A stretch of DNA of 64,000 bases, from positions 62,001 through 126,000 of the forward strand of contig JAAILG010000004.1 in assembly GCA_012026655.1 (NCBI GenBank), in the 5' to 3' direction. Made by a program: the position numbers and the translations under genes. Positions within the stretch are counted from its first letter, which is position 1. Every line of letters begins with the position of its first letter. The notes beneath the pieces were generated by a model that had not been told where the DNA came from, did no database searches, and worked only from the letters and a program-made list of their open reading frames with translations. The stretch comes from Hydrolagus affinis. Its lineage: Eukaryota. Of this stretch, positions 1 to 64,000 are shown one piece after another.

Positions 1-2004
1 AAAGGGTTCTGAGGGGTTTGCTTCATGCCAATGAAGACATGAGTTTCTGATCAATACCCTAATTCTCAGGCACACGGATCAGAACTTATTCAAAGCAACA
101 CAGTTCGTGTTGATATGGGTGTGGGTGTGGGAGAGGAGTTTAACGTTAGTCCCTAAAAACGTTAGAGTTTTAATGTTAGGCACAGTAAAAATCTGTGTAG
201 GTCTGGCGAGGAGACCGAGGCAGATGATTCTGAGCTGGAATTTCCTTTGAGAAATGGACACACAGGAATAGGATTTTGCTAAACCCTTAACCTTTAACCT
301 GCCTGATACATAAGAGCTTCATGCAGATAGCCAGGCATTATTAGGCCTGAAGACTTAGATTGACGATTGTTTAGCTACTGACGGAACTTTTCCAATCCTG
401 CAAAGTTAAATATTGATACATCTTCCATCTTAAATTAATTACACGGCGAGCAAAGTCACAAAGCACACACTCACTGTCAGGGGAGGGGCGATGGGGGCTT
501 GTGGAAGGATGAAAAGTAGAACAAGGAAGGATTATCGGCAAATTCATTGGAAAATTACATTTACTAAGGCAGTTATTAGACAGGAGGACGGACGGACGGA
601 TGGAGGAATTAAGCAGGTTTCCAATTTGATTCCTTGCACATCACTTATCAGGCTGGCGTGAGTTTCTTCTGCAATGTCGATGTGCAGGAGTGAAGGGCCA
701 GCCATTCCCTGTAGGTTTTCCTTTAACTGTTGTGTAACATCTCTCCTGGCTCAGCTCTCTTTCTCCCTCTACAGTATCTCTGTCTGTCTAAAGTTCGACT
801 CGCTGACATTCCCTTTTCCATATGTTGTTTTTCCCTTTTTTTTTGAGTTTTCACAGCCTCCTTTCATCTTGCTTTTCGCCTTCAAAAAAGTAGACATGAA
901 ATTTCACAGTATAATTCCTGCGAAGCACTTTGAAACACCCTCCCATCGTGAAAGGCGCCAGATCGAATGCAAGGATGGTAATTATTCTGACATGGCATTC
1001 CGCCTGTTGATGTTTTATTTTCTTTTTATCCCTCACCTCGTCATCCGTAATTAGATTTGGTGCATTATTCCCTGACCAGGTCCGTCCTTAATTAGTGTAC
1101 AAATGTAATTTTGTTGTGGTGGTGGTTTCTTGACAGATTTCTTGATCGGAAAATTGTTCATTGTTGAATTTCTCAAAGAGCAAAGGTTCTGTGTTGCGCT
1201 CCGCGATTATCAAGCACTCTGGGACGCTACCCTCTGTGAGAGGCACTATGTCAATGCAAATTGTCGCTGTTGTGCACGTTCTCTGTTTTTTCAAATGAAC
1301 GAAACGTACATTTAGTTGCCCTCAATAACTGCACGTTAATGCTTCTATAAAAGAGAGCGCACAATTTAAAGGGATTTATGTTTTTCCACTCGGCGGCTTT
1401 CTCTTATTCAACTTTTCCTCTGATCAGTTTTCAGTTCTGGAAAGAGAGCCATTTGCAATGGATACAAGACGGGGGGTGGTGGGATGGGGAAGGGTGGGTG
1501 GGGGAGGGGTGTTGTTGTGGGGGGGAGGGGAAGAAGTGGGGGAGAAAGTTTGATGCAGACATGAGAGATTGCTGGAGATCAAAAGAATTTAATGAGGAGG
1601 AGATATTGGGATGTGAAGAAAGGAGGTGAGGCAGAGAGGCAGGAGAGAATGAGGAAGCAATAGAAATGATATGGTAAAGAGGTGTGTGACAGATACCAGG
1701 TTGCAAACAAGAGGCACAGAGGCGCGAGAGAGAGAGAGCATCAGAGTGTGCACCTATCTGACACTCACCTGACACTCACTTGTAGGCAGCCTGACATGTT
1801 CACACTCCTGAACGCATATTGATGAAAGAGCATTGAATTCAGCAGCTAAGGGGATGGGCGAGAGATTGAGGGGATAACAGCTCATTATCAAAGCAGAACT
1901 CACCTTGTGCCTTGCTAATGAATCCTGATGATTTATATATCTGATTCCAACCCCCAGCTCGGGTGTAAATCTTTAACTGTCCAGCCCTTTGGGGCTTTGT
2001 TCTG

Positions 2005-2184
2005 CCAATTTAGTCACTTAATCCACGACTGTTTGTGGGACGCCACTGGGCACAATCGGCTGCGGCGTTTCGCCCACAAAGCATACAGTCAATTAACTTT
2101 ACGGTATATTCTGTGAAGCGCTTTGAGACATCTAGAAGACGTGATAAGCCACAGTATCAAATGCAAGGATCAGTATTATTATTT
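2005..2184 (+). mobile_element. Young tRNA-SINE, 3' half
   Basis: Body motif TGTTTGTGGGAC..GGCTGC..TTTCGCCCACAAA plus tail GTGAAGCGCTTTGAGAC..ATCAAATGCAAGGAT..(ATT)n, shared with about 30 copies in the window. Confidence 0.85.
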
Positions 2185-2399
2185 TAGAAATGTCATTTGT
2201 TGTTGCCGCTGTTAATAACGAGGTGAGACATTCTTCCGTTGACTGATTAATTACAGTGGTTACAGCTTTGAACACAATTCTGTTCATTGCATGTTGTTAA
2301 AAAACCCTCTGCAGATTGCTGCTAAGGAGCCAGTGCATGCTCGGACACAGTGTTGACAAAGTGAGACAGCCACAAGAACTTTTGTTGTGGAGTGGGGCG

Positions 2400-2645
2400 A
2401 TACCTTAGCAGTAAGTAAAAACCTGGTTGTTAGTCGATTGGCGGATCGCTTCTCCGGCAGTAATATTCCCTTTAGAAAAAATTATTTGGTCACTTAATCC
2501 ATGACTGTGTGTGTGTAATTGGCTGCCATGTTTCACCCATGAAATATAGAGTCAATTCCCCTGTACAGAATATTCAATGAAGCGTTTTGAGACACTGAGA
2601 AGACTTGGTAAGGCGCCATATCAAATGCAAGTATTATTATTATTT
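2400..2645 (+). mobile_element. tRNA-SINE, long variant, 5'-truncated
   Basis: Extra segment GCAGTAAGTA..CCTGGTTGTTAGTCGATTGG, then the common body and tail. Confidence 0.75.
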
Positions 2646-2832
2646 GGGGGACGACTATGGATTTGATCAAGAGGCATTTAAAGAAGGAAATCTACATGGG
2701 TGGGTGGGTGGTATCTTGGAATTATGACATCAAATGGCCTTGTGATGGAATGTGATTGTTATCAGCAGAAGTCTCGGCCACCAGACACTTCAACCCCGAC
2801 TAACCCTGCCTGCTTGGTGTCTGTGTGATCCG

Positions 2833-3027
2833 TTTTGTGGGCGAAGTGCGGCAGCCAAGTACGCACAACAGTGGCTCACAAACAGTCGTGGATTGAAGTG
2901 ACCAATTTTGTTTTTGTGCAGGATTATTATCAGGTGTATGGAGTATGGAAACTTGACCAAGGTTTTGTCCTGCCGGGAATTGAATCCAGGTCGCTCGCTT
3001 GCGAAGCGAGTGCTCTAACCACTGATG
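2833..3027 (-). mobile_element. tRNA-SINE head and body (Ala-like anticodon loop), tail missing
   Basis: Minus strand reads TCAGTGGTTAGAGCACTCGCTTCGCAAGCGAG..GATTCAATTCC (A/B-box-like), followed by the SINE body. Confidence 0.85.
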
Positions 3028-3420
3028 GCCCACCGGCAAGCTCAGCCTCAAAAGGAAGAGAGGGAACAATCAAAGGACACTGAGAAACAGTCGTGGGGTG
3101 TGGTGGGATGGGATGGAGAGAGGGAGGAGAGGTGACAATCTAGGTCGAGGGTAGCTGTTAATGAGCCTATCACTTCCTTCCTGGGTAAAACTTTAGTGCC
3201 CAAATGCTTCATGAATTATTTTTCACACATGCATTGGAGACTTGCAAATGTAAAAAGTTCTTCTGGTTGTCTTTCCTTTTCTATTCAGCTGTTATCAGCC
3301 CTTTTATCTTGTGTCGATATTTGAAAGAACAGCAGTTTCTCCTGGCGCTCTGACCAATAAAATAACCCACAGGATTAAACGTCCCGGTGTCACAAGGTTG
3401 TGGGTTCCAGCCCCCATGTC

Positions 3421-3655
3421 AACAACAACAACAAAATTACACTTGTATAGCGCCTTTCACGTCAGGAGGACATCCCAAGGCCCTGGACAGTCACTGTGTC
3501 AGATCAGAGCTGGGGGACAGGGTGGGGAGGGAAGGGGGGGATTAGGAATTGCCGATGGGACGATCGAAGAGGATAGTTTTGAGGCAGGACCTGAAGGTGG
3601 TCAGGGAAGGAGTGAGGCGAAGGGACTGCGGGATGGGGTTCCAGAGGTTGGGGGC
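3421..3655 (-). mobile_element. L2-clade LINE 3' end
   Basis: (GTT)n tail, stem-loop ..GACGTGAAAGGCGCTATACAAGTGTAATTTT, and upstream ORF2 C-terminal remnant (PNLWNP). Confidence 0.85.
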
Positions 3656-3659
3656 TTTG

Positions 3660-3968
3660 AAACTCACAATCTAGGCTAACACTCTAATGCAGTGTACTGC
3701 ACACTTCTTTCAGATGAGATGTTAAAGATCCCAAAGTGCCATCTTAAAAGGAGAAGGGAGTTTCTCCGAGTATCCTGGCTAATAATCTCACGAGATAAAA
3801 TTAGTCATTCATTTCATGGCCATTTGTGGGATGTTTCTGTGCACAATTTGGCTGTCTGCCCACAAAACTCACAGTCACTACATTTTCCAGTGAAATCTTG
3901 TAAAGTGTTCTGAGGTGTGTTCCCAACATGAAAAGCGCGGTATCAAATTCAAGAATAATAATTATTAT
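3660..3968 (+). mobile_element. Old Deu-domain SINE (SacSINE1/AmnSINE1-like)
   Basis: ATCTAGGCTAACACT..CTTTCAGATGAGATGTTAAA..GATCCC..GGGAGTTTCTCC..TCCTGGC resembles the Deu domain (recalled from memory); L2-type tail. Confidence 0.7.
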
Positions 3969-4941
3969 CGGCTGTTTGCAAATTGTACCCACAACCTATC
4001 ATTAGGCACTTGTTCCATTTCTGATCAGATGCCTTGTAAGCGTTTCCCAATGTAATCTACGAGACAGTGATTCCATTCAGTAGGAAAACTGTAGGAAATC
4101 CCTGGAAAGGAATCTTGAATCGTGCTTTACATCCACTCCTGAAGTGCACTTTGTGGAAGCTGTTTCTATAAAATGCATTAAAACAACTTGTGATGAATCA
4201 TCGTAACTTTAAAAATCAATTCATCATGCTCCCATAAGTCTGGTTTGTTCATTTATGCTCAGCGTATATGAGAGATGTATTTAAAGGCGCGGACGTGGAT
4301 GCAAATACAGAGCGACAGCAGAAAATTACCTCGGTAAAAATTAAATTAAAAATGAGCGTTTTATTGGTTGGAATTCAGAGCCACAGATTTACTTCAAAGT
4401 TGTTTAGCTCCTCTCATGAATCAAACTCCAGCAGCATTTGGGAATGTTTTTCCTTCCCACCCGGATCTTTATTTGTTCATCCACAAAATACACGCAGTCA
4501 CTAAACTGTACTGTACAGTAAAAGCCTGTGAGACGTCCTCTCAAAGTCAAAGGAGCCATATCAAATGGAAGGATTTTAAAAAAATTATTTTGATTTCTGT
4601 TATGTTACTACAGTTTAAATCACCGGATTCTCTAAATGGTTTTCAGTGATGTGGGTCAGCCAGACAATTAACACTGCTACTTTACATGTGAGTGAAAGTT
4701 ACTTTCTTAATATATTTGGGCTTCCAAAAATAGCTACTTTTTTGCACAAGACGGATATTTTGTTCACCAGGTAGGTTGTCAAGTCAGCTTTGTTATACAG
4801 TTAATGTAGGTTTAGTTGCACCGATGGCTCGAGGAATTCTGTGTGTTTTACATAGCCGCATACATCCGCATTCAATTTGTAGATCAATATATTCCCTGAT
4901 TTGGTCTTATTTCCTATTACAGTATTATTATTGGTATCACA

Positions 4942-5330
4942 GTGGAGTTGTGCAGCTCAGTGGTAGCAAGTGGACCTGGTTTTGATTCCTGGGCAGTGCA
5001 AAATGTTGAGATAGAGTCCTCACTCCACATACGTATGTTTTCCTAATAGTAAGTAGAGACCCAGCTGTTAGTCGATTGGGAGGGGTGAGGGGGTGCTTTC
5101 CTGAGGGTAATAATCCCTGAAAAAAAATACTAATTTGGTCACTTAATACACAACTGTTTGTGGGATACCACCAGCAGCCAGTCGGTGCAAAACTGGCTGC
5201 CGCATTTCGCCCCACAAAATAGGCAGTCAATTCACTTTACAGTATATTCTGTGAAGCACTTTGAGACGTTATGAGGGGTTAGGTCAAATGCAAGGATTAT
5301 TATTATTGTTGTTATTATCATTATTATTTA
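4942..5330 (+). mobile_element. tRNA-SINE, long variant, near full length
   Basis: GTGGAG..CAGCTCAGTGG head, extra CCTAATAGTAAGTAG..TGTTAGTCGATTGG segment, body and (ATT)n tail. Confidence 0.8.
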
Positions 5331-5596
5331 TCAGCTTTGCCAATTTTCCCCTTGTCTGTCCTCCCCCTGAAGATATTTTGGTTTTATTTTGCCTTGCGGC
5401 TGCTGGCTGGAGAGAGGTAAATAAATTTCACAAGTCCTTCTGATGGAGGGATAAGCCTCATTGTCTTTGCCGGTCAGCGCGGGGCTGTGTTGGTACAGAT
5501 GTGCGAGCCTCGTTAAAGAGTAATGTGTTGCTCCTGTATCAGGAAGGGTCACACATCCTCAGGCCATCCATTGTTGAACCAGTTGGCACATTTGTA

Positions 5597-5616
5597 TGTG
5601 TGTGTGTGTGTGTGTG
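5597..5616. repeat. (TG)n microsatellite
   Basis: About 10 TG units. Confidence 0.95.
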
Positions 5617-6207
5617 TTCGAGTTAACCCTTCAAAAAAAATGAGGGGAAGTCACTGACCATTGTTAACATTGTATATGGAGTCTGCCCTCACTGCTCTCC
5701 TGCTGAGAGCACAGTGTCATTACAGAGGGAGGGAAGGCTCAACTGCTCTCTTAAAATGAGTTAGAAGTTCCTCCGGCAGAATGGGAAATCTTTTACTGCT
5801 ATCCATAAAACAGACTGTTACTCTATTAACACTGCCACTGGCTAGATTTATTCAACAGCTCTTACCCATGCCAATACAATCCCTGTGTTCTGACCGATAC
5901 GGGCAAGCGTGGATTTGTCATTAGTTCCCAAGCGTCTACCTATTCTCCCTTTAAACCTTCCCTGCCTCAGTTCCCTCTATCCTTGGCCCCTCCTCTGAAG
6001 AGCTTCTCCTTCTGCTGGTGTTTGGAAACTTTTTGTGTCTTTGACTGGCTCCTTGTCAAACTCCCACCATCATTCAGTGCTCCCAGTTGAAGAGCGTCTC
6101 ACAAATGAAAGTCGTTGTTTTAACAATTCGATCGAGGCTACATCTGCGGGCGCCCGCCTGGGGGGGCTGGGGGAGTGGTGGGAAGGGGGGAATGGTTGAC
6201 AAAGTGG

Positions 6208-6477
6208 TAATAATAATAACAATAATAATCCTGATTACTTGATATAGCGTTTTTCGCGTCTTCTAGACCTCTTAAATCGCTTCGCAGAATACACTGTAAA
6301 GTGAATTGACTGTATATTTGCAGGCGAAACCAGGCAGCCAATTGCGCACAGCAGTGTCCCACAAACAGTCGTGGATTGAAATTACCAATTTTTTGGGGGG
6401 GATTATTATCAGGTGTGTGGAGTAAGGAAACTTGTCCAAGATTTCGCCCTGCCGGGAATCGAACCCAGGTCTCTCAC
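6208..6477 (-). mobile_element. tRNA-SINE, near full length
   Basis: Reverse complement of tail, body and B box (GGGTTCGATTCCCGG). Confidence 0.9.
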
Positions 6478-6919
6478 TAGATGCACCTTGTTGGACATCC
6501 TCCTGACATGAAAGGCACTCTATAAACATAATTTTGTGGTTGATTTTGTTTGTTGTACCAATAAATCTTTACAATCGACAGCTTTAAAAACAGATTGAAA
6601 CTTTTCACTCTGAACTGCTCGAGGTAAACGCTGGGAAAACTGGCATCCGAGGCGCGTGGTATTCGGAGGGTTAACCCCAAATTGCAACGCGATGCCATGT
6701 CCATTTTTGAGTATGCAAAAGGGTCTCTCATCCAAAGAACAAAGCCCTGTGTTGTATATCCGCACAGTTCTGTCTGTGTGTTTGTTGGCAGCCCTCAACC
6801 ACCCCGCAGCCTTAAACATCCGTACACTTCAGCTGTGGCGTTTTGTTTAGGTCTCTGCTGACTGGTGAAGGCAGTCTCTGCACAATGCTTGGCAGAAAAC
6901 CCGCATTGCCAGCAGCACA

Positions 6920-6923
6920 CAGA

Positions 6924-6959
<36 letters not shown>

Positions 6960-6963
6960 CAGA
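6920..6963. repeat. (AG)n microsatellite
   Basis: Interrupted AG dinucleotide run. Confidence 0.95.
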
Positions 6964-7351
6964 GCACCATCTGAATAATTCATGGGACAGACGGCAGCGA
7001 AAAATAACAGGGTGTCTTTGCACTGTTCCACCTGGGCTTGCGCAGAGCCTGATTTTTTCCCCCTCCTCACCTCAAGGGGCAGAGACGCAGAGGGAGGAGC
7101 AGATACTCACAGAGAAAGTGAGGGTATTTGATAGGCGAAACAGACATGAGAGAGCGATTGATTTTGCTAATAATAATCCTTGCATTTGATACAGGGAGTT
7201 ATCGCATCATTGGGATGCCTCAAAGCATTTCACGGGATATACAGTACTGCAAAGCGGATTGACTGTGTATTTTGTGGGCGAAATGCAGCAGCCAGCTTGC
7301 GGGATATTACTGTGTACGACTGGTTTAGCTCACAAAATGCACAGTTAATCC

Positions 7352-7548
7352 GTATAAACGTCCACCTAAGCAGGGAGATGGGGCCTCGGTTTACAGTGTC
7401 ATCCAAAGTACTTCAGCTCCGACCATGCAACATACCCCCAGCACTGCAGTGGAATGCCAGCTTAGACTACGCGATTCCAAATCCCAACGTAGCGCTTGAA
7501 CTCACAAGTTTCTGAGTCAGGGGGGGATAACGCCAGACTGCGCCAGGC
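7352..7548 (-). mobile_element. Old Deu-domain SINE, 5' half
   Basis: Minus strand reads GCCTGGCGCAGTC..TGACTCAGAAACTTGTGAGTTCAAG..TCTAAGCTGGCATTCCACTGCAGTGCTGGGGG..AAACCGAGGCCCCATC..AGGTGGACG. Confidence 0.75.
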
Positions 7549-7927
7549 CGACACCCAGACATGCAGTAAAATCACCAACATGGTGGATTTTGAAGTGTTT
7601 CTTTTTCCTTCAAACCATGTGAGAAATGTTATTTTGAGAGGAATACACGAGCAGTATTATGGCCGAGATAACTGGTACTGTCAGAGTAGGCCAGTGGCAT
7701 AAAAGTTTAATGTTAATAACAAATCATCTAGTGTAAATATTATTCAATCAGCAATGATCCAGTGATTATTTTTAGTTATTGGGAAGTCCTCCCGACGTGA
7801 AAGGTCCTCTATAAACGTAATTTTGTTGTTGTTACAGTATATATATCACAAATACCAGAGGACTGAAATACGATTACCGTATTGAAGAGTCTAGTGTGTG
7901 CGCCATTCACTGGTAACCAAGGGAAAC

Positions 7928-8110
7928 ACTCACCATTTTTAAGTTCATTTCTCATGTCCCCAGCTGCGCGATATGCGCCGGAAGTGTCACAAGAGAGCGG
8001 AAAAAATGCGACCTCTCACAACAGACTTGTTGCTTGTCGCGTGCCTTAATCAACCGCCACGTGATGATTGGCTCACGTGAAGGAGAAATGCCGGCACACA
8101 CCAATTCGGC
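7928..8110 (-). promoter_or_regulatory. Candidate CpG-rich promoter and first exon
   Basis: CCGGAAGT (7978-7985), CACGTG twice (8058-8063, 8074-8079) flanking ATTGG (8067-8071); minus strand ATG|GTGAGT at 7936-7928. Confidence 0.35.
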
Positions 8111-8394
8111 TGAATGGCCTGTTTCTGCGCTGTATATATTTTTGGGGTGTATTCTAACGCATTCCATTTTTTTTCTACCTGTTTTGAAACCCTGCAGGAG
8201 GATGTCGCAAACACCTCTGTGGGAGCCGTGTATTTCGTGGGTGAACGTGGTCGTGGATTTGCAGACATCATTGTCCCATTAACAGCCGTGGATGTACGAA
8301 CATGTGAACTTACTTCACTTTAAATCCTGTAAGAGTGCTTTGAGGCGTCCTCCCGACACGGTAAGGCAATCGATCGAATGTAGTGATTATCGTT

Positions 8395-8614
8395 ATTAGG
8401 ATGATGAAGTGAATGGCTCAGTTTTATCTGTGGGATGGTTGACCAAATTATCTTCTGTGGACCTCGGTTTAATGCCTCCATCAATAGGTGGCACCTCCAG
8501 CAGTACTGCGTTACGGTGTCCACCCAGACTTTGTGACATTAAGTCCCAGAGTGAGATTCAAACCTATAACCCCCATGACTCAGAGGCGAGAATGCTACCG
8601 GCTGAACCAGGCTG
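8395..8614 (-). mobile_element. Old Deu-domain SINE fragment
   Basis: GGACCTCGGTTTAA..GGTGGCACCTCC..AACCTATAACC..TGACTCAGAGGCGAGAATGCTACC..CCAGGCTG. Confidence 0.7.
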
Positions 8615-9999
8615 ACACCTTGATAGAAAACATTTGCTTGTAATATGTATTTATATACATGAAAAGTTCTTAAATTATTGAAAGGTTCAATAACTCTTTG
8701 ATTAAGTGCCTGCAGATGTTGAGACGGGCGGTACAGTCCAATGCAAATATTATCTGAGTCGAGCCAGATGTTTTTCATTTGCTGTACACAAATGTACGTG
8801 TATCTATCTGTAAGGCTCTCTTGTTGAGTTACGGCCCCTCTTAGAACAAGATAGAAACTGTGGTTCGTTTCCCCGTCAATGCCAATCTTTTCATTCCAAA
8901 AACCAATTTTAATGAGCGGACGGCATATTAATGCAGGTAACAAATGCTCCCATTTACACCCAGGGGCAAACTGACAGTCCAGGCAGATGTTCAGGTGCAG
9001 TGGCGAGCAGTGCAGTACTGGGGGGAGTGCTGCATTGTCGGAGGTGCAGTCCTTTGGATAAAATGTTAAGCCGAGGTCCCTTCTAAGATGGTGTCCCAAA
9101 GCGCTTCACGGAATTTATTGTAAAGTGGATCGACTGTGTATTTTGCGGGCAAAATCTAGCAACCAATTGCGCACAGCAGCGTCCCTCAAAACTGTCAACC
9201 AAAAATAAGAACGACAACAGCAGCGCCTTGTGTTAATTCCCAGGGGAGCAGAGCCAATAAATGAACTCCAGCACTTGACAGGTCATTATTCTCAACTGCA
9301 TCACTGTCTGCTGGTGCCGTGGAAATCGCCTGAGCAGAAAGCATTCAATGACGCTGCGCCGATGTGCACCTCCGCTCACTAACCCGGTCACATGCAACCC
9401 AATCCATCAGGCCCGGTAACTCTACCCTTGAAATTGCGATTGTTAGCCACCTAATACCAGAGCCTGCTCTGCAGTGTGTAATGTATTTCGCCCACACATA
9501 TCATCTGCACTTCCCAAACGGTTGTAATAATGATATCCCGCTGAAGGGTGCTCCATAAATGCAAGTTGCTGCTTATCGTTACAATTGATACAGTCCCTTT
9601 CACATCAGGAGGACGTCTCAATGCACTTAATATGATATGTTGTGAAAGGTAGTGACTGTACGTTTTGCCGGAGTCAGCCAATTGGCTCGAAGTAACATCG
9701 CACAAACAACCGTTGAGTGAATGATGGCACCTCTAACAATGCTGCCAACTGAGCCAGGCTCACATATGGTCTTAGAGGATAAGATGAGGTGGAATTTGAA
9801 ACCTAACCTTTAATCAACCCTACACTGTTATATGAGTAAATTGTGCCTCTCAACCTGAGTAACTTCTGCTTAACTCCTACGCTGCATCTAGCAGTTGATG
9901 GTATATACAGTATGTTTATAACAAGAACAACAAAATTACACTTGTATAGCGCCTTTCGTGTCAGGAGGACGTGATATATTTACTGTATATAACATGACA

Positions 10000-10425
10000 G
10001 CCTGTCTCAGTTGATAGCACTCTTATCTTCGGAATCAAAGAATTAAGAATTTAAGGCTCATGTCAGGACTTTGAACTTGTATTGACTTCAGCGCCTTGGG
10101 ACATCCTCCTGATGTGCAAGGTGCTAAACAAGCGTAATTTTGTTGTTGTTGTTGTTGATGTACGATCAAGGCTGACACCCCAATATAGTGGTGGGGGGGT
10201 GCAATGCATTTTTCTTTGAGTTTATTAAAACTAGGTGAGGTGCAAGTAGATGTGACAGATCCCGTGGCACTGTTCAAAATAGAAGGGAGTTTCTCTCAGT
10301 GTCCTGGCCAACAACCCTTCAGATAAAATCAGTCACTCATTTCACAACTGTTTGTGGGCGTTTGCTGTTGGCAAATTGGCTGCTGCGTATGCCTACAAAA
10401 CACACAGTCAGCCCTACTTTACTTT
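10000..10425 (+). mobile_element. Old Deu-domain SINE with a nested L2 tail (10089-10157)
   Basis: Head GCCTGTCTCAGTTGATAGCACTCT and Deu motifs, interrupted by AGCGCCTTGGGACATCCTCCTGATGTG..(GTT)n. Confidence 0.7.
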
Positions 10426-11348
10426 CAAAATATTTTTATTTGGAATATAATCTTTCGTGGATAATAAGATGCAGCAAATATACTTAACAGTGCATTTTTT
10501 TTTGCGGCCGTGTCTGATTTGCGGTACTTCAAAACACATTTCTTAAGAATTGTCATTAATGGATTCCAAACCAATAGAAATATTCTGAAGCAAACACTGC
10601 ACATTTCCTAATAAGAAATAGAAATGACACAGAGCATTTCTCGGTAAGGCATCTGCAAAGGAATACCGCAAATTAGATTCCATTTTTAGAGGGGAAAAAA
10701 GGACTTTTTGTATCACATTGAAACATCGCAAAGCCCTTCACAGTGAATTACTGTCAAATGTCTTGACTTTTTATAGGCTATTTTAGTGATGTTTCAGTAC
10801 AAAAAGTGAAACGATTATGAAAATCTAACATTATACCATTTAATTCCCACTAATGCCATTTCCTGCTTACCCCCAGCAGTTAATTACTTTAATGAGCCTG
10901 TCAAGCTCCAAAGTATTTGTTCATCCCTGACATTGATACCAGTATTTTTCCCCCCTTGCTCAACGGAATTTGACAATGTCAATTCTCCGTTGACTTCAGT
11001 GGCAAAGAAAAGCATTGTATACGGTAGGTTTAGGGGCTCGTTGAAGAGGCCACAGAGAAAAATTTGAGTGAACTTGTTTGTAACTCGCACCCGCCTCATT
11101 TGAAATGCCCTTTCAAAGTGTTTTGAGAGGTCCTCGCGACGTGAAACGCACTGTATCAAGCCTGTATCAATCACTGTATCAGTGATTATTCTTATTATTA
11201 ATTAATATTGGTGATAACTACAGCTGCACAGGGCCCTATTTTGACCGTAGCTAAGGATTGGCTGTTGGCTACACATCCATACTGTAGTAAGTAATTTCAT
11301 TGTAAGGAAATCACGTGAGGGATACCTTGAGAAACACAGGCACTTTGC

Positions 11349-11646
11349 GTGGATTCCTGCAGCTCAGTAGTTAGAGGCTCGTCTCGCAAGCAGGGGACCT
11401 GATTTTGATTCCCAGCAAGTTTCCTTTCTCAACACACCTGATAATAATCCCTTGACAAAAAATATATAAATTGGTCACTTCAATCCGCGATGGTTTGTGG
11501 GCCACTGCTGTGCGCAATTGGTTGCTACGTTTCACCCACAAATAATCAGTCAATTCACTTTACAGTACATTCTGCGAAGCATTTTGAGACGTCTGGAAGA
11601 CGTGAAAAGCGCTATATCAAATGCAATGATTATTACTATTATTACT
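11349..11646 (+). mobile_element. tRNA-SINE, near full length (Ala-like head)
   Basis: GTGGATTCCTGCAGCTCAGTAGTTAGAG..CTCGCAAG head, body, tail loop GTCTGGAAGACGTG. Confidence 0.85.
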
Positions 11647-12574
11647 ATAGAGACTCTAATCTCTATTATTACTATAGAGATTCCATTATTTGCTATCTCT
11701 CTTAAACATGTAATCAGGTTTAGATAAACACTACAAATATTCTAGAAAACCGCAACCCTTTGTTGGTTTATTTTATGAAAGGGAGCTCCAAAGGCTTTTT
11801 TTATGCTGAAGTAAGGTATAACATGCTCGTAACAGCGTAAGGCAAGACTTGTGTATTTTAATTGGCTTTAAGTCATATTTAACAGAGGATTTGCAGCTAA
11901 GACCTTGGATTATTGACTAGAGATATTAATACATATTTCAGAGAAAGAAAAAATCAGGCAGTAGATTGACAGGAAGTATTAAGGAATTTTTAAGTTTATG
12001 GAACTGATCTGTTTTTAATTTTATTTTATTGATTGCCTGGGAACGCGAGACACTTGTTCTTGTGTCGAGATGGAGTCAGTATCTGTCAGCCAGCAAACTG
12101 GAAATCTACAGTTTACTGGGCATTTATTAGGTTTGCCTTGAAAATGTATAGAAGTTTCACGGGCAGTAGGAATAATAATTAAACATTGTGTCAATGTTTT
12201 TAAATTTATTTTCTGTCTTGACAAATCCAAAGCAATAACAGAACGAGATTCAGATCAGGAAAAAGTTACAGCTATAGACACAAAACCATTGCCAGCAAAG
12301 GCTGGATAGGAAATTATGACTTGTAGAGAGAGGACTGAAGGGCAGACACCCTACAGAGTGCAGATCTGTGACCGCAGAGAATTTATGTGTAATGTGGTGT
12401 GTATGCACATATGCACGTCCTCCTGATGTGAAAGGCGCTATACAAGTGTAATTTTGTTGTTGTTGTGTGTGTATGTGCGTGTATTACCCCACAAAATATA
12501 CATTCCCTTTACAGTATATTCTGTGAAGGGCTTTGAGACGTCCCAAAGACATGATAAGTTAAATTATTATTAAT

Positions 12575-12795
12575 TGCAAATTTCCTTACTCCACATGCCT
12601 GATAATAATCCCGCAAAAAATGTGTCATTTCAATCCACGACTGTTTGTGGGACAATGCTGTGTGCAATTGGCTGCCGCGTTTTGCCCACATATATACAGT
12701 CAATTCATTTTACGGTATATTCTGTGAAGCATTTTGAGACATCAAAGAAGATGTTTAAAAGCGCTATATCAAATGCAAGGATTTTTATTATTGTT
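12575..12795 (+). mobile_element. tRNA-SINE, 5'-truncated
   Basis: TTTCCTTACTCCAC through body to AAAAGCGCTATATCAAATGCAAGG. Confidence 0.85.
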
Positions 12796-12869
12796 AGTGT
12801 CTGTGCTTGTGTATTATATGCATGTAATATATGTGTGTGTATGTATATTATTATCTATGTGTATTATAC

Positions 12870-13598
12870 CTAGGTGTCTTGTTTGATCCTCAACTGTCTT
12901 TCCTCCCCCACATCCAACCAATGACATGCTCTGCCTTCCCTCACCTCCGTAATATTGCCCGACTCCACCATTACCTAACCCCCCCAGGCAGCTGAAATCC
13001 TCATTCACATCTTCATCACATCCCGGTTCAACTATGCTTAGGCGTAGCTGGTCTTCCCAATTCCTCCCTCCATAGGTTGCAGATTACCCAGAACTCTGCG
13101 ACCCGTGTCTTCTACTGCTCCAAGCTTTGTGACCCCATCTCCCACGTCCTCGCCCGACTCCATTGGCTCCCAATCACCCAGAGAATCCAATTCAAGATAC
13201 TGGTCCTCACATTCAAAGCCCTCCACGGCTTTGCCCCACCAAAACTCTGCAACCCCCTAATGCCCTACCAACCTGCCCGCCCCCTCCACTCAGCAGGCTC
13301 TGGCCTGCTCCATATCCCCCAATCCACCCTGCCCACCTTTGACAGGCGAGTTCATTAACTCTGCCCCCAACCTTTGGAACTCCACCCCTCCGCCTCACCC
13401 CCTCCCAGGCCTCCTTCAAGTCCGGCCTCAAGACTCTCCTCTTTGGTCCACCTCTTTGGTCCACCCCAAATCCCCTCCTTTTCCTCCACCCTCCCTGTCA
13501 CTGACCCCAGCTCGGGACTGAAACAATGACTGCCCAGCACCTTGGGATGTCCTCCTGATGTGAAAGACCGAATACAAGTGTAATTTTGTTGTTGTTAT
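12870..13598 (+). mobile_element. L2-clade LINE, 5'-truncated, decayed ORF2 C-terminus
   Basis: Peptides LGVLFDPQLSF..AEILIH..TSR..LQITQNSATRV..LARLHWLPITQRIQFKILVLTFKALHGFAP are typical of L2 ORF2; frameshifted; ends in stem-loop plus (GTT)n. Confidence 0.92.
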
Positions 13599-14539
13599 TC
13601 TTGTATTATCTGTGTGTGTGTGTGTTTGAGGGAGGGAAAGACAGGTGTAATACAAAGTAGAGTGTTGAGTGACTAACAGCAGAAAGTCGAGTGTCCATTG
13701 TGACAACAAGTAAACAGCAGTAAAGTTTGATTTGGGGTTTAAAATAAGGACTTAAGCAGTTGGCTTCTGATCCCAGGCTCCGATAAATCTAGTTTGGTGC
13801 CAATCCAATCAAACAAGCATTAGCCTATCTAAGCTATGCAGAGGCAGTAAGAGAAGGTTGGTCATTCATTCGTCTGAGAGTGCGTGAGAGAGCAAGAGAG
13901 AGTGAGAAGTCAATCGGCACAGAGTCTAAAATGCTGGCTGGACAGAGAGACGAACAGTTAAACTTGAGATCAAACCACTGGAGAATTTGCTCAAATGTTT
14001 GCTGAGGAAGTTGTGCCAAAATCTACATTAAACACGAGGGCTGACACAGTGCAGGGTTGTGTGCACTGCATTAATGTGCTGGAGATGTGATGCAGGCTCA
14101 GTCAGTTTAACCAGCGGCAGAAACCTTGGTAACTTTGGTCATGTCTGCGCTCACCAGCACAAGCCCAATCCACTGGGAGCTGCACTCCTCCGTTGACTTG
14201 TTTCCAAACCAGAGTAAAAAATATTCTTCTGTTTATGGAGGGATTTTTTTTTCTGAAGATGATCTTCAGTGCGTTACCACTTTCTCCTTTTTGCTATGAT
14301 TAGGTTGCCGTGTTTACGTCTGTTGCTATGACCCAGGCTGAATGCACAGCTTTGTTGCGTTTAGCAAACAATTACTTATTGCTTGACAGGGAACTGAAAG
14401 GAATTGACTCCCGCCTGATGACCGCCAATGTAGCTCCAATAATTGGGTCCTGCTCCCTTAGAGACTTCCATTGTGTTCGGCCCTATCAGTAGTGAGAAGA
14501 ATGTAAGTTCGAGTCCCACTCAGGACTTTATATAATATA

Positions 14540-14685
14540 TAATAATAATAATAATAATATTAATAATCCTTGCATTTGATATAGCGCTTTTCACATCTTA
14601 TCGATGTCTCAAAGCGCTTCAAGGCGTAAAGTGAATTGACTGTTTATTTGTGGGTGAAATGCGGCAGCCAATTGCTCACAGCAGA
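14540..14685 (-). mobile_element. tRNA-SINE 3' end with expanded (TTA)n tail
   Basis: AATAATCCTTGCATTTGATATAGCGCTTTTCACATCTTATCG. Confidence 0.85.
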
Positions 14686-14721
14686 CTTTGGCTCACACCT
14701 TGATGACCTCCCCCAAGAGAC

Positions 14722-14948
14722 AGGGTGGGGTGGGGAAGAGGAGGGGGCAAAAGGAGGGGTAAGTGAGTAGTGGGGAGAGGATTGGGATAGAGAAGAGGAG
14801 GGAGAGGAGAGAGGAGATAGCAAGAGAGAGAGAAGAGGTGTAGGAGAGGAGTGGGGGAGAGAGGATTGGGGAGAGACGAAGTGAGAGACCGAGGAGTAGG
14901 AGGGGGGGAGATGGGAGGAGAAAGGAGTGGGGGTGGGAGAGGAAAGGG
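14722..14948. repeat. Polypurine (GA-rich) low-complexity tract
   Basis: About 230 bp, almost entirely G/A. Confidence 0.85.
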
Positions 14949-16602
14949 TGTTGCAATGTCAGAGGTGCCATTGTATGGATGATGCGAAAATAAAATAATA
15001 ATAATAATCCTTGCGTTTGATACAAAGTCTCATCACATCCTCGACTCCCCCACCAGCCCGGTCCCATTTAGAATCAAAATGATGCACAAGGTGCACTATC
15101 ACATGGTTTCAACATCTCGATCTGCTTGATCTGGTTTCACTGTGAGGTGCAGTGACTGTGTAGCTGGTGGTTAAGATGGCCAAAGCTAAGTGGGAGCCCG
15201 ACGTTTCGGAGTCAAGAACAAAACAATTCCTGCAAATCAGAACGATCAGAACTCATGTCGCGATCAGAGATTACAATCGCATTCAACCAAACCAAAACAG
15301 CCACTCGCGTCCACCGGGCCAGCTATCACGAGGTCTGCAGATGAACATGGAACAAAACAATCTGCCAAGGGATCTCATAAGAGGTCAATGTAACATTCAA
15401 ACACTATTCCCTTCCTCCTGTTCATCCGGGCTGCGGTTCAAGTCTCTCTCCCATCTTCTCAGGGAGATTCCCAGAACCTTCCATCTGTGAAAGTTAATTA
15501 CGAAAACTCTTTATGAATTCCATCTGACTGATTTCATGGCTTTTTTTTTGTTCAGAAACTGACCCCGAGTATAGAGTTGTGTTTAACTTGTTGAATTAGC
15601 GAGCTCTGGCATTTTGGTGCGGGGACAGAGTACAGAACTGTTTGATTGTGTTGTTAATCCAGCTTTGATACAGGAGTTTCTGTTATATACATATGCTATA
15701 ATGAGATATATACAGTACAGTACATGCACATAAACCCACATGTCTCGAGGAAGATTGTTGAATCGAGTCCAAGTTGATGTGCTTGGCAACAAAATGTCAC
15801 AAATCCACCCTCTACGGCAGTCTCTAGTCTAATGCCTGAGCCAGGCAGATCCGCAGAACCCCGGGGCATTGGCAATGACTGAGAAGCCCAGCGTAGCATA
15901 TTGGCAGGCTTTGGATGGTCAGACTGAGGCCATCAGTGAATAGGTTTCTTCCCTCTCGGCTCCTGTTAACCTACAATCGAAAGCCCTAGCTGTTGGGGTT
16001 GTCCTAGCAGCAGGAAAGTTTTGTGAAAGAGAATGCTAACCGCAAAATGGACGATTGGTTCACTCGAGCTATTTTGTGTCTTGACGTCTGAGGCAAAATT
16101 TTGAAACATTAATTGTTCTTAAAGCTGAGGAACGCTTTGAAAATCCCCACCGCAAGACAGACAGCATTGATAGCTGGTCCCACAGTCTTAACAGCATTAA
16201 TCTCAATCCGACTGAAATTTAGGGTGTTGGCTTTGCAGCGTCTCACACAAGCCGTGCTCGGGAATGAGGCGTGAGGGCAGTTGAGTTTGTGGGTTAACAC
16301 AAGGGAGGTGGGGGGTGGGGGGTGGGAAGAATGAAAGTTTAAAAGCTCAGGCCTCAGCTCTTGGCACAAATAGGGAATGTTCAGCAAAGCAGCTGTGTCG
16401 CGTGACTACCGAGAGTACAGAACTGTATCAACAAGTTTGAAAACATTGCATTGAAACCACGACAAACACTTTCAAACGTTTCACTGCTTTCAGGAGATTA
16501 GATGCGGTAGTCTTCACCCCCCTCGTCTTGAAGCATTCTGAGACACTCCTAACCCTCTTGAAGGGCGCTTAAATGCAAGTTGTTCTTGTTGTTGAGGCTT
16601 TT

Positions 16603-16925
16603 GTGGAGCTCCTGTAGCTCAGTGGTTAGAGCACTCACCTTATAGGCGTGAGACCTGTGTTCGATTCCAGGCAGATCAGGGCGAAACTTTGGGCAAGTTT
16701 CCTTACTCCACACACCTAATAATAATCTTTCCAAAAAAAAACACAATAATAAAAATTGGTCATTTGAATCCACAACTGTTTGCGGGACGCTGCTGTGTGC
16801 AATTGGCTGCCACGTTTCGCCCACAAATATACAGTCAATTCACTTCACCCTATATTCTGTGGAGCACTTTGGAGTCATCGATAAGATATGAAAAGCGCTA
16901 TATCAAATGCGAAGATTATTATTAA
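16603..16925 (+). mobile_element. Full-length young tRNA-SINE (probably the Callorhinchus SINE2-1 type)
   Basis: A box TAGCTCAGTGG at 16615-16625, B box GTTCGATTC at 16659-16667, internal A-rich linker, body and L2-type tail; family name recalled from memory. Confidence 0.92.
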
Positions 16926-17289
16926 TTTTATATTATTGTGCCTTCTCTCTCCGCACACTCAGCTCAGGTGCCCAACCAACCTTGTTAAATGCTGTGTATT
17001 TTTTATGGGTCCACAGTATACAGTATTCCGTGACACGTTTTTTTGACACGTCTCGACGATGTAATGGGATGCTACATCAAATGCAAGCATTATCATGATC
17101 ATTATTATTAAACGCTTTGAGAATTCTTTCCAATGAGAAAGGCGCTGTATAAATTGAACTGTATTTTCTCATCCATCCTGTTTTCTTTTCTTCCTTTCTT
17201 CTCTCCTCCTCCTCTTTGCTCTTTCCACCAACACCCCCCTCCCCCACACCCCCCATAACAACAACAACAACAATAATAAATTACATTTT

Positions 17290-17506
17290 GGTGTCCTGAG
17301 GCTCAGTGGTTAGAGCACTCGCCTTGCAAGCGAGAGATCTGGTTTCAATTCTAGGCAGGGCGAAACCTTGGGCAAGTTTCCTTACTCCACACACCTAATA
17401 ATAATCCTTGAAAAAATCAATAATGTATTGGTCATGTGAAGCGCTTTGAGATATCTAAAAGATGTGAAAATCACTACATCATAAATGCAAGGATTATTAT
17501 TATTAT
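17290..17506 (+). mobile_element. tRNA-SINE with internal deletion of the body
   Basis: Head with GCCTTGCAAG loop jumps from TTGGTCAT directly to the GTGAAGCGCTTT tail. Confidence 0.85.
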
Positions 17507-18704
17507 TTTGTATAACAAAGGATGCATGGGATCTATAAGGGAGTTCAGTCACACAAATCCACATCTTTAGTTGAGGAGAGAGGAGGGAAACATAAACAAC
17601 TTAATTCTCATTGTAGTACTTGTGAACCATGCTGAACTCATTTAACTCTAGCTATTACAAAAATATATAAAGTGGTAAAAATGTACTCAACTGGGGAGAA
17701 AGATTCATAAAGTTAGTTTATGCGCTTCATATGACCAATATATTATTGTTTCTTTTAGGGATTACATTTATAAGCGTTCCTATTAATAACGCCGGTATTT
17801 TGACAGTCAGTGGCTTTCCAAGTCACTCAGAAACGACTCTCCAAGTCGCTGCCGTGAAATTCTACAACGACATTGACGTTCTTTGATATTTCAAACCATG
17901 ATTGCTGTATAAATAATATTGCATTTCGTCTCTTTTTATCTGAGCTTTTTGTAACATTTCATAATTGATATCTAACTGATTTTCTTTGTGTGGACCCTGA
18001 CCTGCTCACAGTCGGGTTATAAAAGTTGTAATTTCGGGAGGTTATTACCTCAATGACTAAGTAATTGTTGGCATTGCTCCTTTCTCTACAGGGCAATCTT
18101 TGAATAAAGCGAGTTCCTTTGACTTGCAATACAATGATAATGGACAAGGCTTCCGTTCAGCTCGGCATCTTCATCTTGATAATTATCAGTTCCCAGCACT
18201 TGCTACGCTCTGGAAATAAAGGACACGGAGAGGTTTGAAGTGGAAGTGGACTTTGCAGGATCAAATAGGGGTCAAGGGATAAGAGCTTTAATGGTGAAAG
18301 CAAACACCAGAAATGAACAAGGTAATCGATGTGTCCAAAAAAAGTGGCAATCACACAGCCTAAGCACAATTAGCCTTATTGTCCTGTACAGCCCCAGGCC
18401 AGGGCTCCTGTGCTCTCTCTGTGCACAAAGGCAGTGTCAGCCGGGCAGGTAGCAAATTCTGATAAGAAGAATCTTTGAATTTGGTAAAGGGCCTTATCAC
18501 ATCAGAAGGACTCAATAAAGCGCTTCACAGGATTTGCTGTGATATGGATTGACTGTGTACTTGTAGGGAAACACAGCTGCACAGTTGCACACAGCAATGA
18601 CCCACAAACAGCCATGGAGCGAGTGATCAATTTTATTTGTGGTGGGGGGTGGGGGGGAGGTTGTTGACCTGGGCACCGATAGTGGGGCAGGTTAGAGTGG
18701 AACC

Positions 18705-18945
18705 ACATCAACAACTTGCGTTTATATAGCGCGCCCCTCACTGAGGGCAGGATTCCAGAGCACTTCACAGCGGCAGAGCACAATGCCGAGTTAGGGGGAG
18801 GTGACAGTAGGCATGGTCGAAGAGGCAGGTTTTCAAGTCCGACCTAAAGATTGGGAAGAAAGGGGCGCAGTGGAGGGATAGAGCAAGTGTGTTCCAGAGT
18901 TTCATGGAGACATGAAGCAGGTCGGAGTTAGCTGAGTGAAGGGAG
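18705..18945 (-). mobile_element. Old L2 3' fragment
   Basis: CAACAACTTGCGTTTATATAGCGC..GGTCGAAGAGG..GTTCCAGAG. Confidence 0.65.
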
Positions 18946-18959
18946 CAGCCTGCACACAG

Positions 18960-19107
18960 CTAAAATCCTTTCTCTTCGACCGCGCCTTTGGTCACCTTTC
19001 TACCCCTACCCCTGGCTCGGCTACGTGATCCATTACTGTGAAGCGCTCGATCCCGGGATCCGTCTGGTGTGGAGAGCGCTATATAAATCAAAGTTGTTGT
19101 TGTTGTT
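18960..19107 (+). mobile_element. L2 3' fragment
   Basis: CTCTTCGACCGCGCCTTTGGTC..AGCGCTATATAAATCAAAG(TTG)n. Confidence 0.7.
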
Positions 19108-20671
19108 CAGTAGTGCTATGGGAGGTAGGGATGGGATCAATCTATGGAGGGATTGACGATGAAGATTTCAGAGCAATTGAAGTGTTTATAATTTATTTTC
19201 TCAGGATTTGGGTTTGAGATGGGCTCAGAGGGGGAATAATCCGCAGCGACTGGTCGGATGCCCATTCCCTAAACGTCCCTGAGGCATTGCTAATGCCATC
19301 GTGAAACGGTGGCTAATTTCAGGTGAGAAATAAAAGCCCACAAATTCATTCACAATTGTTTCTGTTTGGTCAAAGAAGGAAATCAAAAAATGTCAAGACT
19401 GAGACAAACTTTACCAGTCAACAGACACAAGCCCGGCTTGTCTATAATTGCCCCTGAGACCAAAGGTCACGTTTTATATACCTTTATACACTCGTCGTAA
19501 AATGCCATTACTGCTCTTGAAAGGCATGGGCCCGGTTGTGTCAATGATAGCCGGTTATGTCAATAATAGCCGTTGTTGGCTTTATCTCGGGCTTTATTTA
19601 TCTGCTTCAAAACCAAGGCCTCCGCAGAATTGTCTAATGAAAGGAAGAAAAGGGTGTGATTCTCTGAGATAAAGATCCCACCCCATTGCACTATTCTAAA
19701 AGACAAGGGAGTTTCTCCAAGAAAAATTGGTCATTCACATCCAAGTATAAGTTTAAAGTACAGGAGTGTGGCGAAAAAATGAGGGACTGAAAGGCTTGCC
19801 AGTGCCTTGGGACATCCACCCAAAGTGAAAGGCGCTCTATAAATGTAATTTTGTTGTAGTTGTTGCTCTTTAAAAGAGCCAGCACGGATATGAAGGGCCG
19901 AATGGCTTCTTCATAGCTGTGGGTCACGGCTGTTTGTGGGGCATTGCTGTGTGCGTTTAATATCTTACCCGAATTTTGTCGTCTTCAACTAACAGCCTTG
20001 ACTGTGAGCTCAAAGACCGACCATGGGGTGTGAGCTCACAACCATCTGAATCAACTTGCTGCACACTGAGCCAAATATCTGAAGAGCTGTTTGCTCTTCT
20101 ATGAAATACGTGCAATCTTGTTCTATTATGAACTGCAGTGATAGAGGGTTTTTATAATCGGTTTCACCCGTCGAAAAGAATGCTCTGAGCTCCAAATCGT
20201 CATATTTCTTGCGAGCCAAAAGTGTTTGGTACAATTTGCACCTATATAAGATGATCAAAACACAACATTGTGTTAAATATATGAACTGCAACTTTTGTAT
20301 AGGGATCTGAGGAAATTCTAAGGGTGAGATTTACGATCGCAAGGAATGAGGCAGAGTGGAAACACATTGAGACCTAGTTTGGGCCACATGAAGCAATGAC
20401 ATAGAGTTTGCTGCAGTGGAGTGGGAAGCTGGATTAATTCATTCTTCCTAATACTCACTCTTGGAACTTCACAGAGCACTGCACTGAAGCGCCTACAAAT
20501 ACACAGTCGCTCTAAAACTCATCGGAAGCACTTTGAGCCATATCGACGGTGTGACAAGGCAGTGTATCAAATGAAAGGATAATACCTTTAAAGAAGTTCT
20601 ATTCATTAGGGCCTTTACCTTGTTACAGGACACCACTGGATTGATAAAAGTTGAAGATTGAGTAGAGGTAA

Positions 20672-20942
20672 GTTGAGAGACCTGAGTTCAATTCCCAGTA
20701 GGGCGAAACCTTGGGTAAGTTTCCTTACTCCACATGCCTAATAATCATCCATCAAAAAAAAATTGGTCATTTCAATCCACAACTGTTTGTGGGGACACTG
20801 CTGTGCGCAATTGGTTACCGCGCTTCGCCCACAAATATACAGACAATTCACTTTACAGTATATTCTACAAAGAGCTTTGAGACGTCCAGAAAACGTAAAA
20901 AGCGCTATATCAAATGCAAGGATTATTATTATTATTATTATT
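20672..20942 (+). mobile_element. tRNA-SINE, near full length
   Basis: B-box-like GAGTTCAATTCC, CCTTGGGTAAGTTTCCTTACTCC, body and (ATT)n tail. Confidence 0.9.
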
Positions 20943-21714
20943 GGCTGGTTGAGCTCGCTCACCGATCAGTGAGTGGGTTTTACCTTAACCTTGCAGCTCA
21001 TGCAGAATTGTGGAAAATTATTCAATTTCAATATGGAAGTCGTTTTTATCATAATTCTTCACACCAACCGGCTCACAAACTAAGACTGAGTTCACATAAC
21101 CAATCCTCCAGGTGAACCGGTCGTTCATTTCATGACTGTTTGGGGAACCTTGCCGTCCCCAAATGGGCCACCTGCAAAATGCACAACAATTACCCCGTGA
21201 AACTACTTGAGACATTTTGACATTAGAGGCGCTGCGTTAAATGCAAGGATCATTATGTATTACTGTAACAACAAGTCTACGTTTCCGGGACAGTCTGAAG
21301 GCAAGTGCAGTCGTGCTCTGAAATTGAACAGCATTGTGTTCAGGAATATTTTAATAATCAACTTTAACTGTTGGTTTGCAGCCAGGAAAATGAAATGCTG
21401 TGTTAGTCCCAACGTTCCAGAGAGCGCGCAGAACTATTTTTAATAGACTTGTGCGCTTTTACAACTGATCCCTTGGGTCGTCTCTCCACTGTATTGCAGA
21501 TCATCAACTTGTTTTTTCATCATGTACCACCTAGGAGAATGACACTTAATAAAATTAAAGTCTTGGATTCTGTCCAGGAAATGAGATGAAAGAATGTATT
21601 TCACAGAATGTTCTTGCGGGTAGGATTTCTCCAGCTAACTGGAAATAAAAATTGGATCCTTGAGCTATCTAACAATGGAGTGAGACTCCAGTCTTCATAG
21701 AATATAATGATGTA

Positions 21715-22068
21715 TAATAATCTGTGTATTTGACATGTTGGCCAGATATCCCAAAGTGTATCCCACGGTCTGTTTGCCGTAAAGTGTAGTCACTATGTAT
21801 ATTTTTAGGCAGCCAATTTGCACACAGCGATAACTCACAAACAGCCATGATATGAATGATCAATTCTATCTGAGGGAATTGTTGGCTGGGACACGAGGGA
21901 GAAACTGGCTTCTCTTTACAAAACAGTGCCAAACGATGTTCAACGTCCATCTAAACGGGGAAACTGGACCTCGGTTTAACAGCACCACTGAGAATCCAGT
22001 GTCCCAATGTGGTTCTTAAACCCACAACCTTCTGATTCCGAGACAAGAGTGCTCCCAACTGAGCAAGG
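21715..22068 (-). mobile_element. Old Deu-domain SINE
   Basis: Reverse-complement tail, GGCAGCCAATTTGCACACAGC, AACGTCCATCTAAAC..GGACCTCGGTTTAAC, CCCACAACCTTCTGA head. Confidence 0.75.
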
Positions 22069-22255
22069 ATACCCACCCAGCCTCATCATGTCGAAACATC
22101 TCACAAATATTTGCCGTCAAGCACATTGACTGTAGATTCTGAAAGTCATCTTTAATTCAGTCGCAGACACATCGAAACTCTGGTCTGCACTGTACTCAGA
22201 GGTGAGATTTTTGGAGGCATGAAGAGCCCTACCGTGTCTAATCGGTCCTAACAGC

Positions 22256-22561
22256 ACTATCGTTGCTGATCCCACTAATCATTCCAGTGAAGCGTCAAGA
22301 TAAGGCAAATCCTCCGAGCTAATCGAGTGCCATCTGTGACCCATTTTGGGGAAATGTGTATTGCCATCGGAATAGCTGCCGCGTGCAATTTATACGTGTG
22401 TATGACACTACCCCCATTGTTCCTGCAGGCTCCACGAGGGGAAAGAAATAGGGAACAAAAAAGTACATGTAGCTAAACATCATTGGCATGTACAAACAAA
22501 ACAAACACTGCAAAAATGAAAACGGGATTGGAAACAGATTGCTGTTCAAATGCACTGTTTG
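22256..22561. repeat. Diverged duplicated non-coding module, copy A (paralogue of 23917-24211)
   Basis: Collinear shared blocks at an offset of about 1.64-1.65 kb; see findings. Confidence 0.85.
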
Positions 22562-23916
22562 ACATCAATAATTTCAAACGCACGTAGAAACAAATGGAGA
22601 AGTGGATTCGTGTCCTGTCAATCTTTTACGGCTTTCTGCATCGGGCAATCCGGAAATGAAAGCTGTCTCCGCTCGGAACGAAGGATGAGATCACGAAAAG
22701 CAGGACCGAGCAAACGACAAACAGCTAGAACATTTAAGAAACTGTGGGATGATGCTTTGATATCAGGTGATATAAAAACAATGAAATGAGGTTATACAAT
22801 CTCAGAGGTTTGGGGCTTTCTGAATGCTCAATGCATGCGGAGAGTGGAATGAATGAAACAATCTAGTTTTCAGCGATGTCATATCACACTGTATTATAAC
22901 TTCGGAGAGCCTTCCCTTGTCAGGAGCCACTAAAGATACAGACCAGATATTGTCCTCACTCTACGCAGATACTGATCTGCATACGCTGGACGGCTCTACA
23001 AATCAATGTGCACCCACCCGATCCCTGTACACATATCAGAAACGAATCTAGAAGTGACAGAGAGATGAAAGCCACAACTTGTACATGTTACAGCCGAAAT
23101 TCAACCTTGGCTCATGAGATGCTTTGTTGTAAAATTTGAGATGGTGCAGCAATTATTCTTCGATTCCACCTTAATTTGGAAGTCGAATTGTTTTTTAAAA
23201 GCCCTGTCGACTAGCTCTCAATCAAAGAAAGAATTTTCTATGCAATTCTAAACTTTTAAGGCAGAATGGTGGTACAGGCTGCGATTGTTCTACGACACAA
23301 TTTACATTGATGCAGTTTCCTATCATGCCATCGAGTCATCTCATAACGCTTCACAAGATTAGTAGTGTAGCGAAAACAAAGAGTAATATAACCAAACCCT
23401 TGCTGTTGCCACAATAACTAGCATTTGTATTGCATCTTTCACAAAGAAGAATATCTCAGAGTACTTTAGAATGATGGTGTTAGCCGCTGAGCTAAAAGGG
23501 CGGGTGGTGGGTAGGTGACAATTGGCACGGTTGAAGAGGGAGAAGAGGGTCGAGAGAATTACAGAGGTTGGAAGCGTTTTAAAGCTGGGAGACTAGTGAT
23601 GGCCACAACTAAGAAGTCAAGTAAGGAGGTGACCAAAACGTAAATGAGAGTGTTGGATGGGATATGGTGTGAAGTAAGGGCAGAAGTGGGCAATGTAATA
23701 CAAAATCACATTTGTACAGCGACTTTCATATCGGGAAGACATTCCAAGGCGCTGGATGAAAGTCCTGAGGCGCAATGAAAGTTACAAAGCAATATTGGAC
23801 CCTGGAAAGCTATGTGCAGACTCAACAAGCATCCAATGTATTACCCAAGACTTTGCTATAATGATGAGAACTTGGAATGGAAGATGATCCTTGTAGCTTA
23901 AGCGCTGCACACCTCA

Positions 23917-24211
23917 ACTATTGTGGTGAAACATTCCTGGACTGTACAAGTTGTGCGAGCTAAGATCGCATTCCAATCTCAAGCCACTTGTGGAGACAGC
24001 CTAGCGGTCAACGAAATAGCTGCCGCAAGCAATTTCCATCAGTGCCCCTGACCCTCGATCACTCCCGCTGTCTCCTGGCTCCCTGGTAGGAAAGAAATAG
24101 CAACAAAAAGAACTAAATATCATTGGCATTCATAAGCAAAGAGTACATCGGCAGAATGGCCAAAAGAAAGAGAGCGATTGAAAGCAGATGGCACTTCAAA
24201 TGCAATGTTTG
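23917..24211. repeat. Diverged duplicated non-coding module, copy B
   Basis: AATAGCTGCCGC, GGAAAGAAATAG, CTAAAYATCATTGGCAT and TTCAAATGCA.TGTTTG shared with copy A. Confidence 0.85.
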
Positions 24212-24329
24212 GGCTTGGAATTTCTTGTGTATTCCCAGGGCTGTGTGGAAGTAGCCAGGGCATGAAAGTCTGGATGTGTTTTACCATTGCATCTCCTCCC
24301 AGATATGAAGTCAACATCCAATCCAATGT

Positions 24330-24626
24330 GACCTGTTTCCTACATCTGCAAAACTACCTGATCCAGGAAACTGCACCTTTCACATCAGTAGGGCCTCTCT
24401 TCCCCCACCCTTTGGACCACCATCCCATATCCTTTTGCCCATTCCCTTGACTGTTTCAAGGTCCATCTCAAGGTCTTCCTCTTTGGTCACCCTCCTACCC
24501 CCACCTTGCTGTCCTCCACCACCTCCCGACCCCAACTCCCAGCTCAGGGTGCAAATCCGAGATGCCCCAACACCTTGGAATTCCCTCCTATCATGAGAAA
24601 GACTATACAAATGCAATTTGTTGTTC
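24330..24626 (+). mobile_element. L2 3' fragment
   Basis: CCCTTTGGACC..TTCAAGGTCCATCTCAAG..CTTTGGTC..ACTATACAAATGCAATTTGTTG. Confidence 0.7.
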
Positions 24627-25061
24627 AACAGAGTGCTTCACATGATTTACTGTAAGGTGCAGTGACTGTGCACCTTGTAGGCCTTGGGTGATGTAGCTAC
24701 ACAAATTCCTGGTTTGTAGCTACAGAACCACAACATCCCAGGGCTTGAACCCACAACCTTTTGACTCAGAGGCGTGAGTACTGCCCACTGCATTCCACTT
24801 CAGCATTGAACCACTTGGGGTAGAAAAAGGTAGAAGAAGTAGTTGATATTGTCAATGGAAAAACATCAGAAAACAGTGCGTTTCTGCTTGTTGGCTTACA
24901 ACGGGTGAAAACGTATATACAGTATCGTCATTACCAAATGTGAAATTCTCTAGTCAGTAAATAAACAGGTGGGATCTTCCAACCAAACAAGAAAATAGGA
25001 TCACTATTTTTAGCCATTGTTGAGTGAACAGCTCTATTATTGCTCTGAATGTGGTGTTAAA

Positions 25062-25378
25062 TAATAATTGCATTTAATATAGTGCTTTATCATGTCTTCA
25101 TAACATATCAAAACACTACATAAAATACATCACAAAGTGAAATTACTATATTTTATAAGCGAAATGCGGTAACCAATTGTGCGCAGCAGTGTCCCACAAA
25201 CTGTCATGGATTGAGTTACCAAATTATTATCATTATTATTGAAAGGATTGACTAACAACTGGATTCCTACTTACTGTTAGGTAAGGAAACTTGCCAAAGG
25301 TTTTGCACTGCCCGGGAATCGAACCCAGGTGCTCTCGCTTGCAAGGTGAGTGCTCTAACCAATATGCTACAGGACTCC
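25062..25378 (-). mobile_element. tRNA-SINE, long variant, full length (TGC loop)
   Basis: Reverse complement of head (GGGTTCGATTCCCGGG), extra GACTAACAACTGGATTCCTACTTACTG segment, body and tail. Confidence 0.85.
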
Positions 25379-26211
25379 AAATGGACTCCAGGACTCCTAA
25401 CATTTCATGTTAGCAATTCTAAGTGACTCCTTTCACCTTCCCCACCATAAAATTATACATTTGGGATCTGTTGGGCCAAGGCAACCTCCAGGTAGAAAGG
25501 TACTTTATCAAGGGATGTTTAAATAGCTCCTGACATATAAAAAGTAAGTTCATGAGGAAATGATTTAAGTTCTGTCCATGACCCTAATCTCCTTTGGCTG
25601 GACTGTTTTTGTTTTATTTGAACTGGAAGTAAAGGAATTATCAAATCAACTCTGTATGGCATCTTATCGTAAATGTTAGCCTTACACAGCCCTGCATCTC
25701 TTCGCTTCCTGGCCAAATAGTAACTAATACAAAACAGCAAATAATAATGACAGTTAAGACTTCTCAACGATCTTTGCAGGATATACTGTATAGTGGTTTA
25801 TTTGGGTATTTTGTTGGAGAATCCTGGCAGCCAATTGCATACAGCAGTGTTCGGGTAATATCGGTTTCGTTGAATCTCGCTGTTTTAATGTATCTTAATA
25901 ATATAATAACAAAAACAATATTTTCATACAATAAATGCATGCGTTAAAGCATTAACCTATGCATTGTAATATAATATTAAAAGATCTATAATTCACACCA
26001 CTTGAATTAGGTAAAATATCTTTCTGGCAAACCCTGCAGTTGTCCTGTCACCGCCTGTGGAGTGAGCGATCAATTTTATTTGGGCTATAAATAAAACCTT
26101 GATGGGAGACCAGGTTTCCTTATGTTTTTCAGTTTTGGGGGAATTGGTGAGAGACAAGATAGGCTTTTGAACCTCACCAAGCCGTCTATAATATTAACAA
26201 TTAATAATCAA

Positions 26212-26495
26212 TACATTTGCATTTGATCTTGTGCTTTAATAGCAGAAACGTCTCAAAGCCCTGCACGGGATTTACTGCAAAGTGTGGTGAATGTGTACAA
26301 ATTTTGTGGGCAAATGTAGCGGTCAATTTTGCAAACAACATGTCCCACAACCAGCCCAGAAGTGAATGATCAATTTTATCTGCGGGATTGAGAGAATCCC
26401 GATCCTCTTTTTGACGAGAACCACAGGATCTTTAAAATCCACCTGAACAGGCAGATGGGGACTTGGTTTAATGTCTTATCCGAGGGATGTTGCTG
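26212..26495 (-). mobile_element. Old Deu-domain SINE, 3' part
   Basis: Tail plus GGATCTTTAAAATCCACCTGAACAGGCAGATGGGGACTTGGTTTAATGTC. Confidence 0.7.
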
Positions 26496-26944
26496 CCTTT
26501 AGGGGTAATTCCGGGTGACTCTGAACTGTCTGTAGCTACGAGCAGTGAAGTACATACATTGCTGGTGTTTTCTGAAGCAGACAGTGTCCTCGTCATTAGT
26601 ATCACTGATATCATTCTGACCTTTAGAGTAAAAATGAGTAATGCCAGACGGAAAATGAATCTCTCTGCATCTCTCAAAAGACTCGGTTGAGTTGCAAATG
26701 TTGGATGTTTTGCTAGTCTGTCGCTGATGCATTTTTCTCACTGTTGATAACCTTTTTCCAGAAAATGATGAGCAGAGGCTATTTATGGTCTAGTCTCTAC
26801 CTTGTGCTTAGTCATGCCAAACAGGGTATGTGGATTATATCCCACCCATTCAGGAGTTTTTGTATTGTATCACTAGGATATGGCAACATTGGAATAGAAG
26901 TTGAGAATTTATTATTCAGAGCAGTTGAGATGGGACCTGATTAT

Positions 26945-27150
26945 AATAATAATCCTTGCATTTGATATAGCGCTTTTCACATCTTATCGACGTCTCAAAG
27001 CGCTTCACAGAATATACTGTAAAGTGAATTGACTGTATATTTGTGGGCAAAATGTGGCAGCCAATTGCACACAGCAGTGTCCCACAAACAGTTGTAGATT
27101 GAAATTATTGTGTGTTTTTTTGGACGGATTATTGATAAAAACATATGGAG
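26945..27150 (-). mobile_element. Young tRNA-SINE, 3' two-thirds
   Basis: Nearly identical to 57171-57330 (CACATCTTATCGACGTCTCAAAGCGCTTCACAG). Confidence 0.9.
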
Positions 27151-28417
27151 GCTGACAATGGCTTTCAATAATTGAATGCGGTAAAGAATATGCAGTACAC
27201 GCACACAGACCCCTCCAAAATATGACATTACACAAAATATAGATCAGCAATGTAAAATAGTCTTAATAATGTAGTTAACAATAATAATAATAATCCTGGC
27301 ATTTTGTACAGCAACCCCGGAAGTGTCAGCCTAGACTCCGAGCAACCCAGGCTCAAACCCACAAGCTTTTGACTCAAAGGCAAGAATGCTGATCCAGGCT
27401 GGAACCATAGTCTCGACAGGCCAAATAGTCTCCTTGTGTACTGTAATTTCCACGGTATGAAACTGTTAGACGCTGGGGCTTTTCTGCAATTAATGGTTGG
27501 GTTAGAAAGACCAGCCTTTTGTATGACTGACAAGAGTCAAGGAAAGGAAGGGAACTATGTTGCGGGAAACCAGAGTGTATGGTAATGTAACTACTAGATT
27601 TTGACTTGCCCAGCCCTGCATGGGATGTTAGCCTACACCACATGCACAGAGTCCCAACGTGGAGCTTGAACCCACGACCTTCTGACTCAGCAGAGAGAGA
27701 GAGAGTGCTATCCATTGAGCCAGGCTGACAACCTTAATAACTCGATAGCTTCATTCTCGCTGGACCCAGAGCTCAGTCAGTTTGACCAAATGTATTTCAG
27801 CATCCCAAGATGGACATCTCAAACTGGAGGCTGGATATTCTGTACTGCAGAGCTCTATCTGACATCAAATTGATGGAGGCAAAGGCAGAACGTTTCCCTA
27901 ACCCTGGGTTAACTCATCATCAGGTAGATTCACGGTAGAAAGGAAACAAAAGTGCTTTGGGCTTAATAGGCTCAAAAGGTATACTTAATAAGTCACGCAT
28001 GTTCTGTGAATTAAAGGTGGTGAGGCAGAGATAACAGATTCCCCCCTTTGTGGCTTTGTGAGCGAAAGAGCTCAGCAGAGATCTGAGCTGAGCAATATAA
28101 ACAAGATATTAAATTGTCTAGCCAGATGGCAAGACAAAAATGTCAGCGAGGCACATTCTTCACAATCGCCTCAGGGTTCGAGTTTGGGGCGTTTCCTGGT
28201 GTGTTCCTCCTCGTGATTCATGTCAGAGCTACGACTTTTGAAACGCTCGCAAGCATTTCCCCCCTAGATTCGGGTGAAACTGCACGAAGGGTTATCGGTT
28301 TCCAGGAAACGTGGAATGTAGCAGCGATCTCAACTTCCCAGCCACATACGGAGTCGGTGCAAACAGTTTGGATATAATATAAAAATGATACCTAACATTA
28401 ATATTAATTGCTGCCTT

Positions 28418-28737
28418 AATAATAATCCTTGCGTTTGATATAGCGCTTTTCACATCTTATCGACATCTCAAAGTGCTTCACAGAATATACTGTGAAGTGA
28501 ATTGTCTGTATATTTGTGGGTGAAATAAGGCAGCCAATTGCATACAGCAGTGTCCCACAAACAGTCACGGATTGAAATGACCAATGTTTAGTATTGTGGT
28601 TTTTTTGGCTGGATTATTTTTAGGCGTGTGGAGTAAGCAAACTTGCCCAAGGTTTTGCCCTGATCTGCCTGGATTCAAACACAGGTCTCACATATGTAAG
28701 GCAAGTGCTCTAACCACTGAGCTGCAGGAGCTCCACA
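28418..28737 (-). mobile_element. Full-length young tRNA-SINE
   Basis: Ends in CTGAGCTGCAGGAGCTCCAC (head, reverse complement); CTGATCTGCC diagnostic. Confidence 0.92.
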
Positions 28738-29298
28738 AATACAAAGCCTATACCATCGAGAATGGCCTCAAAGCACTTGGCAGATTTACCGTGTGAAATA
28801 TAGTGCCTGTGTTTATGTAGGCTTTTGTTTCAGTCAAAATCTTCCCAGTCAAAAGGTGTGTTAAGTTTACAGTAAACGCTCAACAACCCGGATTCTTTCA
28901 GACTAAAAGCGATAGAAGTTTTTATTTACACCATGACACACACACATAGGGTTAAATAAGAATTGCCACATTTCATAACGCATTTTCTCGTGTTAATGGA
29001 CATATGAACAGTAAATATTCCCACATGTAATTAACTGTTTAGACAGTGATAACGAGGCATTAAATATATATGAACAATGACTTTCACCTACATTGCGCCA
29101 TTCTCGATGTAAAAGGCGCTCTGTAAATGTCATTTTGTTGTTGTTGTTGTTGGTCCTGTGGTTAGCACCAGCTCTTAACAATGCTGTGGTTTGACATCGA
29201 GCCAGAAAGAGATGGGTGCAATGACCGAACCTATAGTCAAAGAGGAAAGTCTTCGGATGTGATTTGATGATGGGCAAAGGTGATCAGTTTATTTTCCT

Positions 29299-29840
29299 AC
29301 AACAACAACAAAGTTACACTTGTACAGCGCCTTTCATATCGGGAAGATGTCCCAAGGCGCTGGACAGTCAATGTTTCAGACCCAAGCCGGGGTTGGAATC
29401 AGGGAGGGTGGAGGGAAAGGAGGGGATTTGTGGTGAATGATGGGACCGTCGAAGAGCAGGATCTTGAGGCAGACTTGAAGGAGGCTAGGGAGGGGGCAAG
29501 GTGGAGGGATGGCAGGATGGAATTCCAGAAGTTAGGGGCAGAGCAGCTGAAGACTCGCCCGTCGATGGTGGGGGCGGGTGGGTTGGGGAACCGCGGAGCG
29601 GGTGGATAGGTTACTAGGGGGTTAGGAGATAGTAGAGATAGGGTGGGGGAGGCCATGGAGGGCTTTGATAGTGAGGACAAGGGCTGCAGAGTTGTGGATT
29701 ATCTGCAGCCTATGGAGGGAGGAACTGGGAAGGCCGACGAGAAGGGTGTTGGCATAGTTGAGCCTGGATGTGATAAAGGAATGAATGAGAGTTTCTTCGG
29801 CCTGAAGGGTGAGTTAGTGGCGGAGTTGGGCCATGTTTAG
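29299..29840 (-). mobile_element. L2-clade LINE 3' end with ORF2 remnant
   Basis: Minus-strand peptide TIDGRVFSCSAPNFWNSILPSLHLAPSLASFK; perfect stem AGCGCCTT..AAGGCGCT; (GTT)n tail. Confidence 0.9.
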
Positions 29841-30390
29841 TTTGATTGAGTGATCGTTAGAGCGAGCTACCAATCATGATAAGCTTGACAGCACCAACAA
29901 TAACAACAACTTGTATTTGTGTAGCGCCTTTTACGTTGGGTAGCATCACAGAATGCTTATGGGTCATTTGAAGGCTCCTCTGTTCTCACGATTGAATCTT
30001 AATTCGATGTAAACTCTGGTCTGGGAAGTGTGAGAGAATGCCAACTTTGCTTAATTGTTGTTTAACTGGATTTTATTGAACAATTAAAAGAGCTGTTGAG
30101 ATTTTCTCAGTGACCTGAATAATAAGGGATAATTAAAGGAAGAGGAAAGGAGGAAGATTGTTGACAGAATGTGAAGCCTGTCTGACAAGTTTGGTGCGGT
30201 TTTGTCTGTTCAGAGACTATCTGACTTCTGCATGTTTGATTGTGTGTTTTGTTGCCTTGGTACTCCTTCAAAGCTACATGTAATTCTTGTCTATGGCAAA
30301 ATTGTACTGTAGATGCCAGGTCTCTCCTGTCCTGTTTAGTGTTTCAGTTCCCATTGTTAGAAGCTATGCATTCCCATAAATAGAGCCCTT

Positions 30391-30480
30391 CATAGAATCA
30401 TAGAAATGTATGGCGTGGAGGAAGGCCATTCCACCCATTGTGTCTGTACCAACTACTTTAAGAACAATCATTTCAGTCCC
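30391..30480 (-). mobile_element. CR1 3' terminus
   Basis: CATAGAATCATAGAA..GAAGGCCATTC, the reverse complement of the CR1 (ATTCTATG)n end. Confidence 0.75.
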
Positions 30481-30605
30481 ATGCAGATGTACATCGTGGA
30501 ATAACTCCCTCCAACATCAAAAACTCTGGAGACACTCGCTGTATTGAACAATTACATTATAATTTCAGATGCATTGAGGAATCTCCTTAGAAGCTTATTA
30601 GCTGG

Positions 30606-30858
30606 ATGCGTGTGCGTGTATATATGTGCAGATTTGTGTTTATTTGTGTGCATTTGTATGTGTTTTCTGTGTGCTTGCTTGTTTCCGTGTATGTATCCGT
30701 GTTTGGGTGAGTGTGTATTTGTAATGTGTGTTTCTGTGTGCATTTGTGTATGTGTGATTGCAGGTTTGTATGTATGTGTATGTGTGTATGCGTGTATGTG
30801 TGTATGTCTGAGTGTGTGTTTGTATGTCTTTCCCCCCCCACCCCCCCACACACACACA
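30606..30858. repeat. Degenerate (GT)n / TGTA low-complexity repeat
   Basis: About 250 bp of decayed TG units; explains five spurious ORFs. Confidence 0.9.
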
Positions 30859-31014
30859 GTGGAATGGACTTTTTAAATGCCATAAATTTCTAAGAATCTA
30901 TGATTGTGTGTGTGTGTGTTACCAGACAGCTACATGAATTAATCATTGCATGCCAACCCAGGTTGCTTTGCATATCAGATGCTAATGAACTTTGCCTGAA
31001 TTAGGCTATTAGGT

Positions 31015-31522
31015 TATTTAATGAGGAGAAATGTGAGGTGATTCATTTTGCGAGGAAAAATGAGGAGATGGAATATAGGTTAGATAGTACAATCTTAAGG
31101 GGGGGGTGAATTATTATAGGATTATTCTCATTGGAGCAGAGAAGGTTACGAGGAGACGTAATAAAGGTTTACAAGATCGTGAGGGGATTCGATAGGATAA
31201 ACAAGGAAAAACTGTTTCCACTGGTGGATATGTCAGTGACTCAAGGTCACAGATTTAGAATAGTTTCTAAAAGAAGAAAAGCAGAGGGGAGGTGAGGAGA
31301 ATTTTTTTTACGCAGTGAGTTGTTCGAATCTGGAATACTTTGCCTGAAAGGGTGGTGGAGGCCAATTCGATAACAGCTTTTAAAAGAGAGGTGGATGGTT
31401 ATTTAGGGAGGACAAGCTTGCGGGGTTTATGGGGAGAGAGGCGGGGAGTGGGATCGACTTTGAATAGCTCTTTTCAAAGAGCCGGCACAGAAACGATGTG
31501 CTGTAAAATTCTATGATTCTAA
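31015..31522 (+). mobile_element. CR1 LINE 3' end with internal deletion
   Basis: Peptides FNEEKCEVIHF, GLFSLEQRRLRGDVIKVYKIV.G.D and RIWNTLPERVVEA; terminal ATTCTATGATTCTA. Confidence 0.92.
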
Positions 31523-31588
31523 GATTTAACTAAGACAGTAACTGTGAACGAAACAACCCAATACATTTCTTTACTAATCATTTCACAG

Positions 31589-31636
31589 AGATCGATGTCC
31601 TCATTCCAGGAACCAGAGTGCCCGTTGATGTCACAC
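31589..31636 (+). other. Candidate 48-nt cassette exon of an unidentified host gene
   Basis: TTTCTTTACTAATCATTTCACAG| ... CAC|GTAAAA; length divisible by 3; four GCATG motifs 17-50 nt downstream. Confidence 0.3.
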
Positions 31637-33782
31637 GTAAAATGTGGTGTGGGCATGTGCATGTCTGCATGTGATTAGCTGGCATGCAAGCTTTTAATAA
31701 CAGGACTCAGCATTACTGTAAATAATACAGCCAGTTTGAAGGCTTAATTGTGTTTCCCCCGACAATATCGATTAATTATTTTTATTCATGGCTTCTCCGA
31801 AATTAAGCCAGACGTCTCTCAAATCATAGCGAGTGTGATTCACGCATGATTCACTTCTGCACAAAAACTTAACTCCACAACCAGAGTTCATCTCTTCATA
31901 GATCTATCTGTTGCACAATCCTCTCCCCAAACCTGGGGTGATGGGGATAATCAGGATATTACATGAATAATAATCCTTGCATCTGGTATAGTGCCTTATC
32001 ACATCTTCGAGAAGCTCTTTGCAGAATGTATACTGTTAGTGAATCATCTGTATATTTTGTGGACGAATTGCAGCAGTCAGAGCAGTGTCCCACAAACGGT
32101 CACGGATTGAATGACCAATTTATTGTAAGTATTTTTGTGGAAGAAATTATTATTTTGCAGCTCACAGGAGAATTCTACTTTCCACATATGCTGATCAGAA
32201 CCAAGGTGTTGTCCCAAAGTTAAGAGGATGTTTTATTCTCCATTCATTTTTACTCTGACACAGGCATATTCCAATGTGTCTGAACCAGTGACTGTCCAAC
32301 GCCTTGAAACATCCTCCTGACGTGAATGGCACTATACAAGTGTAATTTAGTTGTTGTTCTTGTTTAGCCATTGCTAGAATGCACTTATCCTGTGATTTGT
32401 GTTGCGCTGCTTGGAGCTACAGATGTGTATACATCTGGCTGCGTGTTTGGTGGACAGGCTGGTGGTGGGGGGGGGTTGTTCAGCTCTGCTGTCTTTATGG
32501 CCCGATCACCTGCCAATGCTCAATGTCTGGGCTCTCACACAGGAAGGGCAGACACTTGGATAATGCCATAGAGATCTAAAGATAGCTATCTCAGCATGTA
32601 CCATCACCTTCAGGAGAAGGAGTGAAGGCGGGGGCAGATGGGGGGAAAAAAAAGTGGAAAAAATAAGCCTAACTTGTGATATTTCCTCCAAAGAAAGAAT
32701 GATGTCAGAATTTTCATCGGATATGCAATGACTATTATTATTAAGTACTGTATAAGAATTATAACGTAACTTAAACAACTTTTTTTTTTAAAAAAGCTTT
32801 GCTAAGACATTGTTGGCTGCATTTTAATTGCTATCCAGCCTTGGGTACGAGAAAGGTGATAAATAAATCTGAAAGGTAATTTTGTTTTGGGCAGGTGAAT
32901 TTGGCAAGTTTATAATACAATTTGTAATTAATTTCATGAGCGTGGCAGCGTAGGCCAACAAACAAAGAGTGAATTAAGTGTGGTGCTGGTGGGGTTGAAA
33001 CAAAGGACTTGCGTGACTTAAATAAATAGAGCCGAGGAATATAAAGCATTCAGTGCGTAGATCAGATTACCGGCATTCACCACTCGGAAAAATGTGACAG
33101 AAGCACAAACAAACGAGGACAATTTAATTATTTTGCTCGCACTGACTGGCTCACAGTATCGCTCATTATTTGATGGCAGATTTTGGAATTGTCTGTACTT
33201 TATCAATTAAATGCCCTAAGAAATGAAAAGACTTTTAACTACTGAAAAGGCAATGCAATTGCTGTTAATTATTTTTTAAGCTTCCCTACCTCCCCGTGAT
33301 AACACCAAAGAGACAATGAATGCCGTTTTCTTCTAACCCAGCAATTGGGTGAACAATTGGCTAGAAAAGTCCATTCAAAAAATGTCTCCCCTTTTCTTTT
33401 GAGGAATCTTGTGAACTCGTTTCTGCCGGTTGATTGCTGGTACTTTTTTTTGTATTTCACTATTCGGGCTGCTTCCAATTCCACACGTGTGTGCTTTTAT
33501 CTCTCTCCAAACACAACTTCCTGCCCTATAACCTTGAACCATTAAAGCAATAAGGTGGCTCCCTTCCCCATTATCATCCCTTTCTCTGCTCAGTAACCTC
33601 TCTCCTCTGTGTTACATTTCTCTTTCTTTCTCTCCCTCCATCTCTCTCTCTCTCTCTAGTGCTGTCGCTTACTCTCAAATTCAATTGTCTTCCTTATTTC
33701 GCAAGGTCCAATCTTCTGCTCAGAGGTCAAACTGTGACTGAGGTGTTCACCCCTCCTAGACTGAACCACACACTGAAATTAT

Positions 33783-33975
33783 TAATAATAATAAGCCTTG
33801 CATTTGACAAAGCACTTCATCACTTCAATGAGACGTCTCAAAGCGTTTCATTACAATATATTGTAAAGTGGATTGACTGCGTATATCTTGGGGTGAAACG
33901 CGACAGCCAATTGTGCGCAAGATTGAGTGAGAACATTCTTTTTTGTTTGGACGGATTACTACCATGGGAAAGCGG
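33783..33975 (-). mobile_element. tRNA-SINE, 5'-truncated
   Basis: Reverse complement of tail and body. Confidence 0.75.
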
Positions 33976-34154
33976 GTGGAACTGACTTTAATAATATTTT
34001 GCACTTGGCACGCACAGTGTGTTGTTCAACATGGATGATTTCAGGAGAGGGAGATCACAATCCCTACCTGAGAGTAATAGAGCCGGGACCTAAGAGCTCA
34101 GTTCCTCCTCTCAATCCCATGGCTAGTTTACAGTTGCGGAAGTCTTTATTTTAA

Positions 34155-34345
34155 TTACCTACTTACAATAGGGTAATAATTCCTTCTAAAAAAAATTATA
34201 AATTGATTACTCAATCCACAACAGTTTGTGAGACACTGCTGTGCGCTAGAAAATATACAGATGATCCACTTTATAGTATATTCTGTAAAATGGTTTGAGA
34301 TGTCTTGAAGATGTGATAAGATGCTACATCAAATGCATCAATAAA
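34155..34345 (+). mobile_element. tRNA-SINE, 5'-truncated
   Basis: GGGTAATAATTCC..AATCCACAAC..ATCAAATGC. Confidence 0.7.
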
Positions 34346-35049
34346 ATTCCCTGACCTAGATGATTGTAAAATTGCAAAGCACCAGTTTGACAATTAACAC
34401 TGACTATTAAAAACGCAGTCTTGCCTATTCTAATTGGGTGGGTTGTGTCTGTATGTTCGCTGGGAAAGGCTATGGTGGTGTTATTGTCTATTGTCCGTGG
34501 CGATAGCTCACCTCCTATAACTGAACACTGCCCTTGAAGCTTGATGAGAAACTGGACTTGGCTCAAACCTTAGCAACCTGATCCAGCCTGGTCTCCTGGA
34601 CAGCACGTGATTTATGGTAGAAACTATTCGATCTTTACCCTCTCTGCTCGAGCAGCACAGTTCAGAGTCGCGCGATGTTCCTGGTGCCGAGATGGGTCAG
34701 TGGCGAAAATAGAATTGTGTTACATTGGGGGAGTTAATGGGTTGGGGATTCATGACTCCGATATTCATTTCCTGATGCCGTCTTGCAATGGCACTCATAT
34801 ACGGCTTTTCGCAGGGGCGCGTAACTCAATAAGCACTCTGAACGTCAGCAGCGGGATCTCCTTGCGATAACCAGACGTCTAACTCTCATTCCGCAAAGTG
34901 ATTCGAAGGAATCCAATTGGAAATCATACATGTTAATCGTCAGAGGTGTCGTCCAAAGTCCCCTGTTCTGTTTGCCTGTTCTGTTGGTGTTCTGTTGCTC
35001 TGGCCAACAATCTCACTGCATTTCACAGTGAAGCACTTTGAGACGTCTC

Positions 35050-35198
35050 ACCACCACCACTACCACCAATAACAACAACAACAAAATTACATTTGTATAT
35101 AGCACCTTTCACGTCGGGAGGACGTCCCAAAGCGCTGGACAGTCAGTGTTTCGGACCCGAGCTGGAGTCGGGATCGGGGCGGGTGGAGCAAAGGGAGG
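35050..35198 (-). mobile_element. L2 3' end inserted antisense into a SINE tail (host 35020-35247)
   Basis: SINE stem arm AGCACTTTGAGACGTC is interrupted, then resumes at AAAAGAGCTGTATCAAATTCAAGG. Confidence 0.75.
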
Positions 35199-36854
35199 AC
35201 AACATGTATATAATCAAAAGAGCTGTATCAAATTCAAGGATTATTATGTGTTTTGTAGCTTTACCATTCAAAACGCGGCGTTCATTTTTTTCTACTTTCT
35301 CTACTTTACTCCTGGCCAGTCTCAATGAGGTTTCTCAATTAATACAGGCTTGCATTTCCTGAATGCTGCATTGAGCTACAGTGTGAGATTAGCCAGGCCT
35401 GTTTCACCAGAAGCTTTTAGGAGCTCTTTGAGAGGACAGATTTTTTTTCCACTCATCCGGGCTGGATTCCATCTTCTCCAGCTGGGAGAAAGATAACCCT
35501 TACACAAGCTGTGAGATAGATGGAGTTCAGAAATTCACACAAACGCTGGTTTCAAATGGCAGCGAGGCATTGTGGATGAATTTGAAATTGAGTTCCAAAT
35601 TTGGAAGTGTGTCTCTCATACACAAGGCTCGTTCTGCATATTGCATCTCAAGTCTATACTGTACATATCTCAGTCACCTCAATCACTAATGCACTGATGC
35701 ACTATCCCACTTCATGGAACCCTTGCCAAACAGGTCTAATATGATACATTCATTTTAAGGAACCTAAGAAACTATTGCCAAATATTATGGATATCAAGGA
35801 TTTTTGTGGGATTAATCATTAAAGAGTTCAAATTAATTGCCCAAAAATTACTTGGGGATTTGGTTGTGACTGACTGAGCTCTATCTGGGTCTGTTCAGTG
35901 TGGATTTGCAAGTTTATTCCCTGTGAGTTGTCAGGAAATACAATTATAAGTTACAACTGACAAGATATCAAGGTTTAATTCTGCATGTGAATTTACGTGG
36001 TAGTTACTTACTGCAGGAAAACAAACTGATGAGAGGAGAAACAGGCTGAATCCTCACCAACAAATCACTGCACGATTTAGTCCTTGAAATTTTAATTGTC
36101 TGACCACAAAACAGTCACTGCATGTTACAGTATATCCCGTGAAGCGCTTTGGGATGTCCTCATGACATGAAAGGCGCTGTACCATAAGGATTAGTGTTAT
36201 TGAATGCTGGAGATGGCATAAAAAGTGGTTTTGTGAATGACTCTCCTCTTTTGCGGTGGGGAGAGGAAAGCGAAATCTCCTCGGAGCTAAGCTGGCGCCA
36301 AGGTGACGTGCATGGCAACGGAAGGTCAGAGTCAAGTCCATCCTCTGTGGAGATGTCTCTCAGTTGTATGTCTCACCAGGTACTGCGGGAAGTGGGTCCG
36401 CAGTACTCCAACGCACTGCTGACAGCAGCCCCAGCCCAGCCTGTCCTTGCTTCGCTCAGGCACTGAAATATTCTGCAAATGTTGCACAACGGTAAGAACA
36501 TTATAAATGTGGTCAGTTATTTTTAAGCGGCGTGCTCATTGTTTGTGCAAAAGCTAAAAATACCAGAGACTCATCTAAAAGCCAACTTATGCAACAACCC
36601 CAGGGCATCGCAATCACTTGGAGATTATTCCCGCATTGCTCAATGCGAGGACTGACTGGGATTCTGTGCTCTGTGCAACTCACCAGAACAAAAGAGAAAC
36701 TCTCCGGTTTTAATAGGGAACAAAGCTTATGTGTTGCAATCATACTTTGAATTACCATTCGGGAAGATTTTCATCCCAATGCCAATTTGATTCTTTGAAG
36801 CCATTTTTAGTGCACTTATGCCAAAGCTTCTTAAAATTCGGAATTTATTTGTAA

Positions 36855-37057
36855 AAATCCACTTCCATTAGCTCACTCCTTCCCTCGCCTCCTTCAAAGT
36901 TTGTCTCGACCTTCCTCTTCGGCTGCGCGTTTGGCCATCTTTCTCTCACTTGGCCCCCAACCTTTGCTTGGGTACAAACCTCAAGACAGTCCAGCTTCTT
37001 TGGGGGTCCTTCCAATGTGAAAAGTGCTGCATCAATGGAAATTTGTATTGTATTGTA
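36855..37057 (+). mobile_element. L2 3' fragment
   Basis: CCCTCGCCTCCTTCAAAG..CTCTTCGGCTGCGCGTTTGG..GTGAAAAGTGCTG. Confidence 0.7.
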
Positions 37058-37119
37058 TCCCGGATGTTAGAGAGGTGGAGAGGGGTTTAGTGAATCTGGT
37101 ATCATTTCAATGATAGCAA

Positions 37120-37445
37120 GTCTCCATCGTCGGAGATGCTTTCTTTCAAATGAGATATCAAATCCCTTCTGTCTTTGTTTCAGGCTGATATGAAAGATCC
37201 TTCAACATTGTTCAATACACAAACTACAATACTATTCAAATAGAGAAGAGAGTTTTGTCCAGTTTCATGGCCAACAATCCTTCAAATAAATTGATCACAC
37301 TTCACCCCATAATTGTTTGTGCGATGTCTTTGTGTGAAAATTAGCTGCCTGGTTCGCTTACAAAATAGACAGTCAGTAAACTCTACAGTAAAATCCCGTG
37401 GAGAGCTTTGAGACATCCGGATGTGAAAGTGTAAGGATTATTTAT
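37120..37445 (+). mobile_element. Old Deu-domain SINE
   Basis: GTCGGAGATGCT..ATGAGATATCAAA..TTCAGG..GAAAGATCC..TGGCCAACAATCC, then tail. Confidence 0.7.
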
Positions 37446-37711
37446 TTAAAATACTTGTGTGGTGATGGGCGCAGGCTTTTGTTTCCTATCAGAGCCAGGC
37501 ATCCCCGATCCAAGTAAGAGGTGCTCTGTAAGAAAAATGAGAAACAGTTCAAGAGGGGCTAATAAAGAAAATTTGGGTCATAGTGATGTTTGGGGGAATC
37601 AAAGAGTAACGTAGATCAACAACAACAACTTGCATTTATTTAGCGGCTTTCATGTGGGGTAGCATCCAGGAGCACTTCACCATGGCGGAGTCTGACAAGA
37701 TCAGTAACAAA

Positions 37712-37863
37712 ATAATAATAACAATCCCTACATTTGATACGGCTCTTTTCACATCTTCTAGACGTCTCAAAGCGATTCAGAGATTATATGGTAAATCTAA
37801 ATTGACTGTCAATATTGTGCCAATTATGTACAGCGGTGTCCTGCAAACAGTCGCGGATTGAAA
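37712..37863 (-). mobile_element. tRNA-SINE 3' part
   Basis: CACATCTTCTAGACGTCTCAAAGCG..CAAACAGTCGCGGATTG. Confidence 0.75.
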
Positions 37864-38036
37864 TCATAGAATCATCATAGAATCATAGAATTATACGGCA
37901 CAAAAGGAGGCCATTCGGCCCATCTAGTCTGTGCCGGCTCTTTGAACAGAGCAACTCAATCCCACTGCCCATCTTTCTCCCCATAACCTAACAGACCTGC
38001 TCTTCCTAAATAAAGATCTGGTTCCCTTTTAAAAGC
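37864..38036 (-). mobile_element. CR1 3' terminus
   Basis: (CATAGAAT)n..GGAGGCCATTCGGCCCATC..GTGCCGGCTCTTTG. Confidence 0.85.
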
Positions 38037-39678
38037 TGATAATCAAGTAATAAAATAATCAAGTTATTATTGTATTTTTTAAATAATCGACGGGTTTAAA
38101 AGAATGGGTGACATTTTATTTATTACTGTGCGCAAAATTAGCCGTCCCTTTTACCAACAAATCCACAGTAACTCCACATCACAGTAAATCCTGTGCGGGG
38201 TTTAGATATCCTCCCAATGCTGAAGTTCTGTGCCAAAGGCAAGGATTATGATTTTTTTTTATTGCAGATCGCATCGTGGGCTTATAAAACTTAACAGCAT
38301 TGTGGTGAAAGCCGAGTTCCGTTAATGATCCGTTGTGATTTTTGATTGGCAAGGTGGTCTCACCGTGTTGTTGTTTCTCTTGGCGCTGCTTGTGTTATGG
38401 ACTCTTCAGTAACTCTCAGCCTGCCAGTCCAGGGCAATGCAGTCCGGCCACCCCTGCCACCTGCACCTGTCACTTTAACAATCCATCAATGCCACATGTC
38501 CTCCCGGGCTCATAAATAACCCAGCAGCGCAAATATAAAACTCTGCGGCAGCAGCTGTCCGCTGCCATGTTTTTGCTGACTTCAATCAAATTCCCCTTCC
38601 CTCCCTCCCTCCCTGCAAAAATAAAGCTTTCCTGCTTTTTTTTGTGTGACCCACGCTGTAAAATCAACCGTTTATTGGCAACACGAAAAAAAACACACAA
38701 GATATTTCCTCTCTCACAAAATCCTTGGCAAGTTTGTTTTTTGTGAAACATTCCGGGAGACCGCACTGTGATAAGAGGGAATGTTTAAGTTTTTTTTTGT
38801 TGCGGGGGGTGGGGTGGGGATGGGATTCGAAAATAAGTTTTCTGTACAACAACTACGGGATCCAATCATGGTGCAATCATTGCCTTTTGTCAAAGTCGAA
38901 AGCACGATGGCTTGCAAATTGTCTCTACAAAAATATTTATGACCATTTCCACTTGTTTTCCCAATTTATTTAACGTGCGGATGGAGTCACTAAAATACAT
39001 GTTGATTTTGGACGCTTATCAAGGCGGTGTTCCACACATTGGGATTGAAATTTATGCTGCTACTATCATAAGGAGTGCATTTTAAAAACGCATGAGTTTA
39101 ATCAGATGGTTGGCGCAAGTATGATTTTGGACTAACCAGACCTTTTAGAATAGTTAACTTTACCTGCCGGCTAGTGTCATCTTGGGTCAATCAGTAACAT
39201 GCTTGCCTCTGGAGTCAGTTGCTTTGTGCAAACGGCTGACAGATTTGCCTATAACATATACAGTCACTGCACTTTACAGTAAAATCCTGTGAAGCGCTTT
39301 GAGACATCTTGACATTGTAACAAGGCCACTGGAGCGAATGCAAGCATTCCTATTGTTATGATGCCCAATGATTGAGGTGTACACCTGGTTTGCATCATCA
39401 AGACTATTATTAGGAAGCTGCTCTTGTGCTATGTTGGGTAACCGTTCCAAACCACACATGACCCTTTCATAAATGACAAGCATTGAACAAGCAGAAAGCT
39501 CAGCCCTTTCCAAAAGACAAGCCGCAAAAAAGCAGAAAATTAGATTGACTCATAACAAGTATGGACACAATTGCAACCGAGTCCAAGTAAATAAACTATA
39601 GCATTTCATAAACAAAATAGGAATCCAAGTTGCGGTTGTGGAAGAAAATACATCTATTGTTCTACGATTACATCATCC

Positions 39679-39876
39679 ATAATCCCTCAAGAAAGAAAAT
39701 AATAAATTGGTCATTTCAATCCAAGAATATTTGAGGGACACTGCTGTGTGTAATTGGCTGCCACGTTCCGTCTACAAATGTACAGTCAATTCACTTTACA
39801 GTATCTTCTATGAAGCACTTTGAGATGTCTAGAAGACTTGAAAAGCGCTATATCAAATGCAAGGAATATTATTATT
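39679..39876 (+). mobile_element. tRNA-SINE starting at the internal ATAATCC motif
   Basis: Body plus tail GTCTAGAAGACTTGAAAAGCGCTATATCAAATGCAAGG. Confidence 0.85.
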
Positions 39877-40077
39877 TGGGGGATGATTATACCGTCTTTG
39901 CCATGAAGCAAGTCGGTCTATAACTCCAGCTCAATATGAATCCATTGGAAATGACTAGATATTTTAACAGAGTTTGGTAAGATTTTCTCTAGGAGGTGAC
40001 TCTATTGAGCAAACCAATGCACACATCCTAAAACAAATTGGTACTAGCTCTCTAGTAAAACAAATTATTGTAAAAGC

Positions 40078-40513
40078 CTGTTGGTAGCACTCGTGTCTTT
40101 GAGTAGACAGTTGTAGGTTCAAACTCCAAAACCTTGAAGCTCATATTGTCTAAAATGACACGGCGATGCTGTCCTGGGCTTGTGCTGCATTAGCTGAGGT
40201 GGGGTCTTTTGGGTGAGACATTAAGCCAAAGCCCGACGTCTGCCTGTTCAGGTGGATGTTGGATTCCGTGACACTACTTGAAAAGAGAAGGAGATTTCTC
40301 CATTGTCCTGACTGACAATCCCCACCCCACCCCACCCCAAATAGCATTGGTCAATCACTCGATGGAGGTTTGTGGGACATTGCCTTCCTCAAATTGCCTG
40401 CTGACTTCGCCTCCAATCTACACAGTCACTGAACTTTACAGTAAATCCCATGAAGTTGAGATATTCCCCCGATGTTAAAGTGGAGCTGCATTTAATGTAT
40501 GGATTATTATTAT
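40078..40513 (+). mobile_element. Old Deu-domain SINE, near full length
   Basis: TTGGTAGCACTC..GTAGGTTCAAA head; TGCTGCATT..GAGGT..TGAGACATTAAGCC..GTCTGCCTGTTCAGGTGGATG Deu domain; tail. Confidence 0.75.
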
Positions 40514-42084
40514 TTTCCCAAATAAACCAGTTGGCTGGCTGCCTTTCCCTACTCACTCCACACAAGTAAAAAACACCTGTCAGGGCGTGATCAGAACCCT
40601 CAGTACAGAGATCGTTTCTGCGAGGTCTTTGGCCCTAATGCAGGTCATGGCAGCAACAGTGCCAAATCTTGTGATAAAGGCAGGGGCGGGAGGAGAAGAT
40701 TCATTGAAATACTCACCTCTCGGTCCAGGCTTTACGTTGGTTCTGGTTAATTAAACAGGAAAACACTGTAATTGCTGCAGCTGGGTAATGCTTTTTCACA
40801 GAAGCTGGCCGCGAGTGAAAGCCATGAATCACTGAGGATAACTGCAGTGTGATTAAGTGGTGGTCCATGGGAATGCTTAGCAAAATATGGTTCGGCATTA
40901 GCTGGAGAGTCCTATCGGTGCTTTCCTGTTCCATTGACTGCGCGACCCCGTCTTTCCTTCCTGGTACATGGCAAGGCTGGGGACGATTGGAAGGAAAACA
41001 TGTCATCCCTTTATAAGAGGGCAGAGACACACCATTTTGTGGGTTCAAGCTCCACACTTGGACTTGGAACTCATATAGTTCAAACTGGAACTCCAATGCA
41101 GTGTGTGTGTATGTGTGCGTGTGTGTATGTGTGTGTTTGTGCTGTAATATCAGGAGTACGGGCCTTCAAATAAGACATTAAACCAAGATCCTGTTGGCCT
41201 GTTGAGGAGGACATTAAACATTCCCCAAATAAAATTGGTCATTCACTTTGTGGCTGTTTGCAAGATGTTGCCGTGGCACAAATCGGCTGGCTGCCACATC
41301 TGCCTACAAAATACATGTTGTACAGTAAATCCTATGAAGCTTTGAGACATCCTCCTGACGTGACCGGTACTGGATCAAATTCAAGAATTCCTATCATGAT
41401 GAACCGTGCGAGTTGTTGTTCGGTGCTTTTCAGTAAACATTCTGATTCGATGCAAATTGACCATTTTATATGGCGGCTTATCATGTCTCGAGACATCTTG
41501 TGGCACTTCACTAGATTTACTATAAAGTGGTGTAACTGTGTGTATATCTTGTGGGTGAAATAAAAACTGTGTGATCCAATAATGTTATATTGAAGCACTT
41601 TATTGGATGGGATACTTATTGAAAGACACAATCTTTACGAGCTCTTTGCCGCCAGGGGCGATCAGTCTGAAGTAGCACTTGTTCGTTTGACTATCCATAT
41701 ATTTAGGAGCCTTGGAGCACCATGATTCAATCTGCTGTCAGAGGTGTGAATCAGGGAACGGATGAAAGACTGAATTCAGCCCGTGTCAATAGCCAGTGAA
41801 AGGGAATGACAAAACAGATGTAAAATCATGAGTTGCTAGACATGAGGCGTGACAGTGTCTTGGGTGAGACTGGTTGGGGGTTGAGTTGTGTCTGCCCGTT
41901 CTGGTCTGATGTGATTCCCTGCCTATCCTTTATGCTGAGAACCCTTTGAACCCAAAGTGTCTCCTTCAAACCAGTTATCTCACCATGAGTGGGTCGTCCA
42001 GCGACCACGTGTGATCTGAGCACTGGCGCAACGCTTAGGTTTATACACAAAGCACAATGATTTTGATTTACCAATACATTCATC

Positions 42085-42322
42085 CAGGCGTCAGTCTGGC
42101 TCAGTGGACAGCATTCTCATCTCAGAGTCAGCAGGTTGTGGGTTTAAGTTGTATCCCAAAATGCTATTTCTGCTGTGCGCAATTGGCTGCTGCGTTTTGC
42201 CCACAACGTACATTCTGTCAGTTCACTTTACAGTAATACTCTGTGAAGTGCTTCGAAAGCCCTCGATGGCGTCATAAAACTCTATATCAAACGCAAGGAT
42301 TATTATTATTAGTATTATTATT
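42085..42322 (+). mobile_element. Deu-type SINE head joined to the common SINE body and tail
   Basis: GTCTGGCTCAGTGGACAGCATTCTCATCTCAGAGTCAGCAGGTTGTGGGTTTAAG, then GCTGTGCGCAATTGGCTGC and tail. Confidence 0.7.
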
Positions 42323-42346
42323 CTATCTCCCCAAAGGGTTGTACAA

Positions 42347-42585
42347 CGTTAGGGTCTGTTTTGAGCCATGTGTAAAACAATGTGCAAACGCACATCTACA
42401 GGGGGAGTTAGAGCGGCCCTTAATTATGTAATTAATAAGCAAAGGAACAGCTAATTTCACAGTCAATAACGATTAATTATTAGGGATTACTAAATCCTTT
42501 CCATTGGTAATTACGTAATTAAGGGCACCCGCGATTCGCTCTGTAAACAATGCATTTACACATGGCCTACACATAGAGCGTAACG
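42347..42585. repeat. Long degenerate inverted repeat (MITE-like or ancient DNA-transposon-like)
   Basis: Arms at 42347-42446 and 42495-42585; GCCATGTGTAAA/TTTACACATGGC and GCCCTTAATTAYGTAATTA/TAATTACGTAATTAAGGGC. Confidence 0.8.
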
Positions 42586-43319
42586 CCTAAACATTTGAAC
42601 AGAATGTTTATATATTACACTGGAGTGGAATTACATGCATCCTAATACCCAGACTGTATTGATTTCCCACACAAATATTCCCTGTTTAAGTCTGCGGGGG
42701 TTTTTTTAAAGAACTGGCGGACAGACACTGGTTAAGTAACGAGTGTCAAACTGTCCGCCACGGTTCCGTTGCAGTTTTGACAACTGTGAGGAAAAAGAAC
42801 AGGGACATGTTTCAGAACATCTGTATTTTCATTTCAATTAGCAAAAATGCTTTGAGTCAGGAAATGGATCCATTCATTTGCAAGAATAAAATGGTGGGAG
42901 ACAAAATGAATGCATTTGCCTTCTACTTACCTTGTTGACTTAAACTCCCCGAACATGCGTTTACTTGAAATGAATGCGTCAAAATGAATTTGTATCAAGC
43001 ATAGGGTTGCTGCAATATGAATTAATAAGGATCAAAGTAGATTGGCACTTGGATTGGGAGTATTTGCTTCATGAACCTCCTGCTGAATCAACTTACTATT
43101 TTCTTTTTAAATACTTTGTACATTTTTATCCCATTTGTTTAAATACTTTCTTAGTTTTACAGGGACAGGAGGTCCATCTCAAATTTGCCCAGAAGAGAAG
43201 TTTTATACATCAACTTTCACAGTTTTTACTTTATGTGTCAAATAGCGATTATTTCATATCCTTTTAATGACAATCCGTTTGATATTGTGCTACTAACTAC
43301 AAGCCATCTTTGTTAGGTC

Positions 43320-43462
43320 AGAGCATATATTTGTTAGGTTAGGGTATTAAGGGATATGGGGCAAGGGCGGGTAACTGGACTTCAGGTACAGATCAGCCAC
43401 GATCTTATAGAACGACACGACAGGCTCGAGGATCCGAATAGCCTACACATGTTTCTATGTCT
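43320..43462 (+). mobile_element. CR1 3' end (second family)
   Basis: GGGTATTAAGGGATATGGGGCAAGGGCGGG..CAGATCAGCCACGATC..AGGCTCGAGG..GAATAGCCTAC. Confidence 0.7.
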
Positions 43463-43571
43463 CTCCAAGGCATCTCAGCACACTTTACAGGAATTATTGC
43501 TAAATGTAGTGACAAGGTAATTTGTTAGGCGATTGTGGAAGCTGATTCACACACAGCAATAATAATTAATA

Positions 43572-43725
43572 ATCATAGAATCATACAGCACAGAAGAAGA
43601 TTATTCGACCCATCGAGCCTGTGCCAGCTCCAAAAAGAGCTGTCCAACTCAATCCCACTGGCTAGCTTTCTCTCTACAACCCTGCAATCTTGTCCTCCCC
43701 AAATACCCATCTACTTCTCCCTTCG
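43572..43725 (-). mobile_element. CR1 3' terminus
   Basis: ATCATAGAATCATACAGCACAGAAG..TTCGACCCATCGAGCCTGTGCCAGCTC. Confidence 0.8.
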
Positions 43726-43744
43726 CACTTAATGGGAGTGTTTA

Positions 43745-44095
43745 ATCTTCGCGACAGGAGGATGTCTCAAAGCACTTCACAGGAAACACCGTAAAGTGTA
43801 GTGACTGTGTATTTTGTGGACGAACGTAATTTGCAGCCAATTTGCACGTGTCTGACAAACAGCCATGAATTGAATAGTTAATCATATCTGGGACATTGTT
43901 GGCCAAGGCAATGGAAGAAACTCCCATAACTTTTCGTACGGTGCTGTGGTGTCGTGGAATCGCAGCTAACAACTTCCAGGAGAAACTAAGAAAAGTTTCC
44001 AACTTTTAACATGGTTTCCACAGTGGCATCTCTAACATCAACCGGATTACTCAGGTAGGTACAGTACCTGGGTTTAACATGTCACCTGAAGGGAT
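43745..44095 (-). mobile_element. Old Deu-domain SINE
   Basis: Reverse-complement tail, GCAGCCAATTTGCAC, TGTTGGCCAAGG..AAACTCCC, GGGTTTAACATGTCACCTGAAGG. Confidence 0.65.
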
Positions 44096-44603
44096 AATAA
44101 TGCATTTGCAAGATAGACTTGCTTGTATTTGTTGAACAGTTTGTCTCCAAAGAGGTGTGTGGAGGACGTGTTTGCAAGTAGGGTCTTGAAGAGAGGTTAA
44201 TGAAACCGAGTGTCTGGATGCAGAGTCCCTGTTCAGAGAGACGGGTTCATAATAAAGTCAAGAGATGATTCAGAATCAGCTGTGTCTGTTATGCTAGTTC
44301 CTGTTTTCACTGTACCATACAGCGGGAGGTCTAAGTTACATGAGTCACCAACAGAGTCATGACCAGAGAATTTCAGATGTGTTGTTGCCGACCCTCAAGA
44401 ATTCGCTGCAATCAGCGACTGAATGCAATCTTGGGAAGGTCAGTCATAGAGCATTTAGATTTGATACATCACCTTTCAAGTCCCGAAGACGTCTCAAAGC
44501 GCTTCACAGGATTTTATTATAAACTTGAGTGACTGTGTATTGTGCAGATGAACGTTTAGCAGTGAATTTGCCCATGGACACTGGCTCTTCATCCCCCAGA
44601 GCA

Positions 44604-44993
44604 TCAAATTCAAGATCCTTGTCCTCACTTTTCAAGCCTTCCATGGTCTTGCTCGTCCCAACATCTGCGACCTCCTAAAATGTTACCAGCCTGCTCCCTC
44701 CCTCCATTCGGCAGGCACTGGCCAGCTCCATGTCCCCAGCCCTGCCCCAGCACTGGCCAGCTCCATGTCCCCAGCCCTGCCCGCACCACCATCAGCGGTC
44801 GGGACCTCAGGATTGCTGCCAGCACCCTCTGGAAATCCATCCCAGAACCCCTCCACCTCGTTCCCTCCCTTGCCTCCCTCGAGGGCCATTTCAGCACCTC
44901 TTTGATTGGGCCTTTGGTCAATCTCCCAACCCCCAGTTCAGATGCAAATCCTTCAGGGATGTCCGCATGACATGACATTTGTTGCTGTGGTTG
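44604..44993 (+). mobile_element. L2 3' end with ORF2 remnant and a 35-bp internal tandem duplication
   Basis: IKFKILVLTF..TISGRDLRIAASTLWKSIP..SLASL; duplicated unit at 44715-44782. Confidence 0.85.
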
Positions 44994-45611
44994 ATTTTGT
45001 TTAACAGCTCATCGGAGGGTCGGCACTCCAACAATGGAGCAGTTCTGACCCTATATCAGAGTATCAGAGCGTTGGCCTGATTAGTGAGTCCTGATTCAGT
45101 CATTCTCTAGGTCAACTGAGTGGCTGCAAAGACCTGTCTGTGTTGAGGACACAGCAGATGAGATGAACTGTACTCGGTGTAACCAGGTGTAGACAGGAGT
45201 ATGAGCAATGAGCGAGAAAGGGGGCTGAGTGCTACGTTTGAGTCATGGCCTGGGAATCCGGTGTCAACATAATGAAGAGTGAAGGATCTCATTCCTCCCA
45301 TGGTGAAGTCAATCCTGCAGGTCTGTGGCTGGAGTGAGAATCAGATTGGGTCAGCTAATGGTTTCAAGTGATGTTTCTTAATTGATCTCATATGTAGCAG
45401 GTTCAGCTAACAATGCTCGGAGGATTGAGGAAAGATGTGCTGGAAAAGATCTTTTTGAGGGTCCAGGCTTTAAACGCAGTCTTGTATGATGGAGTGGATA
45501 ATTATAAAGTGCTGTGGAATGGAATATATATCTGTCACTCTTTGTTTCTTTTCACTACGTTAGACACACACATACGCACACACTTCAGATCAATACATGT
45601 TGCCCCCATTA

Positions 45612-45826
45612 ATATAATAATAGAATAATAATCCCTGCATTTGCCATAGTGATTTTCACGTCTTCTAGACATCTCAAAGTGCTTCACAGACTATACTGTA
45701 GTATTGAATATACAGACTATGTGAGCGAAACGTGGCAGCCAATTGCGCACAACAGTGTCCCACAAACAATCGTGGATCGAAATGACCAATTCCTTATTTA
45801 TTTTTCTTGAGGGATTATTATCAGGC
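45612..45826 (-). mobile_element. tRNA-SINE, 5'-truncated
   Basis: Reverse-complement tail and body, ending at GGATTATTATCAGGC. Confidence 0.85.
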
Positions 45827-46014
45827 ATTAGCCCACTGTCTGAATCTTGGGGCCTGTGACGAATAAGACTGCAGAGGTAAGTGGACAACACTTGCCAATC
45901 TTGGTAACCGGAGCTTTTGCTCTATTTACTCAGTCTGCAGCAAAACAAGTTGCTTCTCGTGCTTTGCCAAGTCTCGATTTGCCTCCAGTAATATTCAGTT
46001 TTGTCTAGGTGTCG

Positions 46015-46262
46015 AGCTGTCTCAGTCAATAACACTCTCATCTCTGAGTCAGAAAGTTTAGCATTCAAACCCCATGTCAGGTCTTTGACATTAAAAGTCT
46101 AAGGTGCGCAATTCAGTGGGCTGGATACTTCGGATAAGGCATCAAACTGAAGTCCCATATGTGTCTGTTCAGGTGCACAATCCAATAGTGCTACTCAAGG
46201 AGACAAGGCAGCTTCTGTCCCAGTGACCTGGGCAACAAGCCCTCAGGTGAAGCTGATCATTC
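46015..46262 (+). mobile_element. Old Deu-domain SINE, 5' part
   Basis: CTCTCATCTCTGAGTCAGAAAG..TTCAAACCC..TCGGATAAGGCATCAAAC..CTGTTCAGGTG. Confidence 0.65.
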
Positions 46263-46269
46263 GCTCCAT

Positions 46270-46568
46270 AATAATAATTGAATAATCCTTACGTTTGATA
46301 TAACACTTGTCATGTCTTGTAGACATCTCAAAGCGCTTCACAGAAAATACTGTAAAGTGAATTGACTGTATATTTGTGGGCGAATCGTGGCAGCCAATTG
46401 CACACAGCAGTGTCCCACAAACAGTCGTGGACTGAAATGACCTATTTTGTATTATTATTTTTTTGGGGACGGATTATGATTAAGCATGTGGAGTAAGGAA
46501 ACTTGCCCAAGGTTTCGCCCTGACCTGCCTGAATTTCAATGCAGGTCTCATGCTTGTAAGGCGAGTGA
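46270..46568 (-). mobile_element. tRNA-SINE, near full length (TAC loop)
   Basis: GGAGTAAGGAAACTTGCCCAAGGTTTCGCCCTGACCTGCC..CTTGTAAGGCGAGTG. Confidence 0.9.
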
Positions 46569-47474
46569 GCTAAAGAACACCATAGCTGTTCGTGGGGCAT
46601 TGGGAAATGTGGAAGGATATGATCAAATGGACCAAAGAGCCTTCCTCCCTTGATCTTGTGATCTTATGAACCAATGTCCTTACGTCCCAACATAGCATGA
46701 AACTCTCACCCTGCTGCGAGATTCTGCGCTTCCCTTTATCGAACAATTTGTGCAGGTATCTGACTGTGCAAGAGTCCATGTATCAGTCAGCGAAGGCTGC
46801 AAAATTCACCCGCTTACAATTGTGCAAAATTATATTTCATTATATCCTGACGATTGACAAGTAAGTTACACAATTTCAAAGAAGATTCATATCGATGTAC
46901 AATGCAGTGCTCAAACGGATGTTATCCAAAGAGACAGCTATGAACTTACAGACATGTCTGCCAATATTTTCTCGCTTAGATGTCAGTGACTGGTTATGAA
47001 ATAGCTGGAAGATATATTCTCTCGCCCCTACTTCCTGTTGACAGTGTGACATTCAACAACAAATTTTCCAGTGTCTTTCCAGAGCATTCTTCTATTTTCT
47101 TTCTCCCGGCGGATTCTACATTCTTTCTCAAGACTTGGATTGATGGGCTCAATGGCCTTTATCCTTTTACTTTCTTGGAGAACAGAATAGAAAGAGCGAT
47201 GTGTGAATGAGTGGTGGTTCGGTGTTGGGGGTTTCTCAGTTACAGGATCTGTTTCAAGTTCACTCCATGTGCAATGTAAGAGGATTGCAGGTGAAGCCAC
47301 TGGAGTCCATTAAACCAGGCATCCGGCATACGTCTAATTAAACACTAACCAGGCTTGATCCTGTGTTTCTCCTGAATTCCCAGGCATTCCCAGGCTAACA
47401 GCTCAGCGTCTCGGATAATTGAGTCTTTACATCCTCCACTGCACATCGACCTTCTATGCTAACTTGAAGAAAAT

Positions 47475-47720
47475 GTGGTCACTTAATTCACGACTGTTTG
47501 TGCAATTGGCTGCCGTGTTTCGGCGACAACATACGCAGTTAATCCGCTTGGCAGTTAAACACTGCAAAGCGCTTTGAGACGTCTCGAAGGTGTGATAAGG
47601 TGATAAATCAATCAATCGAAATTTACATTTATATAGCGCCTTTCACATCGAGAGGATGTCCCAAGGCTCTGTACAGATATATCAAATGCAAGGATTAATC
47701 TTATCGTTTACTATTATTAT
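47475..47720 (+). mobile_element. tRNA-SINE 3' half with an antisense L2 tail nested at about 47606-47675
   Basis: Tail split between GATAAGGTGATA and GATATATCAAATGCAAGG. Confidence 0.8.
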
Positions 47721-48432
47721 CAAAGTTACTCTTCCTAATCCTCTTAGCCTCCACACTGGTTATTTTAAAATGTTTGAAAGAAAAAAAATCCAATGAGCTG
47801 TAAAAAAAAAGGAAACGGCAATTTGAAGCGAGCTTGATAACCACTCTACCCACAGCTGTAGTTAGCCTGTGTGTTCAATAATCTTTCTGGCATCTTGATC
47901 GGAGCTTAAGCAACCGAATTGCTAAAATAAAGGGTCAAAAGGGCAGAGGTCAACCAGGGCAAGATCACAACATAAACTTGACTTCTCTGGTACGAGCCAG
48001 CACAGGAAGGCGTCTGTACAGTCCAGTCACTTTATTTCCTAACCCGAAAGAGCATCAGCATCAGATTGTTTTTGGGGGGGCATTCCAGCCTCGAGAGGCA
48101 CAACAAGATGCATTAGCGTAAGAAATAGATCACAGAGGGGAGAGAGGGCTTAGCCAGCGCTGTCAACCGTGAAATGTACATTACGCATTAAAGCACTCAT
48201 CTTTCCTGTGTATTTATTCAACTTGTTTAAACAGGATACAACCGACTCAGCTCCGAAGGTGGATTACGTTGCTACCCTTTCTTGAAAGCAGTTGACAGCT
48301 CCCCACCCCACCCATCCCGGATTGTAGACCCATAATACAAGTGCGTTATCATCCAGAGATACATCCGTTGAAACGTCTCATTATTCAGCTCACTGTTTCA
48401 CTCACTTTACCATGGTCTAATCTTACGAACAA

Positions 48433-48557
48433 TGGAGCTCCTGTAGCTCAGTGGTTAAAGCACTCGCCTTACAAGCCTGAGACCCATGTTCGAATTCAGG
48501 CAGATCAGGGTCGAAACCTTGGGCAAGTTTCCTTACTCCACACGCCTAATAACAATC
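48433..48557 (+). mobile_element. tRNA-SINE head only
   Basis: GGAGCTCCTGTAGCTCAGTGG..CCTTACAAG..GTTCGAATTC..CCTAATAACAATC. Confidence 0.9.
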
Positions 48558-49019
48558 TGTCCTGACAGTCACAAAAGATTGTAAGACTTATTATTGAAGC
48601 CTTCCGTACCCCTTGTTTTCTCAGCTGGCCCTGGCTGCGGAACCCCTGCCTCACAGCAGCATGTAATCCAAGAGTGGCATTTGGAATAACAGACCTGCCA
48701 AGATGTAGTAAACAGGCTCGATGGGCTGAATGGCCTCCTGACCCTTTGCTCTTACCATAGAGAACCTCTGGAACAGTTCCAGATCCCGGCGTTGGAAACG
48801 GACACGGAAGCATGTGAAGACTTTAATCATTGGTGGATTTGATTCAATGCTATTCGAGGCGAGAGAACAAACAAACAAAATTACACTTGTATAGAGCCTT
48901 TCATATCAGGAGGACGTCCCAAGGCAACTCAAACGGTTTCATTGGATTTCACTGGACTTGTAAATTGTAAATTGTGATGAATGTTCATTTTGTCGAATTG
49001 GAACGCCACATCCAATTTG

Positions 49020-49172
49020 CACAGTTTGTGGGACACAGCTGTGCGCAATTGGCTGCTACATTTCACCCACAAATATACAGTTAATTAACTTTACATGGTA
49101 TATTCTGTGAAGCGCTTTGAGACGTTTAGAAGATGTGAAAAGCGCTATATCAAATTCAAGGATTATTATTAT
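49020..49172 (+). mobile_element. tRNA-SINE 3' half
   Basis: Body plus GTGAAAAGCGCTATATCAAATTCAAGGATTATTATT. Confidence 0.85.
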
Positions 49173-49897
49173 ATTCTGCAAAAAGTTAAATGATGGATTT
49201 TATCAGAGAGAGGGATTTTTGGCCAGAACACCTAGAGAAACTCCCTTGTCTTTTACGAACAGTATATTTAACACCCACCTGAGCAGGGCTCAGACAGCAC
49301 TCGGTTTAACGTCTCATATAAATTCTTTGGACAGATTTGGGTGTGAAAAGGCGTTCGGCATCGAATTTGGATGGCTGACTTGGATTTTCTTTTATTCAGA
49401 GCAATTAATAATTTATGGGCATTTTAATGAGATGAAAATAAGAAGGAAACATCTGCTCTGGGTTCCTTTGATCTATAATGCCGCGAGCCACGTTCCTTTT
49501 GCAGGGAAAAGGGAATGAAAATGGGATTTGTGCTGCTTGCGGCTTTGCGGCAATGTTGAGGCGTTAAATCTTGGAAATCGAAGCTGTGTGTTTTTTTTTC
49601 ATCATTCATTATCAAATTAATTCCCTGGCTTCTTCTTAGACTTTTAAATTACAGCCCCGGCTTCAAGCTAGTATATCGACTCAAAGCAGATTGGTTAAGC
49701 CTTGCATTTCTGTTCTCTTTTGGTGCAGAATATCGTTACAGAGTTCCAGTCTGCTCCATGTCCAACTCCAGAGTCAAACATTGCCCAGCTTACTGTTCTG
49801 CTGGCTATAATGGGATAAAGAGAGAAGGGTTAAGTGGGGTGGGGAGGAGGGGGGAATGTCGACATGTCTATTGGCATCTGGGTAAAGTAGTGAACAA

Positions 49898-50035
49898 TCA
49901 TAGTACAGTATCATAGAATTATAAAGCACAGAAGGAGGCCATTCAACCCATCATGTCTGTCCAAATTAATTCCACTCCCCATGCTCTCTCTCCATATAGC
50001 CCCCAAACCTCCCCTCCCCAAATAATTATCTATTT
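49898..50035 (-). mobile_element. CR1 3' terminus
   Basis: ATCATAGAATT..GCACAGAAGGAGGCCATTCAACCCATCATG. Confidence 0.8.
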
Positions 50036-50844
50036 GATTTGAAGTAGTAATAATAATAACAATGTTTTTGGCATGGCGTCTACCAACGTCAAAATGTCTG
50101 AAATTCCTTCCCGTCAAAAGTAGAGACTGTATTTCGAAGCGCTCAGAGACGCCGTCCGCTATATAAATCAATGTTGTTGTTGTTGTATTTGTATGCAGGT
50201 GTGGCAGCCAACTAGCCTGAAACAATATCCCAGAGACAGCTGCAAGGCAGGTGCCCAATTTATTGGAGTGTTTTGCTTGTAAAATGTAGAGTTGATTCAC
50301 TTAACAGTGCATTTTGTGAAGCGCTTTGAGACATCTCGGAGATGTGACGAGGCGCTATATCAAACTCAAGGAGTATTAGGGCATGTTCCCGACATGAAAG
50401 GCGCTCAATAAATGTAATTTTGCTGTTGTTGTTGTATTAATATTATTATTATTGTCGGGCAGGACACCAGGAAGAACACATGATCAGTGAACATTTACGA
50501 AAGAACCAAGGATTTTTTTTCCTGCAAAAAATTTGTGGCAAAAAATGTCTTGTTCTGTAGCTTTGTTCTGTTTCGAGCAAGCCCACGTTTTATTAGTTAA
50601 ACAAGCCTTGCATCTGCACTGTACTCTACGGTTGAAAGCAGTGCAAACACGTGTCTACATGTAGAAGCCTGGGGCAGGCCTGCTTCCCCGTCCTGGGAAT
50701 TTACAGCCCAAACCACAGCCACAAATACTTGCCACTGTCACGCAGTTCAAAGCAGTCAAGGAATCAGATGAATTTTCAATTCCGATGCCTCTGCGATTCA
50801 GTGCAAAAGTTGTGAGGCCGATTTTATTTGAGTGCATGTGTTTT

Positions 50845-50940
50845 GTGGGGTCGGTGGTTGGTGGGTGGGCGGGCTGGAGGGTGGGGGGAAAGGTTGGGTG
50901 GGGGTGGGGGGGGCGGGGGGGCGGGTGACGGTGGGGAGGT
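50845..50940 (+). repeat. G-rich tract with G-quadruplex potential
   Basis: More than 8 runs of GGG or longer within 95 bp. Confidence 0.7.
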
Positions 50941-53174
50941 ATTTTGAAATTGGACGATTTTGAATTGTCCCTTTAAATGAAAAACAAATGATGCCATTGG
51001 ACCTTAAAGGAATGCGGTGTGTAAATAAAGTGGATTTAGGGATTTTGAAATCAGTCCCAGTCTGCAGATGTGCTGTTGACTCCATCCACATTCACTGAAA
51101 TCTGGAGTTAATTGAATGCTGCATGCAGACTCATCCAAAGGAGGTACCTAGGCTAATACGCTCCGCATTGAGGGAGCACTCCAAGTGCCTGTCAGTCCGC
51201 TAGCGAGAGAGATCTTGTGTTTTTATAGGGCTTTTCATCATGTTGAAACATCTCAAAGAGCTTTACTGTAGTTATTGTCCGCTTTTTGCAGGCAAACAGG
51301 CACAGAGTCAACCCACTTATTGGATAAAATTCCAGGAAGCGCCTTGAGACGTCTCGCTGACATGGTACTGTATGAAACACAAGGATTATTGTTGAACAGC
51401 ATTGGACAAGACAGTTGAGGTCAATCTGGCTGATCCTAGTTCATAGGAACCTACAATGTTATAGCACAGAAACAGGACACAAACAACACTGCGATGGGAG
51501 GTGGGTAATCAGGAAAGCTGCCCCATAATTGCACTGAAACCATGGTGTCTTCCTCCACATTAACCACCTATTATTACTCCTACTCCTACTGTCCTGTTCG
51601 ATCTCCACATTGACCTTAAATTATTTAATCCGCCATATTAAATATTAGAACACAGAAACGGACCGTTTGGCCAAGATTTGAACCTCGATTACCTCACTTT
51701 TCCAGACCTCCATTGATTAAAACACATAAAGTATCAAAAATTGTTCTGATTATCCTAATCCCAAATTGCTCAATTTTCAGAGTATTAAATGACTCTGGTT
51801 AATGCCTCTTTAGTTTCTAATCTCCCTGGGAACTGGATGCATATCCAGAGAGACAAAACAGACAAATAACGCAGGAGAGGTTTGGATGAAGAAGACCCTT
51901 TGGCCCATTTGATTTTATCCTTCCAGCATGTTTCTTAAATGTGCCCTGACCTCAACTGCTCTTCCCAGTCCCAAGTCATTAATTATTCTGTGTGTAAAGC
52001 AATGCTTCCTGGCATCTGTTCTGAAATTGTCCATCACCCTGCATTATCTTCCAATTTGTAGTACGCAAAGGCAGCCAGCATTATCAGTTATATTTTTGTT
52101 TGATTAACCCTTACATTTGATACAATGCCTTTCACATCAGGGGGACCCCTCTCAGTGCTTCACGAGATTTACTGCAAAGTGTGGCGGCTGTGTATTTTGT
52201 AGGGCAATGAGTCAGTCAGCCGTGAAGTGTTTGCTTCTTGTTCCTTTAGGAAGAACAAAACAATGTTGCACGAAAACCTAGGAAACCGGCTCGTTTGTGA
52301 CATGTGGCAATTTGATTGTCTTTGTTGTCTGTAAACTTACCAGTCGATTGACAAAAATTGATTCTGGAAAAAAGCGTAGGTGCCGACCACAGATAGAGAG
52401 AGAGGTCATCTTCTCTGAGCGATAATCTGTATCAAATAGAGGTGGTTGGGCATGATGGGAGAGCGGGGAGGGGAGGGAGAATAGGGCAACAAATCGCAAT
52501 CCAACAGCACATCTCACTGAAGAGCATCTGTAGTTTTAACTGGGCACAAAACAGCAACCGTTCTAGTTTGAGCAGCCAAATACAATGCGGAGAAAGAGAG
52601 AGAGTGTGTGAAAGAAAGACAAATCTGCATAATACTTTATTTTTGCACAGCAAATTGAACAAAATAAGCGAATTGTCAGGAAATGGAACGTAACACAAAG
52701 AAGAGGTTATTGTGATGGGCGATAAAAAAAATATAGCCAAGTGCAAATCAAATAAAGAATACACATTCAATATCACAGAAGGACGAGGATGAGGGCCAGA
52801 GCTGATAGCTTTAATGAAGGATAGATACGGTATAGCTTTAGCCAAAGTCACGTCCGATCAGCCAGGGAACTTGGTCAGCATAGACTGGCTCAGAGAAATA
52901 GGAAATGTGAGAGATTATTGGCTTACTGCTCAAACTATAAAGTGGATGTAGCTAAATCATGAGATGGGGTTGTGCGATAAGCTGTGTGGTCTGACCTGTG
53001 TTTGCAGCAATCCGCGCTGGAAATATCATTGCCTGTTTGCGAAAGGCAATTTAGACCCCAGAGATCTGTAGACAGAGGTTTGCAGTGTGTTTTTTTTTAC
53101 CGGCGGAGAATAATAATAAAGGCAATCTCACCTTCGTCCCTTGCTGATAAGACAACCACAATAAACTTGTATTT

Positions 53175-53536
53175 AATTATAATAATCTTCGCATTTGATA
53201 CAGCGCCATATCACTTTGTTGAAACTTCGCAAGCGCTCATAGAATATATTATCATTAATATACATTATTCGCTAATCCTGTATTATATCTATAATTGCGC
53301 ACAGCAATGTCCCTCAAACTCAACACAAACCGAGTGACCAAATTTATTATTTATTTATTTTTTGGAAGGGTTATTATTACCCTTATGTTATTACAGTGCA
53401 CCAATTGACTAACAACTGAGTTCCTACTGACTGCTTGGTAAGCAGAGGTGTGTGGAATAAAAAAACTTACCTAAAGTTTTGCCCTACCCTGGGAATTCAT
53501 CTGATCCCCTTGCTTGCGAGGCGAGCGTTCTAACAA
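53175..53536 (-). mobile_element. tRNA-SINE, long variant
   Basis: CCAATTGACTAACAACTGAGTTCCTACTGACTGCTTGGTAAGCAGAGGTGTGTGG..CTTGCGAGGCGAGCGTTCTAAC. Confidence 0.8.
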
Positions 53537-55884
53537 CTCTGTTGCTTTATACACAGCAATCCACTGTGTAAAGGTAATGTCTCAGAGTGCTTCACAATGG
53601 CAGGGTGGGACACCGAGCGGTCAGGAAGGGGACAGGGACCATAGGCACGGTCGAGGAGGTAGGTTTTAAGGTAAGATTTACAGATAGATACAGAGGGGTA
53701 GAGAGATATGCAGTTTCAAAGATTGGCAGCTTAATGCCTGAGATTGGGGGGTTACAAACACAATCGAACGTTACTTCCCAATTTGGTAAGTTTCACCTTT
53801 TAAACACAGCAAAATCACAGCATTCAAAAAAACAAACATCGAAATCCTTCCCATGCAAATATATTTCCGCAGCCTTTGTCAGTTGCATAACTTGTTGGCA
53901 CTTCATCAGATCTCTCTCGTTCCCAGAGAGTAAAAAAAACATTCCCAAACAAAATAAAATCAGGCAACACAAAGGTCCTTTGCAATTAATTTGCATAAGT
54001 GCATATTAAAAACAAACAACGCTTCTAATCTACAATAAATGGCAGGAAGCGATTCACAAGATTGCCGCCTAATCTCAGGAATCGGCTAACACCCATTTGG
54101 GCGGAAGGTGCGAGAGGCCAATTTGGATTTATCATTGCCTTCGCTCTGTGGTGACCTACATTTCTCTGCCGTTGTATAATGAAACGGACTTAATCACGAG
54201 CGAGAATGTTTCGTTCGGCAACCACACGACTGCAGCGGGGAGTGGAGGAAACGTCACCCGGTTGTCTTAAGTCACAGTTGCTACACGCCAGCTTTCACCG
54301 TGCCATGGAAATAGTTATATGTGTTATAATAGCTGCGAATAGTTATTCTTCCACATTCTGTCGGCCACTGACAGCTCTGGTCACGGTGGGATGGCCGCCT
54401 GCTTCGAGCGAGGTGTTTGTATTCACATGGTGCCTTTTGCTTCATTATCCGTGCTGACAGCAACTCCAGCGCTGGACACTTTCACCCGTCATATTGAGAT
54501 TGAGCAGTGTCAGAAATCAGACAGCTGACAGAGCAGGAAGACTATGTGTTGAATGTCATAATTAATAATAATAACTCTTGCATTTGACGTGCGTAGCGCT
54601 TTTCACGGCCTTCAGACGTCTCAAGTGGTTAATACAAAATAAACAGGTTTTCCCCCCTGTGATGTGTCACAGTCTGCAGTGGGGCTGCGCTATGGGCAAA
54701 TTGGCTGCCCGATTTGTTCACAAAACACACAGTTACTACTCATAATGGTAATAATTGTTGACATCATGCCACATCGTTAAAATGTCTCAAAGCGCTTCAT
54801 GTAAAGCGAATGGACTGTGTAATTTGAGGGTGAAACCCCGCAGCGAATTGCACACAGCAGTGGCCCACAGGGAATGATTGCAGTGTATCCCATGAAGCAC
54901 TTTGAGACGTCCAAATGGGGAAAAAAAATCCCCAAATGTATTCAGTTCAGCAGGCCAGCGAGCTATAATAGGCTTGTGATTAAATCTGCATTAAAACAAA
55001 CCTCTTCTTTGACAAGATCTTGCATGAGAGCTGGATCATCAGAGAATAAATCCTACCCCATGCCCATGTGAGTTAGAGTTCCTTGAGAAGGTTAATAAAG
55101 TAGAGCGCAGACTGATGGGCAGCCTAATCCCTTCAAAGAGAAACCAAGAGAATAGCAATGGACTCGTGCATAGTCCTGAGATCACACAGACATTAAGGAG
55201 AAGAGAAGCAGAGACTGTGGGGCGTAAGATTGCCAGGGAGATTGTATAGACAGACATATGATGACTGGACTGCCAGCAAGCGTGTATATCCAATAGATTG
55301 GCATGGAAATCCAATGGACAGATGCAGAGCATTTCAATTACCAGAGAAGTAGAAACAGCACAGATGGATAGGCATGAGATTGTCAGGTAAATTCAATGTC
55401 CTAGGCAGTCAGCAAATAGGCCACGAGGGAAATCAGAAGTACAAGACACCAGAATGTTAAAACTCTGTTAAATTCTGTGCCTGGCCAGTTCGAATGTTGA
55501 GGGAACCGAGCCCCTGATTTCCAAATGTTTACCCTGGCATCGTGCCAGGTGAGAAACAGCACTTTTGGTTTTTAGGGCATTGGATTCGTACACGTTTCAA
55601 TCCAATCTTCCGTGACACTTCACCTCAGAGGTAAACGCTTAATGGCAAAGCACTAAAAATAGCAATCAAGTTGATTACTCAAGGCTCATCTCATTGGAAT
55701 TGTCAACAATTAAGGAATTATCGTCCACTGTTACAGAACCTCTATGACACCGGCGTTCCTTTACTTTAATGTAGGGAGCGGTTTGAGGTCAGTGGTTTTC
55801 ACTAAAGACTTTCCCTGCCCTAAAGGCAAGTGTCTCATGTCGGTTAAATGTCTACACAGGCCCCAAGAGTTTCAAACAAATGGA

Positions 55885-56204
55885 CAGTTGGACATCACAG
55901 TACAGTTCTGCATGGAGTGTTGTATTGTCAGAGGTGCTGTCCTGCGGAGGCAACAATAAACCAAAGACCCGAGCCTGTGCCTATTCAGGTGTCCATTAAG
56001 GATCGAAAGGAGAAGGGAGTTTCTCTCCATCAATATCCTGCCCAACTGATGCAGAACTGATCATTCTGGTTACGTTTGCGAGGCAATTGGCTGTCGCTTT
56101 CGCCTACAAAATATAAAGTCACTGCACATTACAGTGTATTCCGCGCAGCGAATTGAGACCTCCTGACATGAAAGGTGTTACATGAACTGCAAGGATTATT
56201 ATTA
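55885..56204 (+). mobile_element. Old Deu-domain SINE
   Basis: ATTGTCAGAGGTGCTGTCC..TAAACC..TTCAGGTG..GGGAGTTTCTC..AATTGGCTG, then tail. Confidence 0.7.
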
Positions 56205-57169
56205 TGGGTTATCCTGCTTGGACTGTCACTCCACTTCACGGTAAATCCCGTGAAGCACTTTGGGACGTCCTCCAGATATGAAAGGCGCTGTATCGAACAC
56301 AAAAGTTATTATTACCTCCACGTTAATCATCCTAAATAATTCTGTATGGATAGATTTCCAAACTTCAGCTGCCTTTAACACGTTCCCCCCAGCCCCCAAT
56401 CTCAGCCTCCCCACCACAGCGTCGGCACCGGTGGGTTTAGATGGACAATTTGGCCAAAGCCCCCTGGACTATCCTTGTGGGTTATGGCTACATTGAAAGG
56501 AAAGGCAGTTCGAAGATTTCATATTGGTTCAGAAATTTGGAGATGAGTGATCTTGGCATATCACAGCGGCTGAATCCAATCCTGATTGGGGTCAATGCCA
56601 AGCATATTTGGGAGAGCTTATGAGCAATCAGTCAGTCCCAGTTAATGACCACGTTATTCTGCTGGGTGGGAGGGTGAGGGCGGAATTTTCTCCAGCTCCT
56701 AATTGATTTATTATGTCCTTCAATCCAATCCTCAAAAGGTTTTGCTGAATGGGCGCAATCTGATCACGAAGGCAATTTTCATTTTCGCTGTTATATCTCA
56801 ATTAATTGGCCTCAGCCATATTAAATATTGCATGGCATTATTTCGAGATGATTAATAAATAGGTTGCGTCTTTTCTTATTACAGTAATGTTTACATCCAA
56901 TGGGTTCATTTTTCATTGATTGTAGCATATGCTGAAGATCAGGGCTCTATCTGTATCCATTGCTCTCCCTCCAGTATTCTGGCCTATGTCAGAAAGTTAA
57001 TTGCAGTCAAAAGAGAAAAGCACATCCATGGCAAAATGTGCTGCCATTTTGCTACTTGAGCCTTGATCTAGCCTGGCTCAGCTTGTAGCACTCTAACTTC
57101 AAGATCAGAAGTTTGTGGGTTGAAGCTCCATATCAGGGGCTTTCAATGTTCTCTTTGTGAAGGGACATA

Positions 57170-57498
57170 TAATAATCCTTGCATTTGATATAGCGCTTTT
57201 CACATCTTATCGACGTCTCAAAGCGCTTCACAGAATATACTGTAAAGTGAATTGACTGTATATTTGTGGGCAAAACGTGGCAACCAATTGCATACAGTAG
57301 TGTCCCACAAACAGTCGTGGATTGAAATGACCAACTTATTTTATTACTGTGGATTTTTGGTGGGGCACGGATTATTATTAGGCGTATGTATGGAGTAAGG
57401 AAACTTGCCCAATGTTTTGCCCTGATCTGCCTGGTTTCGAACACAGGTCTCACGCTTGTAAGCTGAGTGCTCTAACCACTGAGCTGCAGGAGCTCCAC
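57170..57498 (-). mobile_element. Full-length young tRNA-SINE
   Basis: Intact tail stem, body, CTGATCTGCC, B box on the minus strand GTTCGAAAC, head end GGAGCTCCAC. Confidence 0.93.
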
Positions 57499-57545
57499 AT
57501 AGGGATGCAAGTTGTTTTTTGTCAAAGGTGATAATCCATTGCACA

Positions 57546-57926
57546 ATCACCCCTGTTCTTGCCTGGCTTCTTTGGCTCCCCATCCCTCAGAGAATGGAGT
57601 AAAAAAAAACTCATTCTTACCTTCAAAGCCCACCCCAGTCTTGCTCCCCTCTACCTCTCCAAACTCCTCATCCCATTTCAGCCTGTCCGGTCCCTCCAAT
57701 CGCATACACTGGCCTGCTTCAGGTCCCCCTCACTTCCTGCCCTACCATTGGCAGTCGGGCATTCGGCATCTCTGCCCCCACACTCTGGAACTCTATCCCG
57801 CAAATGCCTCCACCTCACCATCTCTCTTGTCTCCTTCGAATCCCATTGGGTCCATCACCCCCTGACTGTCCAGCGCCCTGGGACGTCTTTTCGATGTGAA
57901 GGGTGTAATTTGTTGCTATTGTTGCT
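57546..57926 (+). mobile_element. L2 3' end with ORF2 remnant
   Basis: ITPVLA..LILTFKAHPSLAPLYLSKLLIPFQPVRSLQS; tail CAGCGCCCTGGGACGTC..(GTT)n. Confidence 0.88.
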
Positions 57927-58621
57927 CTGAAAGATGTGCTACATTTCAAATGAGCCATTAAGCTGAGGTCCAGTCAGTGTGTTAATTATCCCCCGGACCA
58001 ACCGAAAAAGGAAGGAGGTTTTTCCCTGTGTTTCGGCCAACAATCACCCACACAAAAGTAGCCCATTCACTTACTGTGTTTATCTGTTGGGCCTTCCTGT
58101 GTGCAAAGTGTCTGTCTTGTTTACCTCACAGCATTTGACAGTGATGACATGGAAAGCCTCTTGAGGTGGTCAGAAGCTGTAGGTGCTATATCAAACGCAA
58201 GGCTGTTTATTTTACGTATTTATTATAATTATTATTGAGCATGATTACCAAATTCAAGGACTGTAATGATTATGATTAACAGCTGAGGAGATCATATGGC
58301 CTTTCGTGGGCAAAGGGCACAGATTTGTGTGCTCAGTCTGCGTCCCGATTTGGTCGGTGCTGTTCGCGACAGTGTCTGTGGAGCCCGACAGACCCCCCAA
58401 ACTTCAAAACAATCCGGATTCTGTTCAATCAATAAAAGTGAAACGAGCGCCACAAAGAAGCGATCAAGGAACTTCTTAAAGACTGCAACATGTTCCTGAT
58501 AGAGCAATGGGATTTGAGGTGAAGGGGGATGATCACACACACAGTATGACTCCCTCCTGTCTGCAACTTATTAAGCTCTCCTGTTCGCTGCGAATTTAGA
58601 AACCAAAGAGAGAAATTATTT

Positions 58622-58730
58622 TGTGTGCATATGCATGTATGTGTATGTGTGTGTGTGTCTATGTGTGTGTGTATGTGTTTGTGTGTGTATGTACTTGTAT
58701 GTGTTTGTACAAGTGTGTGAGTGTGTGTGT
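58622..58730. repeat. Degenerate (TG)n repeat
   Basis: About 110 bp, TG-rich. Confidence 0.9.
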
Positions 58731-59191
58731 TGTGGAGATCTTCTGGTTTGAACCTAGAGCCTTCCTAAACCTCAATATCCGACATTTTCCTGAGCAGCCT
58801 AAGAGATTTATTTCCCTGCAATAATTTTTGGGGGATGTTGCAAAAGTTGCACAAAGTTGTGAAGTTTGCTTTTGCCATGTGTGTTGTTTCTGTGAAAAAA
58901 AATAACGGGGGCTGCTTTAATAAGTCTTATCTGAGACAGCACCTTCCATATTCCCATCGCCGTCTGCATGATTGGCCGTTTTTGTTAAAGGGTTTAAAGT
59001 CTATTTTTATCGTTCGCATGCTTGAAACGTGGACAAGACTAGTCACGCGGACATTTAACGTCATCATGTTTTTCTCTGTCTGTTTCATTGCTTCCCGAAA
59101 AGGTCAAGCAAACTTAATTTGCTAACCTCCAGAACTAACGTCTGAAAAAGATTTCTAAACATTAACTCACATTCTTTGTCGGTTTTACGAA

Positions 59192-59563
59192 CAATAATCC
59201 TCACGTTTGATACAGTGTCTTATCGCATCGCCAAGACGTCTCATGGTGCCTTCATGTGAATTACTGTAGCCGAATGTTGCATCCCTTTGTCCCACAAACA
59301 GCTGTGAACTGAATGACCAATTTTATCTGTGGGGATTATTGGAAGAGACACAGGGAGAGAGAAACTCCCATTTTCTTTATCAAATTTGTGATCTTTCAAA
59401 TCGACCCGAAAAAAGACACAGATGGGACTTTGGCTCAACATCTCGTCCGAACCAACCCTGGCAATGTGCCTGAGCATCAGCCTAGCCCTTGAGCTCAATG
59501 TATAAACTGAACCCATAAGCTTTTGACTTGCAGCTGAAAGATGTGCAACTGACTGAGCCAAGC
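59192..59563 (-). mobile_element. Old Deu-domain SINE, near full length
   Basis: Reverse-complement tail, GTCCCACAAACAG, GAGAAACTCCC, CAGATGGGACTTTGG..ACATCTCGTCCG, ACCCATAAGCTTTTGACT..GACTGAGCCAAGCTG. Confidence 0.75.
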
Positions 59564-60477
59564 TGACCGACTGGACATGCAAAGAATCGCTTTGCACCTG
59601 ATCATTGCCCTCTTCACGAATGAACACAGCAACTCAACTGTTCTGCATCCACACAACAAATGGACGTCCACCCACAGCTGCAAAGCATAACAATTTCCTC
59701 CCCTACTCTCTCTCTCTCCGCCATCCCTCCCCCCCACCGCCCCCGCCCGCCCTCCCCACCTCCCCCCCCCCCCACCTACCGCTCACCAAATAGGTTCCAG
59801 ATGTTTCATAAGTAATAAAGGTCTAAGTCGTTATTATTTCATATCTGTGGAAGAGCCGGAATATCCGCAGGGTTATACAATACCGTTGATGATATCTTGA
59901 AGCAGGTGTGGCACCAGAATTGTGCACGCTTGGACAATAAATATTTACAGCGAGGGTACCAAAAAAATGCTTACCCTTCACTTTGATGATAAAATGCATT
60001 TTCATTACTCACCTACGAATGTCCGACCGTCCATTATCAAATGACCTTGCAGCGCTCTTTGGCCGACTATTTGAGCTCGAGCGAGTCCCATCATGGCCAG
60101 GCTCCCGCCTCGCTGTTTTATGTGAGATGGCTTTATTTATCTTTGTGTTGCGCGCCGCAGTGGATAGCTGGGAGTCATTATAAGGCAGTGATCTAACTGA
60201 GTGAGTTCAGGTGACATCATAAACTGTAAGAGCAAAGCTCAGACGCTTTATTGCTATTATTGGAACCTTGCGATCAGATTTCCTGCCTTGAAATTATTGC
60301 TTGGTATTACAGCTCACATCTGTGCTCTGTTTTTTTTACCTCCTAAAAATTCTGTTTTTGGTCAGTCTGTATTAGGAACGTCCCATGCTGTGTACTCTGT
60401 GCCCCTTCGTGCCTCTGCTCTGCTTCATGTGCAGTCAAAGCGTGCGATTCCTTTGTTCCCGGTTCATGGAATTCATA

Positions 60478-60836
60478 TTAATAATAATCCTCGCATTTCA
60501 TTTTCGCCCCGATCACTTCTTCGAGATGTCTCAAAGCGCTTCACGGAACATACGGGAAAGTTTATTTTGTGGGCGAAAAGGCGCAAAACTGCATATTTTG
60601 TGGGCGAAAAGCGGTAGACAATTTTGCACAGCAGTGACCCACAAACAGTTGTTGATTGAGTGAGCAAATGACTTATTTAGTTATTTGAAGGGATTCTTAC
60701 TCCTCGGCTAACAACTGGATTCCTACTTACTCCTAGTTAGACAGCCATGTGTCGTAAGGAAACTTGCCTAATATTTCGCCCTGACCGGGAATCAAACACA
60801 GGTCTGTGAGGAGAGTGCTCTAACCAATATGCTACA
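60478..60836 (-). mobile_element. tRNA-SINE, long variant
   Basis: CTAACAACTGGATTCCTACTTACT segment, AAGGAAACTTGCC, head GAGTGCTCTAACC. Confidence 0.8.
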
Positions 60837-62114
60837 AAATTAAACTGACACCATTATAATTCTTGCATTTATATCTTTATAACATTGACCTATTGACACA
60901 GACTACCGAAAGATAAACCTATCAAGTAGTTGCTAGTAATAATAATACTTGCATTTGAGGCTAGTGCCTCTATCACATTGCCAAGACGTCTCAAATTTTT
61001 TTTACCGAGAAATGCAATGGGGGAAGAACAGTCAGCAAACAGCCTTGAAAGTGAGTGAAGAGTGAATGATTTTTTCAGGCGGTGGTGGTTGGTATGGGTA
61101 GTGGGGAGGGGGTGAGAGTCGGGGTTGTTTGGGTTATTAAAGGGAAAATCAAACAAATCAAAAGGGAGGCCTAGTCCTAAACAGCAGAGAGGAGCCACCA
61201 CACCAAACACCCACCTCCATAAAATAGTCAAAAGCTAATGACCAGGATGGAATTAATGCTCTCAATTGTACATGATTTGTGCCACCAAGAGCTACAACTC
61301 AGCTTAATCCTAGGTGAAAGTACGCGTGGAGCTGTAACTGGTTATCAATCATATTTTTATTGCCCATATTTTTACTTCCTCACCGTCTCCCTACCCCCAA
61401 AGGACAATAAACTGTTCTATTCGCGGTGAGGAAATGAGCCAATAACACATGAAACAATACGTGTTACAAAATGCCATTTCAGTACGGATCATTAGTGTGA
61501 TCTCGAGTTAAGGGCAGGGAGGTAAATCGTCAAGTGAATCAACAATAGCACTTGATGTGTTATTGTTGATCTTGAATTCAACTGAGGCTCATTTCCGTGG
61601 ACGTTAAGGATCCTAGTCCTAATGAGATGCAATTTGTAGCCCTAATTAGCCATGCTCGGCAGTGAATGGAATCATTAGGTGTATTATTCAGGGAATCAAA
61701 ATACTCTTGTGTCGTCTAATATAGTTCTGTGCTTCTGGTACATTAAGTTCCCGCTGTAGACATTAAAAGATAATTGATAACAGGGTTAAGGGTAATATGT
61801 GTACAGTCACATCAAAAGGGCATTTTATTTTCAAAATCATAATACAGTACTATGCCTTGTCACACTGTGATCTTTATGGTTTGTTCCAATGTTATAAAAG
61901 CAATAAATGATAAAAAATAATAATCTTTGCATTTCATATAAACCGTGCCTTTTTTGTGGATGGCAACACCCCCCCTATACTTGCCTTTGTATAGGGCCCT
62001 TTACCGGGTTAGCGTCCCAGAGCGCTTCTGAGGGACATATAATGATTAAGAAAAAAGACTGAATTTCCTACACCTTGTGATGGAATTGTTACAATTCGTG
62101 CTATTAATGTCAAT

Positions 62115-62490
62115 TGGATATCTCAAAGCTCTTCACAGGATTTATTATCAAGTGGAGTGACTGTGCATTTTGTAGATGATTGCTTCGCCCTCCACTTTCT
62201 CTTCTGCATTCACCAATAACACGTAACGTCTTAGAACATCTCAATCCACGGCTGTAAAGTGTAACATGCGTATTAGTAGGAGCACTGGCCGCCAATTTTC
62301 ACATCCCTTAAACAGCCATGAAATGAACTGCCAATTTCTTAAATATATATCTGGGGGAATTGTTGAGCGGGACACCAGTAGAGAAGCTCCCTTGTTTTTT
62401 TGAATAGCGCCATGCGATCTTCAACTTACATCTCAACAGGGCGACGGGGACCTTGTTTTAATATCTGACTGGAAGGATGGCACCTCTGCC
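62115..62490 (-). mobile_element. Old Deu-domain SINE
   Basis: GGACACCAG..GAAGCTCCC..AATAGCGCCATGCGATCTT..GACGGGGACCTTG..GGATGGCACCTCTG. Confidence 0.7.
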
Positions 62491-62566
62491 AACCAAGCGA
62501 GAAAACGCCAAGCGCAGCACATAGCCCATTGTTTGTGCTTTCAGTTACACATGTAAGTAAAGCGGT

Positions 62567-62877
62567 ACTCAGTGGTTAGAGCACTCGCCTTACAAGCGTG
62601 AGACCTGTGTTCGAATTCAAGCAGATCAGGACAAAACCTTGGGCAAATTTCCTTACTCCGCACGCCTAATAATAATCCGTCAAAAAAAAACACAATCGTA
62701 AAAATTGGTCATTCCAATCCACAATTGTTTGTGGGACGCTGCTGTGCACAATTGGCTGCCCTATTTCGCCCACAAATATACAGTCAATTCACTTTACAGT
62801 ATATTCTGTGAAGCGCTTTGAGATGTCGATAAGATGTGAAAAGCGCTATATCAAATGCAAGGATTACTATTATTATT
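62567..62877 (+). mobile_element. Young tRNA-SINE, near full length (TAC loop)
   Basis: CTCAGTGGTTAGAGCACTCGCCTTACAAG..GTTCGAATTC..perfect stem AGCGCTTT (62812-62819) / AAAGCGCT (62840-62847). Confidence 0.93.
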
Positions 62878-62981
62878 TCGCACGATTGCTGCCAAAGTGT
62901 TGAATGCTGTGTGATAAATGGTCTACCACAGCGTTTGTGATAACACTGCAGAAATGTGCTGGAATGTTTTGAGGAGAGATA

Positions 62982-63003
62982 AGAGAGAGAGAGAGAGAGA
63001 GAG
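62982..63003. repeat. (GA)n microsatellite
   Basis: About 10 GA units. Confidence 0.95.
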
Positions 63004-64000
63004 GTGGTGGGGAAAGAAGCCATGAACCGATGTATAAAAACAGTCTGAACTGGAGGCTGAATTGGACAGATTAAAGTGATTGATACCAAGGGAAAGCGGG
63101 ATATGTTCAGGGGGAGCAGATCGACATAGTAACAAAATAGGAGAGAGGGAATGTGGAAATCATTTTGAAGTCGGGCAAAGTGTTGGAAATCAGTTTCCTT
63201 GAACGGCTGAGCAAAATTATTTAACACCCAGACTGGTTCACAGAGGGGAGATTGCTGGCCCATCTGTTATTACTGAGATGATTGATTGCTGCTCCACAGG
63301 GAGGCATCGGAAGACGGGTTGCGATCACCGCCTGCACGAGACGTTCACAACAAAGTCCATCTGAGCACGTGGGAGGTCAGTGTTGACAACAGGCACTGGG
63401 GGACTTCTTATCCCTCAGTTCAGCGTGATTAGCTTAAATGGGAAGAGCTAAGCTTTCTGCAGCATTTACCCAGCATGTGTGCGCTTTGGGGCTGATGGGA
63501 CCTGCACGGTAGAGCCTGTAACTGGTGTGTAATATAGATTGAGAATAGCCAAGCCTCCCTCCTCCACACTCGGGTTCATTGGTAGTTATTTATCTCCGTC
63601 GATGGTTTGATGTTGATGTGGACGGCAATGCTGATGTTCAACTTGGCTCCTCGTCCATCATCACTGGCGCTGGGGTGAGGGATAGGCTAGGAAGGGTTGG
63701 AGGGAGGGAGGGAGGAAGGGAGGGAAGAAGGAAAGGAAGCGGAGAGAGAGGGGCCACCTCCAGCTTACTCCAAAATATCACGTGGAATGCAAGTTACTCA
63801 GTAACTTGGTTATGGATAAGAAGCAAATGAAGGAAAAAGCATGTTTAGACATTTCAATGTAATAAGAGAGTCACATCAAATGTGAGGCTTAGTATAATTA
63901 TTAATATTATTAAGATTACAGTTTAAATCACTCTGTACAGATCCTTTCTAAATGTTTATCAATAATGGGTGAGTCAGACCAATAACACTGCCATGTTATA

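Follow-up and report, generated by a model that had tools for sequence, protein, structure and literature searches.

Two likely non-coding segments in a 64,000-nucleotide stretch of DNA (the window, positions 62001-126000 of a 264,929-base contig in an assembly of 1.11 Gb) are homologous copies of a single stretch of 320-350 bp, and the pair is, on balance, probably an old local duplication that has been decaying largely neutrally. The copies, A and B, of ~350 letters each and in direct orientation, lie 1.65 kb apart (Table 1). Local alignment over their full extents gave ~71% identity and a score of 146, compared to a mean of 27.9 (sd 4.0, maximum 47) in 500 dinucleotide shuffles, confirming their homology. 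The core alignment consisted of 179 matches, 71 mismatches and 33 gap columns (71.6% identity), with a K2P divergence of ~0.36 substitutions per site (0.35-0.5 by simulation), and the low share of transitions between the copies (45%) was ordinary, comparable values being found in 71 of the 291 repeat pairs described below. The preliminary description of this DNA had placed paired blocks at 22315/23956, 22371/24015, 22428/24077, 22473/24113 and 22524/24174, and all of these positions were verified, as was the degree of matching in the last block. The DNA between the blocks, described there as unalignable spacers, aligned as well within the core. Among the blocks themselves, AACAAAAAG, listed as common to both copies, is exact in copy B, but copy A carries one extra A; similarly, the CAGATG assigned to the last block is present on the plus strand of B but absent from that of A. 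The view of the pair as an old, low-copy, non-coding direct duplicate was supported.

Table 1. Positions of the duplicated copies, their blocks and the neighbouring repeat X (window numbering unless a contig or locus is named)
Feature	Positions	Strand	Remarks
Copy A	22203..22561	.	well-aligned core ~22244-22561
Copy B	23865..24211	.	same orientation as A; core ~23886-24211
Block AATAGCTGCCGC-NN-GCAATTT	22371..22391	+	pairs with 24015-24035
Blocks GGCTCC-N6-GGAAAGAAATAG, AACAAAAA, CTAAAYATCATTGGCAT	22428..22489	+	pair with 24077-24129
38-nt block	22524..22561	+	pairs with 24174-24211, 31/38 matching
Spacer	22562..23864	.	repeat-poor up to ~23110, old repeat fragments beyond
Repeat X1	20985..21091	.	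same repeat X, 1.1 kb before copy A
Repeat X2	23111..23264	.	old palindromic, MITE-like dispersed repeat, in spacer
Further repeat X copies	contig 179185-179352, 264424-264639; L059-L088		

The patchy conservation between the copies had been taken as a sign of motif-level selection, and we compared it with two neutral expectations. The empirical null drew on repeat pairs of this contig with matching scores: a sample of 900 out of 1199 supplied 213 of them, and all 1199 then supplied 291. These pairs are not independent, the 213 occupying 108 distinct places; the simulated null consisted of 255 matched simulations of 1500. Most statistics fell within these nulls. A longest run of at least 12 was reached in 96 of the 213 repeat pairs, and the density of 8+ runs per column was matched or exceeded in 43 of them; the share of columns in 6+ runs was reached by 62/291 pairs and 24/255 simulations; and the windowed variance of identity gave P values of 0.21-0.67 over six settings of the simulation, with the longest run likewise ordinary. 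Only the runs of 10+ nt (four, of 10-12 bases) were in mild excess, with equivalent values in 7/213 and 8/291 repeat pairs, in 2/255 simulations and in 1/113 to 5/76 of earlier ones. This excess, which was one among several statistics tried and also the feature that first drew notice to the pair, speaks mildly for constraint. The islands are probably for the most part runs of identity left by random substitution at 70% identity.

Recent substitutions were assessed in two close relatives, A and B, aligned over the region. With both relatives pooled, copy A carried 20 changed sites in 360 bp, compared to 33 in 1302 bp of the spacer (ratio 2.2, P = 0.006; P = 0.017 with five further rows assigned to the spacer). 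The contig of relative A over copy A showed 14/425 differences compared to 29/3071 in seven other long pieces (P = 0.0004). Its 521-bp piece over copy B (23964-24484) showed 3/521 compared to 26/2550 (P = 0.25), the second-fewest differences but one among the eight long pieces. Relative B differed from the window by 2.0-2.4%, with 49 differences over 22195-24225; the 40 listed reach to 23877 and place at least 2 changes in copy B, with up to 9 more, and because they stop there the nine remaining differences probably lie mostly within this copy. As an observation in its own right, copy A (22234-22550) changed ~2-fold faster than the spacer next to it, the ratio being 5.1, 1.8 and 1.6 on the three lines.

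CpG sites contributed similarly to the changes in copy A (4/20) and in the spacer (7/33), and therefore do not explain the fast rate of copy A. Possible causes are local mutation rate, ancestral polymorphism and mild constraint on the spacer. Within copy A, 14 of the 20 changes fell at columns identical between the copies (13.3 expected), and 2 of the 20 fell inside 6+ runs (5.1 expected, P = 0.087), or 1 of 13 when changes on the window's own line were left aside (3.0 expected, P = 0.16). Positions 22526 and 22543 of the 38-nt block were changed in both relatives, and 22550, located inside TTCAAATGCA, was changed in relative B, as seen in two studies of this relative. Of seven changes in copy A specific to the window, two were confirmed by a same-species contig, the other five lying where same-species coverage is absent. 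Sequencing runs X1 and X12 were essentially identical to the window and thus provided no outgroup. Neither copy acts as a conserved element over its whole extent, although constraint on individual blocks is possible. Taken together, the patchiness within the nulls, the fast rate of copy A, the change in TTCAAATGCA and the common occurrence of the proposed motifs (see below) are largely what neutral decay would produce.

The extent of the duplicated unit was examined in the DNA around the copies. The spacer showed no homology above chance to the DNA before A or after B except for repeat X, one copy of which precedes each of A and B, a hint of a larger duplicated unit. Repeat X is an old palindromic element of ~190 bp with 44 matches (217 candidates) genome-wide, the copies being 66-80% like the family majority and the profile matching on both strands at most loci, a structure that suggests a MITE-like element. 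X1 and X2 resemble each other (50-64%) no more than they resemble the family (~60%), so that their co-duplication with the module was not supported. A larger unit likewise found no support: the flanks were unalignable, and 23, 106 and 98 of 120 null pieces scored equally well.

Under the preferred reading, a single old local duplication of a short stretch would have occurred by unequal crossing-over or replication slippage; later transposon insertions and deletions would have widened the spacer and erased the flank homology, and the copies would thereafter likely have decayed without strong selection. The argument for largely neutral decay is that neither copy is detectably slower than its surroundings in close relatives. 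Repeat copies only ~60% alike are still recognisable at the locus, which we also count in its favour, as we do, weakly, the RNA sample without reads on either copy (see below). Counted against it are the limitation of the homology to the module, with its unalignable flanks, the rate of copy A above that of the spacer, for which neutral decay does not account, the excess of 10+ runs, and the shortfall of changes in 6+ runs noted above for the 20 and the 13 changes. The duplication is roughly 15-20 times as old as the split from relative B, a relative age only; the rate of 7e-10 per generation known from a shark pedigree (PMC10587355) was left out of the dating, and the cited part of PMC10620051 gives no per-year rate. 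Local (tandem) duplicates of non-coding DNA can decay like ancestral repeats. The pair resembles such duplicates in its two close direct copies, uniform-looking decay and repeats within the spacer, and differs from them in its mild excess of long runs and in the faster rate of copy A relative to its neighbourhood.

The contig around the pair is gene-poor and probably represents a gene desert or a very long intron: a crude exon scan of the 265 kb found no gene, and Pfam searches of 282 of 3686 repeat-poor frames and 14 local frames yielded no more than two matches, both below the cutoff, a screen that short exons could escape. About 29% of the contig was masked by self-similarity and tandem repeats. 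Rfam searches of the contig returned only tRNA matches, which are likely SINE heads; those in the window lay in high-copy repeats at 17292-17363 and 25312-25369. Elsewhere, an inverted pair at contig 230935-231186 and 231745-231995 (L021), 69% alike over 255 bp and separated by ~560 bp, has few copies in the contig and may correspond to the termini of an old DNA transposon, and L012:2160-3011 (minus strand) holds two frames, of 206 and 77 aa, which resemble a broken CR1-type LINE ORF2 but gave no Pfam match.

Selection on a tandem-duplicated enhancer pair, that is, shadow enhancers that arose by duplication within a gene desert or a long intron and whose factor-binding blocks are held while other bases drift and copy A is relaxed or diverging, offers a tentative alternative that we consider possible but rather unlikely. 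The excess of 10+ nt runs, the restriction of homology to an enhancer-sized stretch, the gene-poor contig, the fewer than expected recent changes in 6+ runs (P = 0.09-0.16) and the few differences in the copy B piece of relative A are all consistent with such a pair. They have to be set against the ~2-fold faster rate of copy A than of the spacer, the changed block base 22550 and the changes in copy B in relative B (at least 2 among those listed, up to 9 more), and against a contig on which no target gene was identified. The motifs named in the preliminary description, which we take to be of the Sox, NFI and bHLH types, were also frequent in background: among 289 repeat-poor 350-bp windows of the contig, the Sox-like motif occurred in 55%, the NFI half-site in 40% and CAGATG in 26%. 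Given these frequencies and the fast copy A, the case for motif-level purifying selection on a duplicated enhancer appeared weak. We regard as doubtful the more specific proposal that the pair is an ancient tandem enhancer pair of a gene desert in which only short factor-binding cores are selected, with the ~2-fold faster rate of copy A than of neighbouring DNA, sparing most cores, representing asymmetric divergence in progress.

Known duplicated regulatory elements offer partial parallels. Duplication-born enhancers are common according to the cited part of Ness et al. (PMC13345019), which reports an origin by local duplication for 18-34% of the shadow-enhancer sets in fly and mouse; the pair shares with those described there the adjacent, enhancer-sized segments with detectable homology, and differs in being known here from sequence alone, with no target gene identified. 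As far as the cited parts of the respective papers go, dCNEs (McEwen et al., PMC2781166) have conservation between human and fish as their defining feature, one such threshold being 65% over 40 bp between human and fugu (cited in PMC3595034), and lie near paralogous genes, mostly originating from genome doublings; like them and like paralogous UCNEs (PMC3531063), the pair consists of low-copy non-coding paralogues with short common cores. Its copies are non-coding, non-repetitive and few, as dCNEs are, but they lie 1.65 kb apart on one contig, both within 2 kb and with no gene recognised beside them. Nor are they slowed among close relatives, as the substitution rate is not well below that of the flanks: copy A is ~2.2 times faster than the spacer, and copy B is not significantly lower.

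An origin from a very old and now rare transposon, as two adjacent insertions, a local hop or its terminal repeats, is improbable in our view. Both copies are surrounded by old repeats, and a DNA search of the own genome with A or B, which returned only these two, is insensitive at 70% identity: a diverged repeat X copy used as a gauge retrieved only 1 other, although 44 matches exist. For this reason we relied on pattern scans for copy number. Across the whole 1.11-Gb genome, an exact 17-mer of the middle blocks was confined to the two copies, and looser patterns gave 3, 23 (control 3) and 0 extra loci. None of these 26 loci had flanking homology: the 23 had flank scores of 19-31 and 16-26 compared to 88 and 51 for the true pair, and the other 3 (the 22371 block with 2 mismatches) scored 28-44 even with the motif counted.

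The simulated power of these scans per extra copy was 62%, 40%, 18% and 10% at 0.15, 0.2, 0.25 and 0.3 substitutions from the ancestor. At 0.2, the 40% power per full-length copy makes six or more extra copies unlikely, although this argument weakens at 0.3. Local alignment found no third copy in the window, and none was found in the 265-kb contig, where other places scored at most 45 and the next best match of a two-copy profile had E = 0.2; this profile also found nothing next to 30 repeat X loci. Copy A had a depth of one contig in relatives A and B at 80% likeness, a gapped pattern had no match in metagenome contigs, and a primer-binding site, a polypurine tract and a target duplication were all unseen by eye. 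The earlier remark that no third copy was seen therefore held in the window, the contig and the genome-wide pattern scans. A dispersed family should have many copies, and none turned up in these scans, whose power for a single copy ranged from 10% to 62% according to its age. The scans thus make a large family unlikely but would be compatible with a few very old copies.

That the copies are paralogous non-coding exons, structured RNAs or remnants of a coding exon pair is very improbable, as the features expected of each were missing from the pair. The middle blocks on the minus strand do resemble a branch point and pyrimidine tract, copy B having an AG at 24083-24084, and two short stretches show third-position-like differences. 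However, a duplicated coding exon pair should have a shared frame, splice sites and third-position bias; no shared open frame was found, the block offsets break the frame, the phase bias was ordinary (65/500) and none of 14 frames taken from the two copies and the beginning of the spacer had a Pfam match, in agreement with the earlier conclusion that such a pair is unlikely. Stops in all three minus-strand frames of copy B after 24082 were confirmed, and copy A indeed has no AG at the corresponding site, but it has one ~13 nt deeper into the would-be exon. Structured RNAs, also suggested earlier, would be expected to show a shared stable fold or an Rfam match together with expression. The module had no match in Rfam, fold z-scores were +1.2, -1.4, -0.5 and +0.1, and consensus folds were weak and scattered, with no convincing helix shared between the copies. 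One sample of relative A, tissue not recorded, provided 13.87 M and 14.87 M single-cell polyA records from two runs (27% and 30% of these runs), and no read fell on either copy, which is weak evidence from a single sample; the only reads at the locus, 8 in number and all partial, fell on the repeat at 23691-23758.

A literature search found nothing on this locus, and the block motifs brought only unrelated papers; CNE coordinates in supplements lay outside that search. Constraint on the blocks, if real, would make the pair a guide to candidate binding sites by paralogue footprinting and a compact test case of enhancer birth via local duplication. If the decay is neutral, as we favour, the pair itself would be of little import, and the island-like patterns left by old duplicates in this genome would be easy to misread as regulatory motifs.
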